From: a phage
Direction: 5' to 3' (one strand)
DNA: 39,466 nt
Sequence record: PZ445457.1
Part shown: piece by piece, positions 1 through 39,466 of the stretch
Layout of the letters: every line of letters begins with the position of its first letter
How positions within the stretch are numbered: the first letter of the stretch is position 1
The notes under the pieces: model-generated
Databases searched by the model: none
What the model saw: only the letters and a program-made list of their open reading frames with translations
Told to the model about the DNA's origin: nothing
Program-made: the position numbers and the translations under genes

Positions 1-59
1 TCAACGTGATTGGTTGTGGATGGGAAGGTAACTACCTACGACGCTCTTCTGGTATCTAA
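1..59 (+). CDS. gene 12: Tail tubular protein B (gene 12), C-terminal fragment; continues in frame from window end 39466
   Basis: Joining 39466 to 1 gives ...TTPLNVIGCGWEGNYLRRSSGI-stop (TAA 57-59), matching the recalled T7 gp12 C-terminus. Shows the window is a circular permutation. Confidence 0.85.
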   Translation, partial: NVIGCGWEGNYLRRSSGI

Positions 60-87
60 CCGTAAACACCCCGACTCAATAAGTGAA

Positions 88-110
88 CAATACGACTCAC
101 TATTGGGAAG
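88..110 (+). promoter_or_regulatory. Phage RNAP promoter (phi13-like)
   Basis: caatacgactcactattgggaag, 23-mer matching the T7 class III promoter core, between gene 12 stop and gene 13 start. Confidence 0.8.
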
Positions 111-137
111 GGGGTTTATACTTAAAGGAGAAACTCT

Positions 138-551
138 ATGTTAATAATCAGACCTACTAAAGAAACAGACTTCGAGAGATTCACTCCGTCACCTGAAGAC
201 ATCGCTGAGGCACATGCCTACGGGATTGAACCATCATTTCCACCAGCTAATGAGTGTGTCACTATGTCCCTTCATGGGATGCCAGTGGCTATAGGTGGCA
301 ATTGTGGCGACCAAGTGTGGTTCGTGACGTCCGCTCGTGTTTGGAAACTAAGCGTGAAGACCCGAAGAGAGTTCCGAAAGCTCATTCTGGAGTATCGTGA
401 TACCATGCTCAAACAGTATCCGATTATCTGGAACTACGTTTGGGTCGGCAACAAGTCCCACATTAGGTTCTTGAAGTCTATTGGTGCGGTGTTCCATAAT
501 GAGTTTACTGGTGACAGTAATCAATTCCAACTATTCACTATAGGAGGTTAA
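138..551 (+). CDS. gene 13: Internal virion protein gp13-like (137 aa)
   Basis: ORF in the syntenic slot between genes 12 and 14, T7 gp13-like size; assigned by position only. Confidence 0.7.
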   Translation: MLIIRPTKETDFERFTPSPEDIAEAHAYGIEPSFPPANECVTMSLHGMPVAIGGNCGDQVWFVTSARVWKLSVKTRREFRKLILEYRDTMLKQYPIIWNYVWVGNKSHIRFLKSIGAVFHNEFTGDSNQFQLFTIGG

Positions 552-553
552 CT

Positions 554-1159
554 ATGTGCTGGATGGCTGCAATCCCAATCGCCATGCAAGGTGCGTCTAT
601 GGTAATGGGCGGTATGCAGGGTGAACAGGCAAAGGCCGCACAGATTGACCAAGGTCGTCGACAAAGCTGGCAGATGATTAAGGAGATGAACTACAACGAT
701 GCTAACCTTAAGTTAGAATCCCGTGACCTCATCGACTCGACTGTCCAAGAGATGACCCAAGCGAATATGAACCGTGTGCGAAACATGGGGACTATCCGTG
801 CGGCAATCGGTGAAGGGATGCTTGAAGGTAACTCAATGGAACGTGTAGCTCGCGTTACTGAGGGTGACTTCCTTCGAGAGTCTCAAGGTCTCACCGAGAA
901 CTACCAACGTGACTACAGTGTCATCTTAGGGAAGCGATTGGCTAACCGTGAGAACACAGTAAGTCAAATCAATGAAATCAACAAGTCCGAACCGCGTCTG
1001 AAAGGCAAGCTGGAACAAATCATTGACCCATTAGGCTTAGGCTTAACGAAGCTGGTCGATGTGGCAACTGCTGGTAGCCCTCTGACTGACAAGCCGGGTA
1101 AGAAGGCAGCTTCCAAGGTTAAGGCTTCAGATGCTAAGTCTACCGGACAAGGCAGGTAA
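554..1159 (+). CDS. gene 14: Internal virion (core) protein gp14 (201 aa)
   Basis: N-terminus MCWMAAIPIA and motifs IRAAIGEGMLEG, RVTEG, ENYQRDY match recalled T7 gp14. Confidence 0.9.
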   Translation: MCWMAAIPIAMQGASMVMGGMQGEQAKAAQIDQGRRQSWQMIKEMNYNDANLKLESRDLIDSTVQEMTQANMNRVRNMGTIRAAIGEGMLEGNSMERVARVTEGDFLRESQGLTENYQRDYSVILGKRLANRENTVSQINEINKSEPRLKGKLEQIIDPLGLGLTKLVDVATAGSPLTDKPGKKAASKVKASDAKSTGQGR

Positions 1160-1176
1160 ACACAGGAGGTAACTGT

Positions 1177-3456
1177 ATGAGTAAGTTAGCACAAGCATTG
1201 GGTAACATGGGTGCTCCTGCCGCAAGCCGACTCCGTGGCACTGGTCGTATGGATGTTAAGGCTGCGACTGTCTATGAAGACCCTAGCTATGCCAATAAGT
1301 CTGCACTGATTGGGACTGTGGGTAAACTTGCTGAGATGGGTGCTGATGCGTACATGAAGTATGACCAGAAGCAGAAGGACAAGGCAGATGAGCGCTCCAA
1401 CGAGATTATCCGCAAGTTGACTCCTGAGCAACGCCGTGAGGCCATTAAGAATGGGACACTGCTGTATCAGGATGACCCTTACGCGATGGAAGCATTGAAG
1501 ATTAAGACTGGTCGTAATGCGGCCTACTTGGTTGACGATGAGGTTGCACAGAAGGTTAAGAACGGCGAGTTCCGTACTCGTCAAGAGTTGGAAGAGTTCC
1601 GTCACAGCCGACTACAAGAAGCCGCTAAGAACTATGCGGAACAGTTCGGTATCAATGAGTCCGATGAGTTTTATCAGAAGGGTTTCAACTCCGACATCAC
1701 TGAACGTAACATCGCCCTTTATGGTGCTCATGATAACTTCCTGAGCGACCAAGCTAAGAAAGGTGCTGTCATCAACAGTCGTGTAGAACTGAACTCTGTG
1801 CTCAACGACCCTGAGACCCTTCGTTCCCCTTATGCTGGTGAGTTCTTTGAGAACTACTTCAGTGCCGGATTGACTACAGGAAGTATCCCTAGTGATGACC
1901 AAGCGTTCACCATGATTAGCCAAGGTCTCTCTGACGTGGTTAACCGTGAGGGCGGTGGTCAGTTCCTGCAACAGATTGAGAACCGTAAGGTCAAACTGCA
2001 TGGCAAGGAGACTACCTTCAAGGAACTGATGGGTGCCGAACAGTGGAATAACTTGATGGTCAAGGCTCAACATAATGAGTTCCAACTGAACGCTAAGAAG
2101 ACCGAGGCGTTCCAGCTTAATGTGAACTCCGCGTTGAACCAAGAGAACGTCAACACTGGATGGGAACAGCTTCAGTCTATCAAGGCAGAACTGGACACGC
2201 TGCAACCGGGCGAAGAGATGACACCTGAACGTCAGGCTCTAATCAACGCGCAGATGCAGATGCAGGACCGGATGAAGCGAGAGACCGCTGAGTTAGCCAA
2301 GCAGATGGACAAGCAACAGAAGTCAATGAACAAGATGAACGTCATTGACGCACAGTTCCAGAAGCGACTCAATGGTCAGTATGTGTCTACTGCGTATGGC
2401 GATATGCCTACCAACGAGAACACTGGTGAGTTCACCCATAGTGATATGGTCAACTATGCTAACAAGAAGCTGGCTGACATCGACGCTATGGGTATTCCTG
2501 ATGCACAGAAGGACCGCATGAAGCTAGACTACCTCAAGGCTGACTCCGAGAAGGGTGCTTTCCGTACTGCGGTAGGTGAACTGATTGGTGACGCTGAGAA
2601 GGAATGGACGTCCGCTGTGATTAACGGGAAGATGCCTGAAGATGGCGGTGTGGCTCTTAACGCTCTTCGTCGTGTTCGTAATGCTGACCCTGAGTTATTT
2701 GCTGCGCTGTATCCTGATAAAGCCGAGATGTTCCTCACGATGGACATGATGGACAACCAAGGGATTGACCCGCAGATTCTCTTAGATGCAGACAAGGCTC
2801 GACAATCTCTGACCAAGGATATGCAGTATGAGGATGACAAGGCATGGGCTGCTCTTAAGAACAACTCACAGTCTCCTGAATTATCCCGTATGCCAGCCAC
2901 CTTGGATGCTGGTGCTCGTAAGATTTATGACTCTGTGAAGTACCGTACTGGCAATGCTGATATGGCGATGCAACAGGTCGATAAGTACCTCAAAGAGAAC
3001 ACAACGACTCTCACTGGTGATGATGTTGATGGTGATACCATTGGTGTCTTAACGAGAAACTCTCTACGTGTGACCGATGACCCGGACTCTTGGAAACAGG
3101 GTAAGGACATCATCGACCAAGCTGCGAAGAAACTCGCTGAGACTAACCCTTGGGTGACTAACAAGCAACTCACTGTGTTCGAGCGTGGTGACTCTATCTA
3201 CCTGATGGATACGACAGGACAGGTTAACGTAAGATATGACAAGCAGTTGCTCTCTAAGATGTACCAAGAGAATCAAGCTAAGTTGGATGCTACTGCCCGT
3301 GACAAGGCACTTAAAGATGCCAACAAGCGAACCCTACATACACGAGCTATGAACCGCAAGCGTGAACGTGAAGCTAAGAAGCCTAAACGCTCTGGCAGCA
3401 TGTACGATAGCGTAAGTGGCAAAGGTATTCTGGATACGCTGACTGGTAAAGACTAA
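1177..3456 (+). CDS. gene 15: Internal virion (core) protein gp15 (759 aa)
   Basis: Long collinear match to recalled T7 gp15 (ADERSNEIIRKLTPEQRREA, LLYQDDPYAMEAL, SIYLMDTTGQVNVRYDK). Confidence 0.95.
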   Translation: MSKLAQALGNMGAPAASRLRGTGRMDVKAATVYEDPSYANKSALIGTVGKLAEMGADAYMKYDQKQKDKADERSNEIIRKLTPEQRREAIKNGTLLYQDDPYAMEALKIKTGRNAAYLVDDEVAQKVKNGEFRTRQELEEFRHSRLQEAAKNYAEQFGINESDEFYQKGFNSDITERNIALYGAHDNFLSDQAKKGAVINSRVELNSVLNDPETLRSPYAGEFFENYFSAGLTTGSIPSDDQAFTMISQGLSDVVNREGGGQFLQQIENRKVKLHGKETTFKELMGAEQWNNLMVKAQHNEFQLNAKKTEAFQLNVNSALNQENVNTGWEQLQSIKAELDTLQPGEEMTPERQALINAQMQMQDRMKRETAELAKQMDKQQKSMNKMNVIDAQFQKRLNGQYVSTAYGDMPTNENTGEFTHSDMVNYANKKLADIDAMGIPDAQKDRMKLDYLKADSEKGAFRTAVGELIGDAEKEWTSAVINGKMPEDGGVALNALRRVRNADPELFAALYPDKAEMFLTMDMMDNQGIDPQILLDADKARQSLTKDMQYEDDKAWAALKNNSQSPELSRMPATLDAGARKIYDSVKYRTGNADMAMQQVDKYLKENTTTLTGDDVDGDTIGVLTRNSLRVTDDPDSWKQGKDIIDQAAKKLAETNPWVTNKQLTVFERGDSIYLMDTTGQVNVRYDKQLLSKMYQENQAKLDATARDKALKDANKRTLHTRAMNRKREREAKKPKRSGSMYDSVSGKGILDTLTGKD

Positions 3457-3479
3457 CAGACCACGATAGGAGGTTCCAA

Positions 3480-6400
3480 GTGGATAAGTATAACCCGAAC
3501 GAACCGCATGAATATGATGCGTTATTTCAACAAGCTGCTGACACACATGGAGTCTCCTATGGCCTTCTTCGGAAGGTCGGTTGGGTAGAGTCCCGCTTTA
3601 AACCTACGGCTCAATCACCAACAGGGCCGCGAGGTGTCATGCAGTTCACTAAGGCAACTGGTCAGGCTTATGGTCTCCAGAACGATGAGGACTTCACTGA
3701 CCCGGCTAAGTCCATTGATGCAGGTGCTCGTTACCTTGCAGACCTCGTTAAGAAGTACGATGGCGATGAACTTAAAGCTGCCCTAGCGTACAACCAAGGT
3801 GAAGGACGCAATGGTAAGCCACAACTGGAAGCCTACGATTCTGGCAACTTTGCCAACATTGGGGATGAAGGTCGTAACTATCTCCGCTCACTTCTGGATG
3901 TCGCTAAGTCTCCTAAGAGTGGTGACATTGAGTCCTTCGGTGGTATCACCCCAAAGGGTAAAGGGATTCCGTTCGATGCTGCTATGAGTGGTATCGGGAA
4001 GAAAGGAAAGGTAACTACAGAACTCCCTGAGTCTCACTCAATGTCCTTTCAAGGTAAAGAACAGGCCGCTCCCAATCAGCCGTTCGGAAAAGACTATTGG
4101 GAAGCAAAAGGAACTACACTCGACGAAGCCAATGAGCGTTCAACCTTCTTCGGATTCGGTAATGCTGCTGAAGCAGAACTCTCCAACTCAACCTTGGGTG
4201 TGGCCTTCCGTGCTGGTAAGCGTGATAATGGTTTCGATGTTGTTACTGATGTACTTCAACCGACACGGTTTAACAGCCACATTTGGTCGCCTGAAGAACT
4301 CGAAAGGATTCGCAACGAAGTGAAGAACCCGGCGTACATGAACGTAGTGCTTGGAGGTTCCTCTGAGAATCTGGATGAACTCATCAAGTTAGCTAACGAG
4401 AACTATGAGTTGGACTCTAAGGCCGCTGATGCTGGACTTGGTGCGAAACTATCTGCTGGGATTATTGGCGCTGGTGTTGACCCGTTGACCTACGTTCCTA
4501 TCGCTGGGACTGCGGCTAAAGGGTTCAAGCTGGTTAACAAGGCGTTGATTGTAGGTGCTCAAGCTGGCGCTCTTAATGTGGCCTCTGAGGGACTCCGCAC
4601 ATCGGTTGCTGGTGGTGATGCTCACTATGCTGAAGCTGCCCTTGCTGGTATGCTATTCGCTGGTGGCCTTACCGCTATTGCTGATGGTGTGGCTGCTGGT
4701 CTCCGTAAGTCCGGTGCCGAACAGATTGAGAACCCGTTTGCTGCTGCACAGATGCGCTTTGAGGCCCGTGAGACTGCCCGTAACACTGGTGGACATGACG
4801 CAAGTCGAATGCCTCCTAGTGAAGACCGAGTGTTCTCACAGCACAACGGCGTTGAGTATTCACCTCTTGAGACCGAACCGGGTGCCGTAGTGTTGCGTGA
4901 TGGTTCCATTATCAGTGACACCAACTTAGCTAACCCGATGACAGCCAAAGAGTTCGCCGAGGTGGACCCTGAACGTGCTGCATGGGGATTGCCTATGCGT
5001 GGACTGAGTGAAATCGGCTTGAGGACTTTACGTTCTGAACACGCTGAAATCCGTGGTCTCGCTAAGGACTTAGTGCGCTCACCTACAGGTATGGAGTCCG
5101 GTACTCATGGTAAGTTCGGTGCTACGGCATCTGACATCAAAGAGCGTCTGCACAATACGAACCAGCGAACCTACAACGACCTCTATAGTGCAATGAAGGA
5201 AGCGATGGCTGACCCTGAGTGGTCTGTGGGTATGTTCAAGCAGGGCGCTCAAGGTGCTCGTCAGGAAATCTATCGTCGTGCTGCAATCGCTATTGAGCGT
5301 CCAGAACTTCAGGCCAACTTAACGAAGGCTGAACGTAAGGTAATGGACATAATGAAGGAACACTTCGACCTCAAGCGTGAGATGATGGAGAACCCCTCTA
5401 TGTTCGGTAACAAGGCAACCTCTATCTTCCCCAATAGTCGCCACAAAGGGACTTACGTTCCTCATGTGTACTCACGGGAAGCAAAGCAGTTGTACTCACA
5501 GGCTCTTGGTGGTACTGACGGTTTACAGGAAGCTATTGTTGCAAGCTGGATGACATCATACCGTTCACGTCCTGAAGTTAAGGCTCGTGTGGATGAGCAT
5601 TTAGCGGAGACCTTGGGTATCGACCCTAAAGCTGTGACCGAAGAGATGGTGATGAAACATGCCAGCGACAAGGCTTATGGTATTGCGAAGACAGATGAGT
5701 TCAACTCTTCAAGTGTCATCGACGATAACATTGAGGGTCTCGTAGGGATTGAGAACAACTCGTTCCTTGAAGCCCGTAACCTGTTCGACTCTGACATGCC
5801 AGTCACCTTACCGAATGGACAACAGTTCTCTGTGAATGACCTCCGTGACTTCGATATGAAGCATGTGATGCCAGCCTATGACCGCCGTGTTGATGGTGAC
5901 ATCGCTATCATGGGTGGTACAGGAAAGACTACTGCTGAACTCAAGGATTCCATTATGGCTCTCGATAAGAAGTCTGAAGGCAAAGGCGCAATGAAAGGTG
6001 AAGTGGAGGCGCTCAAGGATACCATTAAGATTCTCACAGGCCGTGCTCGACGCAATCAGGATACTATGGGTGACACTATGGTTCGCGCTCTGTCCGATAT
6101 GTCCTTCTTTACGAAGAACGCATACATGGGCTTACAGAACCTAACTGAAATCTCCGGTCTCTTGGCGAAGGGTAACACCCGTGCGATGCTTCATGGCATC
6201 CCCGCTCTGCGTGACCTAGCGTTCCGTAACAAGCCAGTGTCCGGTAAGGAACTTAAGGAACTACACTCTATGGTGTTCGGTAAAGAGTTTGATGACTTAA
6301 TCAGACCGACACGTCAGGACATCATTCAGCGACTCCGTGAGTCAACCGATACTCCAGATTTGGCTGCTAAGGTTGTTGGGACTATCAAGCACACGACTCA

Positions 6401-7427
6401 AGAGTTAGCGGCTCGCTCCCCGTTCACCAAGTTCCTGAATGGTACATCAAACTACATTCTCGACATGGCTCGACAGGGTGTGATGGGAGATGTGGTCACT
6501 CATGCTATCACTGGCAAGGGTGCCAACAAGTGGATTAAGAAGGACATGCTGAAGTCTGCGAGTATCTCAAAGGAACAATGGGAAGGCATTCAGAACCTCA
6601 TCCGTGAGAACGTCACTCAAGGTGCTGACGGTAAGTACACCTTCAAGGACAAGCGCAAGCTGGCTAATGACCCTCGTGCTATGGACTTGTGGCGCTTAGC
6701 TGATAAGGTTGCCGATGAGACAATGCTGAGACCTCACAAGGTTTCACTTCAGGATTCTCATGCCTATGGTGCCGCTGCCAAGCTGGTGCTTCAGTTCAAG
6801 TCCTTTGTCATCAAGTCGATGAACGCTAAGTTTATTCGCTCCGGTCACGAGGCTATGAAGAACCATCGAGCTATGGACATGGCGTTAACCTATGCAATCT
6901 CTGGTGGCATCGCTGGTGCTTACTATGTTGCACAGGCGCATATGAAGGCTGCGGGTCTACCTAAAGAGCAACAGAAGGATTACTTGAAGAAAGCTCTTGA
7001 CCCTAAGATGATTGCGTATGCTGCTGCATCCCGTAGTTCACACTTAGGTTCCCCGTTGAGTATCGCCAACTTCGCTATGGGTGCTGCTGGTTACGACCAA
7101 GGTCTCATGGTGCGCTCTACGATTCTACCGAAAGGAGAAGACAAGCGTGACAGGAACAAAGCAGTGACCTCTCGTGATATGGGCGAATCCATCATGGGCG
7201 CTATTGGTGAACAGATTCCTGCTCTTGGTTTCGCTGGGGCAACTCTTGCTGCTGGTCGAAATGCTTATGGTGTCCTAACGGCTCCTAACAAAGTGACCGA
7301 GCGCGAGATGATGACTGGCTTGATGAATGCTCATCGTGAGATGGTTCCTAACGACCCTATCACTCAACAGATGCTCATTAAGTTCTATGAGGCTAACGGT
7401 GTTCACCTTAAGGCTGACAAGAAGTAA
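3480..7427 (+). CDS. gene 16: Internal virion protein gp16 with N-terminal lytic transglycosylase domain (1315 aa), GTG start
   Basis: GTG start; MDKYNP..., SLT-like segment GWVESRF...GVMQFTKATGQAYGL...ALAYNQGEG; collinear with recalled T7 gp16. Confidence 0.95.
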   Translation: MDKYNPNEPHEYDALFQQAADTHGVSYGLLRKVGWVESRFKPTAQSPTGPRGVMQFTKATGQAYGLQNDEDFTDPAKSIDAGARYLADLVKKYDGDELKAALAYNQGEGRNGKPQLEAYDSGNFANIGDEGRNYLRSLLDVAKSPKSGDIESFGGITPKGKGIPFDAAMSGIGKKGKVTTELPESHSMSFQGKEQAAPNQPFGKDYWEAKGTTLDEANERSTFFGFGNAAEAELSNSTLGVAFRAGKRDNGFDVVTDVLQPTRFNSHIWSPEELERIRNEVKNPAYMNVVLGGSSENLDELIKLANENYELDSKAADAGLGAKLSAGIIGAGVDPLTYVPIAGTAAKGFKLVNKALIVGAQAGALNVASEGLRTSVAGGDAHYAEAALAGMLFAGGLTAIADGVAAGLRKSGAEQIENPFAAAQMRFEARETARNTGGHDASRMPPSEDRVFSQHNGVEYSPLETEPGAVVLRDGSIISDTNLANPMTAKEFAEVDPERAAWGLPMRGLSEIGLRTLRSEHAEIRGLAKDLVRSPTGMESGTHGKFGATASDIKERLHNTNQRTYNDLYSAMKEAMADPEWSVGMFKQGAQGARQEIYRRAAIAIERPELQANLTKAERKVMDIMKEHFDLKREMMENPSMFGNKATSIFPNSRHKGTYVPHVYSREAKQLYSQALGGTDGLQEAIVASWMTSYRSRPEVKARVDEHLAETLGIDPKAVTEEMVMKHASDKAYGIAKTDEFNSSSVIDDNIEGLVGIENNSFLEARNLFDSDMPVTLPNGQQFSVNDLRDFDMKHVMPAYDRRVDGDIAIMGGTGKTTAELKDSIMALDKKSEGKGAMKGEVEALKDTIKILTGRARRNQDTMGDTMVRALSDMSFFTKNAYMGLQNLTEISGLLAKGNTRAMLHGIPALRDLAFRNKPVSGKELKELHSMVFGKEFDDLIRPTRQDIIQRLRESTDTPDLAAKVVGTIKHTTQELAARSPFTKFLNGTSNYILDMARQGVMGDVVTHAITGKGANKWIKKDMLKSASISKEQWEGIQNLIRENVTQGADGKYTFKDKRKLANDPRAMDLWRLADKVADETMLRPHKVSLQDSHAYGAAAKLVLQFKSFVIKSMNAKFIRSGHEAMKNHRAMDMALTYAISGGIAGAYYVAQAHMKAAGLPKEQQKDYLKKALDPKMIAYAAASRSSHLGSPLSIANFAMGAAGYDQGLMVRSTILPKGEDKRDRNKAVTSRDMGESIMGAIGEQIPALGFAGATLAAGRNAYGVLTAPNKVTEREMMTGLMNAHREMVPNDPITQQMLIKFYEANGVHLKADKK

Positions 7428-7428
7428 T

Positions 7429-7451
7429 CAATACGACTCACTAATGGGAAG
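7429..7451 (+). promoter_or_regulatory. Phage RNAP promoter (phi17-like)
   Basis: caatacgactcactaatgggaag immediately upstream of the tail fiber gene. Confidence 0.8.
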
Positions 7452-7498
7452 GCTCACACAGCTTCCCTCTATCCAACACATTCGAAAGGAGGCTACAG

Positions 7499-9466
7499 AT
7501 GGCTAACAAGATTCGTACTGTGATGACTTACCCGCTGAATGGTGCCGTGAACTTCACGATTACCTTTGATTATCTGGCTCGTAAGTTCATCCAAGTGACA
7601 CTTATTGGTAAAGACCGTAAAGAACTGGTTCTCAATCAGGACTACCGTTTTACCAGTAAGACTCAAATTACAACTACTCGTGCGTGGACTGCCGCTGATG
7701 GCTACCAGATGATTGAGATTCGTCGATTCACTTCGGCTACCGACCGTCTGGTTGATTTTGCTGATGGCTCAATCCTCCGTGCATATGACCTGAACATCTC
7801 GCAGATTCAAACCCTGCACGTTGCCGAAGAAGCACGAGACCTCACTGCGGATACCATTGGTGTCAACAATGATGGTCACTTAGATGCTCGTGGTCGTAAG
7901 ATTGTCAACTTGGCGTATGCCACAAATGACTATGATGCTGTTCCTTTAAAGCAGGTTAAAGAGCGTGAATCCTCTGCATGGAATGCTGTAACAAAGGCTA
8001 ACGAACATGCCGACCGTTCCAATAAGGAAGCAAACCGTTCTCGTGATGAGGCCAACCGTGCTCAACGTGAAGCTGACCGCTCAACTCAACAGGCAGGTGT
8101 CTCTACGCAACAAGCAGTTGAGTCCAAGAAGCAAGCTGACCGTTCCAACTCTGAGGCCAACCGAGCTAAAGGTTATGCTGAAAGTATGACCGCAAGTGTC
8201 GCTGAGGCTAAGAAACAGGCTGACCGTTCCAACTCTGAGGCTAATCGTGCTCGTGATGAGGCCAACCGTGCTGCTGGAGAAGTGACTAAAGCTGCCGCTG
8301 AGGTTGCCAAGGCTGCTGCACACGTTGAGACCGCTAAGGGCCATGCTGACCGAGCCAACACTGAGGCAAACCGCTCTAAGAGTGAAGCTGACCGTGCAAA
8401 GACCGAGGCTGACAAGTTGGGGAACATGAACTCACTGGCTGAGGCTATTGACAGGGTTGAGGCTCCTGATGTTTACTTCAAGAGGAATGTTATAGCCGGA
8501 CACAGATTGGAGACTTCTGGAGGCTCACATCTTCACCCTAATGAGATTAAATTGGTTAACAATAAATCTCCAGACCAGCACTTCATTGTACAAGCGTGGG
8601 GAACTGGAGATCCTAATAATAGGGCGCAGGTGTTTGAGGTGAAGGATAACTTGGGTCAATACGCATTCTATATCCAGCGCCAGAAGAAGACAGACCAAAC
8701 TTGGCAAATGAGTGTGAACGGCTCTCTATCCTGCCAAATAGTAAATTCAAACTTGGGAATAGAATCCACTAACGAGAAGGCCACTGTCAAGTTTAAGACG
8801 TGGGGTGGTGGGTGGGACCAATGGACTGGTGTTGGTGTCCCTAACGTGCAGCATGACATTGCGGGACAGGGAGATGTAGCGTATCTCCTTGAGAGGGCAA
8901 CGATATGGGGCAAGGAACATTTATATGCAAAGGCATTATATAACAACGGCAATGGGGCATCATTCTTCATTCGCCACTACCTGAGAGGGGCATACTTTGA
9001 CCTACGGTCCGATGGCACTCTTATCAGTTCGACTGGTTGGAATATCCCAGCCGATGGCAACCTGTACATCAGGAAGTATGGGCTGTACATTGACGCGTGG
9101 GTCAACAAACGCCTTGGCGAACATGCCTACAACAAGAGCGAGACAGACAACCTAGTGAATGGTCGATTGACACAAGCACAAGCTGATGGGCGATACGTCC
9201 GTAAGAATGCTGGGTGGGCTGAAGTGTGGGAAGGAAGTGCTGGAGGTGGTGTCTCGGTGGGTCTCTCTCAAGATGTCCGCTGGAGAACCATCTGGATTCA
9301 AACACAAGGTCGATGGAACCCTGTTCAAATTGGGGACAATGGGTCTTACTATATCTCATCGAACGGAGGTTGGCTACAGTTTACCATCTCGAATAACGGT
9401 AGAACATTCCGTAACGATGCGGATAGAGCCTCTGTTCCTACGAGAATCTTGGTTCAAAACCAATAA
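7499..9466 (+). CDS. gene 17: Tail fiber protein gp17 (655 aa); conserved N-terminal tail-attachment domain, expanded repetitive shaft, divergent C-terminal receptor-binding region
   Basis: N-terminal ~150 aa and C-terminal tip (WEGSAGGGVSVGLSQDVRWRTIWI...SNGGWLQFTISNNG) match recalled T7 gp17; middle contains ADRSNxEANRA repeats. Confidence 0.95.
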   Translation: MANKIRTVMTYPLNGAVNFTITFDYLARKFIQVTLIGKDRKELVLNQDYRFTSKTQITTTRAWTAADGYQMIEIRRFTSATDRLVDFADGSILRAYDLNISQIQTLHVAEEARDLTADTIGVNNDGHLDARGRKIVNLAYATNDYDAVPLKQVKERESSAWNAVTKANEHADRSNKEANRSRDEANRAQREADRSTQQAGVSTQQAVESKKQADRSNSEANRAKGYAESMTASVAEAKKQADRSNSEANRARDEANRAAGEVTKAAAEVAKAAAHVETAKGHADRANTEANRSKSEADRAKTEADKLGNMNSLAEAIDRVEAPDVYFKRNVIAGHRLETSGGSHLHPNEIKLVNNKSPDQHFIVQAWGTGDPNNRAQVFEVKDNLGQYAFYIQRQKKTDQTWQMSVNGSLSCQIVNSNLGIESTNEKATVKFKTWGGGWDQWTGVGVPNVQHDIAGQGDVAYLLERATIWGKEHLYAKALYNNGNGASFFIRHYLRGAYFDLRSDGTLISSTGWNIPADGNLYIRKYGLYIDAWVNKRLGEHAYNKSETDNLVNGRLTQAQADGRYVRKNAGWAEVWEGSAGGGVSVGLSQDVRWRTIWIQTQGRWNPVQIGDNGSYYISSNGGWLQFTISNNGRTFRNDADRASVPTRILVQNQ

Positions 9467-9510
9467 TGGAATACAACGAGACCACGGATGGCTGACATTA
9501 GGAGGACATA

Positions 9511-9717
9511 ATGTTGTCATTGGATTTTAACAACGAGGTAGTGAAGGCTGCTCCGATTGTAGGGACAGGTGTAGCCGATGGTGCTGCCAGACTGTTCTTC
9601 GGCCTATCACTTAACGAGTGGTTTTATGTAGCCGCAATTGCCTACACAGTGGCTCAAATTGGTGCCAAGGTAGTCGATGTGGTTATCAAATGGAAGAAGG
9701 AGGGTAGAGATGTCTAA
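9511..9717 (+). CDS. gene 17.5: Class II holin gp17.5 (68 aa)
   Basis: MLSLDFNNEVVKAAPIVGTGVADGAARLFFGLSLNEWFYVAAIAYTVAQIGAKVVD, near identical to recalled T7 gp17.5. Confidence 0.95.
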   Translation: MLSLDFNNEVVKAAPIVGTGVADGAARLFFGLSLNEWFYVAAIAYTVAQIGAKVVDVVIKWKKEGRDV

Positions 9718-9979
9718 CGATAAATCTTTGATTCAATTCCTTGAGATGCTGGATACTGAGATGGCCCAACGTATGCTGAAAGACCTTCAGGATGACGAGA
9801 AGCGCACACCTCAACTGTACAACGCAATCGGGAAACTATTAGAACGCCACAAGTTCCAAGTCTCCAAGTTACAGCCAGACCGTAACATCCTTGGTGGACT
9901 TGCTGATGGACTTCAGGAGTATCAGAACCTAGTAGGCTCCGATGGTCTAACTGAAGATGAGAAGTACACGCTGAACTGA
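9710..9979 (+). CDS. gene 18: Terminase small subunit gp18 (89 aa)
   Basis: Internal ATG at 9710 after RBS aggaggg; MSNDKSLIQFLEMLDTEMAQRML...LYNAIGKLLERHKFQ matches recalled T7 gp18; overlaps 3' end of 17.5. Confidence 0.9.
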   Translation: MSNDKSLIQFLEMLDTEMAQRMLKDLQDDEKRTPQLYNAIGKLLERHKFQVSKLQPDRNILGGLADGLQEYQNLVGSDGLTEDEKYTLN

Positions 9980-9990
9980 TGGTAATACTC

Positions 9991-10014
9991 AAGGCCACTA
10001 CATCTAGTGGTCTT
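9991..10014 (+). promoter_or_regulatory. RNA hairpin, candidate RNase III processing site (R18.5-like)
   Basis: aaggccacta-catc-tagtggtctt, 8-bp stem with one G-U pair, between genes 18 and 18.5. Confidence 0.4.
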
Positions 10015-10077
10015 TATGAATTATCAACACAACTCACGGTGACTCTACGTGAAATCTGAGAAATGGGGAGGGTAGTT

Positions 10078-10518
10078 ATGCTCAAGAATTTAAAGAGCTA
10101 CGCCATCGCTGTGGCCTTTGCCTTGGGACTGACCCTTGCGTACAACCACGGCTATGACAAGGCTGACACTAAATGGAAACTGGAGGTGCACAATGAGTAC
10201 GTTAAGAAAGTTGAGGCGACTGCGGATAAACAGGCTGCTCTCAATGAAGTCTCACGACAATACCAAGAAGACCTTGCGGCGCTGGAAGGCAGCACTGATA
10301 GGGTCATTAATGATTTGCGTAACGATGGTAAGCGGCTGCGTGTCAAACTATCAGCCACCTCACGAGAACTCCAAGCTAACGGTGGATGCCTCGTTGATGG
10401 TCGAGCCGAACTTGACGAAGAGTTTAGTAAGCGTCTTATCGGAGTAACACAAAGAGGGGATGCGTGGATTAGAGCGCTCCAAGGTACAATAACTGAAATG
10501 CAACGTAAGGAGAAATAA
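10078..10518 (+). CDS. gene 18.5: i-spanin (Rz-like) gp18.5
   Basis: N-terminal TM segment, then KWKLEVHNEYVKKVEA...YQEDLAALEGSTDRVINDLRNDGKRLRV...GDAWIRALQ matching recalled T7 gp18.5. Start at second ATG (10078) after RBS ggggagg; 10063 is an alternative. Confidence 0.85.
   Translation: MLKNLKSYAIAVAFALGLTLAYNHGYDKADTKWKLEVHNEYVKKVEATADKQAALNEVSRQYQEDLAALEGSTDRVINDLRNDGKRLRVKLSATSRELQANGGCLVDGRAELDEEFSKRLIGVTQRGDAWIRALQGTITEMQRKEK
10193..10447 (+). CDS. gene 18.7: o-spanin (Rz1-like lipoprotein) gp18.7, embedded in gene 18.5 in +1 frame
   Basis: MSTLRKLRRLR...LIGSLMICVTMVSGCVS (lipobox-like SGC) ...LTVDASLMVEPNLT matches recalled T7 gp18.7; start is an internal ATG of the 10136..10447 track ORF. 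Confidence 0.75.
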   Translation: MSTLRKLRRLRINRLLSMKSHDNTKKTLRRWKAALIGSLMICVTMVSGCVSNYQPPHENSKLTVDASLMVEPNLTKSLVSVLSE

Positions 10519-10519
10519 T

Positions 10520-11077
10520 ATGTCTACTGTAAACTCAAGAACCCGTACAATCTGGACTATCAATGGTCGCTCACCGGACAGCCGCGATATGTACGACCGA
10601 AACAATGTTGGCCTTCGTGTTGGGCGTATCGACATCCCGGCTTCAGAAATGGTCAAGGTAGATGGATACGACAAGGTTGAGTATGTGGTCCAACTGAGTG
10701 ATGGTACAACCGAGCAACATGCTACCTTTGAGATCCTGATGTCCACTTGGGGTGGCTCCGTCGAGTCTAAACCGGGTAGTGGGTTCATGACGGTATTCCT
10801 GAATGAGCAAAGCGCTGAGCGGCTCGGTATGGTTCGAATCGACGTATACAAAGAGTGGACTGGTGCCGACCCTGAACCAGAAGGTGGTTCTGCTTCGTTA
10901 GTTAGTGCAGCGCTTTCTGCGTCTGATAGTGCATTTGGTACACAGTTCGTGGATAGCGAAGGAAAGAGCGCTTCCGTTATGTTCCAACCTAGTAACATCG
11001 ACGGGGCTGTATCTAAGACCGACACTATCAAGGCTCTTGAGAAGCGAATCGCTGCTTTAGAGAAACCTACCGAGTAA
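10520..11077 (+). CDS. Hypothetical protein (185 aa), lineage-specific insertion between 18.5 and terminase large subunit; no recognisable motifs
   Basis: Strong RBS taaggag 7 nt upstream, natural-looking composition, no Cys/His motifs, C-terminal amphipathic helix KTDTIKALEKRIAALEK. No T7 counterpart at this position that I recall. Confidence 0.7.
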   Translation: MSTVNSRTRTIWTINGRSPDSRDMYDRNNVGLRVGRIDIPASEMVKVDGYDKVEYVVQLSDGTTEQHATFEILMSTWGGSVESKPGSGFMTVFLNEQSAERLGMVRIDVYKEWTGADPEPEGGSASLVSAALSASDSAFGTQFVDSEGKSASVMFQPSNIDGAVSKTDTIKALEKRIAALEKPTE

Positions 11078-11092
11078 CAATAGGAGGCCACA

Positions 11093-12853
11093 ATGTCGCA
11101 ATCCCAAGAAGCTAAGAATGCGCTCATCATTGCGCAACTTAAGGGTGACTTCGTGGCCTTCCTGTTCGTCTTATGGAAGGCTCTGAACTTACCTAAACCA
11201 ACCAAGTGTCAGATTGATATGGCACGTACACTCGCTAATGGCGACCACAAGAAGTTTATCCTACAGGCGTTCCGTGGTATCGGGAAGTCCTTTATCACCT
11301 GTGCGTTCGTCGTGTGGGTGCTATGGCGTGACCCTCAATTGAAGATACTCATCGTGTCTGCCTCCAAGGAACGTGCTGATGCTAACTCCATCTTCATCAA
11401 GAACATTATCGACCTCCTTCCGTTCCTCTCTGAGTTGAAACCTCGACCGGGACAGCGAGACTCCGTGATTAGCTTCGATGTGGGATTGGCTAAACCAGAC
11501 CACTCTCCCTCTGTGAAGTCTGTAGGTATCACTGGTCAGTTGACTGGTAGCCGTGCTGACATCATTATCGCAGATGACGTTGAGGTTCCCGGTAATAGCT
11601 CTACGAGTTCTGCCCGTGAGAAGCTCTGGACGTTGGTAACTGAGTTTGCTGCATTACTTAAGCCGCTGCCTACCTCTCGTGTTATCTACCTTGGCACACC
11701 TCAAACTGAGATGACGCTCTACAAGGAACTTGAGGATAACAAAGGGTACAGCACAGTAATCTGGCCGGCACAGTATCCTCGTAACAATGCTGAGGCTCTC
11801 TACTATGGGGACCGCTTGGCTCCGATGCTTAAGGCTGAATACGATGAAGGCTATGAGTTACTTCGTGGTCAACCTACTGACCCTGTTCGATTCGACATGG
11901 ATGACCTCCGTGAGCGTGAACTCGAATATGGTAAAGCTGGCTACACTCTTCAGTTCATGCTTAACCCGAACCTTAGTGATGCCGAGAAGTACCCGCTACG
12001 ACTCCGTGACGCTATCGTGTGCGCTGTGGACCCTGAACGTGCCCCATTGTCTTACCAGTGGTTGCCGAACCGTCAGAACCGCAATGAGGAACTCCCTAAC
12101 GTTGGTCTGAAGGGTGATGACATCCATGCGTTCCATACGTGCTCTTCTCGTACCGCTGAGTATCAGTCTAAGATTCTGGTCATTGACCCAAGTGGTCGTG
12201 GTAAGGATGAGACCGGGTATGCAGTCCTCTACTCACTGAACGGTTACATCTACCTGATGGAAGTCGGAGGGTTCCGTGGTGGCTACGATGATGCTACCCT
12301 AGAGAAGCTCGCTAAGAAGGCCAAGCAGTGGAAGGTACAGACAGTCGTCCACGAGTCCAACTTCGGTGACGGTATGTTCGGTAAGATTTTCTCTCCGATT
12401 CTCCTGAAGCACCATAAGTGTGCCTTAGAGGAAATCCGTGCTAAGGGCATGAAGGAGATGCGAATCTGCGATACTATCGAGCCGTTGATGGGTGCACACA
12501 AGCTGGTCATTCGTGATGAGGTTATCCGTGAGGACTACCAGACTGCTCGTGACCTTGATGGGAAACATGATGTCCGCTACAGTGCGTTCTATCAGATGAC
12601 CCGTATGACCCGTGAGCGAGGCGCTGTGGCACACGATGACCGCATTGATGCTATCGCATTGGGTATCGAGTTCCTTCGTGAAGGGATGCTTGTGGACAGC
12701 CGTGTAGGTGAAGAAGAGATGACCCTTGAGTTCCTTGAACACCACATGGAGAGACAGACCATTGGTGGTGATGCTATCCATAGCTACGAGGCTGGTGGCG
12801 TAGACATCTACTACGAGGACGATGGAGACTCTAGCTGCTTCATTGAGTGGTAA
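11093..12853 (+). CDS. gene 19: Terminase large subunit gp19 (586 aa)
   Basis: [34 protein letters not shown]... essentially collinear with recalled T7 gp19; ATPase and nuclease regions conserved. Confidence 0.97.
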
Positions 12854-12940
12854 TAGATAAGTATGCGGGAAAGGTGCATAGGTAAGCACTTAGTACCGCT
12901 ACGTTACCGTTAAGTAACTTACTGATATACATGAAGAAAT

Positions 12941-12963
12941 TAATACGACTCACTATTGGGAAG
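12941..12963 (+). promoter_or_regulatory. Phage RNAP promoter (phiOR-like), upstream of gene 19.5
   Basis: taatacgactcactattgggaag. Confidence 0.8.
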
Positions 12964-13120
12964 GGCACCCTAAGACAACTTAAAGACACTTAAAGACTGC
13001 ATATGCAAAGTGCATACTTAATGACTAACTCTTAGAGACCCTTACAGTGAGGGATGATGGTAATAGTAATTACATCCCTACTATCAGTGTAACCATCAAG
13101 TATAACAAGGAGGACGCTCT

Positions 13121-13276
13121 ATGCGCTTACTATCCGTACTCAAGACACTGGCAACGCATCGAGTGACTTACAAATTTCTCGTTGTACTTGCTGCTTCCAC
13201 TGGTCTCGCATCTAGTGCTGAACACATCGGTGAACTGGAGACTCTGCTTTGTTCTCTACTCACTTGTGTTCCTTAG
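13121..13276 (+). CDS. gene 19.5: gp19.5-like small membrane protein (51 aa)
   Basis: MRLLSVLKTLATHRVTYKFLVVLAASTGLASS...LLCSLLTCVP resembles recalled T7 gp19.5; RBS aaggagg upstream; below the track 60-aa cutoff. Confidence 0.65.
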   Translation: MRLLSVLKTLATHRVTYKFLVVLAASTGLASSAEHIGELETLLCSLLTCVP

Positions 13277-13738
13277 ACTGCTCATCGGCGCTTAGTGCGC
13301 TCTTAGTGATTATGGTCGATATATACATCTTCCCTATAATCACTGTAAGAAGTCAACTCTAAGAGTAACCCTTATGTACCACTCTCTATGGTCTACAGGG
13401 TCTCTTAGGGTCTCTCACGTAGTCTCACCGCTATGCTCCTGCGTAGCACCTTATGATAGAGCCTCTGTGGTTAACCTTATGAGCCTTGATGTACCCCCCT
13501 TTAAGAATCCTACAGAAAAATCTGAGAGGGTATCTCATAGTTCATACAAAGTGTTTCCCCCCTATGGCCTCCTTCAGTCCACTCAAAGAGTGCCACCCCT
13601 ATGGTAACTTTATGTTTACTTAATGTCAATCCTTATGTGAGACATTGGGATGACTTATGGTTCACCACTAGATGTGGTGCTTAGGGTGACTTAGTGATAC
13701 TATATGTAGTCCTCTATGTGTCCCTATCTGTAAGTGAC

Positions 13739-13868
13739 CTTTGAGTCATCACCTTATGTTTCCTCTTTGAGTCATCACCTTATGTTTCCTCTTTGAGTCA
13801 TCACCTTATGTTTCCTCTTTGAGTCATCACCTTATGTTTCCTCTTTGAGTTAACACCTTATGACCTCC
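13739..13868 (+). repeat. Tandem direct repeat, 26-bp unit ctttgagtcatcaccttatgtttcct, 4 exact copies plus 1 degenerate
   Basis: Directly visible at 13739-13842 with a diverged fifth copy to 13868; positionally analogous to the T7 left-end repeat array just inside the terminal repeat. Confidence 0.9.
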
Positions 13869-13982
13869 TTATGGCTGGCTATCCTTATGTTAACCTTCAG
13901 TCGGTGCCTTATGTTTATCAGTGACCAGTAGGCTACGTCACTAAGAGAGAATCACTATCTTACTCTGTTTAGCAGTCTCTGA

Positions 13983-14021
<39 letters not shown>

Positions 14022-14077
14022 AGTAGAATTGACTGAGTGCTTATAGTGCCTTAAAGCTGGTTTATAGTCAATAGCCT

Positions 14078-14100
14078 TTATACGACTCACTAATGGGATA
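14078..14100 (+). promoter_or_regulatory. Phage RNAP promoter (phiOL-like)
   Basis: ttatacgactcactaatgggata, first phage promoter after the genome-end region. Confidence 0.65.
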
Positions 14101-14184
14101 GGTTGATTATGGTCTAATTATAATCCCTCCTTATAGTGCTAACTTAAAGACCACTTAAAAGATAACTTAAAGTCTAACTAAGGG

Positions 14185-14213
14185 TTGACTCTAAGAAACA
14201 ACTATGTTCTAAT
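14185..14213 (+). promoter_or_regulatory. Host sigma70-type early promoter (A1-like)
   Basis: TTGACT, 17-nt spacer, TCTAAT. Confidence 0.6.
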
Positions 14214-14322
14214 GGCTACCAGTTGAGAGAGACACAACGCTACCAACTACCAGACAAGACCTAGAGTTATCTGGTAAGGCTGAAGGGTCTCAAGTAGTCA
14301 TCAACCAGACATACGAAAGTGG

Positions 14323-14351
14323 TTGACTCAACGAAAGCAATAACGTAGTAT
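14323..14351 (+). promoter_or_regulatory. Host sigma70-type early promoter (A2-like)
   Basis: TTGACT, 17-nt spacer, TAGTAT. Confidence 0.6.
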
Positions 14352-14416
14352 AGCAGTCGTCAACAACTGATCGCCCTCTGAAACAACATGAGGTGTCATG
14401 GTGAGAAACAAAGTAG

Positions 14417-14446
14417 TTGACAAGTAGTGACGATAAGATGTAAGAT
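14417..14446 (+). promoter_or_regulatory. Host sigma70-type early promoter (A3-like)
   Basis: TTGACA, 18-nt spacer, TAAGAT followed by GTACCAC as in recalled T7 A3. Confidence 0.6.
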
Positions 14447-14637
14447 GTACCACGACATAACGTTCTTGTGATGTCCCACACTGAAAGGGACTCGGTGCTA
14501 ACGAAGCCTGCACTTAAAGCTCTTTAACAATTTGGATGAATAGCACTCTTGAGATGACGACAACAGCGATTAACTCAAGGTGACTCGAAAGAGAGAAGCC
14601 TTTATGATAATCACTGCAACCACATAAGGTAATCATC

Positions 14638-15096
14638 ATGATTCACACTAAAGAGCAAGCTAACGTTTTCTATGTACTGGTAAGCGCATTCCGTTCTAAC
14701 CTCGACGATGAGGTCAACATGAGTCGCCACCGCCACATGGTTAATAATCTGCGCAACGCACCGGGTCTTTATGGTATCGTTGAGTCTACCGATTTAACTG
14801 GCTGTTACCGCGAAGCCATCTCAAGTGCACCGACTGAAGAGAAAACAATCCGTGTACGTTGTAAAGACAAGGCACAGGTTCTTAATGTCGCACGACTGGC
14901 CTGTAATGAGTGGGAACAAGATTGCGTACTGGTCTATAAGTCACAGACTCACACGGCTGGCTTAGTGTACGCTAAAGGCATTGACGGCTATAAGGCTGAA
15001 CGTCTGCAAGGTAGCTTCCAGCGCATCCCTAAAGGTGCACCAATCCAAGGCTGCTTCACGGTTGACGAGTTCGGCAAATACTGGCAGGTAGCATAA
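14638..15096 (+). CDS. gene 0.3: S-adenosyl-L-methionine hydrolase (SAMase), T3-type gene 0.3 anti-restriction protein (152 aa)
   Basis: ...VFYVLVSAFRSNL.DEVNMSRHRHMV...STDLTGCYREAISSAPTEEKT.RVRCKDKAQ.LNVARLACNEWEQDCVLVYKSQTHTAGLVYAKGIDGYKAERL matches recalled T3 SAMase, not T7 Ocr. Confidence 0.85.
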   Translation: MIHTKEQANVFYVLVSAFRSNLDDEVNMSRHRHMVNNLRNAPGLYGIVESTDLTGCYREAISSAPTEEKTIRVRCKDKAQVLNVARLACNEWEQDCVLVYKSQTHTAGLVYAKGIDGYKAERLQGSFQRIPKGAPIQGCFTVDEFGKYWQVA

Positions 15097-15097
15097 C

Positions 15098-15295
15098 ATG
15101 GTCGCACTCTTCGTAATCACGATGTACGCTCTGATTGGGGCGTACTTCCTTCGAGACTTCACAACGGGTCTCAAGGTACACAAGGCTAACTTCTCGCACC
15201 TGAAGTATGGCTTTCTACCACGATTCACAGTCCGTGAACGTAACGGGCGCTTTAAGGCTAACAAGGTTGGTATCTTCTATGTTGCAACACACTGA
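15098..15295 (+). CDS. Hypothetical small early protein with hydrophobic N-terminus (65 aa)
   Basis: ATG overlaps gene 0.3 stop (taacatg); N-terminal MVALFVITMYALIGAYFL is TM-like; in the T7 gene 0.4-0.6 region; weak RBS. Confidence 0.45.
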   Translation: MVALFVITMYALIGAYFLRDFTTGLKVHKANFSHLKYGFLPRFTVRERNGRFKANKVGIFYVATH

Positions 15296-15443
15296 TAGTT
15301 TAACTAAGAAAGTCCTGTACGCACTGGCATATGGTGCCACCAACAAGACGCTAATGAAGGTACTGAACACAGAGCGTCTACCTGCCAGAAAGGTAGCAAA
15401 GGCACGTAAAGAAGCACGTTTAATTCTTAATTCTCTCTCTTAA
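15279..15443 (+). CDS. Hypothetical small basic early protein (start uncertain; 15207 or 15356 possible)
   Basis: ORF in a different frame overlapping the previous one; basic C-terminus ARKVAKARKEARL; start codon ambiguous. Confidence 0.3.
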   Translation: MLQHTDSLTKKVLYALAYGATNKTLMKVLNTERLPARKVAKARKEARLILNSLS

Positions 15444-15463
15444 ACTCAATAGGACACAATCTA

Positions 15464-16567
15464 ATGAACTACACCGACATTCAGGCACGTCTGGCAATCA
15501 TCAAGTCACTCCCGATTAGCGAACTGGACAAGCGCCAGCCTCTTCTGGTTGCACTGGCTGCTGACATCGTGAACGGTGAGACAAGCGATGGCAACGACAC
15601 AGATGGGTCGCAGGGTCTTGAGTATCAGGACTATTGGCACACCTTGGGTGCACTGATGCGTGATGCAGGTTTCCGCATGTTAGGCAATGGTCACTTTAGC
15701 GCGGCTTACTCGCACGAAATGTTACCGGGTCGAGTCATCAAGGTTGGCTTTAAGAAAGAGGATTCAGGCGCTGCATACACTGCATTCTGTAGGATGCACC
15801 AAGGCCGAGCGGGTATCCCTAACGTCTATCACGTAGCACGTCATGCGGGTTGCTATACGGTCGTACTGGACCGCTTAAAAAGCTGTGACCGCTACGCTAA
15901 CGATGTTCACGCAAAGTATGCAAGTGCTGCGCAGGAGTTCATTGAGTGCTCTGGAGGTGATGCCGATTGGTACGCACAATATGTTAGCAAGGAGTTCATT
16001 GAGACATGCAAGATGATTCGTGAGTTCTTCCACGGTATTGCATCTTTCGACATGCACAGTGGGAACATTATGTTCGACGAGAACGATGTAGCTTACATCA
16101 CTGACCCTGTTAGTTTCTCTCATGACCGTGAACGTGAGGACGGTTTCCCTTTAGACCCTGATGCACTGATTGCCGAGGTCGAGGCGATAGCTAACGAGCG
16201 CATCATTGAACGGTGCCGGAACCGCAAGGCCAAATGTGACCCTAACGGAACCTTTCAGGTTAACCGCAAGGCCGCAATGAAACGCCGTAAGCGCAACCGC
16301 AAGTTACGTGCTAAACATGCAGCGGAAGGAATGCAACAGTTTGTCAAAGGGCGTCTTGAGCGTAGAGCTATTGACCGAAATGAACGCCGTGCTGAGATGT
16401 TCATGGGGTCTGGCTGGCATGACTTCTGGTTACGCAACGGTAACACACTGGTACGCAAGGTTGACCAAGTGAACGGCCTTAAGTGGCAACTAGGGGACCG
16501 ATTGGCAATACAGGCTGGTCGCCCTTTGAACATCGACAAGGTACTTGACGCTAAACTTATGGGCTGA
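15464..16567 (+). CDS. gene 0.7: Serine/threonine protein kinase and host transcription shutoff protein gp0.7 (367 aa)
   Basis: LGNGHFSAAYSH...RVIKVGFKKEDSGAAYTAFCRM.QGR.GIPNVY.V.RHAGCYTVVLD...IASFDMHSGNIMF...YITDPVSFS matches recalled T7 gp0.7. Confidence 0.95.
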   Translation: MNYTDIQARLAIIKSLPISELDKRQPLLVALAADIVNGETSDGNDTDGSQGLEYQDYWHTLGALMRDAGFRMLGNGHFSAAYSHEMLPGRVIKVGFKKEDSGAAYTAFCRMHQGRAGIPNVYHVARHAGCYTVVLDRLKSCDRYANDVHAKYASAAQEFIECSGGDADWYAQYVSKEFIETCKMIREFFHGIASFDMHSGNIMFDENDVAYITDPVSFSHDREREDGFPLDPDALIAEVEAIANERIIERCRNRKAKCDPNGTFQVNRKAAMKRRKRNRKLRAKHAAEGMQQFVKGRLERRAIDRNERRAEMFMGSGWHDFWLRNGNTLVRKVDQVNGLKWQLGDRLAIQAGRPLNIDKVLDAKLMG

Positions 16568-16581
16568 TAAGGTGTATCTTC

Positions 16582-16606
16582 AAGGTCGGCACTCACTGCT
16601 GGCCTT
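16582..16606 (+). promoter_or_regulatory. RNA hairpin, candidate RNase III site (R1-like), between 0.7 and gene 1
   Basis: aaggtcggc-actcact-gctggcctt; stem with G-U pairs. Confidence 0.45.
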
Positions 16607-16639
16607 CATAGATAAACTTTCTTAACAACGAGGCACACA

Positions 16640-19288
16640 ATGAACGTAATCAACGCACCAAAGAATGACTTCTCTGACATCGCTAACGCAATCCAGCCGT
16701 ACAACATTCTGGCTGACCATTACGGCGCACAGCTTGCAGCTACACAGCTTGAATTGGAACATGAAGCACACACTGAGGGCGAGAAGCGTTTTCTTAAGGC
16801 GATGGAACGTCAAATCAAAGCTGGTGAGTTCGGTGATAACGCAGTGGCTAAACCGCTCCTGTCATCCCTCGCACCGAAGTTCATCGAAGCGTGGAACACT
16901 TGGTTCACTGAGGTGGAAGCGAAGCGTGGTAAGCGTCCAGTAGCCTACAATCTGGTACAGAAGGTTGCACCCGAAGCTGCTGCTTTCATCACACTGAAGG
17001 TCACACTGGCTTGCTTGACGAAAGAAGAGTTTACCAACCTGCAATCGGTCGCAACTAAGATTGGTCGCAGTATTGAGGATGAACTGCGTTTTGGTCGCAT
17101 CCGTGACGAAGAAGCGAAGCACTTTAAGAACCACGTACAGGAGGCACTGAACAAGCGCGTTGGTATCGTTTACAAGAAAGCATTCATGCAAGCCGTAGAA
17201 GGCAAGATGTTAGACGCTGGTCAACTGCAAACCAAGTGGACTACATGGACACCTGAAGAATCAATTCACGTTGGTGTGCGCATGTTGGAACTGCTCATTG
17301 GCTCTACTGGTCTCGTTGAGTTACACCGACCGTTTGCTGGTAACGTTGAGAAGGATGGCGAGTACATCCAACTGACCGAACAATACGTTGACCTGTTATC
17401 TAAGCGTGCTGGTGCACTGGCTGCAATTGCTCCGATGTACCAACCATGTGTAGTTCCTCCGAAGCCTTGGACTTCTCCGGTCGGTGGTGGCTATTGGGCT
17501 GCTGGTCGCAAGCCTCTCTCTCTGGTTCGTACTGGTTCCAAGAAGGGACTTGAGCGTTACAACGATGTGTATATGCCTGAAGTCTACAAGGCGGTGAACA
17601 TCGCACAGAATACTCCTTGGAAGATTAACAAGAAGGTTCTGGCAGTGGTCAACGAGATTGTGAACTGGAAGCATTGCCCGGTTGAAGATGTACCTGCTCT
17701 GGAACGTGGTGAACTGCCTGTCAAACCTGATGACATCGACACCAACGAGGCATCACTCAAAGCGTGGAAGAAAGCGGCCTCCGCAATCTACCGCAAAGAG
17801 AAGGCACGAGTGTCACGCCGCATGAGCATGGAGTTCATGTTAGGTCAGGCCAATAAGTTCGCACAGTTTAAAGCTATCTGGTTCCCGATGAACATGGACT
17901 GGCGCGGTCGAGTGTATGCGGTCCCAATGTTTAACCCGCAAGGCAACGACATGACCAAAGGCTTGCTGACGCTCGCTAAAGGTAAACCAATCGGTGTCGA
18001 TGGGTACTACTGGCTGAAGATTCACGGTGCGAACACTGCTGGTGTGGACAAGGTGGACTTTGCTGAGCGCATCAAGTTCATTGATGACAACCACGAGAAC
18101 ATCATGAGCGTAGCGGCTGACCCGATTGCTAACACTTGGTGGGCTGAACAAGACTCTCCGTTCTGCTTCCTCGCGTTCTGCTTTGAGTATGCGGGAGTCC
18201 AGCACCACGGGATGAACTACAACTGCTCTCTACCTCTGGCGTTCGATGGCTCTTGCTCCGGTATTCAGCACTTCTCCGCGATGCTCCGTGATGAGGTTGG
18301 TGGTCGTGCGGTTAACCTGCTGCCGAGCAAGGAAGTACAGGACATCTACCGCATCGTTGCTGAACGTGTGAACGAGATGCTCCGCGAAGCGGTAGTCAAC
18401 GGCACTGATAACGAAGTGGAAACCGTGACAAACAAGGACACCGGAGAAATCACTGAGAAGCTCAAGCTGGGAACGAAAGAGTTAGCTGGTCAGTGGCTGG
18501 CCTACGGTGTGACTCGCAAGGTCACTAAGCGTTCGGTCATGACGTTGGCTTACGGCTCCAAAGAGTATGGCTTCCGCGACCAAGTTCTTGAGGACACCAT
18601 TCAGCCAGCTATCGACGATGGCAAGGGATTGATGTTCACTCAACCGAACCAAGCGGCTGGCTACATGGCTAAACTGATTTGGGAATCGGTAACGGTCACA
18701 GTTGTCGCAGCGGTTGAAGCGATGAACTGGTTGAAGTCTGCTGCTAAACTTCTGGCTGCTGAAGTCAAGGACAAAAAGACTAAAGAAGTCCTCCGCAAGC
18801 GTTGCGCAGTACATTGGGTTACTCCTGATGGCTTCCCGGTATGGCAGGAATACAAGAAGCCAGTACAGACCCGCTTGAATCTGATGTTCTTAGGCCAGAT
18901 TCGTCTACAGCCTACCGTGAACACCAACAAGGATAGCGGGATTGATGCTCGTAAACAGGAGTCAGGCATCGCACCTAACTTTGTCCACTCAATGGATGGA
19001 AGCCACCTGAGAATGACTGTAGTGCGCTCCAATGAGGTCTACGGTGTGGAATCCTTCGCACTGATTCATGACTCCTTTGGCACTATCCCGGCTGATGCTG
19101 GCAACCTGTTTAAAGCAGTGCGTGAAACGATGGTCAACACTTACGAAGAGAACGATGTACTTGCAGACTTCTATGAGCAATTTGCTGACCAGTTGCACGA
19201 GACACAGCTTGATAAGATGCCTGAGATGCCAGCTAAAGGCTCTCTGGACCTGCAAGAAATCCTTAAGTCAGACTTTGCGTTTGCCTAA
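16640..19288 (+). CDS. gene 1: DNA-directed RNA polymerase, single-subunit T7-type (882 aa)
   Basis: Collinear with recalled T7 RNAP: motif A PLAFDGSCSGIQHF, motif C ALIHDSFGT, specificity-loop region QPTVNTNKDSGIDARKQESGIAPNFVHS, C-terminus SDFAFA. Confidence 0.98.
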   Translation: MNVINAPKNDFSDIANAIQPYNILADHYGAQLAATQLELEHEAHTEGEKRFLKAMERQIKAGEFGDNAVAKPLLSSLAPKFIEAWNTWFTEVEAKRGKRPVAYNLVQKVAPEAAAFITLKVTLACLTKEEFTNLQSVATKIGRSIEDELRFGRIRDEEAKHFKNHVQEALNKRVGIVYKKAFMQAVEGKMLDAGQLQTKWTTWTPEESIHVGVRMLELLIGSTGLVELHRPFAGNVEKDGEYIQLTEQYVDLLSKRAGALAAIAPMYQPCVVPPKPWTSPVGGGYWAAGRKPLSLVRTGSKKGLERYNDVYMPEVYKAVNIAQNTPWKINKKVLAVVNEIVNWKHCPVEDVPALERGELPVKPDDIDTNEASLKAWKKAASAIYRKEKARVSRRMSMEFMLGQANKFAQFKAIWFPMNMDWRGRVYAVPMFNPQGNDMTKGLLTLAKGKPIGVDGYYWLKIHGANTAGVDKVDFAERIKFIDDNHENIMSVAADPIANTWWAEQDSPFCFLAFCFEYAGVQHHGMNYNCSLPLAFDGSCSGIQHFSAMLRDEVGGRAVNLLPSKEVQDIYRIVAERVNEMLREAVVNGTDNEVETVTNKDTGEITEKLKLGTKELAGQWLAYGVTRKVTKRSVMTLAYGSKEYGFRDQVLEDTIQPAIDDGKGLMFTQPNQAAGYMAKLIWESVTVTVVAAVEAMNWLKSAAKLLAAEVKDKKTKEVLRKRCAVHWVTPDGFPVWQEYKKPVQTRLNLMFLGQIRLQPTVNTNKDSGIDARKQESGIAPNFVHSMDGSHLRMTVVRSNEVYGVESFALIHDSFGTIPADAGNLFKAVRETMVNTYEENDVLADFYEQFADQLHETQLDKMPEMPAKGSLDLQEILKSDFAFA

Positions 19289-19295
19289 CGGAATC

Positions 19296-19318
19296 TAATA
19301 CGACTCACTATTGGGAGC
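19296..19318 (+). promoter_or_regulatory. Phage RNAP promoter (phi1.1A-like)
   Basis: taatacgactcactattgggagc, followed by gggagccttcgggcttcc stem-loop. Confidence 0.8.
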
Positions 19319-19377
19319 CTTCGGGCTTCCTAAACTTTAAGATACTTTAAGTTCTAACTTTAAGAGGAAACACAATC

Positions 19378-19935
19378 ATGTTTACTTTAATCACTTCAGT
19401 AGGCGCTCTCGTATCAACCATTCTTGCAGCAACATACTATAATCGTTCAAAGGTATTTCTCACTAAGCTAATCAAAGAAGAGAAGAACTCTCATGCACTC
19501 AAAGAGAGACTTGAAGATGGATGGCGAGAGAAGCAGGAACTAGCTGGTCGAATCCGTACCTTAGAGTTCGAACAACAATATGACATGTCGAACCAACGAG
19601 AACTCATTGAGCGTCTACGCGCTGAGGCAGTGGAGTACCGCAAGGAACTTAAAGAGGCAAAGAGTACCATCCGTGAGTACACTCACAGTGACATCACGTC
19701 TATCAAGTTTACTGCACACATACCGGATGATGGATGGAAGCGCACTGAGTTCAAGCTGGGTCTTGGCTCGTGCGGTAAGCAAGTCACCTGCCTACATTGG
19801 GTGGAACAAGCCGACCGCTACCTGCTGACGCAGACGTGCACTGATGGTGAGCGCAAAGAGTTCACCTATTATAAGAAAGATGTAGCGGGTCGCATTGAGA
19901 TTGCACGTAAGGTTGCAGACAATACGACTCACTAA
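19378..19935 (+). CDS. Hypothetical membrane-anchored coiled-coil protein (185 aa), in the slot between gene 1 and gene 1.1 (T3 gene 1.05-like position)
   Basis: RBS gagga plus repeated ctttaag motifs upstream; N-terminal TM helix MFTLITSVGALVSTILAATYY, central charged coiled-coil, Cys-containing C-terminal domain. T7 has no gene here as I recall. Confidence 0.7.
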   Translation: MFTLITSVGALVSTILAATYYNRSKVFLTKLIKEEKNSHALKERLEDGWREKQELAGRIRTLEFEQQYDMSNQRELIERLRAEAVEYRKELKEAKSTIREYTHSDITSIKFTAHIPDDGWKRTEFKLGLGSCGKQVTCLHWVEQADRYLLTQTCTDGERKEFTYYKKDVAGRIEIARKVADNTTH

Positions 19936-19942
19936 TGGGAAA
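19920..19942 (+). promoter_or_regulatory. Phage RNAP promoter (phi1.1B-like), embedded in the 3' end of the 19378..19935 ORF
   Basis: caatacgactcactaatgggaaa; the ORF terminal codons N-T-T-H-stop are encoded by the promoter itself. Confidence 0.75.
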
Positions 19943-19950
19943 CACTGAAA

Positions 19951-19993
19951 GTTAAACTCAAGGTCATCACAATTGGTGGCCTTCATGATTAAC
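19951..19993 (+). promoter_or_regulatory. Conserved hairpin element, candidate RNase III site (R1.1-like)
   Basis: gttaaactcaaggtcatcacaattggtggccttcatgattaac; 10-bp upper stem aaggtcatca/tggtggcctt plus flanking lower stem; one of three near-identical copies. Confidence 0.5.
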
Positions 19994-20026
19994 TGTCATT
20001 AACTACACACAAAAGGAAACAACATT

Positions 20027-20176
20027 ATGCGTACCAACTTTGAACCAACCACTAAGCGCAACAACGTAATCAATGAACACGGTGCTGAATGGCAGGAACG
20101 TAAAGACCGCATGAAGAAACGCCACAAGACACAGCGTGGCAACGCTGAGAAACGCAACTGGAAGGAGGCACTCTAA
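20027..20176 (+). CDS. gene 1.1: gp1.1-like small basic protein (49 aa)
   Basis: MRTNFEPTTKRNNVINEHGAEWQERKDRMKKRHKTQRGNAEKRNWKEAL; RBS aaaaggaaa; resembles recalled T7 gp1.1 in size and character; stop overlaps gene 1.2 start. Confidence 0.6.
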   Translation: MRTNFEPTTKRNNVINEHGAEWQERKDRMKKRHKTQRGNAEKRNWKEAL

Positions 20177-20448
20177 TGGGTCGCTTATACAGTGGTAACT
20201 TAATGGCGTTCAAGGATGCCATCGCGAGACTTAAAGAAGACCACGATGTGAGTGTGGTCGTTGAGACTTTCCGCTATGAGAACTATGCGAGGATGCGCTG
20301 GGTATCCGGTGAGACTCTTCGAGTGGTCTTGCGGAATGGCTTAGTGTTAACCTCCAAGTGTTTCGAACAGGACGATGAAGACGTTCGCTGCAATGCACAG
20401 ACTGAATGGCTTCGTAAGGTACACAGTGACCTGAAGCACTGGAAGTAA
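20176..20448 (+). CDS. gene 1.2: gp1.2, inhibitor of host dGTP triphosphohydrolase (90 aa)
   Basis: MGRLYSGNL.AFK...DEDV...WL...DLK.WK matches recalled T7 gp1.2 N- and C-termini. Confidence 0.8.
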   Translation: MGRLYSGNLMAFKDAIARLKEDHDVSVVVETFRYENYARMRWVSGETLRVVLRNGLVLTSKCFEQDDEDVRCNAQTEWLRKVHSDLKHWK

Positions 20449-20468
20449 TACGACTCACTATTGCGAAA
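20446..20468 (+). promoter_or_regulatory. Phage RNAP promoter (phi1.3-like; +2 C variant)
   Basis: taatacgactcactattgcgaaa. Confidence 0.6.
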
Positions 20469-20470
20469 GA

Positions 20471-20513
20471 GTTAAACTAAAGGTCATCTATACGGTGGCC
20501 TTTGTGATTAACT
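20471..20513 (+). promoter_or_regulatory. Conserved hairpin element, candidate RNase III site (R1.3-like)
   Basis: gttaaactaaaggtcatctatacggtggcctttgtgattaact; second copy of the element family. Confidence 0.5.
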
Positions 20514-20549
20514 TTTGTTTACTTAATAACCAACAATAGGAGTTCCATC

Positions 20550-21569
20550 ATGGAAATCACATTCAAGACTAACCCTTTTAAAGCTGTATCCTACGTTGAG
20601 TCTGCCATTAAGAAAGCACTCGACAAAGCTGGCTACCTGATTGCTGACACTAAGCATGATGGTGTACGTGGTAACATCGTGGTTGACAATACGGCTGACT
20701 GCCTGTGGCTATCCCGTGTCTCCAAGACCATCCCCGCGCTTGAGCACCTTAATGGGTTCGACCAACGCTGGGCTAATGTTCTCAAAGATGACCGCTGGAT
20801 TTTCCCTGATGGCTTCATGCTTGATGGTGAACTGATGGTCAAAGGCGTAGACTTCAACACAGGGTCTGGCCTACTGCGTACCAAGTGGCTCAAGAAGACA
20901 AACTGTGGATTTGATATTGGTGGAGTAGAGCCTCTCAAGGGGAGTAAAGTAGACTTCTGCTTAGACCCTAAGAAACTTAAGGTTGTCCTATATGCTGCTA
21001 TGCCATATCACGATATGATAGAAGGCAAAGAGTATGGCGTTATGTCCCTCCTGATGCAAGAGCATGTGCGTTCCCTCATTCCGGTTCTTAGTGAACACTT
21101 CCCGGAAATCACTTGGGAACTATCTGAGGCCAAAGAAGTCTACGACATGGTAGAACTTCAGGAACTCTACGAGAAAGCTCGCGCTGATGGGCATGAAGGT
21201 CTTGTCGTCAAAGACCCGCTGGAAGTCTACAAGCGAGGCAAGAAGTCTGGCTGGTGGAAGATGAAGCCTGAGAATGAAGCTGATGGTATCATCGTTGGTA
21301 TCAATTGGGGGACTAAAGGTCTCGCTAATGAAGGCAAAGTGATTGGCTTTGAGGTTCTCTTGGAGTCCGGTCGTGTAGTTAACGCCAACAACATTAGTCA
21401 AGAGTTGATGAATGAGTTCACTAACACAGTGAACATTGAGGGTGCTACCTTCTACAATGGACATCAATGTCAGGTAGCCTACATGGAGGAAACTCCTGAT
21501 GGTTCTCTGCGTCACCCATCGTTCGTTATGTTCCGTGGTGTCGAGTCAGACCCAACGGTCAAGATGTAA
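20550..21569 (+). CDS. gene 1.3: ATP-dependent DNA ligase gp1.3 (339 aa)
   Basis: Adenylation motif KHDGVRG; ...WLSRVSKTIPALEHLNGFD..., GFMLDGELMVKGVDFNTGSGLLRTKW, SGWWKMKPENEADGII, MEETPDGSLRHPSFVMFRG match recalled T7 ligase. Confidence 0.97.
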   Translation: MEITFKTNPFKAVSYVESAIKKALDKAGYLIADTKHDGVRGNIVVDNTADCLWLSRVSKTIPALEHLNGFDQRWANVLKDDRWIFPDGFMLDGELMVKGVDFNTGSGLLRTKWLKKTNCGFDIGGVEPLKGSKVDFCLDPKKLKVVLYAAMPYHDMIEGKEYGVMSLLMQEHVRSLIPVLSEHFPEITWELSEAKEVYDMVELQELYEKARADGHEGLVVKDPLEVYKRGKKSGWWKMKPENEADGIIVGINWGTKGLANEGKVIGFEVLLESGRVVNANNISQELMNEFTNTVNIEGATFYNGHQCQVAYMEETPDGSLRHPSFVMFRGVESDPTVKM

Positions 21570-21579
21570 ATAAATCAAC

Positions 21580-21614
21580 GGTCAGTCCTTAGCGGGGCTG
21601 GCCTTTTTGCGTTT
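21580..21614 (+). terminator. Rho-independent terminator (TE-like early terminator) after the ligase gene
   Basis: ggtcagtcc-ttagc-ggggctggcc stem (with G-U pairs) followed by tttttgcgttt. Confidence 0.6.
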
Positions 21615-21636
21615 CTATACGACTCACTATGGAGGA
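21615..21636 (+). promoter_or_regulatory. Degenerate phage promoter-like sequence (one nt short around the start site)
   Basis: ctatacgactcactatggagga; upstream half conserved, initiation region deviates. Confidence 0.4.
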
Positions 21637-21644
21637 ACAACCTC

Positions 21645-21725
21645 ATGCTATTTCTTATTGCTGCTGTTATCTTTGCCACGTTCGCCTTCGTTATCATTGA
21701 CGACAACTGCTGGCCTGATTGCTAA
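21645..21725 (+). CDS. Hypothetical hydrophobic peptide (26 aa)
   Basis: RBS ggagga 8 nt upstream; MLFLIAAVIFATFAFVIIDDNCWPDC; T7 gene 1.4/1.5 region. Confidence 0.3.
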   Translation: MLFLIAAVIFATFAFVIIDDNCWPDC

Positions 21726-21745
21726 TACGACTCACCTATGGAGGA
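21723..21745 (+). promoter_or_regulatory. Degenerate phage promoter-like sequence
   Basis: taatacgactcacctatggagga; -17 to -5 perfect, -4 to +4 diverged. Confidence 0.35.
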
Positions 21746-21752
21746 AACACTT

Positions 21753-22016
21753 ATGTTACGACTACACTTCAACAAATCAAATGGCATCTTCTCTGCCCGT
21801 GGCGCTGACCGTTCAACCGTTCTGGCCTCTGAGAAACATGCAGTCATCCCTAAAGTGCTTGGCTCGACCATTGAGTTAGCACCTCGTGTTCATGCTGTAA
21901 TCACCACTGGCTTATATAAAGAAGCGACCACTGGCTCCCGGCCTTTCATTCCGGTTCTCGTCACCCGTTTCCCTAAAGTCCGTCTGGTAATTGCGCGTAT
22001 CAAGGAGGTGTTCTAA
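21753..22016 (+). CDS. gp1.6-like protein (87 aa)
   Basis: ATG after RBS ggagga; MLRLHFNKSNGIFSARGADRS...; assigned by position and size in the gene 1.6 slot. Confidence 0.6.
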   Translation: MLRLHFNKSNGIFSARGADRSTVLASEKHAVIPKVLGSTIELAPRVHAVITTGLYKEATTGSRPFIPVLVTRFPKVRLVIARIKEVF

Positions 22017-22327
22017 TGGTCTGCATGGCATGTTTAGAGAATGATGACCGCTACCCACATACCTGTGAACCTGTAGCTAAACCACAAGATATAGAGGGTG
22101 TTCGCAAGCCGAGCCACTATATGTTGTTTGATGACATTGAGGCTATCGAAGTGATTGCCCGTTCGATGACCCGTGAACAGTTCAAAGGTTACTGCTTAGG
22201 GAACATCCTTAAGTATCGCCTACGTGCTGGGAAGAAATCCGAACTGGCATTCTTAGAGAAGGACATGGCGAAAGCTGGGTTCTATGGTGAACTGTACGAG
22301 AAACATAAGGACAAGTGCCATGCTTAA
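22016..22327 (+). CDS. gene 1.7: gp1.7-like protein, short form (103 aa) of the T7 nucleotide kinase
   Basis: CLENDDRYPHTC and KPSHYMLFDDIEAIEVIARSMTREQFKGYCLGNILKYRLRAGKKSELAFLEKDMAKA match recalled segments of T7 gp1.7 (about 196 aa); central region absent. Confidence 0.8.
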   Translation: MVCMACLENDDRYPHTCEPVAKPQDIEGVRKPSHYMLFDDIEAIEVIARSMTREQFKGYCLGNILKYRLRAGKKSELAFLEKDMAKAGFYGELYEKHKDKCHA

Positions 22328-22427
22328 TGACATTCTGTATTTTGTACTCATCTGTGCTGGAATGGGTACACTACTTCGTTTAATGTATTGGGCTATAGAG
22401 GTGGAATATGGTAAAACCAAGTGAATG
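22320..22427 (+). CDS. Hypothetical small membrane peptide (35 aa), gene 1.8 position
   Basis: ATG overlapping the 3' end of gene 1.7; MLNDILYFVLICAGMGTLLRLMYWAIEVEYGKTK. Confidence 0.3.
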
Positions 22428-22502
22428 GTGTGAACGTATGTTCGAAAAGACGGGCAACGTTGACTATCTCGAAATGTATAACTATTGGAAAGGGAAAGGA
22501 CT

Positions 22503-22694
22503 ATGAGCAACTTAAACAAAGGGTCACTAGTAAACGGTGACAAGAAGTTCTTCGCAACGGTCGAAGGCCAAGGCCAATCGTTCGAAGTCCCTGTGTTCGC
22601 TGCGTCTCTTGAAGAGGCCAACGAGTTAGCTGAATGGCAGTATGTTCCGGCTGGCTTCGCAGTGACACGCATCCGTCCAGACCGAAAGGTTTAA
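22503..22694 (+). CDS. gene 2: gp2, inhibitor of host RNA polymerase (63 aa)
   Basis: [59 protein letters not shown] matches recalled T7 Gp2; start is an internal ATG of the 22485 track ORF. Confidence 0.9.
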
Positions 22695-22714
22695 TAGGAC
22701 TCACTATTGGGAGA
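22692..22714 (+). promoter_or_regulatory. Phage RNAP promoter (phi2.5-like; -12 G variant)
   Basis: taataggactcactattgggaga. Confidence 0.7.
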
Positions 22715-22763
22715 CACATCGTTTCCCAACTTTTAACTTTCAGAAACTTTAAGGAGAAACATC

Positions 22764-23462
22764 ATGGCTTTCAACAAACGTAAAGTATTCACTTCCGCTC
22801 GTGGCGTTGCTGAACCATACTGCTATCTGGCTAAACCGGACTTCGGTAGCGGTGACTTCAAGAACGAACGCGGTGTCTACAAGGTGTCACTTACTGTATC
22901 CAACGACGACCCTCGCTGTCAGAAAATGATTGACGAGATTGTCGAAGCCCATGAAGCGGACTATGCTGCTCGTCTCGAAGAGTATGAAGCGAACCCGCCG
23001 AAAGTTGTCAAGGGTAAGAAACCGCTGAAGCCGTATGTTGGCGACATGCCTTTCATGGATAACGAAGACGGAACCACTACGTTCAACTTCAAGTGCTACG
23101 GCTCGTTCACTGACAAGAAGACTGGTGAGAACAAACCAATCGACTTGGCTATCGTGGACTCCAAGGGCAAGCGCATTCGTGGCGAACGTCCAGCTATCTC
23201 TGGCGGCTCTGAACTGAAAATCAAATACACCCTGTTCCCTTATGGCTGGTCTGCTGTGGCTGGTGCATCCGTTAAGCTGCAACTGGATTCTGTGATGCTG
23301 ATTAAGCTGGTCGAGTTCGGCGGTGGTGATGATGATTGGGGTGATGAAGTCGAAGAAGACGGTTATGTAGCTGATGAAGCACAGACCCGCACGCCGCAGA
23401 ACGACTCTGGCTGGGACGAAGAACCAGAAGAGGACGATGAAGACGAAGACGGTGACTTCTAA
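22764..23462 (+). CDS. gene 2.5: Single-stranded DNA-binding protein gp2.5 (232 aa)
   Basis: Collinear with recalled T7 gp2.5; acidic C-terminal tail ending ...DEDEDGDF with terminal Phe. Confidence 0.97.
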   Translation: MAFNKRKVFTSARGVAEPYCYLAKPDFGSGDFKNERGVYKVSLTVSNDDPRCQKMIDEIVEAHEADYAARLEEYEANPPKVVKGKKPLKPYVGDMPFMDNEDGTTTFNFKCYGSFTDKKTGENKPIDLAIVDSKGKRIRGERPAISGGSELKIKYTLFPYGWSAVAGASVKLQLDSVMLIKLVEFGGGDDDWGDEVEEDGYVADEAQTRTPQNDSGWDEEPEEDDEDEDGDF

Positions 23463-23908
23463 TGGCTAAGGGTTATGCAGGTCGAGGCACTCGTGTGGGT
23501 GCCTTTCGCTCTGGCTTGGAGGATAAGGTAAGCAAGCAACTCGAAGGGAAGAACATTAAGTTCGACTACGAGCGTTGGCGTGTACCATATGTTGTTCCTG
23601 CAAGCAACCATACCTATTGCCCGGACTTCCTGTTACCTAATGGCATCTTTGTGGAAACAAAGGGTCTGTGGGATAGTGACGACCGCAAGAAACACTTACT
23701 GATTCGTGAACAGTATCCTGAACTTGATGTGCGCATCGTGTTCTCTTCTAGTCGCTCCAAGCTGTACAAAGGGTCTCCGACCAGTTATGGCGAGTGGTGT
23801 GAGAAGCATGGCATTCTGTTTGCTGACAAATTAATTCCAGTTGATTGGCTTAAAGAGCCTTCTAAGGATGTTCCATTCGATAAATTTAAAGAGGTGAAGA
23901 AGAAATGA
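23462..23908 (+). CDS. gene 3: Endonuclease I (Holliday junction resolvase) gp3 (148 aa)
   Basis: VGAFRSGLEDKVSKQLE...PASNHTY.PDFLLPNGIFVETKGLW.SDDRKKHLLIREQ matches recalled T7 gp3. Confidence 0.97.
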   Translation: MAKGYAGRGTRVGAFRSGLEDKVSKQLEGKNIKFDYERWRVPYVVPASNHTYCPDFLLPNGIFVETKGLWDSDDRKKHLLIREQYPELDVRIVFSSSRSKLYKGSPTSYGEWCEKHGILFADKLIPVDWLKEPSKDVPFDKFKEVKKK

Positions 23909-24360
23909 GTAAGGTACAATTCAAACCACGCGCTGTGACAGAAGCAATCTTTGTGCACTGTAGCGCAACTAAGGCGACCATGAACGTGGGTCTGCGTGAA
24001 ATCCGTCAGTGGCATAAAGAACAGGGCTGGCTTGATGTAGGCTACCACTTCATTATTCGCCGCGATGGTACAATCGAAGAAGGCCGTCCGGTCGATGTCG
24101 TTGGGTCTCACGTTAAGGACTGGAACAGTAAGTCAGTCGGTGTGTGCCTCGTTGGTGGTATCGACGATAAGGGCAGACACGAAGCTAACTTTACGCCAGC
24201 ACAGATGCACTCTCTGAAAGAGAAACTTGCAGACCTGCTGGACATGTATCCAGATGCTGAAGTGAAAGCTCACCATGACGTTGCACCTAAAGCGTGTCCG
24301 TCTTTCAACTTGAGTCGCTGGCTGAAAACTGGCGAATTAGTAACTAGTGATTGGGGTTAA
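23905..24360 (+). CDS. gene 3.5: N-acetylmuramoyl-L-alanine amidase (T7 lysozyme) gp3.5 (151 aa)
   Basis: AIFVHCSATK...REIRQWHKEQGWLDVGYHFII.RDGT...SIGVCLVGGIDDKG...ANFTPAQM...HH.VAPKACPSF matches recalled T7 gp3.5. Confidence 0.97.
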   Translation: MSKVQFKPRAVTEAIFVHCSATKATMNVGLREIRQWHKEQGWLDVGYHFIIRRDGTIEEGRPVDVVGSHVKDWNSKSVGVCLVGGIDDKGRHEANFTPAQMHSLKEKLADLLDMYPDAEVKAHHDVAPKACPSFNLSRWLKTGELVTSDWG

Positions 24361-24365
24361 ACACT

Positions 24366-24458
24366 ATGATGATTATTCACGAGATGGGCCTGTACGATTT
24401 GATTTATCGCCTCGCGTTCATGCTGGCAATGGTCTACATTCTGACCCGCAAGGATTAA
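24366..24458 (+). CDS. Hypothetical small hydrophobic peptide (30 aa)
   Basis: MMIIHEMGLYDLIYRLAFMLAMVYILTRKD; between lysozyme and primase genes; no strong RBS. Confidence 0.25.
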   Translation: MMIIHEMGLYDLIYRLAFMLAMVYILTRKD

Positions 24459-24478
24459 TAGAACTCACTATGGGAGGA
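24456..24478 (+). promoter_or_regulatory. Degenerate phage promoter-like sequence (phi3.8/phi4-like)
   Basis: taatagaactcactatgggagga; deviates at -12/-11 and is one nt short before GGGA. Confidence 0.4.
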
Positions 24479-24528
24479 CCGAAAGGTTTCTCCCTTTGTT
24501 CGCTAAAATTGTATAAGGAGTAACCACT

Positions 24529-26338
<1,810 letters not shown>

Positions 26339-26403
26339 TAGCAATTGGGTAGACCAGTGGGAAGAACTGAACGAGCGCGAACAGGCGCTCTACAGAAAGC
26401 AAT

Positions 26404-26426
26404 CAATACAACTCACTAATGGGACA
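26404..26426 (+). promoter_or_regulatory. Phage RNAP promoter (phi4.3-like; -11 A variant)
   Basis: caatacaactcactaatgggaca, followed by a 5' stem-loop (acaga-cac-tctgt). Confidence 0.6.
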
Positions 26427-26469
26427 GACACTCTGTTCCCACTTATCAATCCACTTAAGGAGAATCACA

Positions 26470-26682
26470 ATGTTTAAATTCATCAACACTCTTGGTAAGC
26501 TGGTAGTTAAAATGTACTTCCGTGAAGCTAAACGTCTGAACGACAAGGCACGTAAGGATGCAGAACAGGCTCAACGCTTGGCGAAACAGGCACGTCTACT
26601 GTCTGAAGATGCAAGTGCTGGCGTTACGTCTGCTGCTAAGATTGCAGCGAAAGCAACCGACCTGAACAAGTTCTTCCTGTAA
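26470..26682 (+). CDS. gene 4.3: gp4.3-like protein (70 aa)
   Basis: MFKFINTLGKLVVKMYFREAKRLNDKARKDAEQ... resembles recalled T7 gp4.3; RBS taaggag. Confidence 0.75.
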   Translation: MFKFINTLGKLVVKMYFREAKRLNDKARKDAEQAQRLAKQARLLSEDASAGVTSAAKIAAKATDLNKFFL

Positions 26683-26861
26683 TGGTTACGATAACCCTTG
26701 TGCTCACTCTGATAACTGTGAGCGGACAAACAATAAGTCAAGTCCCTATCACGGCACCAAAGGCTGAGGCATACGAGATATGCGAACAGCAAGGGCGCTC
26801 GTGGTCTAAGGACTTGATGAAGAACGGCAGGGTTTTCACTGCCAACTACAACTGTATCTAA
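26682..26861 (+). CDS. Hypothetical small protein with signal-peptide-like N-terminus (59 aa)
   Basis: ATG overlaps upstream stop (taatg); MVTITLVLTLITVSGQTISQVP... hydrophobic N-terminus then polar domain with 2 Cys. Confidence 0.45.
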   Translation: MVTITLVLTLITVSGQTISQVPITAPKAEAYEICEQQGRSWSKDLMKNGRVFTANYNCI

Positions 26862-26875
26862 TAGGAGTACACAAC

Positions 26876-27178
26876 ATGGCTATTAAATTCCCCGGCAACA
26901 CAATCCGTCTGTCTGACACCATCGACCAGTATGCTCGCCGAGTGCACATCAACGTTCGCAACGGCAAGGTAACTCTGGTCTATCGCTGGAAGGACAGTAA
27001 GTCCACCAAGGCGCACACACAGCGTGTGACTCTGGATGACACACAGGCAGGTCGTCTGCTGGCCTCCGTTGCTGTAGCTGCTACTGTGGCTGTAGGTGAA
27101 GACAATGTTCGTCAGGTTCTGCTGGGTAAGACAGTAGAGTCTGAGGGCAACATGCTTGCTGACAAGTGTGAAGAGTAA
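26876..27178 (+). CDS. Hypothetical protein (100 aa), gene 4.5/4.7 region
   Basis: RBS taggag; ORF in the + strand operon context; no motif recognised. Confidence 0.6.
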   Translation: MAIKFPGNTIRLSDTIDQYARRVHINVRNGKVTLVYRWKDSKSTKAHTQRVTLDDTQAGRLLASVAVAATVAVGEDNVRQVLLGKTVESEGNMLADKCEE

Positions 27179-27180
27179 GA

Positions 27181-27223
27181 GTTAAACTAAAGGGCATCTA
27201 CATGGTGGCCTTCGTGATTAACT
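27181..27223 (+). promoter_or_regulatory. Conserved hairpin element, candidate RNase III site
   Basis: gttaaactaaagggcatctacatggtggccttcgtgattaact; third copy of the element family. Confidence 0.5.
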
Positions 27224-27234
27224 TTTGTATGGAA

Positions 27235-27257
27235 TCTATTCAACTCACTAATGGGAG
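27235..27257 (+). promoter_or_regulatory. Degenerate phage promoter-like sequence
   Basis: tctattcaactcactaatgggag; -10 to +4 conserved, AT-rich upstream part diverged. Confidence 0.3.
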
Positions 27258-27265
27258 AACAACAC

Positions 27266-27445
27266 TATGCGTAATCGTAATGTAATCGAAGCTGAAATCG
27301 CTAAACTGGAAGCTGAACTGGCAGACGTTAAAGAGTATGAATGTGCTCGTGATTCTGCGGTACACATCCTGAAGAACTTAGGGTGGACTCGTGTTCGCGG
27401 TAAGTGGGGTGAAACCTACCAAGGCAAACACCAAGCTGTTCGATA
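27266..27445 (+). CDS. Hypothetical protein (59 aa)
   Basis: MRNRNVIEAEIAKLEAELADVKEYE... short coiled-coil then basic tail; below track cutoff. Confidence 0.4.
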
Positions 27446-27453
27446 AGGACACC

Positions 27454-27666
27454 ATGACCCACATTAAGGCTGGTGACTTCTGCGCATCAACTGAGACATC
27501 CTCTCTATGGTACGTGCGCGCTGTCGCTGGCAACATCTGCTGGTGCTCACGAGTGTCCCGCATTGCTCCTAATGGAACCTTAGTAACCAGCAACAACGTT
27601 GGCATCAAAGCTGAGAACCTGAAGGTAATCAACGTGAAAGACTATATGGGATACACCCATCGTTAA
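27454..27666 (+). CDS. Hypothetical protein (70 aa)
   Basis: Internal ATG of track ORF 27391..27666 preceded by taaggac; immediately upstream of DNA polymerase. Confidence 0.45.
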   Translation: MTHIKAGDFCASTETSSLWYVRAVAGNICWCSRVSRIAPNGTLVTSNNVGIKAENLKVINVKDYMGYTHR

Positions 27667-27685
27667 ACTTTAAGGAGTAAACACA

Positions 27686-29800
27686 ATGTTACTATCCGAC
27701 ATCGAAACAAACGGGTTGCTGCACAACGTTAGTCAATTTCACTGTGCGGTGACTTACGACTACACAACTGACCAGTACATCCGTTACCGACCTGATGACT
27801 TTGGGGCATACATTGATGCACTCGAAGCCGAGGTTGCTCGTGGTGGTCTCATTGTGTTCCACAACGGTCACAAGTATGACGTTCCTGTTATCGAGAAGCT
27901 GGCGAAGCTGATTCTGAATCGTGACGTTAAGTTCCCGAAAGAGAACGTCTTGGACACCTTAGTGATGTCCCGACTGATTTACTCTAACATCAAAGACACT
28001 GATGCTGGTCTGCTGCGTTCTGGCAAGCTGCCGGGTAAACGCTTTGGCTCTCACGCTCTTGAGGCGTGGGGCTACCGCTTAGGCGAAATGAAGGGTGAGT
28101 ACAAGGACGACTTTAAGAAGTCACTGGAAGAGTCTGGTGATGAATACGAAGAGGGGATGGAGTGGCTGTTCTTCAACGAAGACATGATGGAGTATAACGT
28201 TCAAGACGTTGTAGTTACCAAGGCACTCTTTGAGAAACTGTGTAGTAACACTTTCTATTTCCCGAACGAGACACCCGCTGGAAGCACAGAAGCAGAACGT
28301 TTCTGGAACGGTAGCCTTGAGGCTGTCAAGCTGGAACATGATGCTGCTTGGTTGTTAGCTAAGATGGAACGTAACGGTTTCCCTATTGACATCAAGTCCT
28401 TAGAGAATCTTTACGCTGAACTAGCTGGTCGCCGTGGTGAACTTCTGGTCGAACTGACCAACACTTTCGGTTCGTGGTATCAGGCCAAGGGTGGCGTTGA
28501 GGCGTTCCGTCATCCGAGAACTGGTAAGCCGCTCACTAAGTATCCTCGTGTGAAGTATCCGAAACAGGGTGGCATATTTAAGAAGCCAAAGAACAAGAAG
28601 CAACGTGAAGGTCTGGAACCTTGTGAACTGGACACTCGCGATTATGTAGAGGGCGCTCCGTATACGCCTGTAGAGCACGTTGTGTTTAACCCTGCAAGTC
28701 GTGAACACATCACCCGTGTGCTTACCAAAGCTGGATGGGTTCCCGTTGAGTTCACTCCGAGTGGTGCACCAAAGGTAGACGATGAGGTATTGGAACACGT
28801 TAAGGTAGACGACCCGGATGCACAGCGTTGCATTGAGTTGATTAAAGAATACCTTATGATTCAGAAACGTATCGGTCAGGTTGCTGAAGGTGATAACGGC
28901 TGGCTCCGAATGATTGGAGACGATGGTCGTATTCACGGTAGCGTTAACCCGAACGGTGCGGTAACTGGACGTGCAACTCATAGTTTCCCTAACGTGGCAC
29001 AGGTGCCTTCAATCCGTGCTGCATATGGTGAACCTTGCCGTGCTGCTTTCGGTGCCGAGCACAACATGAAAGACGGTAAGCCAGACCCTTGGATTCAAGT
29101 TGGTGTGGATGCGTCCGGCCTTGAGCTACGCTGCTTGGGTCACTTCATGTATCGCTATGATGAGGGAGAGTACGTTGAGACCATCCTCACTGGTGACATC
29201 CATACGAAGAACCAATTGGCTGCGGGTCTACCGACTCGTGACAACGCTAAGACGTTTATCTATGGGTTCCTCTATGGTGCTGGTGCTGCGAAGATTGGAC
29301 AGATTGTTGGTGGTACTGCCGAAGATGGTAAGCGCCTCATCAAGAACTTCCTTGAGCAAACTCCGGCTATCGCTGCGTTGCGTGAAGCAATCACAGGTAC
29401 ACTCGTCAAGGACTCTAAGTGGGTTGGCGGTGAACAGAAAGTAACTTGGAAACGCCGTTGGGTTCGTGGCTTGGATGGTCGTAAAGTACACGTCCGTAGT
29501 CCCCACGCTGCGTTGAACACCTTGTTGCAATCTGCTGGTGCTCTGATTTGTAAACTGTGGATTGTAGAGACTGAGCGTCTGTTACTGGAAGCTGGCCTGA
29601 AGCATGGCTGGGATGGTGACTTTGCGTACATGGCTTGGGTCCACGACGAAATTCAGGTAGCTGCTCGTACACAAGAGATTGCCGATAAGATTGTCAAGTT
29701 GGCACAACAAGCGATGCGTAATGTGGGAGACCACTTTAACTTTAGATGTCAGTTAGATACCGAAGGTAAGACTGGCGCAAACTGGAAAGATTGTCACTAA
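27686..29800 (+). CDS. gene 5: DNA polymerase gp5 (704 aa), family A with 3'-5' exonuclease
   Basis: Exo motif SDIETNGL; thioredoxin-binding region; pol motifs YGFLYGAG and HDEIQV; collinear with recalled T7 gp5. Confidence 0.98.
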   Translation: MLLSDIETNGLLHNVSQFHCAVTYDYTTDQYIRYRPDDFGAYIDALEAEVARGGLIVFHNGHKYDVPVIEKLAKLILNRDVKFPKENVLDTLVMSRLIYSNIKDTDAGLLRSGKLPGKRFGSHALEAWGYRLGEMKGEYKDDFKKSLEESGDEYEEGMEWLFFNEDMMEYNVQDVVVTKALFEKLCSNTFYFPNETPAGSTEAERFWNGSLEAVKLEHDAAWLLAKMERNGFPIDIKSLENLYAELAGRRGELLVELTNTFGSWYQAKGGVEAFRHPRTGKPLTKYPRVKYPKQGGIFKKPKNKKQREGLEPCELDTRDYVEGAPYTPVEHVVFNPASREHITRVLTKAGWVPVEFTPSGAPKVDDEVLEHVKVDDPDAQRCIELIKEYLMIQKRIGQVAEGDNGWLRMIGDDGRIHGSVNPNGAVTGRATHSFPNVAQVPSIRAAYGEPCRAAFGAEHNMKDGKPDPWIQVGVDASGLELRCLGHFMYRYDEGEYVETILTGDIHTKNQLAAGLPTRDNAKTFIYGFLYGAGAAKIGQIVGGTAEDGKRLIKNFLEQTPAIAALREAITGTLVKDSKWVGGEQKVTWKRRWVRGLDGRKVHVRSPHAALNTLLQSAGALICKLWIVETERLLLEAGLKHGWDGDFAYMAWVHDEIQVAARTQEIADKIVKLAQQAMRNVGDHFNFRCQLDTEGKTGANWKDCH

Positions 29801-29815
29801 TACAGGAGGCCGCTT

Positions 29816-30043
29816 ATGGCATGGCGATACAGGATTCGGGAAGTCCGAATAACTACAGGTGAGACTTTATACTACCCACAGTTCCGTCATGCGTGGCTAC
29901 CATTCTGGTTCCACTTTAAGGGCTACACAGAAGAACGTAGGGTGTCATTCACTTATTATTCCGAAGCATTGGGGTTCATCAATGAATGTAAACTAAATGA
30001 TGAACCTGAGGAACGGAATGTTATCAGAAACCACTATCTTTAA
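29816..30043 (+). CDS. Hypothetical protein (75 aa), gene 5.3 position
   Basis: RBS aggagg; aromatic-rich sequence; no recognised motif. Confidence 0.55.
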   Translation: MAWRYRIREVRITTGETLYYPQFRHAWLPFWFHFKGYTEERRVSFTYYSEALGFINECKLNDEPEERNVIRNHYL

Positions 30044-30055
30044 AGGAGAAACATC

Positions 30056-30349
30056 ATGGTTATTACTAAACGTTTTAAAGTATCGTTCGAAATGACTGTT
30101 AAGGTGGACTCTGAGACCGAAGTTATGATTCAGGAACGTATCTTAGACTTGGCTCGCAGTGTACGTGATGGCGAGAAAGTCAGTGCACAGGACAAAGAGT
30201 TGCTTGTTCAGGCTCTGACTTACGGTGCAGATGGTGCTGTGGCCTTTGCTGTTAAGCAGGGTGTCCGTAATGAAATCCGTGAGATGGGCATTGAGCACCA
30301 CGGAGAAGGCATTAAGTTTGCACCAGCAACTATCCGTGAGGTGAAGTAA
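30056..30349 (+). CDS. gene 5.5: gp5.5, H-NS-binding protein (97 aa)
   Basis: M.ITKRFKVSF..T.K...E......ATIREV. resembles recalled T7 gp5.5. Confidence 0.8.
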   Translation: MVITKRFKVSFEMTVKVDSETEVMIQERILDLARSVRDGEKVSAQDKELLVQALTYGADGAVAFAVKQGVRNEIREMGIEHHGEGIKFAPATIREVK

Positions 30350-30558
30350 TGGGTGAATATCTACGTGTACTGGCGGCTATCAAAAGCTGCCCTAAGACCT
30401 TTCAGTCGAACTATGTGCGCAACAATGCGTCACTGGTGGCTGAGGCTGCGAGCCGTGGTCATATCTCTTGCCTATCAGTCGATGGGCGTAATGCTGGCGC
30501 TTGGGAAGTAACAGGCGCTGGTGTCCGATTCCTGAAGAAGATGGGAGGTTGCGTATGA
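30349..30558 (+). CDS. gene 5.7: gp5.7 (69 aa)
   Basis: ...YL.VL.AIKSCPKTFQSNYVRNNASLVAEAASRGHISCL...GGCV nearly identical to recalled T7 gp5.7. Confidence 0.9.
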   Translation: MGEYLRVLAAIKSCPKTFQSNYVRNNASLVAEAASRGHISCLSVDGRNAGAWEVTGAGVRFLKKMGGCV

Positions 30559-31469
30559 GTGCAATTACACTGAAGGAGTTCTATGAGTTACGCCAAGGCA
30601 AATCTGATAAGGGTGTCTTGGTCATGGATGGTGACTGGCTGGTATTCCAAGCGATGGCAGCAAGTGAAGTCGAAACCGATTGGGGTGACGATGTGTGGAC
30701 CTTAGAGTGTGACCATGCGAAAGCGTGGAATATCCTCGTGGATTCCATTAAGTCCTATGCGAGCCGTAAGAAGGCTTGGCGTGATGCACCTATCGTATTG
30801 GCCTTCACTGACTCTGTGAACTGGCGTAAGGAACTGGTGGACCCAACCTATAAGGAGAACCGTAAGGCATCCCGTAAGCCTGTAGGCTACCGTGCGTTCG
30901 TCGAGCGTGTTCAAGCCTGTGAGGACTGGACGTCTATCCTTGAGGACCGACTTGAGGGCGATGACGTAATGGGAATCATTGGGTCTGGTGCTAAACACTT
31001 TGGTTTCAAGAAGGCTGTGCTGGTCTCCTGTGATAAGGACTTTAAGACCATCCCTGATTGTGACTTCTTGTGGTGCACTACTGGTAACATCTTGACTCAA
31101 GACCAGACTACTGCTGACTACTGGCACATCTATCAGACCATTAAAGGTGACTTGACTGATGGCTATGGTGGCATTCCGGGCTGGGGAGAGACTACCGCTG
31201 AGTGGCTTGAGAACCCATATGCCTTTGAACAGGTTGAGAAAACCTTTAAGTCTGGTGCCCGTAAGGGTCAGACGGTTCTCGAATGGAAGAAGGTCGACAT
31301 GGGTGAGCGAACCTTATGGGAAGCGATTGTGACCCTCGGTGCCAAAGCTGGGATGACCGAAGAGGAAATCATTAAGCAAGGCCAGATGGCTCGCATCCTG
31401 CGTTTCGAAGAGTACAACTTTATCGACAAGGAGATTTACCTATGGTCGCCGGAACAGTTGCGTTCGTAA
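30555..31469 (+). CDS. gene 6: 5'-3' exonuclease gp6 (304 aa)
   Basis: Internal ATG overlapping the 5.7 stop; ...KGVLVMDGDWLVFQAM..., APIVLAFTDSVNWRKELVDPTYK.NRK, SCDKDFKTIPDCDFLWCTTGNILTQ, GMTEEEIIKQGQMARILRFEEYNFIDKEIYLW match recalled T7 gp6. Confidence 0.95.
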   Translation: MSAITLKEFYELRQGKSDKGVLVMDGDWLVFQAMAASEVETDWGDDVWTLECDHAKAWNILVDSIKSYASRKKAWRDAPIVLAFTDSVNWRKELVDPTYKENRKASRKPVGYRAFVERVQACEDWTSILEDRLEGDDVMGIIGSGAKHFGFKKAVLVSCDKDFKTIPDCDFLWCTTGNILTQDQTTADYWHIYQTIKGDLTDGYGGIPGWGETTAEWLENPYAFEQVEKTFKSGARKGQTVLEWKKVDMGERTLWEAIVTLGAKAGMTEEEIIKQGQMARILRFEEYNFIDKEIYLWSPEQLRS

Positions 31470-31555
31470 TGTTCGCAATCGTAGCCTTCGCTATGGTGTG
31501 GGCTGCATTTATAGCTAAGAGTGTGTAACTCTAGGCATTCTTCTCTACGTGAAAT

Positions 31556-31578
31556 CAATACGACTCACTATTGGAGAG
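31556..31578 (+). promoter_or_regulatory. Phage RNAP promoter (phi6.5-like)
   Basis: caatacgactcactattggagag. Confidence 0.7.
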
Positions 31579-31631
31579 GGGTGCCTATATGATACCTACT
31601 TTAAGTTCTAACTTTAAGGAGAACATTAATT

Positions 31632-31877
31632 ATGTTAACCCCTATCAAGAAGTATATGGAGAACCCACAAGATATTCCTAATGTTCCTCGGAGTGTTATG
31701 GAGTATCTACAGGTTCAATACAATGCTGGATATGCTATTCAGTCAGGTCTAATCAACCGATTGAAACAGGCTGGATGGTCTGAAAGCTACATTGCTGGGT
31801 TCCTTGCGGGTCTCAACTATGCGTCCCAAACTCTGGATGACATGGAGGCAATCCGTAAGGAACAGGCTGAGTCCTAA
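31632..31877 (+). CDS. gene 6.5: gp6.5-like protein (81 aa)
   Basis: RBS taaggag; positional equivalent of T7 gene 6.5. Confidence 0.7.
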   Translation: MLTPIKKYMENPQDIPNVPRSVMEYLQVQYNAGYAIQSGLINRLKQAGWSESYIAGFLAGLNYASQTLDDMEAIRKEQAES

Positions 31878-31892
31878 TCATATGGAGGTCTT

Positions 31893-32165
31893 ATGTGCTT
31901 TTCACCAAAGATTAAGACACCTAAAGTAAATACAGATACTGTCCGAGCTATTGACCCAGCGCCACTGACTGAGGAACCGAAAGGTATTCTCTTTGGAGGC
32001 GATGAGGACACCGATAGCGGAACCTCGTCTGAGGTGCCAACGGGCGGCAAGAAGTCGCTTAAGGTGAAACTGGATGACTCCGTTGAGAAATCCAAGAAGG
32101 CTGATGATGCAGCCAAGAAGAAGTCCAAGTCTGGTATTCGTACCAGTGTCTTTAAGAAGAAATAA
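31893..32165 (+). CDS. gene 6.7: gp6.7 virion protein (90 aa)
   Basis: MCFSPKIKTPK....T...RA..PAPLT.E matches recalled T7 gp6.7 N-terminus; lysine-rich C-terminus. Confidence 0.85.
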   Translation: MCFSPKIKTPKVNTDTVRAIDPAPLTEEPKGILFGGDEDTDSGTSSEVPTGGKKSLKVKLDDSVEKSKKADDAAKKKSKSGIRTSVFKKK

Positions 32166-32179
32166 TTAGGAGGTGTATC

Positions 32180-32536
32180 ATGGGTTGGGGCAAAAAGATT
32201 CGCAAATCAGTCAAGAAGGCTGTCAGGAAAGTAACCAAGCCTGTAGAGAAAGCTGTTAAGCAGGTCGGTAAGGCTGGTGAAGACATCGTTAAAGGTGCTG
32301 CTGGTGTCGTTAGTGGTGTTCTGGCTGGTGGTAAGCCTGATGTACAAGTCGTTGAGACCCCTGCTGCTGCTGTACAGGCTGCACCTCCGGCTGCACAGAT
32401 TATCGAGCCACCGAGTAAAGACGATGTAGACTCCGATGATGGTGCACAGACTGAATCAGGTAAGAAGAAAGCCCGTGCTGGCGGTAAGAAATCTCTAAGT
32501 GTCGCTCGCAGTTCTGGCGGTGGTCTTAACATTTAA
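32180..32536 (+). CDS. gene 7.3: gp7.3 virion/tail-associated protein (118 aa)
   Basis: C-terminus AQTESGKKKARAGGKKSLSVARSSGGGLNI matches recalled T7 gp7.3. Confidence 0.9.
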   Translation: MGWGKKIRKSVKKAVRKVTKPVEKAVKQVGKAGEDIVKGAAGVVSGVLAGGKPDVQVVETPAAAVQAAPPAAQIIEPPSKDDVDSDDGAQTESGKKKARAGGKKSLSVARSSGGGLNI

Positions 32537-32548
32537 TAAGGAGGCACT

Positions 32549-34150
32549 ATGGCAAGCTCACAGAAACGTGAAGGCTTTGCGGAGAATGGTGCCAAGGCTG
32601 TGTATGACGCATTGAAGAACGATCGGAACTCCTATGAGACCCGTGCGGAAAACTGTGCGAAGTACACAATCCCCTCGTTGTTCCCTAAAGACTCCGACAA
32701 CGCATCAACCGACTACACCACTCCGTGGCAAGCAGTAGGTGCTCGTGGACTGAACAACTTGGCCTCTAAGCTCATGCTCGCTCTGTTCCCTATGCAGACT
32801 TGGATGAAGCTGACCATCTCTGAGTTCGAAGCGAAACAATTGGTTGCACAACCTGCTGAACTGGCGAAGGTCGAAGAGGGTCTCTCAATGGTCGAGCGTA
32901 TCTTGATGAACTACATCGAGTCAAACTCATACCGTGTGACACTCTTTGAGACCCTGAAGCAGTTGGTCGTAGCGGGTAACGCTCTGCTCTACATCCCGGA
33001 ACCTGAAGGTACTTACAATCCCATGAAGTTATACCGACTGTCTTCTTATGTTGTCCAACGAGACGCATTCGGCACGGTACTACAGATTGTGACCTTGGAT
33101 AAGACTGCCTATGCAGCACTACCAGAAGACGTAAGGAACTCTATGGACTCCGGTACGGAACATAAAGGCGATGAAATGATTGACGTGTATACTCACATTT
33201 ATCTCGATGAGGAATCAGGCGAATACCTGAAGTACGAAGAGATTGATGGAGTCGAAGTTGATGGTACAGATGCTTCTTATCCGGTGGACGCTTGTCCTTA
33301 TATCCCGGTTCGCATGGTACGCATTGATGGGGAATCATACGGTCGTTCATACTGTGAGGAATACTTGGGTGACTTACGTTCCCTTGAGAACCTTCAGGAA
33401 GCTATCGTCAAGATGTCCATGATTAGTGCAAAGGTTATCGGCTTGGTAAACCCTGCTGGCATCACACAGGTTCGACGCTTGACCAAAGCACAGACTGGTG
33501 ACTTCGTGTCCGGTCGTCCAGAAGACATCTCGTTCCTGCAACTCGAAAAGGCCGCTGACTTCTCCGTGGCTCGTGCTGTTAGTGAACAGATTGAAGGCCG
33601 ACTGTCCTATGCCTTTATGCTGAACTCCGCTGTGCAACGTACTGGTGAGCGTGTGACTGCCGAAGAGATTCGTTATGTTGCATCTGAACTCGAAGATACC
33701 CTTGGTGGTGTCTATTCGATTCTCTCACAGGAACTTCAGTTGCCAATGGTGCGTGTCCTGCTGAAACAACTTCAAGCAACCAATCAGATTCCTGAGTTAC
33801 CGAAAGAGGCCGTTGAGCCTACTATCAGTACCGGGATGGAAGCATTGGGTCGTGGTCAAGACCTCGATAAGCTGGAACGCTGTATTGCTGCGTGGTCTGC
33901 TCTTGCTCCTATGCAGAATGACCCGGACATCAACATTGCGACCATTAAGTTGCGCATTGCGAACGCTATCGGCATCGACACTTCTGGTATCCTTAAGACA
34001 CCTGAAGAGAAGCAACAAGAGATGGCTGAGGCCGCTCAAGGCACTGCTATGGAGAACGCTGCTGCGTCTGCTGGTGCTGGTGCTGGTGCTCTGGCTACCG
34101 CAAGCCCTGAGAACATGCAAGCTGCGGCTGAACAGGCTGGCATGATTTAA
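32549..34150 (+). CDS. gene 8: Portal (head-tail connector) protein gp8 (533 aa)
   Basis: Long collinear identity with recalled T7 gp8 (YTIPSLFPKDSDNASTDY.TPWQAVGARGLNNLASKLMLALFPMQTWM, GESYGRSY.EEYLGDLRSLENLQEAIVKMSMIS). Confidence 0.98.
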   Translation: MASSQKREGFAENGAKAVYDALKNDRNSYETRAENCAKYTIPSLFPKDSDNASTDYTTPWQAVGARGLNNLASKLMLALFPMQTWMKLTISEFEAKQLVAQPAELAKVEEGLSMVERILMNYIESNSYRVTLFETLKQLVVAGNALLYIPEPEGTYNPMKLYRLSSYVVQRDAFGTVLQIVTLDKTAYAALPEDVRNSMDSGTEHKGDEMIDVYTHIYLDEESGEYLKYEEIDGVEVDGTDASYPVDACPYIPVRMVRIDGESYGRSYCEEYLGDLRSLENLQEAIVKMSMISAKVIGLVNPAGITQVRRLTKAQTGDFVSGRPEDISFLQLEKAADFSVARAVSEQIEGRLSYAFMLNSAVQRTGERVTAEEIRYVASELEDTLGGVYSILSQELQLPMVRVLLKQLQATNQIPELPKEAVEPTISTGMEALGRGQDLDKLERCIAAWSALAPMQNDPDINIATIKLRIANAIGIDTSGILKTPEEKQQEMAEAAQGTAMENAAASAGAGAGALATASPENMQAAAEQAGMI

Positions 34151-34170
34151 TACGACTCACTAATGGGAGA
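34148..34170 (+). promoter_or_regulatory. Phage RNAP promoter (phi9-like)
   Basis: ttaatacgactcactaatgggag overlapping the gene 8 stop. Confidence 0.8.
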
Positions 34171-34222
34171 GACACCACGTCCTCCCTTTGAGTTCAAACT
34201 TTAATTGAAGGAGATTACAATT

Positions 34223-35134
34223 ATGGCTGGTGAATCTAACGCTGATGTATACGCATCTTTTGGTGTGAACTCTGCGGTTGTCGGTGGGTCTACTCCTACT
34301 GACCACGAACAGGCTATGCTTGAACTCGACGTTGCTGCCCGTGATGGTGATGATGCAATCGAGTTAGTAAGTAATGATGACCCGTATGGCAATCCAGACC
34401 CGTTCGGTGAGGAAGACGAAGACCGCACTGAGATTCGTATCTCCACTGATGGTGAACCTGAAGTAAGCGAAGATGGCGAAATCGAATACGAAGAGGCAGA
34501 AGGTGACGAAGCTGATGGTTTCGAACCAGTTGGTGACATTCCGGCTGAACTGAATGAAGCCTCAAGTCAACTCGAAGAGCATGAAGCTGGCTTTGAAGAG
34601 ATGGTCAATCAGGCTGCTGAACGTGGTCTGTCAGAAGAGACCATTGTCCGTATCCAACAGGAGTATGGCGAAGATGGCCTGTCAGAAGAGTCTTATGAAG
34701 AACTGGCGAAGGCTGGTTACTCTAAGTCCTTTGTTGACTCCTACATCCGTGGTCAGGAAGCTCTGGTAGACCAGTACGTTAAGTCTGTCATGCAGTTCGC
34801 TGGTGGTGAAGAACAGTTCCAAGCAATCTATAGTCACCTCGAAGTATCAAACCCTGATGCTGCCGAGTCTCTGATTAGTGCTCTGGAAAATCGTGACATC
34901 GCTACAGTGAAGGCTATCGTAAATCTCGCTGGTGCAAGCCGTGCGAAGACTTTCGGTAAACCTGCTGCTCGCAGTATCTCTAAACGTGCCGTACCTGCTG
35001 CACCTGTGCGCACCAAACAGTCTGGCTTTGAGTCACAGGCTGAGATGATTAGTGCAATGTCTGACCCTCGCTACCGCACGGACTCTAAGTTCCGAGCAGA
35101 AGTTGAGCGCAAGATGATGTACAGTCAGTTCTAA
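34223..35134 (+). CDS. gene 9: Capsid assembly (scaffolding) protein gp9 (303 aa)
   Basis: MAGESNADVYASFGVNSAV... and C-terminal AMSDPRYRTDSKFRAEVERKMMYSQF match recalled T7 gp9; start is an internal ATG after RBS gaaggag. Confidence 0.95.
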   Translation: MAGESNADVYASFGVNSAVVGGSTPTDHEQAMLELDVAARDGDDAIELVSNDDPYGNPDPFGEEDEDRTEIRISTDGEPEVSEDGEIEYEEAEGDEADGFEPVGDIPAELNEASSQLEEHEAGFEEMVNQAAERGLSEETIVRIQQEYGEDGLSEESYEELAKAGYSKSFVDSYIRGQEALVDQYVKSVMQFAGGEEQFQAIYSHLEVSNPDAAESLISALENRDIATVKAIVNLAGASRAKTFGKPAARSISKRAVPAAPVRTKQSGFESQAEMISAMSDPRYRTDSKFRAEVERKMMYSQF

Positions 35135-35137
35135 AAT

Positions 35138-35160
35138 TAATACGACTCACTATTGGGAGA
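35138..35160 (+). promoter_or_regulatory. Phage RNAP promoter (phi10-like), full consensus match
   Basis: taatacgactcactattgggaga followed by 5' stem-loop gggaga...tctccc and a leader containing ttaaactttaa plus RBS aaggag. Confidence 0.85.
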
Positions 35161-35261
35161 GACATTACGTTCTCCCACTTTGAGTGATACACAATGAGAA
35201 CCAACTCGTTTCAAGTAGTACCTCACACATTAAACTTTAAATCAACAGAAGGAGATTCAAC

Positions 35262-36305
35262 ATGGCTAAGATGAATGGTGGTCAGCAAATTGGTAAAGAC
35301 CAAGGTAAAGGTATGTCTGCTGGTGATAAACTGGCTCTGTTCCTGAAAGTGTTCGGTGGTGAAGTTCTTACCGCGTTTACTCGTACCTCTGTTACCATGA
35401 ACAAACACCTCGTGCGTTCCATTCAGTCCGGTAAGTCCGCGCAGTTCCCTGTGCTGGGTCGTACCAAAGCTGCTTACCTGCAACCGGGTGAGAACCTCGA
35501 TGACAAACGTAAAGACATGAAGCACACTGAGAAGGTCATCAACATCGATGGTCTGCTGACTGCTGACGTTCTGATTTACGACATCGAAGACGCAATGAAC
35601 CACTATGACGTGCGCTCCGAGTATACCGCACAGTTGGGTGAATCTCTTGCGATGGCTGCTGATGGCGCGGTTCTGGCTGAAATGGCTAAACTGTGTAACC
35701 TGCCGTCTGCGTCTAATGAGAACATCGCTGGTCTCGGTAAGGCTTATGTACTGGAAGTTGGCAAGCAGTCTGATCTTCAGGGAGACCAAGTTAAGCTGGG
35801 TCAGGCTATTATCGCACAGTTAACTCTGGCTCGTGCCAAGCTGACTAGCAACTATGTTCCGTCTGCTGACCGTGTGTTCTACACCACTCCAGACAACTAC
35901 TCTGCTATTCTGGCTGCTCTGATGCCTAACGCTGCAAACTATCAGGCTCTGATTGACCCGTCTACTGGCTCTATCCGCAACGTTATGGGCTTCGAAGTTA
36001 TTGAGGTTCCGCATCTGACTGCTGGTGGTGCTGGCGAAGACCGTCCAGAAGAGGGTGTAAATCCGACTGGTCAGAAACATGCGTTCCCTGAGACTTCCTC
36101 TGGTGACACCCGTGTTGCTCTGGACAACGTTGTCGGTCTGTTCAATCACCGCTCTGCCGTTGGTACTGTTAAGCTGAAAGATATGGCACTGGAACGTGCT
36201 CGTCGAGCTAACTTCCAAGCAGACCAGATTATCGCTAAGTACGCTATGGGTCACGGTGGTCTGCGCCCTGAAGCATGTGGTGCGCTGGTTTTCAACAAGG
36301 CTTAA
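35262..36305 (+). CDS. gene 10A: Major capsid protein gp10A (347 aa)
   Basis: Collinear with recalled T7 gp10A (GDKLALFLKVFGGEVLTAF.RTSVT, DKRKD.KHTEKVI.IDGLLTADVLIYDIEDAMNHYDVRSEYT, ERARRANFQADQIIAKYAMGHGGLRPEA). Confidence 0.98.
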   Translation: MAKMNGGQQIGKDQGKGMSAGDKLALFLKVFGGEVLTAFTRTSVTMNKHLVRSIQSGKSAQFPVLGRTKAAYLQPGENLDDKRKDMKHTEKVINIDGLLTADVLIYDIEDAMNHYDVRSEYTAQLGESLAMAADGAVLAEMAKLCNLPSASNENIAGLGKAYVLEVGKQSDLQGDQVKLGQAIIAQLTLARAKLTSNYVPSADRVFYTTPDNYSAILAALMPNAANYQALIDPSTGSIRNVMGFEVIEVPHLTAGGAGEDRPEEGVNPTGQKHAFPETSSGDTRVALDNVVGLFNHRSAVGTVKLKDMALERARRANFQADQIIAKYAMGHGGLRPEACGALVFNKA

Positions 36306-36439
36306 CTTCTCGCAAACTCGTAGGGGACACTGAGTCCCTTACTGAAGTTGAGCAAGAGCTAACGCCACAACAGAAAGCTGCCCGTACCCGTGCGGCAAAC
36401 AAGGCTCGAAAGGAAGCTGAGTTAGCTGCTACTGAATGA
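35262..36439 (+). CDS. gene 10B: Minor capsid protein gp10B, predicted -1 frameshift product of gene 10 (about 392 aa)
   Basis: Extension after the shift: QQGLTSRKLVGDTESLTEVEQELTPQQKAARTRAANKARKEAELAATE; analogous to T7 10B by established knowledge. Confidence 0.45.
36287..36293 (+). promoter_or_regulatory. Putative -1 programmed ribosomal frameshift slippery site (G GTT TTC) near the end of gene 10A
   Basis: Heptamer GGTTTTC six codons before the 10A stop; the -1 frame is open for 48 more codons to TGA at 36437-36439. Confidence 0.5.
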
Positions 36440-36449
36440 TAACTATATG

Positions 36450-36494
36450 AAACCCCTTGGGTGCCTTCGCGGGTGCTTGAGGGGTTTTTTTTCG
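36450..36494 (+). terminator. Tphi-like terminator for phage RNAP after the capsid gene
   Basis: aaaccccttgggtgcc-ttcgc-gggtgcttgaggggttt long stem with several G-U pairs followed by a T8 tract, like recalled T7 Tphi. Confidence 0.75.
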
Positions 36495-36500
36495 TACCAC

Positions 36501-36523
36501 TAATAGACTCACTAATGGGAGGA
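36501..36523 (+). promoter_or_regulatory. Degenerate phage promoter-like sequence upstream of gene 11
   Basis: taatagactcactaatgggagga; one nt missing relative to consensus at -12. Confidence 0.3.
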
Positions 36524-36530
36524 AATCACT

Positions 36531-37121
36531 ATGCGTTCCTATGAGACTACCCTAGAGACTGGCGAAGAGTTGGCTGCGGTCAATGACATCTTGGCCTCTA
36601 TCGGTGAACCACCTGTGTCCACTTTGGAAGGTGATGCTAACGCCGATGTTACCAATGCTCGTCGAGTTCTCAATAAGATTAACCGACAGATTCAGTCCAA
36701 GGGCTGGACGTTCAACATTGAGGAAGACCAACAGTTGCTACCTGATGTGTTCAACGGATTGATTCCTTACATGTCCGATTACCTGTCTGTGATGACACCG
36801 GGAGGCGCTACTGCCTATGTCAACCGAGGTGGTTACGTGTTTGACCGGACTACTGGAACTGACGTGTTTAAAGAACCAATCACTGTGACCATTATCAAGC
36901 TGAGAGAGTTCTACGAGATGCCTGAGTGTTTCCGCTTCTGGATTGTCACCAAAGCTGCCCGTCAGTTTAACAACAGGTTCTTTGGTGCTCCTGAGATTGA
37001 CGCAGTGTTAGCTGAAGAAGAGCAAGAAGCAAAGATGCAGTGTCACGAGTATGAATTGGACTTTGGTAACTTCAACATGCTTGATGGTGATGCCTTCACT
37101 GGCGGTCTGCTATCTCGCTAA
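36531..37121 (+). CDS. gene 11: Tail tubular protein A gp11 (196 aa)
   Basis: MRSY......[51 protein letters not shown] matches recalled T7 gp11. Confidence 0.97.
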
Positions 37122-37146
37122 TGATAACAACTTAAGGAGGTCTCTA

Positions 37147-39466
37147 ATGGCTCTTATTTCACAATCCGTCAAGAACCTGAAGGGCGGTATCAGTCAACAG
37201 CCAGACATCTTAAGGTTCCCCGAACAGGGTTCCGAACAGATTAACGGCTGGTCTTCGGAGACTGAGGGTCTTCAGAAGCGTCCACCTTTTGTCTTCACTA
37301 AGACCATTGGAGACCAGAATGCCCTTGGTGCAAAACCACTCATCCATTTAATCAACCGCGATAGTGTAGAACAGTATTACGTTGTGTTCACAGGACAGGC
37401 AGTCCGAGTGTTCGACCTCAATGGCAAGGAGTACACCGTGAAAGGTGACTTGAGCTACGTGAAGGTAGGAAACCCGCGTGATGACCTGCGAATGGTGACG
37501 GTTGCTGACTATACGTTTATCGTCAACCGCAACATGGTGGTTCGTGCCGATAAGACACCGCTCTATACTCTGAAAGAGAACGGAGACTGTTTGATTAACG
37601 TTCGAGGTGGACAGTATGGGAGAACGCTTGCATTCACAATAAACAACGTCCGTATTGAGTACAAGATTGCACAAGGTGACAAGCCTGAACATGTGCAAGA
37701 GACCGATGCGCAGTGGCTCGTTAAGAAACTGGCAGGTCTTGCTCGTGCTCACGATTCCTTCAAGGACTGGAAGTTCAACGAGGGGTCTGGCTTCATACAC
37801 GTAATCGCTCCGGGCAACAGTCAGATTAACCAGTTGTCCACCGAGGATGGCTATGCTAACCAGTTGATGAACGCTGTGATGCACACAAGCCAGTCATTCA
37901 GTAAGTTGCCAATCGAGGCTCCTAATGGATACACTGTGAAGATTGTGGGTGACACCTCTAAGACTTCCGATATGTTCTATGTCCAATATGACAACGTGAA
38001 GAAAGTCTGGAAGGAAGTCGCAGGATGGGGAGTTGAGAAGGGTCTCAATAGTGCCACTATGCCACACGCTTTGGTCCGTCAATCAGATGGCTCATTCGCT
38101 ATGCAGGTTCTACCGTGGGCACAGCGCTCTTGTGGGGATATGGATACTAACCCAACTCCGTCTATCGTAGACCAGAAGATTAACGATGTGTTCTTCTTCC
38201 GTAACCGCTTAGGGTTCCTCGCTGGTGAGAACATTGTGATGTCTCGTACCTCCAAGTATTTCTCACTGTTCCCTGCGTCAGTGGCTAACCTGTCAGATGA
38301 TGACCCGATTGATGTGGCTGTATCCCACAACCGTATCTCAATCCTGAAGTATGCCGTACCGTTCTCCGAAGAGTTGCTGCTATGGTCTGACCAAGCACAG
38401 TTCGTTCTGTCTGCCTCTGGCATCCTCTCACCGAAGTCTGTAGAGTTGAACCTTACGACTGAGTTCGATGTGTCCGACCGCGCACGTCCTTATGGTGTTG
38501 GTCGTGGTGTGTACTTTGCGTCACCTCGTGCCTCTTATACATCACTGAACCGCTACTATGCTGTACAGGACGTAAGTTCCGTTAAGTCTGCTGAGGATAT
38601 GAGTGCTCACGTTCCAAGCTATATCCCCAACGGTGTGTTCTCCATTCGTGGTTCTGGTACTGAGAACTTTATCTCTGTGCTCTCTGCGAACGCCCCTAGT
38701 AAAATCTTCCTGTACAAATTCCTGTATCTAAACGAAGAGATTACACAACAGGCGTGGTCACATTGGGAACTTGGAAGTAACGTAACGGTTCTGGCTTGTG
38801 ACTCTATTGGCTCAACTATGTACCTTGTGTTGCGCAATCAGTCACACACTTGGATGTGCCGAGCACACTTCACGAAGAACAGCATTGACTTCGATAGCGA
38901 GCCTTACCGCTTGTATATTGACAACAAGATAAAGTATGTGATTCCTAAAGGTGCCTACAACGATGACACTTACACGACCACTATCAAGCCTGTGGACATC
39001 TACGGGATGAAGTATTGGAAGGGTAAGTTCTACATCGTAGCCTCTGACGGTCTGGTATCGTGGTTCGAGCCACCTCGTGGTGGATGGCCTAATGGTGTCC
39101 CTGTGTTGTCAATGAGTGGGAACCGAGAGGGTGAGACTATTTACATTGGGTTGGCTATAGACTTCCGTTATGTGTTCTCTAAGTTCCTCATTAAGAAGAC
39201 CGCCGATGATGGTTCAACAGCTACCGAGGATATTGGGCGCTTGCAGCTTCGCCGTGCGTGGGTCAACTATGAGGACTCCGGTGCATTCACTGTGGAGGTT
39301 GAGAACACCTCTCGACTCTTCAGCTACGACATGGCTGGTGCTCGCTTGGGTTCCAATGCTCTACGTGCTGGTGGACTTAATGTTGGTACTGGTCAGTTCA
39401 GATTCCCGGTTGCTGGCAACGCGCAGTTGAACGAAGTAAGGATTATCTCTGACCACACTACACCGC
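37147..39466 (+). CDS. gene 12: Tail tubular protein B gp12, N-terminal 773 codons; continues at window position 1
   Basis: MALISQSVKNLKGGISQQPDILRFPEQGS.Q.NGWSSETEGLQKRPP matches recalled T7 gp12; no stop before window end; completes at 1..59. Confidence 0.95.
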   Translation, partial: MALISQSVKNLKGGISQQPDILRFPEQGSEQINGWSSETEGLQKRPPFVFTKTIGDQNALGAKPLIHLINRDSVEQYYVVFTGQAVRVFDLNGKEYTVKGDLSYVKVGNPRDDLRMVTVADYTFIVNRNMVVRADKTPLYTLKENGDCLINVRGGQYGRTLAFTINNVRIEYKIAQGDKPEHVQETDAQWLVKKLAGLARAHDSFKDWKFNEGSGFIHVIAPGNSQINQLSTEDGYANQLMNAVMHTSQSFSKLPIEAPNGYTVKIVGDTSKTSDMFYVQYDNVKKVWKEVAGWGVEKGLNSATMPHALVRQSDGSFAMQVLPWAQRSCGDMDTNPTPSIVDQKINDVFFFRNRLGFLAGENIVMSRTSKYFSLFPASVANLSDDDPIDVAVSHNRISILKYAVPFSEELLLWSDQAQFVLSASGILSPKSVELNLTTEFDVSDRARPYGVGRGVYFASPRASYTSLNRYYAVQDVSSVKSAEDMSAHVPSYIPNGVFSIRGSGTENFISVLSANAPSKIFLYKFLYLNEEITQQAWSHWELGSNVTVLACDSIGSTMYLVLRNQSHTWMCRAHFTKNSIDFDSEPYRLYIDNKIKYVIPKGAYNDDTYTTTIKPVDIYGMKYWKGKFYIVASDGLVSWFEPPRGGWPNGVPVLSMSGNREGETIYIGLAIDFRYVFSKFLIKKTADDGSTATEDIGRLQLRRAWVNYEDSGAFTVEVENTSRLFSYDMAGARLGSNALRAGGLNVGTGQFRFPVAGNAQLNEVRIISDHTTP

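Follow-up and report, generated by a model that had tools for sequence, protein, structure and literature searches.

The region between gene 4.3 and the DNA polymerase gene of the phage genome analysed here (sequence record PZ445457.1, 39,466 nt, hereafter the window) is very probably an ordinary T7-type 4.3-4.7 block, with one extra cassette and one broken gene. Between gene 4.3 (26470-26682) and the polymerase gene (27686-29800) the coding strand has four ORFs, which had been predicted to be a cluster of four small genes of unknown function that could not be matched to any T7 protein. Their coordinates were confirmed as 26682-26861 (59 aa), 26876-27178 (100 aa), 27267-27446 (59 aa) and 27454-27666 (70 aa). 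Since each of them matches a PHROG family (E 2e-25 to 3e-44), and the codon changes in the 59-aa ORF at 26682-26861 and in the 100-aa ORF are dominated by synonymous ones, the four can be regarded as real coding sequence and not as chance ORFs.

The number of genes and their lack of T7 counterparts did not hold. The 100-aa ORF corresponds to T7 gene 4.5, while the last two ORFs align to successive halves of the profile of the gp4.7 family and represent a single gene 4.7 split by a one-base insertion; thus, three genes are found and not four. The idea that four separate, novel small genes without T7 counterparts fill the 4.5/4.7 slot could count on four ORFs with plausible starts and on the many GenBank relatives in which they are called merely 'hypothetical protein'. 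It is nevertheless almost certainly wrong, since gp4.5 and the frameshift-split gp4.7 account for three of the ORFs, and the sole ORF lacking a T7 homolog falls into an existing PHROG family, with annotated copies in BA14, 285P and other phages; the homology results have thus refuted it. None of the ORFs resembles a replication accessory protein.

Organization of the 4.3-4.7 region

The window is a circularly permuted whole genome of a T7-like (Berlinvirus) phage, and gene 12 spans both of its ends. Megablast of the 1.3-kb region around the four ORFs gave 99.5% identity to Salmonella phage vB_CECAV_058 (CECAV_058) and 92-96% to coliphage 285P, Enterobacter phage PZJ0206, Salmonella phage BSP161, Erwinia phage FE44 and coliphage BA14, all of which are T7-like members of Berlinvirus (Autographiviridae, Studiervirinae). 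Outside the 4.3-4.7 block, whole-genome comparison revealed an identity with CECAV_058 of just 79-97%; this made an indel comparison over the whole genomes too noisy, and per-gene tblastn was used in its place.

The region very probably corresponds to the class II block 4.3-4.7 of a Berlinvirus phage, which is non-essential, in the T7 layout, and its elements follow one another in the order phi4.3, gene 4.3, extra 59-codon cassette, gene 4.5, hairpin, phi4.7, gene 4.7 and gene 5. Every one of them is already annotated in relatives and, apart from the extra cassette and the broken gene, the T7 organization is reproduced element for element. The original prediction was right in placing the ORFs in the T7 4.5/4.7 slot. 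In T7 the whole gp4.3-4.7 block can be removed (PMC9825161, PMC12664982); genes 4.2, 4.3 and 4.7 are listed as hypothetical and of low essentiality in a study that also reports gp4.3 and gp4.5 to counteract a RADAR system weakly (PMC11482910).

The upstream flank is gene 4.3 (26470-26682, plus strand), which falls outside the interval covered by the original prediction. It codes for a 70-aa protein of the DUF5471 family (PF17565, E 9.5e-21; phrog_1950, E 1.3e-31) with 54% identity to T7 gp4.3. The downstream flank is gene 5 (27686-29800, plus strand), coding for a DNA polymerase of 704 aa that is 97% identical to the annotated CECAV_058 enzyme.

The window's own 15-nt consensus of phage-polymerase promoters, RACTCACTAWTGGGA, has 12 matches on the plus strand, compared to 0.08 expected by chance. 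Two exact matches belong to this region: the promoter core AACTCACTAATGGGA at 26410-26424 (plus strand) is equivalent to phi4.3, and the one at 27242-27256 (plus strand) to phi4.7; both promoters are annotated at the corresponding positions in BA14 and in T7. An RNA hairpin is located between gene 4.5 and phi4.7 (27176-27227, plus strand). Folded singly, it has a minimum free energy of -17.1 kcal/mol with a z of only -1.6, which is not significant; its support comes from the comparative fold, in which a consensus of 19 pairs, 6 of them with compensatory changes, is kept in seven phages including T7. The hairpin occupies what we take to be the position of the R4.7 RNase III site on the T7 map. 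It is R4.7-like and, together with phi4.3 and phi4.7, rounds out the synteny with T7.

Gene 4.5

The 100-aa ORF (26876-27178, plus strand) is preceded by the ribosome-binding site AGGAG and matches the Pfam family PF17574 (TA_inhibitor), described as 'Inhibitor of toxin/antitoxin system (Gp4.5)', scoring 103.9 bits where the gathering cut-off is 27 (E 5e-30); residues 8-75 align to profile positions 6-73 of 89. Direct comparison with T7 gp4.5 revealed 46 identical residues out of 67 (69%) over residues 9-75 (E 9e-33). The same gene is annotated as gp4.5 in 285P, BA14, PZJ0206 and PhiV-1, and the comparison with relatives gave ratios of synonymous to nonsynonymous codon changes ranging from 13/1 to 25/4. 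Judging from its sequence, the ORF is the gp4.5 orthologue, and the gene is present in its slot and not replaced.

As in T7, gene 4.5 is found after gene 4.3 and before phi4.7 and gene 4.7. Differently from T7, however, one extra cassette of 180 nt separates genes 4.3 and 4.5, and the encoded protein is 11 residues longer, with 25 C-terminal residues that do not align to the T7 sequence.

T7 gp4.5 inhibits the Lon protease and in this way neutralizes the sanaTA toxin-antitoxin defence (PMC8230891; also PMC11323111), and a knockout screen indicated that gene 4.5 matters more in strains with CcdAB (PMC11482910); what the original prediction states about this protein, i.e. Lon inhibition and the blunting of toxin-antitoxin activation, is thus correct. 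By homology, the orthologue in the window would bind host Lon, so that labile antitoxins are spared and abortive infection mediated by toxin-antitoxin systems is prevented; given the 69% identity over the core, Lon binding and inhibition are most likely preserved. The proposal that this slot may host anti-defence factors is therefore acceptable in the ordinary sense that the 100-aa ORF is a gp4.5 orthologue, but not in the sense of four unknown genes. The T7-like genome described here carries the gp4.5 that is expected for it, a predicted Lon/toxin-antitoxin inhibitor.

The PDB sequence search yielded neither a solved structure nor a mapped interface for gp4.5. The designer 'Cake' repeat proteins, the only PDB sequence matches obtained, were rejected, as they contain no significant single stretch.

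Gene 4.7

The two ORFs that follow phi4.7 are, on the basis of their alignments, one gene 4.7. The ORF at 27267-27446 aligns to positions 1-50 of the 134 positions of the phrog_4023 profile (E 6.6e-25) and the downstream one to positions 50/66-133 (E 3.3e-24 for 50-133). In tblastn, residues 1-47 of the intact CECAV_058 protein correspond to 27267-27407 and residues 48-132 to 27409-27663, in both cases with 100% identity but in different frames. Indeed, a single-base difference from CECAV_058 is found in the whole gene 4.7 region (27230-27700): a run of four G at 27406-27409 (plus strand), where the closest relative has three. When one G is removed, a 132-aa protein is obtained, which is identical to that of CECAV_058 and shares 62 of 130 residues (48%, E 3e-35) with T7 gp4.7.

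The one-base insertion leaves a 5' fragment (27267-27446, plus strand) comprising 47 native codons, the last of which ends at 27407, and then 12 codons in the wrong frame and a stop, and a 3' fragment (27409-27666, plus strand). The latter can be read as an ORF of 70 aa from the internal ATG at 27454, which corresponds to Met63 of the intact protein, or of 91 aa from the GTG at 27391. An uninterrupted ORF of about 130-148 codons is absent from this locus, the frame being split by the additional G. In 285P, PZJ0206 and CECAV_058 this stretch forms one gene of 399-402 nt, and more generally gene 4.7 is intact in all of the 16 full-length relatives in the phage collection, as a single annotated CDS of either 399 or 402 nt, compared to 400 nt in the window. 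Nearly all of 118 database homologs of gp4.7 have a length of 130-148 aa. When 47 reference genes were searched one by one against the window with tblastn, gene 4.7 was the only one split between frames.

The gene shares with T7 gene 4.7 (phrog_4023; PF26857) both the phi4.7 promoter and the position just before gene 5, and differs from it in the break at 27406-27409, which generates the 59-aa and the 70/91-aa ORFs. PF26857 is assigned to homologs of the restored protein in precomputed annotations. The locus belongs to the gp4.7 family and to no other, as a member that is either disrupted or mis-sequenced. AlphaFold2 (AF2) modelling of the restored protein (pLDDT 86) gave a helix and a beta-barrel, with the helix/hairpin at residues 4-48 and the barrel at 71-121; the gp4.7 product is accordingly predicted to consist of a long N-terminal helix and of a small SH3/KOW-like beta-barrel. 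The apparent pair of small genes is an artefact of a one-base frameshift, and annotations should mark it as a natural knockout or a possible sequencing error.

Origin of the frameshift

The extra G is known from one assembled sequence only. Since no features of programmed recoding are present at the site and the shift is not conserved, two origins are considered: an error in sequencing the homopolymer, or a knockout, recent and strain-specific, of a gene that is dispensable. Searches for the GGGG and GGG versions in other assemblies (IMG/VR), and for an exact copy of the 59-aa fragment in a contig index, returned no matches and are uninformative on this point.

A sequencing or assembly error, with the phage producing an intact 132-aa gp4.7, has about an even chance of being the right explanation. 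The change is one base in the length of a G run, the remaining part of the gene still codes for a protein 100% identical to that of an intact relative, with no sign of further decay, and the gene is uninterrupted in the 16 full-length relatives. However, none of the other genes among the 47 compared is frameshifted, so that the assembly does not appear to be error-prone in general; moreover, with just four bases the run is only a weak hotspot for errors. A real knockout would also be tolerated, since the whole gp4.3-4.7 block, including gene 4.7, is dispensable in T7 (PMC9825161, PMC12664982).

A real mutation, which comes somewhat short of even odds, would either inactivate gene 4.7 or lead to the production of two polypeptides, a helix fragment and a beta-barrel translated from the internal ATG at 27454. 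The frame is interrupted within the linker that connects the predicted helix/hairpin (residues 4-48) to the barrel (71-121), an SD-like AAGGA is present 5 nt upstream of that ATG, and the block is non-essential (PMC9825161). Nevertheless, the frameshift is unique among relatives, the start at Met63 is putative, and the preservation of the rest of the gene would imply either a very recent event or an error.

A third explanation, by which programmed +1 recoding (ribosomal frameshifting or polymerase slippage) restores full-length gp4.7, is highly improbable. The two frames are indeed +1-related and the site is a homopolymer, but its context, AAG UGG GGU GAA, includes neither a stop nor a rare codon, and no known +1 shift motif. 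Four consecutive G do not suffice for efficient slippage during transcription. Furthermore, none of the 16 full-length relatives has the shift, and consequently it is not a conserved feature.

The additional 59-codon gene

The ORF at 26682-26861 (plus strand) is the only one of the genes in the cluster without a counterpart in T7, and from its matches it is a gene already known in relatives as hypothetical. It belongs to phrog_6794 (E 1.9e-25, profile positions 1-60 of 62), a family that has no member in T7 or T3, and forms an accessory cassette: a clean indel of 180 nt between the stop codon of gene 4.3 and the ribosome-binding site of gene 4.5, which is missing in T7 and in the Yersinia Berlinvirus PYps50T. 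Its product is annotated as 'unknown product' or 'hypothetical protein' in BA14 and 285P. Genes of 59/60 codons from phrog_6794 are found between 4.3 and 4.5 in BA14, 285P and Klebsiella Przondoviruses, with the same invariant cysteine pair and N-terminus; the copy in the window has no feature that distinguishes it.

The 76 phage records in which tblastn detected homologs belong to part of Berlinvirus, to many Przondoviruses of Klebsiella, to Kayfunaviruses of E. coli and to a single Citrobacter phage. When 1.8 billion protein representatives were scanned exhaustively with phmmer, only three true relatives were retrieved; a word-indexed search gave only three clusters, and no sequence match was found in Pfam, NCBIfam or PDB. 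A 437-aa repeat protein (P0005) also matched in phmmer through six weak stretches and was judged a false match, inflated by the repeats.

The protein is 100% identical to the copies of BA14, 285P, PZJ0206 and PhiV-1, and 49-57% identical to the aligned copies from Klebsiella phages, Kayfunaviruses and metagenomes. Within Berlinvirus, no nonsynonymous and up to four synonymous codon changes were observed, and the gene is evidently under purifying selection. In the alignment it carries the shared invariant residues M1, T3, L6, L8, T9, L10, S14, G15, C34, W41 and C58.

In the original prediction a signal-peptide-like N-terminus and two cysteines were attributed to this protein, and both the cysteines and the hydrophobic character of the N-terminus were confirmed. 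The N-terminal sequence MVTITLVLTLITVSGQ is hydrophobic and then continues with V-S-G; specifically, the hydrophobic part spans residues 2-13 (VTITLVLTLITV), with V-S-G preceding Q16 and a Kyte-Doolittle maximum of 2.6 over 11 residues. A Sec-type h-region, i.e. 7-15 hydrophobic residues with small residues at -3 and -1, is therefore present, and the cysteines are exactly two and invariant in all members. It is on the hydrophobic N-terminus, the V-S-G and the cysteine pair that the idea of a signal peptide is based. The protein would be exported or membrane-anchored, with cleavage after VSG releasing a mature peptide of 44 aa, stabilized by a Cys34-Cys58 disulfide and acting at the envelope, for example in exclusion or on a periplasmic target. 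The V-S-G sequence fits the -3/-1 rule and an invariant pair of cysteines would suit an exported, disulfide-bonded peptide.

Other properties of the N-terminus, however, make the signal-peptide interpretation doubtful, and export is considered rather unlikely. No basic n-region of the Sec type is found: Lys and Arg are absent from residues 1-26, and in seven family members no such residue precedes the hydrophobic stretch. Moreover, of the invariant columns in the seven-member alignment 11 fall in residues 1-25 and 6 in residues 26-59. Conservation is thus highest at the N-terminus, whereas signal peptides usually show the opposite, and Leu and Thr alternate at the conserved positions of this segment in a beta-strand-like manner. 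Finally, in the best AF2 model (pLDDT 91), obtained from a shallow alignment and the only confident one of five, the other four having pLDDT values of 50-63, residues 2-25 form a beta-hairpin packed on a helix, within a beta-beta-alpha-beta fold. Independent BFVD models of the homologs from Klebsiella and from Vec13 superpose on it with TM values of 0.98 and 0.88, respectively, and they also pose the N-terminal residues in the hairpin.

Because of the missing basic n-region, the N-terminal conservation, the Leu/Thr alternation and the beta-hairpin models, a small cytoplasmic protein is favoured over an exported one as the probable product of this gene. As a conserved accessory protein of small size, the product of the cassette would thus probably be a cytoplasmic mini-domain with beta-beta-alpha-beta fold.

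Linkage to gene 4.3

The start codon of the 59-codon gene overlaps the stop codon of gene 4.3 (TAATG) and no Shine-Dalgarno sequence of its own is present, which suggests that the two genes are translationally coupled. In every locus examined (n=6: the window, vB_Kp1, kpssk3, TUN1, Citrobacter YSYH and Vec13, representing three genera and an unclassified Citrobacter phage) the homolog is found directly downstream of a gene of the gp4.3 family (phrog_1950). The gene for gp4.3 (DUF5471, PF17565) is the constant neighbour of the 59-codon gene, but in T7 it has no downstream partner gene.

The cassette protein may thus be translationally coupled to gene 4.3 and inherited with it, and for this reason it would most likely act jointly with gp4.3, in host takeover or in counter-defence. 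The link between the two is one of position, and it is the sole functional lead. A stronger proposal, that the two form a functional module moving as a unit, in which the 59-aa protein modulates or extends the activity of gp4.3, for instance against a host defence such as RADAR, of which gp4.3 was proposed to be a weak counter, is quite unlikely; if true, it would provide a handle on the function of gp4.3. In any case, the constant pairing across several genera is one modest lead toward that function. The position of the pair is variable: in the Kayfunavirus Vec13 it is located upstream of gene 4, while in Berlinvirus and Przondovirus it lies downstream of the same gene.

Neighbourhood of the gene 4.3-4.7 block

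Upstream of gene 4.3, a 139-aa ORF (26058-26477) shares sequence with the 3' end of gene 4, read in a different frame. It is the counterpart of gene 4.2 annotated in the related phages 285P, BA14 and PhiV-1; it spans the phi4.3 phage promoter and its stop, at 26477, lies slightly past the start of gene 4.3 (26470). At the other end of the block, within gene 4.7, the peptide FDKDTMTHIKAGD (27441-27490) is found also in T7 gp4.7 (T7 locus L004), although the whole proteins are just 48% identical, and its Met codon is preceded by AAGGA. This Met could be an internal start leading to a barrel-only gp4.7 isoform, or FDKDTMTHIKAGD could merely be a conserved linker.

For the 59-aa ORF located between genes 4.3 and 4.5 (26682-26861), the phmmer search returned P0005, a metagenomic repeat protein of 437 aa in which a 60-residue unit with 'YTVCDGESW' occurs about seven times. 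P0005 reached an E-value of 1e-7 by way of six weak stretches; it was judged a repeat-inflated chance match and was rejected as a relative of the ORF.

Differences from the closest relative

Comparison with the Salmonella phage vB_CECAV_058 revealed several differences outside this block. The tail-fibre gene (7499-9470) matches the vB_CECAV_058 fibre at the N-terminus only, with 56% identity confined to the N-terminal 315 residues, while the C-terminal receptor-binding part is unrelated; this lack of relationship in the receptor-binding part suggests a swap of the host-range module. Flanked by the genes for the Rz-like spanin and the large terminase, a 185-aa ORF (10520-11077) in the window matches phrog_20446 (E 2e-121), and in vB_CECAV_058 nothing is found at this position. 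Conversely, comparison of the vB_CECAV_058 genes with the window gave no homolog of its gene 5.9, which encodes a 'host RecBCD nuclease inhibitor' of 61 aa; here the exonuclease gene (30555-) begins within a gene 5.7-like ORF (30349-30558), so that no space is left for gene 5.9.

The sequence of PZ445457.1 is a circularly permuted genome: the gene for tubular tail protein B, equivalent to gene 12, crosses the 3' end of the window and resumes at the 5' end (37147-39465 and 3-56), and the terminal-repeat or left-end region is placed at about 13534. The non-coding left-end region contains a perfect (GA)16 dinucleotide repeat (13988-14019), which is far longer than the matching stretch in vB_CECAV_058.

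Follow-up and report, generated by a model that had tools for sequence, protein, structure and literature searches.

The gene 10 locus

Does gene 10 of the T7-like phage in sequence record PZ445457.1 specify one capsid protein or two? An earlier note on this DNA had predicted a -1 ribosomal frameshift close to the end of the gene, which would generate a minor capsid protein 10B next to the major protein 10A. We examined this prediction by analysis of the window, that is the whole stretch of DNA of 39,466 nt, which represents a circularly permuted and essentially complete genome of a T7-like phage. The gene 10 region showed 96–99% nucleotide identity to gene 10 of the phages 285P, S523, PhiV-1 and Kvp1, all of them members of the genus Berlinvirus in the subfamily Studiervirinae. 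285P, S523 and PhiV-1 are Escherichia phages and Kvp1 is a Kluyvera phage. Over its entire length the window was about 90–93% identical to the best deposited genomes, none being higher than about 93%. Two features define the upstream part of the locus.

35138–35160, plus strand: phi10-type phage RNA polymerase promoter (TAATACGACTCACTATTGGGAGA), which drives gene 10; read directly from the sequence and equal to the feature 'Kvp1 promoter phi10A' in FJ194439
35262–36305, plus strand: gene 10A, major capsid protein of 347 aa and 37.1 kDa; from the ORF listing and Pfam PF21703

The product of gene 10A is a T7-family major capsid protein. It matched the Pfam family Gp10A-like (PF21703) with E = 6.7e-108 over residues 61–343, and the gene 10 protein is ~78% identical to that of the T7 gene 10 locus (L044).

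Slip site and -1 reading frame

The 3′ end of gene 10A reads CTG GTT TTC AAC AAG GCT TAA and thus contains a heptamer in the phase G|GTT|TTC. The heptamer begins with the G that ends codon 342, six codons ahead of the stop codon 348.

36287–36293, plus strand: slippery heptamer G GTT TTC with Val343 in the P site and Phe344 in the A site; from sequence and phase
36293–36439, plus strand: -1-frame extension of 10B, 48 codons plus TGA; from translation and mass calculation

Re-reading in the -1 frame from C36293 yielded 48 sense codons, QQGLTSRKLVGDTESLTEVEQELTPQQKAARTRAANKARKEAELAATE (QQGLTSRK...AELAATE), followed by TGA at 36437–36439. The predicted 10B protein comprises 344 + 48 = 392 aa and has a mass of 42.0 kDa. 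These results bear out the earlier note, which had placed GGTTTTC six codons before the 10A stop, had described the -1 frame as open for 48 codons to a TGA just before a Tphi-like terminator and had expected a capsid species about 5 kDa larger. The heptamer was found in the correct phase, translation gave the same 48 codons and the same stop, the terminator stem begins at 36449 after a gap of 10 nt, and the computed difference between 10B and 10A is 4.92 kDa.

The individual elements were compared with chance expectation. GGTTTTC is expected 2.2–2.4 times per strand and was observed twice on the plus strand, the second copy at 26831 being out of phase. For 48 consecutive codons without a stop, the probability in this genome is 0.05–0.08. 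Open -1 frames of at least 44 codons beyond the stop occurred at 10 of 37 gene ends, and most of them were attributed to an overlapping next gene. Heptamer count alone or ORF length alone lies within chance, and neither is significant. Once joined with the comparative evidence described below, the combination of heptamer and -1 frame is beyond chance.

Protein data on the identical Kvp1 sequence

Between positions 36200 and 36525 the window and Kvp1 are identical at 324 of 326 positions. The sole difference consists of two T's in the T-run of the terminator, which is longer here. The gene 10 region as a whole is 96.2% identical to Kvp1, and the -1 ORF encoding the 10B tail is identical in Kvp1, 285P, S523 and BSP161. 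The GenBank record of Kvp1 (FJ194439) labels 10B with the remark 'results from ribosomal frameshifting'.

SDS-PAGE and MALDI analysis of CsCl-purified Kvp1 virions revealed a 43.6 kDa band above gp10 (Lingohr et al. 2008, PMC2579914). Treatment of this band with DTT/iodoacetamide and trypsin released peptides with m/z 2244.123, 2372.219 and 2692.310. The authors assigned the peptides to 10B residues 327–372 and concluded that a programmed -1 frameshift takes place at the poly-U/Phe site. TTTTCA is given there as the site; the authors noted 'no typical slippage site' and proposed only a possible pseudoknot at the terminator (PMC2579914).

We calculated the masses of the corresponding peptides encoded by the window. 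LVGDTESLTEVEQELTPQQK (10B residues 353–372) has a computed mass of 2244.124 and KLVGDTESLTEVEQELTPQQK (residues 352–372) of 2372.219. The junction peptide YAMGHGGLRPEACGALVFQQGLTSR (residues 327–351, ...GALVF|QQGLTSR) gave 2692.308 with carbamidomethyl-Cys and one oxidised Met. We infer the Met oxidation in this peptide, while PMC2579914 states only alkylation. Published Kvp1 masses and masses computed from the window agreed within 0.002 Da. Had the slip occurred one codon further on (VFN|QG), the calculated mass would be 2678.293; one codon before, it would be 2650.261. The published junction mass matches 2692.308, which places the shift at VF|QQ, as for a slip on G GUU UUC. The virion protein evidence that the prediction calls for, a gp10 species of greater mass that yields a peptide across the frame junction, has in effect already been obtained on the identical Kvp1 sequence. 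It was shown in Kvp1 virions and is predicted for the phage of the window.

An identical protein would arise from transcriptional slippage, in which the U4 run gains a U during synthesis by the phage RNA polymerase and ribosomes read the altered mRNA normally. The inserted U also leads to ...VFQQG..., so that the Kvp1 mass data cannot separate U insertion from a ribosomal slip. We nevertheless regard this route as very improbable. The U4 run is short for polymerase slippage, which in its known productive cases requires homopolymer runs longer than four. A conserved structure placed 6 nt away, the usual distance for ribosomal stimulators, fits a ribosomal mechanism, and the lineages with xxA AAG sites described below point in the same direction. 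Moreover, the literature on recoding counts the T7 gene 10 site among the ribosomal heptamers (PMC5009743).

Codon choice at the slip site and selection on the 10B tail

For comparison with related phages, we collected 73 unique gene 10 3′ ends from IMG/VR and GenBank. An in-frame GTT TTY was present in 27 of 27 unique loci with a T7-type tail in the -1 frame and likewise in ten other loci with long extensions. The T3-type sequence xxA AAG was found at eleven long-extension loci. Among the loci without extension, 23 of 24 carry no GTT TTY, and most have GTC TTC or GTG TTC, which are the codons used where Val-Phe is kept. The sole locus with GTT TTY and no extension is Yep-phi, a T7-tail locus carrying a premature stop in the tail. 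Fisher's test on GTT TTY versus extension gave p ~1e-10, uncorrected for phylogeny. Across the 73 ends, the synonymous third position of the Val codon thus varies with whether a -1 product is encoded downstream. In most loci with a tail GTT is preceded by G and in a few by A or C, whereas GTT itself was never replaced, which shows U UUC to be the essential part of the site. In the relative BA14 an in-phase A AAA AAG adjoins GGTTTTA.

The second half of the comparison concerned the extension.

36359–36406, plus strand: conserved tail core LTPQQKAARTRAANKA in the -1 frame; from 27 unique sequences including T7

Of the 16 residues in the core LTPxQKAARTRAANKA, 11 are invariant and four nearly so with one exception each; the fourth residue is A or Q. 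Most of the core positions are encoded by 2–5 synonymous codons in these 27 sequences. Pairwise comparison of the -1 extension between the window and its relatives resulted in dN/dS values of 0.16–0.55. A Pfam search with the 10B extension of the window gave no match. Among 5.8 billion proteins the 48-aa tail retrieved only 17 short ORFs of 44–69 aa, and the two named ones are from Escherichia phages; the majority of the 17 are located on contigs of about 39–40 kb. The earlier note had described the extension as unlike that of T7. This holds true for the first ~22 residues, which are unrelated (QQGLTSRKLVGDTESLTEVEQ in the window versus QSGVMLGVASTVAASPEEASVTSTEET in T7), but not for the core ELTPxQKAARTRAANKARKEAELAA, which is common to T7. 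Judged by these codon and residue patterns, the predicted extension is homologous to the T7 10B tail and is under purifying selection at the protein level, with an N-terminal linker unlike T7. 10B was reported to be dispensable in T7 and T3 (PMC3276506). Together with the premature stop in Yep-phi, this dispensability indicates that selection for the tail is not absolute.

The same two observations might suggest that heptamer and open -1 frame are inherited relics and that no meaningful 10B is made in this phage, and the heptamer alone indeed caused less than 1% shifting in a T7 construct (PMC1635266). Such a loss of function is highly unlikely, because the sequence from the slip site through the terminator stem is identical to that of Kvp1, in which a 10B band is visible, because the 27 unique sequences show purifying selection on the tail core, and because the choice of the slippery codon goes along with the tail.

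We give just as little credence to a separate gene 'gp10b' of 54 aa with its own start codon, running from the ATG at 36275 to the TGA at 36439: the ORF is present in the ORF list, the records of 285P (GQ468526) and PhiV-1 (MT542512) contain a stand-alone gp10b CDS and gene callers in public collections also call such ORFs of 44–69 aa, but the ATG is a by-product of the 10A Ala-Cys codons GCA TGT, it is missing in the loci L012–L016 (10A GCA GTA, Ala-Val) although the tail is kept there, a properly spaced Shine-Dalgarno sequence is lacking (GGTGG precedes the ATG by 16 nt), and the Kvp1 junction peptide 327–351 joins 10A residues to -1 residues and therefore derives from a fusion, as is the T7 product.

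A predicted stem-loop downstream of the heptamer

Elements that may stimulate the frameshift at the heptamer were also analyzed. In T7 the gene 10 site is G_GU U_UUC, in which X_XX is G_GU (PMC5009743). About 10% of translations shift at this GGTTTTC site in wild-type T7, as against less than 1% for the bare heptamer with native sequence only to the 10A stop (PMC1635266). The low value of the bare heptamer implies that 3′ stimulators are needed. In the window, a stable structure is predicted shortly after the slip site.

36294–36299, plus strand: 6-nt spacer AACAAG between heptamer and stem-loop; from the predicted fold
36300–36353, plus strand: predicted two-tier stem-loop, candidate 3′ frameshift stimulator; fold predicted, role putative

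Stem 1 is formed by 36300–36309 and 36344–36353 (10 bp), and its 5′ arm GCUUAACUUC holds the 10A stop codon UAA (36303–36305). An internal loop of 10 nt (36310–36319) leads to stem 2, in which 36320–36328 pair with 36334–36342 (9 bp), closed by the apical loop ACUGA. The calculated minimum free energy was -25.3 kcal/mol (z = -3.9), a stability that none of 200 dinucleotide shuffles attained. The structure starts 6 nt 3′ of the heptamer. When GUU occupies the P site and UUC the A site, stem 1 would have its base at the mRNA entrance, which is the usual geometry of -1 stimulators.

The structure had been derived from the window sequence before it was compared with relatives. In 12 unique Berlin-type sequences 99.1% of the pair cells were standard pairs, while controls with a slid 3′ partner reached 29–53%. 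Both-sided changes occurred at four pairs, all of them from one divergent sequence, L018. This sequence has 12 substitutions in 38 stem positions and keeps all 19 pairs (P ~1e-5 under random substitution, 0.009 with transitions only). The peptide encoded by this stretch diverges in L018 as well (LVGDTESLTEV vs LGADSTLAPDV). One-sided changes that preserve pairing were found in PhiV-1, L012 and L016.

T7 and its close relatives display a different, analogous structure. Its outer stem is formed by GGAGUAAUGC and GUGUUACUUC, includes the 10A stop, starts a few nucleotides after the heptamer and shows one-sided changes only. The z values of the 3′ structures were -2.0 for T7 and -4.7 for its relative L039. 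Altogether, analogous stable structures with z between -2.0 and -4.7 were located 4–6 nt 3′ of the heptamer in T7 and in three other lineages. Besides T7 and its close relatives, two lineages form stable structures at this position. The L058-type lineage, which has GGTTTTC, forms no stable 3′ structure (z = +0.67). An Rfam search of the stem-loop region gave no family match. A covariance model of the Berlin element was extended to other lineages and abandoned, as only the window and L018 scored well and L024 and others had E values of at least 0.1. The structures in T7 and other lineages are analogous to the Berlin stem-loop and not alignable with it. The proximal stem-loop is not described in PMC2579914, and no mention of it was found in the T7 literature consulted.

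Whether the stem-loop at 36300–36353 stalls the ribosome over the slip codons, and so acts as stimulator, is evenly balanced in our judgment. Slightly below that balance we place the possibility that gene 10 frameshifting in phages of the Berlin type depends mainly on this cis-acting element and that T7 has an analogue of it. Against a stimulator role count the facts that all both-sided changes come from L018, that the L058 type has no stable structure and that the T7 group shows one-sided changes only.

Terminator and upstream sequence

A second candidate region lies at the end of the 10B reading frame.

36449–36492, plus strand: T-phi-like intrinsic terminator, an 18-pair hairpin at 36449–36488 followed by a run of 8 T's; from terminator scan and direct reading

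The 5′ arm of the hairpin contains CCCC (36453–36456) and the 3′ arm GGGG (36481–36484); the stem is identical to that of Kvp1. CCCC in the T-phi-like terminator was found in all relatives inspected, and its distance from the slip site is 160 nt in the window. In T7, the CCCC in T-phi contributes to gene 10 frameshifting from more than 200 nt downstream, an effect without explanation so far, and the cis-signals of T7 gene 10 are still described as unexplained (PMC5009743).

The G-runs considered near the slip sites were GGGG at 36323–36326 in the window and GGGGG ~20 nt after the heptamer in T7.

No conserved pairing partner for the terminator CCCC was found near the slip site. Pairing with a G-run in this region was dropped, as the duplexes comprised only 4–6 bp and showed no covariation. 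In the T7-like loci L028, L030, L032 and L039, GGAAG occupies the position of the T7 G-run, which likewise counts against such pairing. An SD-like stimulator upstream of the heptamer was also rejected. The only candidate is GGTG at 36279–36282, which lies 4 nt from the heptamer and is explained by Gly-Ala codons.

Comparison with known frameshift systems

As a recoding event, the T7 10A/10B frameshift has been textbook knowledge since the 1980s and 1990s (Dunn & Studier 1983 and Condron et al. 1991, both cited through PMC5009743 and PMC1635266). The earlier note had stated that the locus mirrors this system, and the shared heptamer, the identity to Kvp1, the codon usage and the selection in the -1 frame support this view. 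Heptamer, phase and place are the same, with five codons from Val to the 10A stop in both phages. Both capsid proteins belong to the same fold family, the tail core LTPxQKAARTRAANKARKEAELAA is common to both, and a T-phi terminator with CCCC follows the 10B stop in T7 as in the window. T7 also has a stable structure a few nucleotides after the heptamer, whose 5′ arm includes the 10A stop, but sequence and topology differ from the window. Further differences are the length of the extension (53 codons in T7, 48 in the window) and the distance from slip site to CCCC (more than 200 nt versus 160 nt). All sequence-level features that define the T7-type 10A/10B frameshift are present, and on these grounds the system is of this type. 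Kvp1, which belongs to the same genus Berlinvirus, is closer still: slip site, extension and terminator stem are identical, whereas the rest of the genome differs.

T3 and phiYeO3-12 have in common with the window the gene, the position and a -1 shift to a C-terminally extended minor capsid protein. In T3, slippage occurs on C CCA AAG at a lysine codon, and the 86-aa extension is an Ig-like Big_2 domain (Pfam PF02368). A T3-type 10B was ruled out for the window, which contains no CCA AAG and whose extension has no Pfam match.

In E. coli dnaX, the spacing between heptamer and stem-loop is 6 nt. dnaX resembles the window in that bacterial ribosomes shift to -1 and the heptamer is followed after a few nucleotides by a stem-loop (elements: PMC1635266). 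It differs in its heptamer A AAA AAG and in an SD-like element ~10 nt upstream, for which the window offers no convincing counterpart. With only the 3′ stem-loop at 6-nt spacing in common, a dnaX-type cassette was ruled out.

Model for 10B synthesis and its implications

We consider it very probable that a -1 slip on G GUU UUC in gene 10 yields the minor capsid protein 10B in this phage. According to this model, a minority of the ribosomes translating gene 10 would slip back by one base on the heptamer, with tandem re-pairing of tRNA-Val from GUU to GGU in the P site and of tRNA-Phe from UUC to UUU in the A site. Slipped ribosomes would bypass the 10A stop at 36303–36305 and read 48 more codons in the -1 frame up to the UGA at 36437–36439. 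The putative product consists of 10A residues 1–344 followed by QQGLTSRK...LTPQQKAARTRAANKARKEAELAATE. The slip would be ribosomal as in T7, presumably with an efficiency near the ~10% of T7, and the distal CCCC of the terminator may also contribute, as reported for T7. 10B would co-assemble with 10A and, by analogy with the C-terminus of T7 10B, expose on the outer surface of the head a basic tail that is probably helical.

The frameshift itself is already known. Its demonstration in Kvp1, for this exact sequence, dates from 2008, and several Berlinvirus records annotate it; notes on a minor capsid protein or on slippage are found in the records of BP12A, FE44, S523, Yepe2 and others. What is added here, the proximal stem-loop and the comparative series, is modest.

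For annotation, our data imply that the ORF at 36275–36439 is better not annotated as a separate gene, contrary to the records of 285P and PhiV-1, and that 10B is to be entered under gene 10 as a joined CDS (35262..36293, 36293..36439). Recoding specialists may find value in the comparative series, with GTT TTC versus GTC TTC, interchangeable tails and a stem-loop with compensatory changes. If the stem-loop does act as stimulator, it would account in part for the difference between the bare T7 heptamer, with less than 1% shifting, and the phage, with about 10%, and it would provide a concrete partner to set beside the unexplained long-range effect of the terminator CCCC.

Annotation and surroundings of the 10B reading frame

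The predicted -1 frameshift tail of the major capsid gene 10 lies within one short reading frame of the window:

36275-36439, ORF of 54 aa, entered as a stand-alone gene 'gp10b' in the records of the Berlinvirus relatives 285P and PhiV-1

Searching large protein collections with the 48-aa tail as query retrieved similar short ORFs of 44-69 aa. A joined 10B coding sequence, with this reading frame as its 3' part, is the better annotation. The slip heptamer GGTTTTC occurs once more on the + strand, at 26831-26837 inside a stop-to-stop ORF (26810-27178). This copy was ruled out as a slip site because it is read in the phase GGT TTT C, which differs from the slip phase.

Across 36200-36525, the only difference between the window and the related phage Kvp1 is the length of the terminator T-run (36485-36492), which comprises eight T residues in the window versus six in Kvp1. 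The gene order of the window is circularly permuted with respect to deposited T7-like genomes, gene 10 being located at 35.2 kb, whereas both Kvp1 and 285P have it at approx. 21.5 kb. The permutation suggests an assembly opened at an arbitrary position.

Slip site and tail variants in related phages

Phage BA14 (L003, approx. 1555-1573, corresponding to window 36287-36305) reads G GTT TTA AAA AAG TCT TAA. The T7-type site is thus replaced by GGTTTTA, immediately followed by an in-phase dnaX-type heptamer, A AAA AAG, and the first pair of the outer stem (stem 1) of the predicted downstream stem-loop is lost by a G to T exchange. The annotation of the BA14 record is limited to the remark 'may be translated via slippery sequence'.

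In Yersinia phage Yep-phi (L011, approx. 1889-1891, corresponding to window 36350-36352), a GAG codon is changed to TAG, so that the 10B tail ends 19 residues past the slip site and before the conserved tail core. The same base change introduces a T-T mismatch into stem 1. Unless it is a sequencing error, this stop codon suggests that the 10B tail can be lost.

Distribution of the tail core and apparent exchange of -1 extensions

A DNA pattern search for LTPxQK located the tail core, (E)L(T/S)PxQKAARTRAANKA, within or at the end of ORFs without capsid similarity on seven metagenome contigs (L119, L122, L126, L137, L138, L140 and L143), among them small ORFs of 78-114 aa. As the match extends to residues beyond the searched pattern, the core looks like a short motif common to capsid and non-capsid ORFs. 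Pfam gave no match.

Quite different -1 extensions follow the gene 10 stop codon in L015, L021 and L023 as well as in L046, L055, L058, L064 and others, and the capsids bearing them are 80-90% identical to that of the window. The L015-type extension, a module of approx. 91 aa, was without a match in Pfam. In L048 and L066 the extensions exceed 260 aa. The extension of T3 (L006), the sole one of these differing types that was scanned, matches Big_2. Tail type and slip site assort independently among the gene 10 loci compared, so that the -1 extension of gene 10 behaves like an exchangeable module. Gene 10 is joined to a T7-type tail (…ELTPAQKAARTRAANKA…) in the absence of GTT TTC in metagenome and IMG/VR contigs, where the sole candidate slip sites, GTA AAG in L099/L128 and GCA AAG TAA in L130, are of the T3-like lysine type.

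Follow-up and report, generated by a model that had tools for sequence, protein, structure and literature searches.

Gene 12 at the Two Ends of the Window

The window, that is, the whole stretch of phage DNA analysed here (39,466 bp), closes inside a gene for a tail structural protein and opens with the remainder of the same gene. The 5′ part of gene 12, encoding tail tubular protein B or the nozzle, occupies positions 37147..39466 on the + strand, where the frame from the ATG at 37147 runs for 2320 nt, or 773 codons plus the first base of codon 774, without a stop. The 3′ part (1..59, + strand) holds the last two bases of codon 774, codons 775-792 (NVIGCGWEGNYLRRSSGI) and a TAA stop at 57-59, and the split codon is restored when the final C of the window is joined to the TC of bases 1-2, giving CTC for leucine. 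The joined product counted from ATG 37147 is 792 aa long and has the C-terminus LNVIGCGWEGNYLRRSSGI. A ribosome-binding site read from the sequence (TAAGGAGG, 37133..37140, + strand) lies 6 nt upstream of this ATG. The gene is placed within the structural gene block, with gene 11 for tail tubular protein A as its upstream neighbour (36531..37121, + strand; exact match to QXV76838.1) and gene 13 as its downstream neighbour across the window boundary (138..551, + strand; exact match to QXV76840.1). The promoter phi13 (88..110, + strand; core 89-108 with 0 mismatches) is found just after the gene 12 stop, and phage BA14 carries its phi13 at the same place.

The open frame alone is weak proof that the two parts belong together, since a run of 19 open codons is expected by chance in (61/64)^19, about 0.4 by our own calculation, or roughly 40% of cases, and the significance comes from the protein content. 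The joined 792-aa protein matches the Pfam family PF25675 (Phage_nozzle) with residues 1-792 on positions 1-794 of the 794-position profile at 1189.7 bits (cut-off 27), and in a sequence alignment with the solved T7 gp12 chain 6r21_a its residues 1-792 pair with 1-794 at 1191.9 bits. The start residue at ATG 37147 is aligned with the first residue of T7 gp12 and the first position of the profile, and of the 19 C-terminal residues that the window start encodes, 18 are identical to T7 gp12. Gene 12 also shares 94.2% amino acid identity with BA14 gp12 over BA14 residues 1-795, an alignment running from window position 37147 round to 56. An earlier sequence-only reading of this DNA had claimed that gene 12 meets no stop before 39466 and that the frame read on from position 1 yields the T7 gp12 C-terminus; both points are borne out by the figures above, and the alignment of the joined translation to T7 gp12, which it had proposed as a check, extends over the full length of the protein. 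Gene 12 of the window is an intact, ordinary tail nozzle gene.

Bases 39466 and 1 are Neighbours

Three independent lines of evidence place the last and the first base of the window side by side. First, a query of 1200 nt across the junction matched 67 phage records at a coverage of at least 80%, and all records among the matches listed were matched in a single piece; the best of these, Carena and ETEP21B (96.8%), continue in one piece past the tail protein and into both of the internal virion protein genes that follow. Second, when the rotated window was compared with BA14 by blastn, BA14 positions 21847-39816 formed one piece of 18,051 columns, extending from window position 35178 through 39466/1 to 13725. 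Third, and decisively, if the joined frame is read from an in-frame ATG further upstream (37051), its 824-aa translation is identical at every residue to QXV76839.1, a deposited protein annotated as “tail tube protein B” in Escherichia phage CarlSpitteler. The two ends of the window share no exact overlap of 10-399 nt, and the join at 39466/1 therefore neither drops nor repeats sequence. Bases 39466 and 1 are thus neighbours in the source molecule, as the sequence-only reading had stated.

Shorter versions of the joined protein (792, 811 and 813 aa) gave no exact match among deposited proteins and only the 824-aa version did, because the depositors chose another start codon and not because the join is wrong. 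Likewise, a 54-nt sequence spanning the junction had no exact match in IMG/VR, which is uninformative because the genome is absent from that collection.

The start codon chosen in the public annotation deserves a comment. QXV76839.1 starts 32 codons upstream of ATG 37147, inside gene 11, and the additional in-frame stretch (37051..37146, + strand) overlaps the end of that gene at 37121 and is probably not translated. The gene 12 products of most relatives measure 792-795 aa and favour the start at 37147, as do the Pfam profile, T7 gp12 and the ribosome-binding site; the public N-terminus is probably over-extended. A similar N-terminal extension of gene 12 is present in the record of the sister phage ErnstBeyeler.

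Identity and Completeness of the Genome

All six proteins tested (gp11, the 824-aa version of gp12, gp13, the holin, the tail fibre protein and the large terminase) are exact matches to CarlSpitteler proteins, and the source of these six is one sequence of 39,466 bp, the same as the window. CarlSpitteler is Bas68 of the BASEL collection and belongs to the genus Berlinvirus (PMC10927641). The window is the whole, already published genome of this T7-like coliphage (Maffei et al., 2021; PMC8594841), and the record and the window are the same genome, differing only in the point where the circle is opened. In the phage collection that we searched, the closest whole genomes were PhiV-1, vB_CECAV_058 and ErnstBeyeler at about 93% over 25 kb (best 93.4%), and the best match to gene 12 was 96.6%.

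For completeness, the 50 coding sequences annotated in BA14 were translated and searched against the rotated window, and 48 of them are essentially whole and in T7 order from gene 0.3 to gene 19.5. The remaining two are the HNH endonuclease of BA14 (“2.8”, between genes 4.7 and 5), for which the rotated window gave no match, and gene 4.7, of which only the first 47 of 138 aa were matched. The single-subunit RNA polymerase gp1 is 98.2% identical to that of BA14, and 13 matches to phage RNA polymerase promoters, phi13 among them and all on the + strand, were found against 0.01 expected by chance. The claim that the window holds one complete T7-like genome is upheld by the BA14 gene content and by the CarlSpitteler sequence, also of 39,466 bp, provided that “complete” is understood as including one copy of the terminal repeat.

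The differences from BA14 at window positions 27267-27685 and 29816-30043 are mobile-element regions. The second of these, lying between genes 5 and 5.5, contains a reading frame of 75 aa that is absent from BA14 and gave no Pfam hit; a frame of the same size at the corresponding position of ErnstBeyeler is annotated as a putative homing endonuclease. Gene 0.7, a protein kinase gene (15464-16567), encodes a product 74.7% identical to that of BA14, compared with 96-98% for the neighbouring genes, and resembles an early gene that has diverged locally or recombined. In the tail fibre gene 17, four copies of a 68-nt segment (7995-8398; 65-82% identical to the reference copy) are spaced by 105-126 nt and probably reflect a repeated structural unit of the fibre shaft. 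The N-terminal domain of gp17 matches Pfam Phage_T7_tail, and the whole protein is 87% identical to BA14 gp17.

Where the Circle was Opened

The accession numbers of the CarlSpitteler proteins follow the order holin (QXV76796), i-spanin (76798), large terminase (76801), gp11 (76838), gp12 (76839), gp13 (76840) and tail fibre (76844). The lowest number that we saw belongs to the holin gene 17.5 (9511..9717, + strand; exact match to QXV76796.1), whose first base we infer to be position 1 of the public record, and the highest to the tail fibre gene 17 (7499-9466; exact match to QXV76844.1). The record of ErnstBeyeler (Bas67) has the holin as its first gene (1..207) and the tail fibre gene as its last. 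The methods published for the BASEL phages (PMC8594841) explain circular contigs by repeated genome ends that have fused, and give the small terminase gene, or the operon containing it, as the place of linearisation. Because of the accession order, this linearisation rule and the ErnstBeyeler record, the public CarlSpitteler record almost certainly starts at window position 9511, leaving gene 12 intact in its interior. A record opening at the holin implies that the window was rotated further, by 29,956 bases, to give the break in gene 12, and base 1 of the window would correspond to about base 29,957 of the record. A rotation by exactly 30,000 bases, with the record starting after the gene 17 stop at 9466, was rejected on the ErnstBeyeler record and the BASEL rule.

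A different account would have the public record itself opened inside gene 12, starting TCAACGTGATTGG..., with the break coming from the depositors and not from later handling. The equal length of the deposited CarlSpitteler sequence and the window would fit such an account, but an intact 824-aa gene 12 product was deposited, the accession order puts the start of the record between gene 17 and the holin, and the linearisation rule stated by the depositors agrees with the ErnstBeyeler record on a holin start, all of which makes it very unlikely.

Terminal Repeat and Predicted Virion Ends

By homology to BA14, Kvp1 and T7, a direct terminal repeat of 193 bp is predicted at 13533..13725 (+ strand), present in the window as a single collapsed copy. 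The predicted left virion end lies at 13533 (TCTCATAG...) and the predicted right end at 13725 (...TGTGTCCCT). Records that were deposited from real ends start or stop within window positions 12600-14800; among them, the right ends of BA14 and FE44 fall at 13725, the left ends of Kvp1 and vB_CECAV_058 at about 13533, and the annotated 194-bp repeat of BA14 aligns directly to 13533-13725. Kvp1 has a repeat of 194 bp with termini determined by primer walking (PMC2579914), and the T7 repeat used in the comparison measures 160 bp. With a slash marking the boundary, the left end reads ...AAAAATCTGAGTGACTA/TCTCACAG in T7 and ...AAAAATCTGAGAGGGTA/TCTCATAG in the window, and the right end reads ...TCTCTGTGTCCCT/ATCTGTTACAG in T7 and ...TCTATGTGTCCCT/ATCTGTAAGTG in the window. 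The boundary motifs ...AAAAATCTGAG-N6-TA/TCTCA... and ...TGTGTCCCT/ATCTGT... are conserved in place between gene 19.5 and the promoter phiOL in T7, BA14, Kvp1 and the window. A left end at 13534, taken from the Kvp1 record, was dropped in favour of 13533 on the BA14 and T7 alignment.

A search of the window for a second copy of the 193-bp segment found none, as expected for a collapsed assembly. With its single repeat copy the window therefore represents one concatemer unit, and the predicted virion DNA measures 39,466 + 193 = 39,659 bp. The sequence-only reading had placed the true ends away from the window ends, which agrees with the T7-type end sequences that bound the single repeat at 13533-13725, as judged by homology.

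The chance that the ends differ from those of BA14, Kvp1 and T7 in spite of the conserved motifs, either through another repeat length as in ETEP21B or through permuted packaging, appears very small; if they did, the boundaries of the interior “repeat” (13533-13725) would not be the virion termini. The annotation of ETEP21B gives another repeat, of 145 bp, and end calls therefore vary between depositors within the genus Berlinvirus. Packaging by the headful, with truly circularly permuted DNA, no fixed ends and every opening point equally valid, is a specific case that we hold to be extremely unlikely. A circular assembly is compatible with it, as circular assembly alone cannot separate permuted genomes from terminal-repeat genomes; yet the repeat boundary sequences of T7, BA14 and Kvp1 are conserved in place, the large terminase gp19 is 93% identical to that of BA14, and the ends of Kvp1 were determined experimentally (PMC2579914). 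The description of the window as “circularly permuted” in the sequence-only reading thus holds for the way in which the record is written and, given the conserved T7-type end motifs, fails if taken to mean headful packaging. Fixed ends flanking 13533-13725 remain the reading that we adopt.

Short Repeats and Hairpins

Starting 14 nt to the right of the terminal repeat, a 26-bp unit (CTTTGAGTCATCACCTTATGTTTCCT) is repeated in tandem at 13739-13862, with 4.8 copies at 97% identity. PhiV-1 and Kvp1 have one to two of these units at this site, where ETEP21B carries a different array with units of about 13 bp. The array resembles the series of short repeats adjoining the terminal repeat of T7. Further along, in the non-coding DNA between the terminal repeat and the promoter phiOL, lies a perfect (GA)16 microsatellite (13988-14019), aligned to (GA)4 in PhiV-1 and Kvp1, in a segment that BA14 lacks, and likely a replication-slippage expansion. 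Both the 26-bp array and (GA)16 have the appearance of expansions by slippage in left-end DNA that is non-coding.

A 52-nt element is present in two copies of 92% identity at 20467-20518 and 27177-27228, just upstream of genes 1.3 and 4.7. Its folded form is a long hairpin, with energies of -20.8 and -17.1 kcal/mol and z scores of -4.8 and -2.8 for the two copies, respectively. The two positions fit the T7 RNase III processing sites R1.3 and R4.7, for which we take the hairpins to be candidates.

Origin of the Split Gene

Taken as a whole, we are highly confident that the window is the CarlSpitteler genome in the form of a circular assembly with a collapsed repeat, cut inside gene 12, and that the virion ends flank 13533-13725. 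Virions of this phage type contain linear DNA bearing a short direct repeat at each terminus; short-read assemblers merge the two copies of the repeat, upon which the contig closes into a circle with one copy, and a circle needs a cut at some point before it can be written linearly. The depositors would have cut this circle at the holin gene, which leads the operon that includes the small terminase gene, and the window would be the same circle cut 29,956 bases further, inside gene 12. With the cut inside gene 12, the last 19 codons therefore stand at the window start. In the replicating concatemer, the single repeat copy would represent the junction of genome units and would be duplicated at packaging by the terminase (genes 18 and 19). 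Gene 12 encodes the tail nozzle protein, which is placed below gp11 at the portal.

That the window might instead be a piece of a longer molecule, such as a concatemer, a prophage or a misassembly, with non-adjacent ends and a truncated gene 12, has nothing in its favour other than a reading frame running off the window end, and it is virtually excluded and indeed refuted by the exact identity of the joined frame with QXV76839.1, alongside the 39,466 bp common to the deposited sequence and the window, the collinear single-piece alignment across the join in many relatives and the gene content, with no gene duplicated and, relative to BA14, only the homing endonuclease and most of gene 4.7 missing.

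The division of gene 12 between the window ends is an artefact of how a circular short-read assembly is written out and carries no biological meaning; the genome brings no new biology. The split matters for data handling only: a gene divided by the linearisation of a circular assembly is missed by gene finders or called truncated. Annotation of the window should begin with a rotation, ideally one that makes 13533 the first base and appends a copy of the 193-bp repeat on the right.

Comparison with Known T7-Like Phages

T7 gp12 (PDB 6r21, 7boy, 7ey7) shares with the gene 12 product of the window an end-to-end alignment, a near-identical C-terminus, TTPLN(V/I)IGCGWEGNYLRRSSGI, and the place between genes 11 and 13; the window product is two residues shorter and shows ordinary sequence divergence. 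Among the phages of the genus Berlinvirus, within the Studiervirinae, BA14 (EU734171) and Kvp1 (FJ194439) are collinear with the window over the whole genome, and BA14 shows about 86-94% nucleotide identity across the aligned blocks. Both of these records begin at the true left end and carry the 194-bp repeat twice, once at each terminus, whereas the window has one interior copy. ErnstBeyeler (MZ501064), Carena (OR769031) and vB_EcoP_S523 (MH031343) are, like the window, Berlinvirus circles opened at an arbitrary point, and each gives one continuous interior match that begins at the end of gene 19, crosses the terminal-repeat region and reaches into gene 0.3. These three circles were opened between genes, whereas the window was opened inside gene 12.
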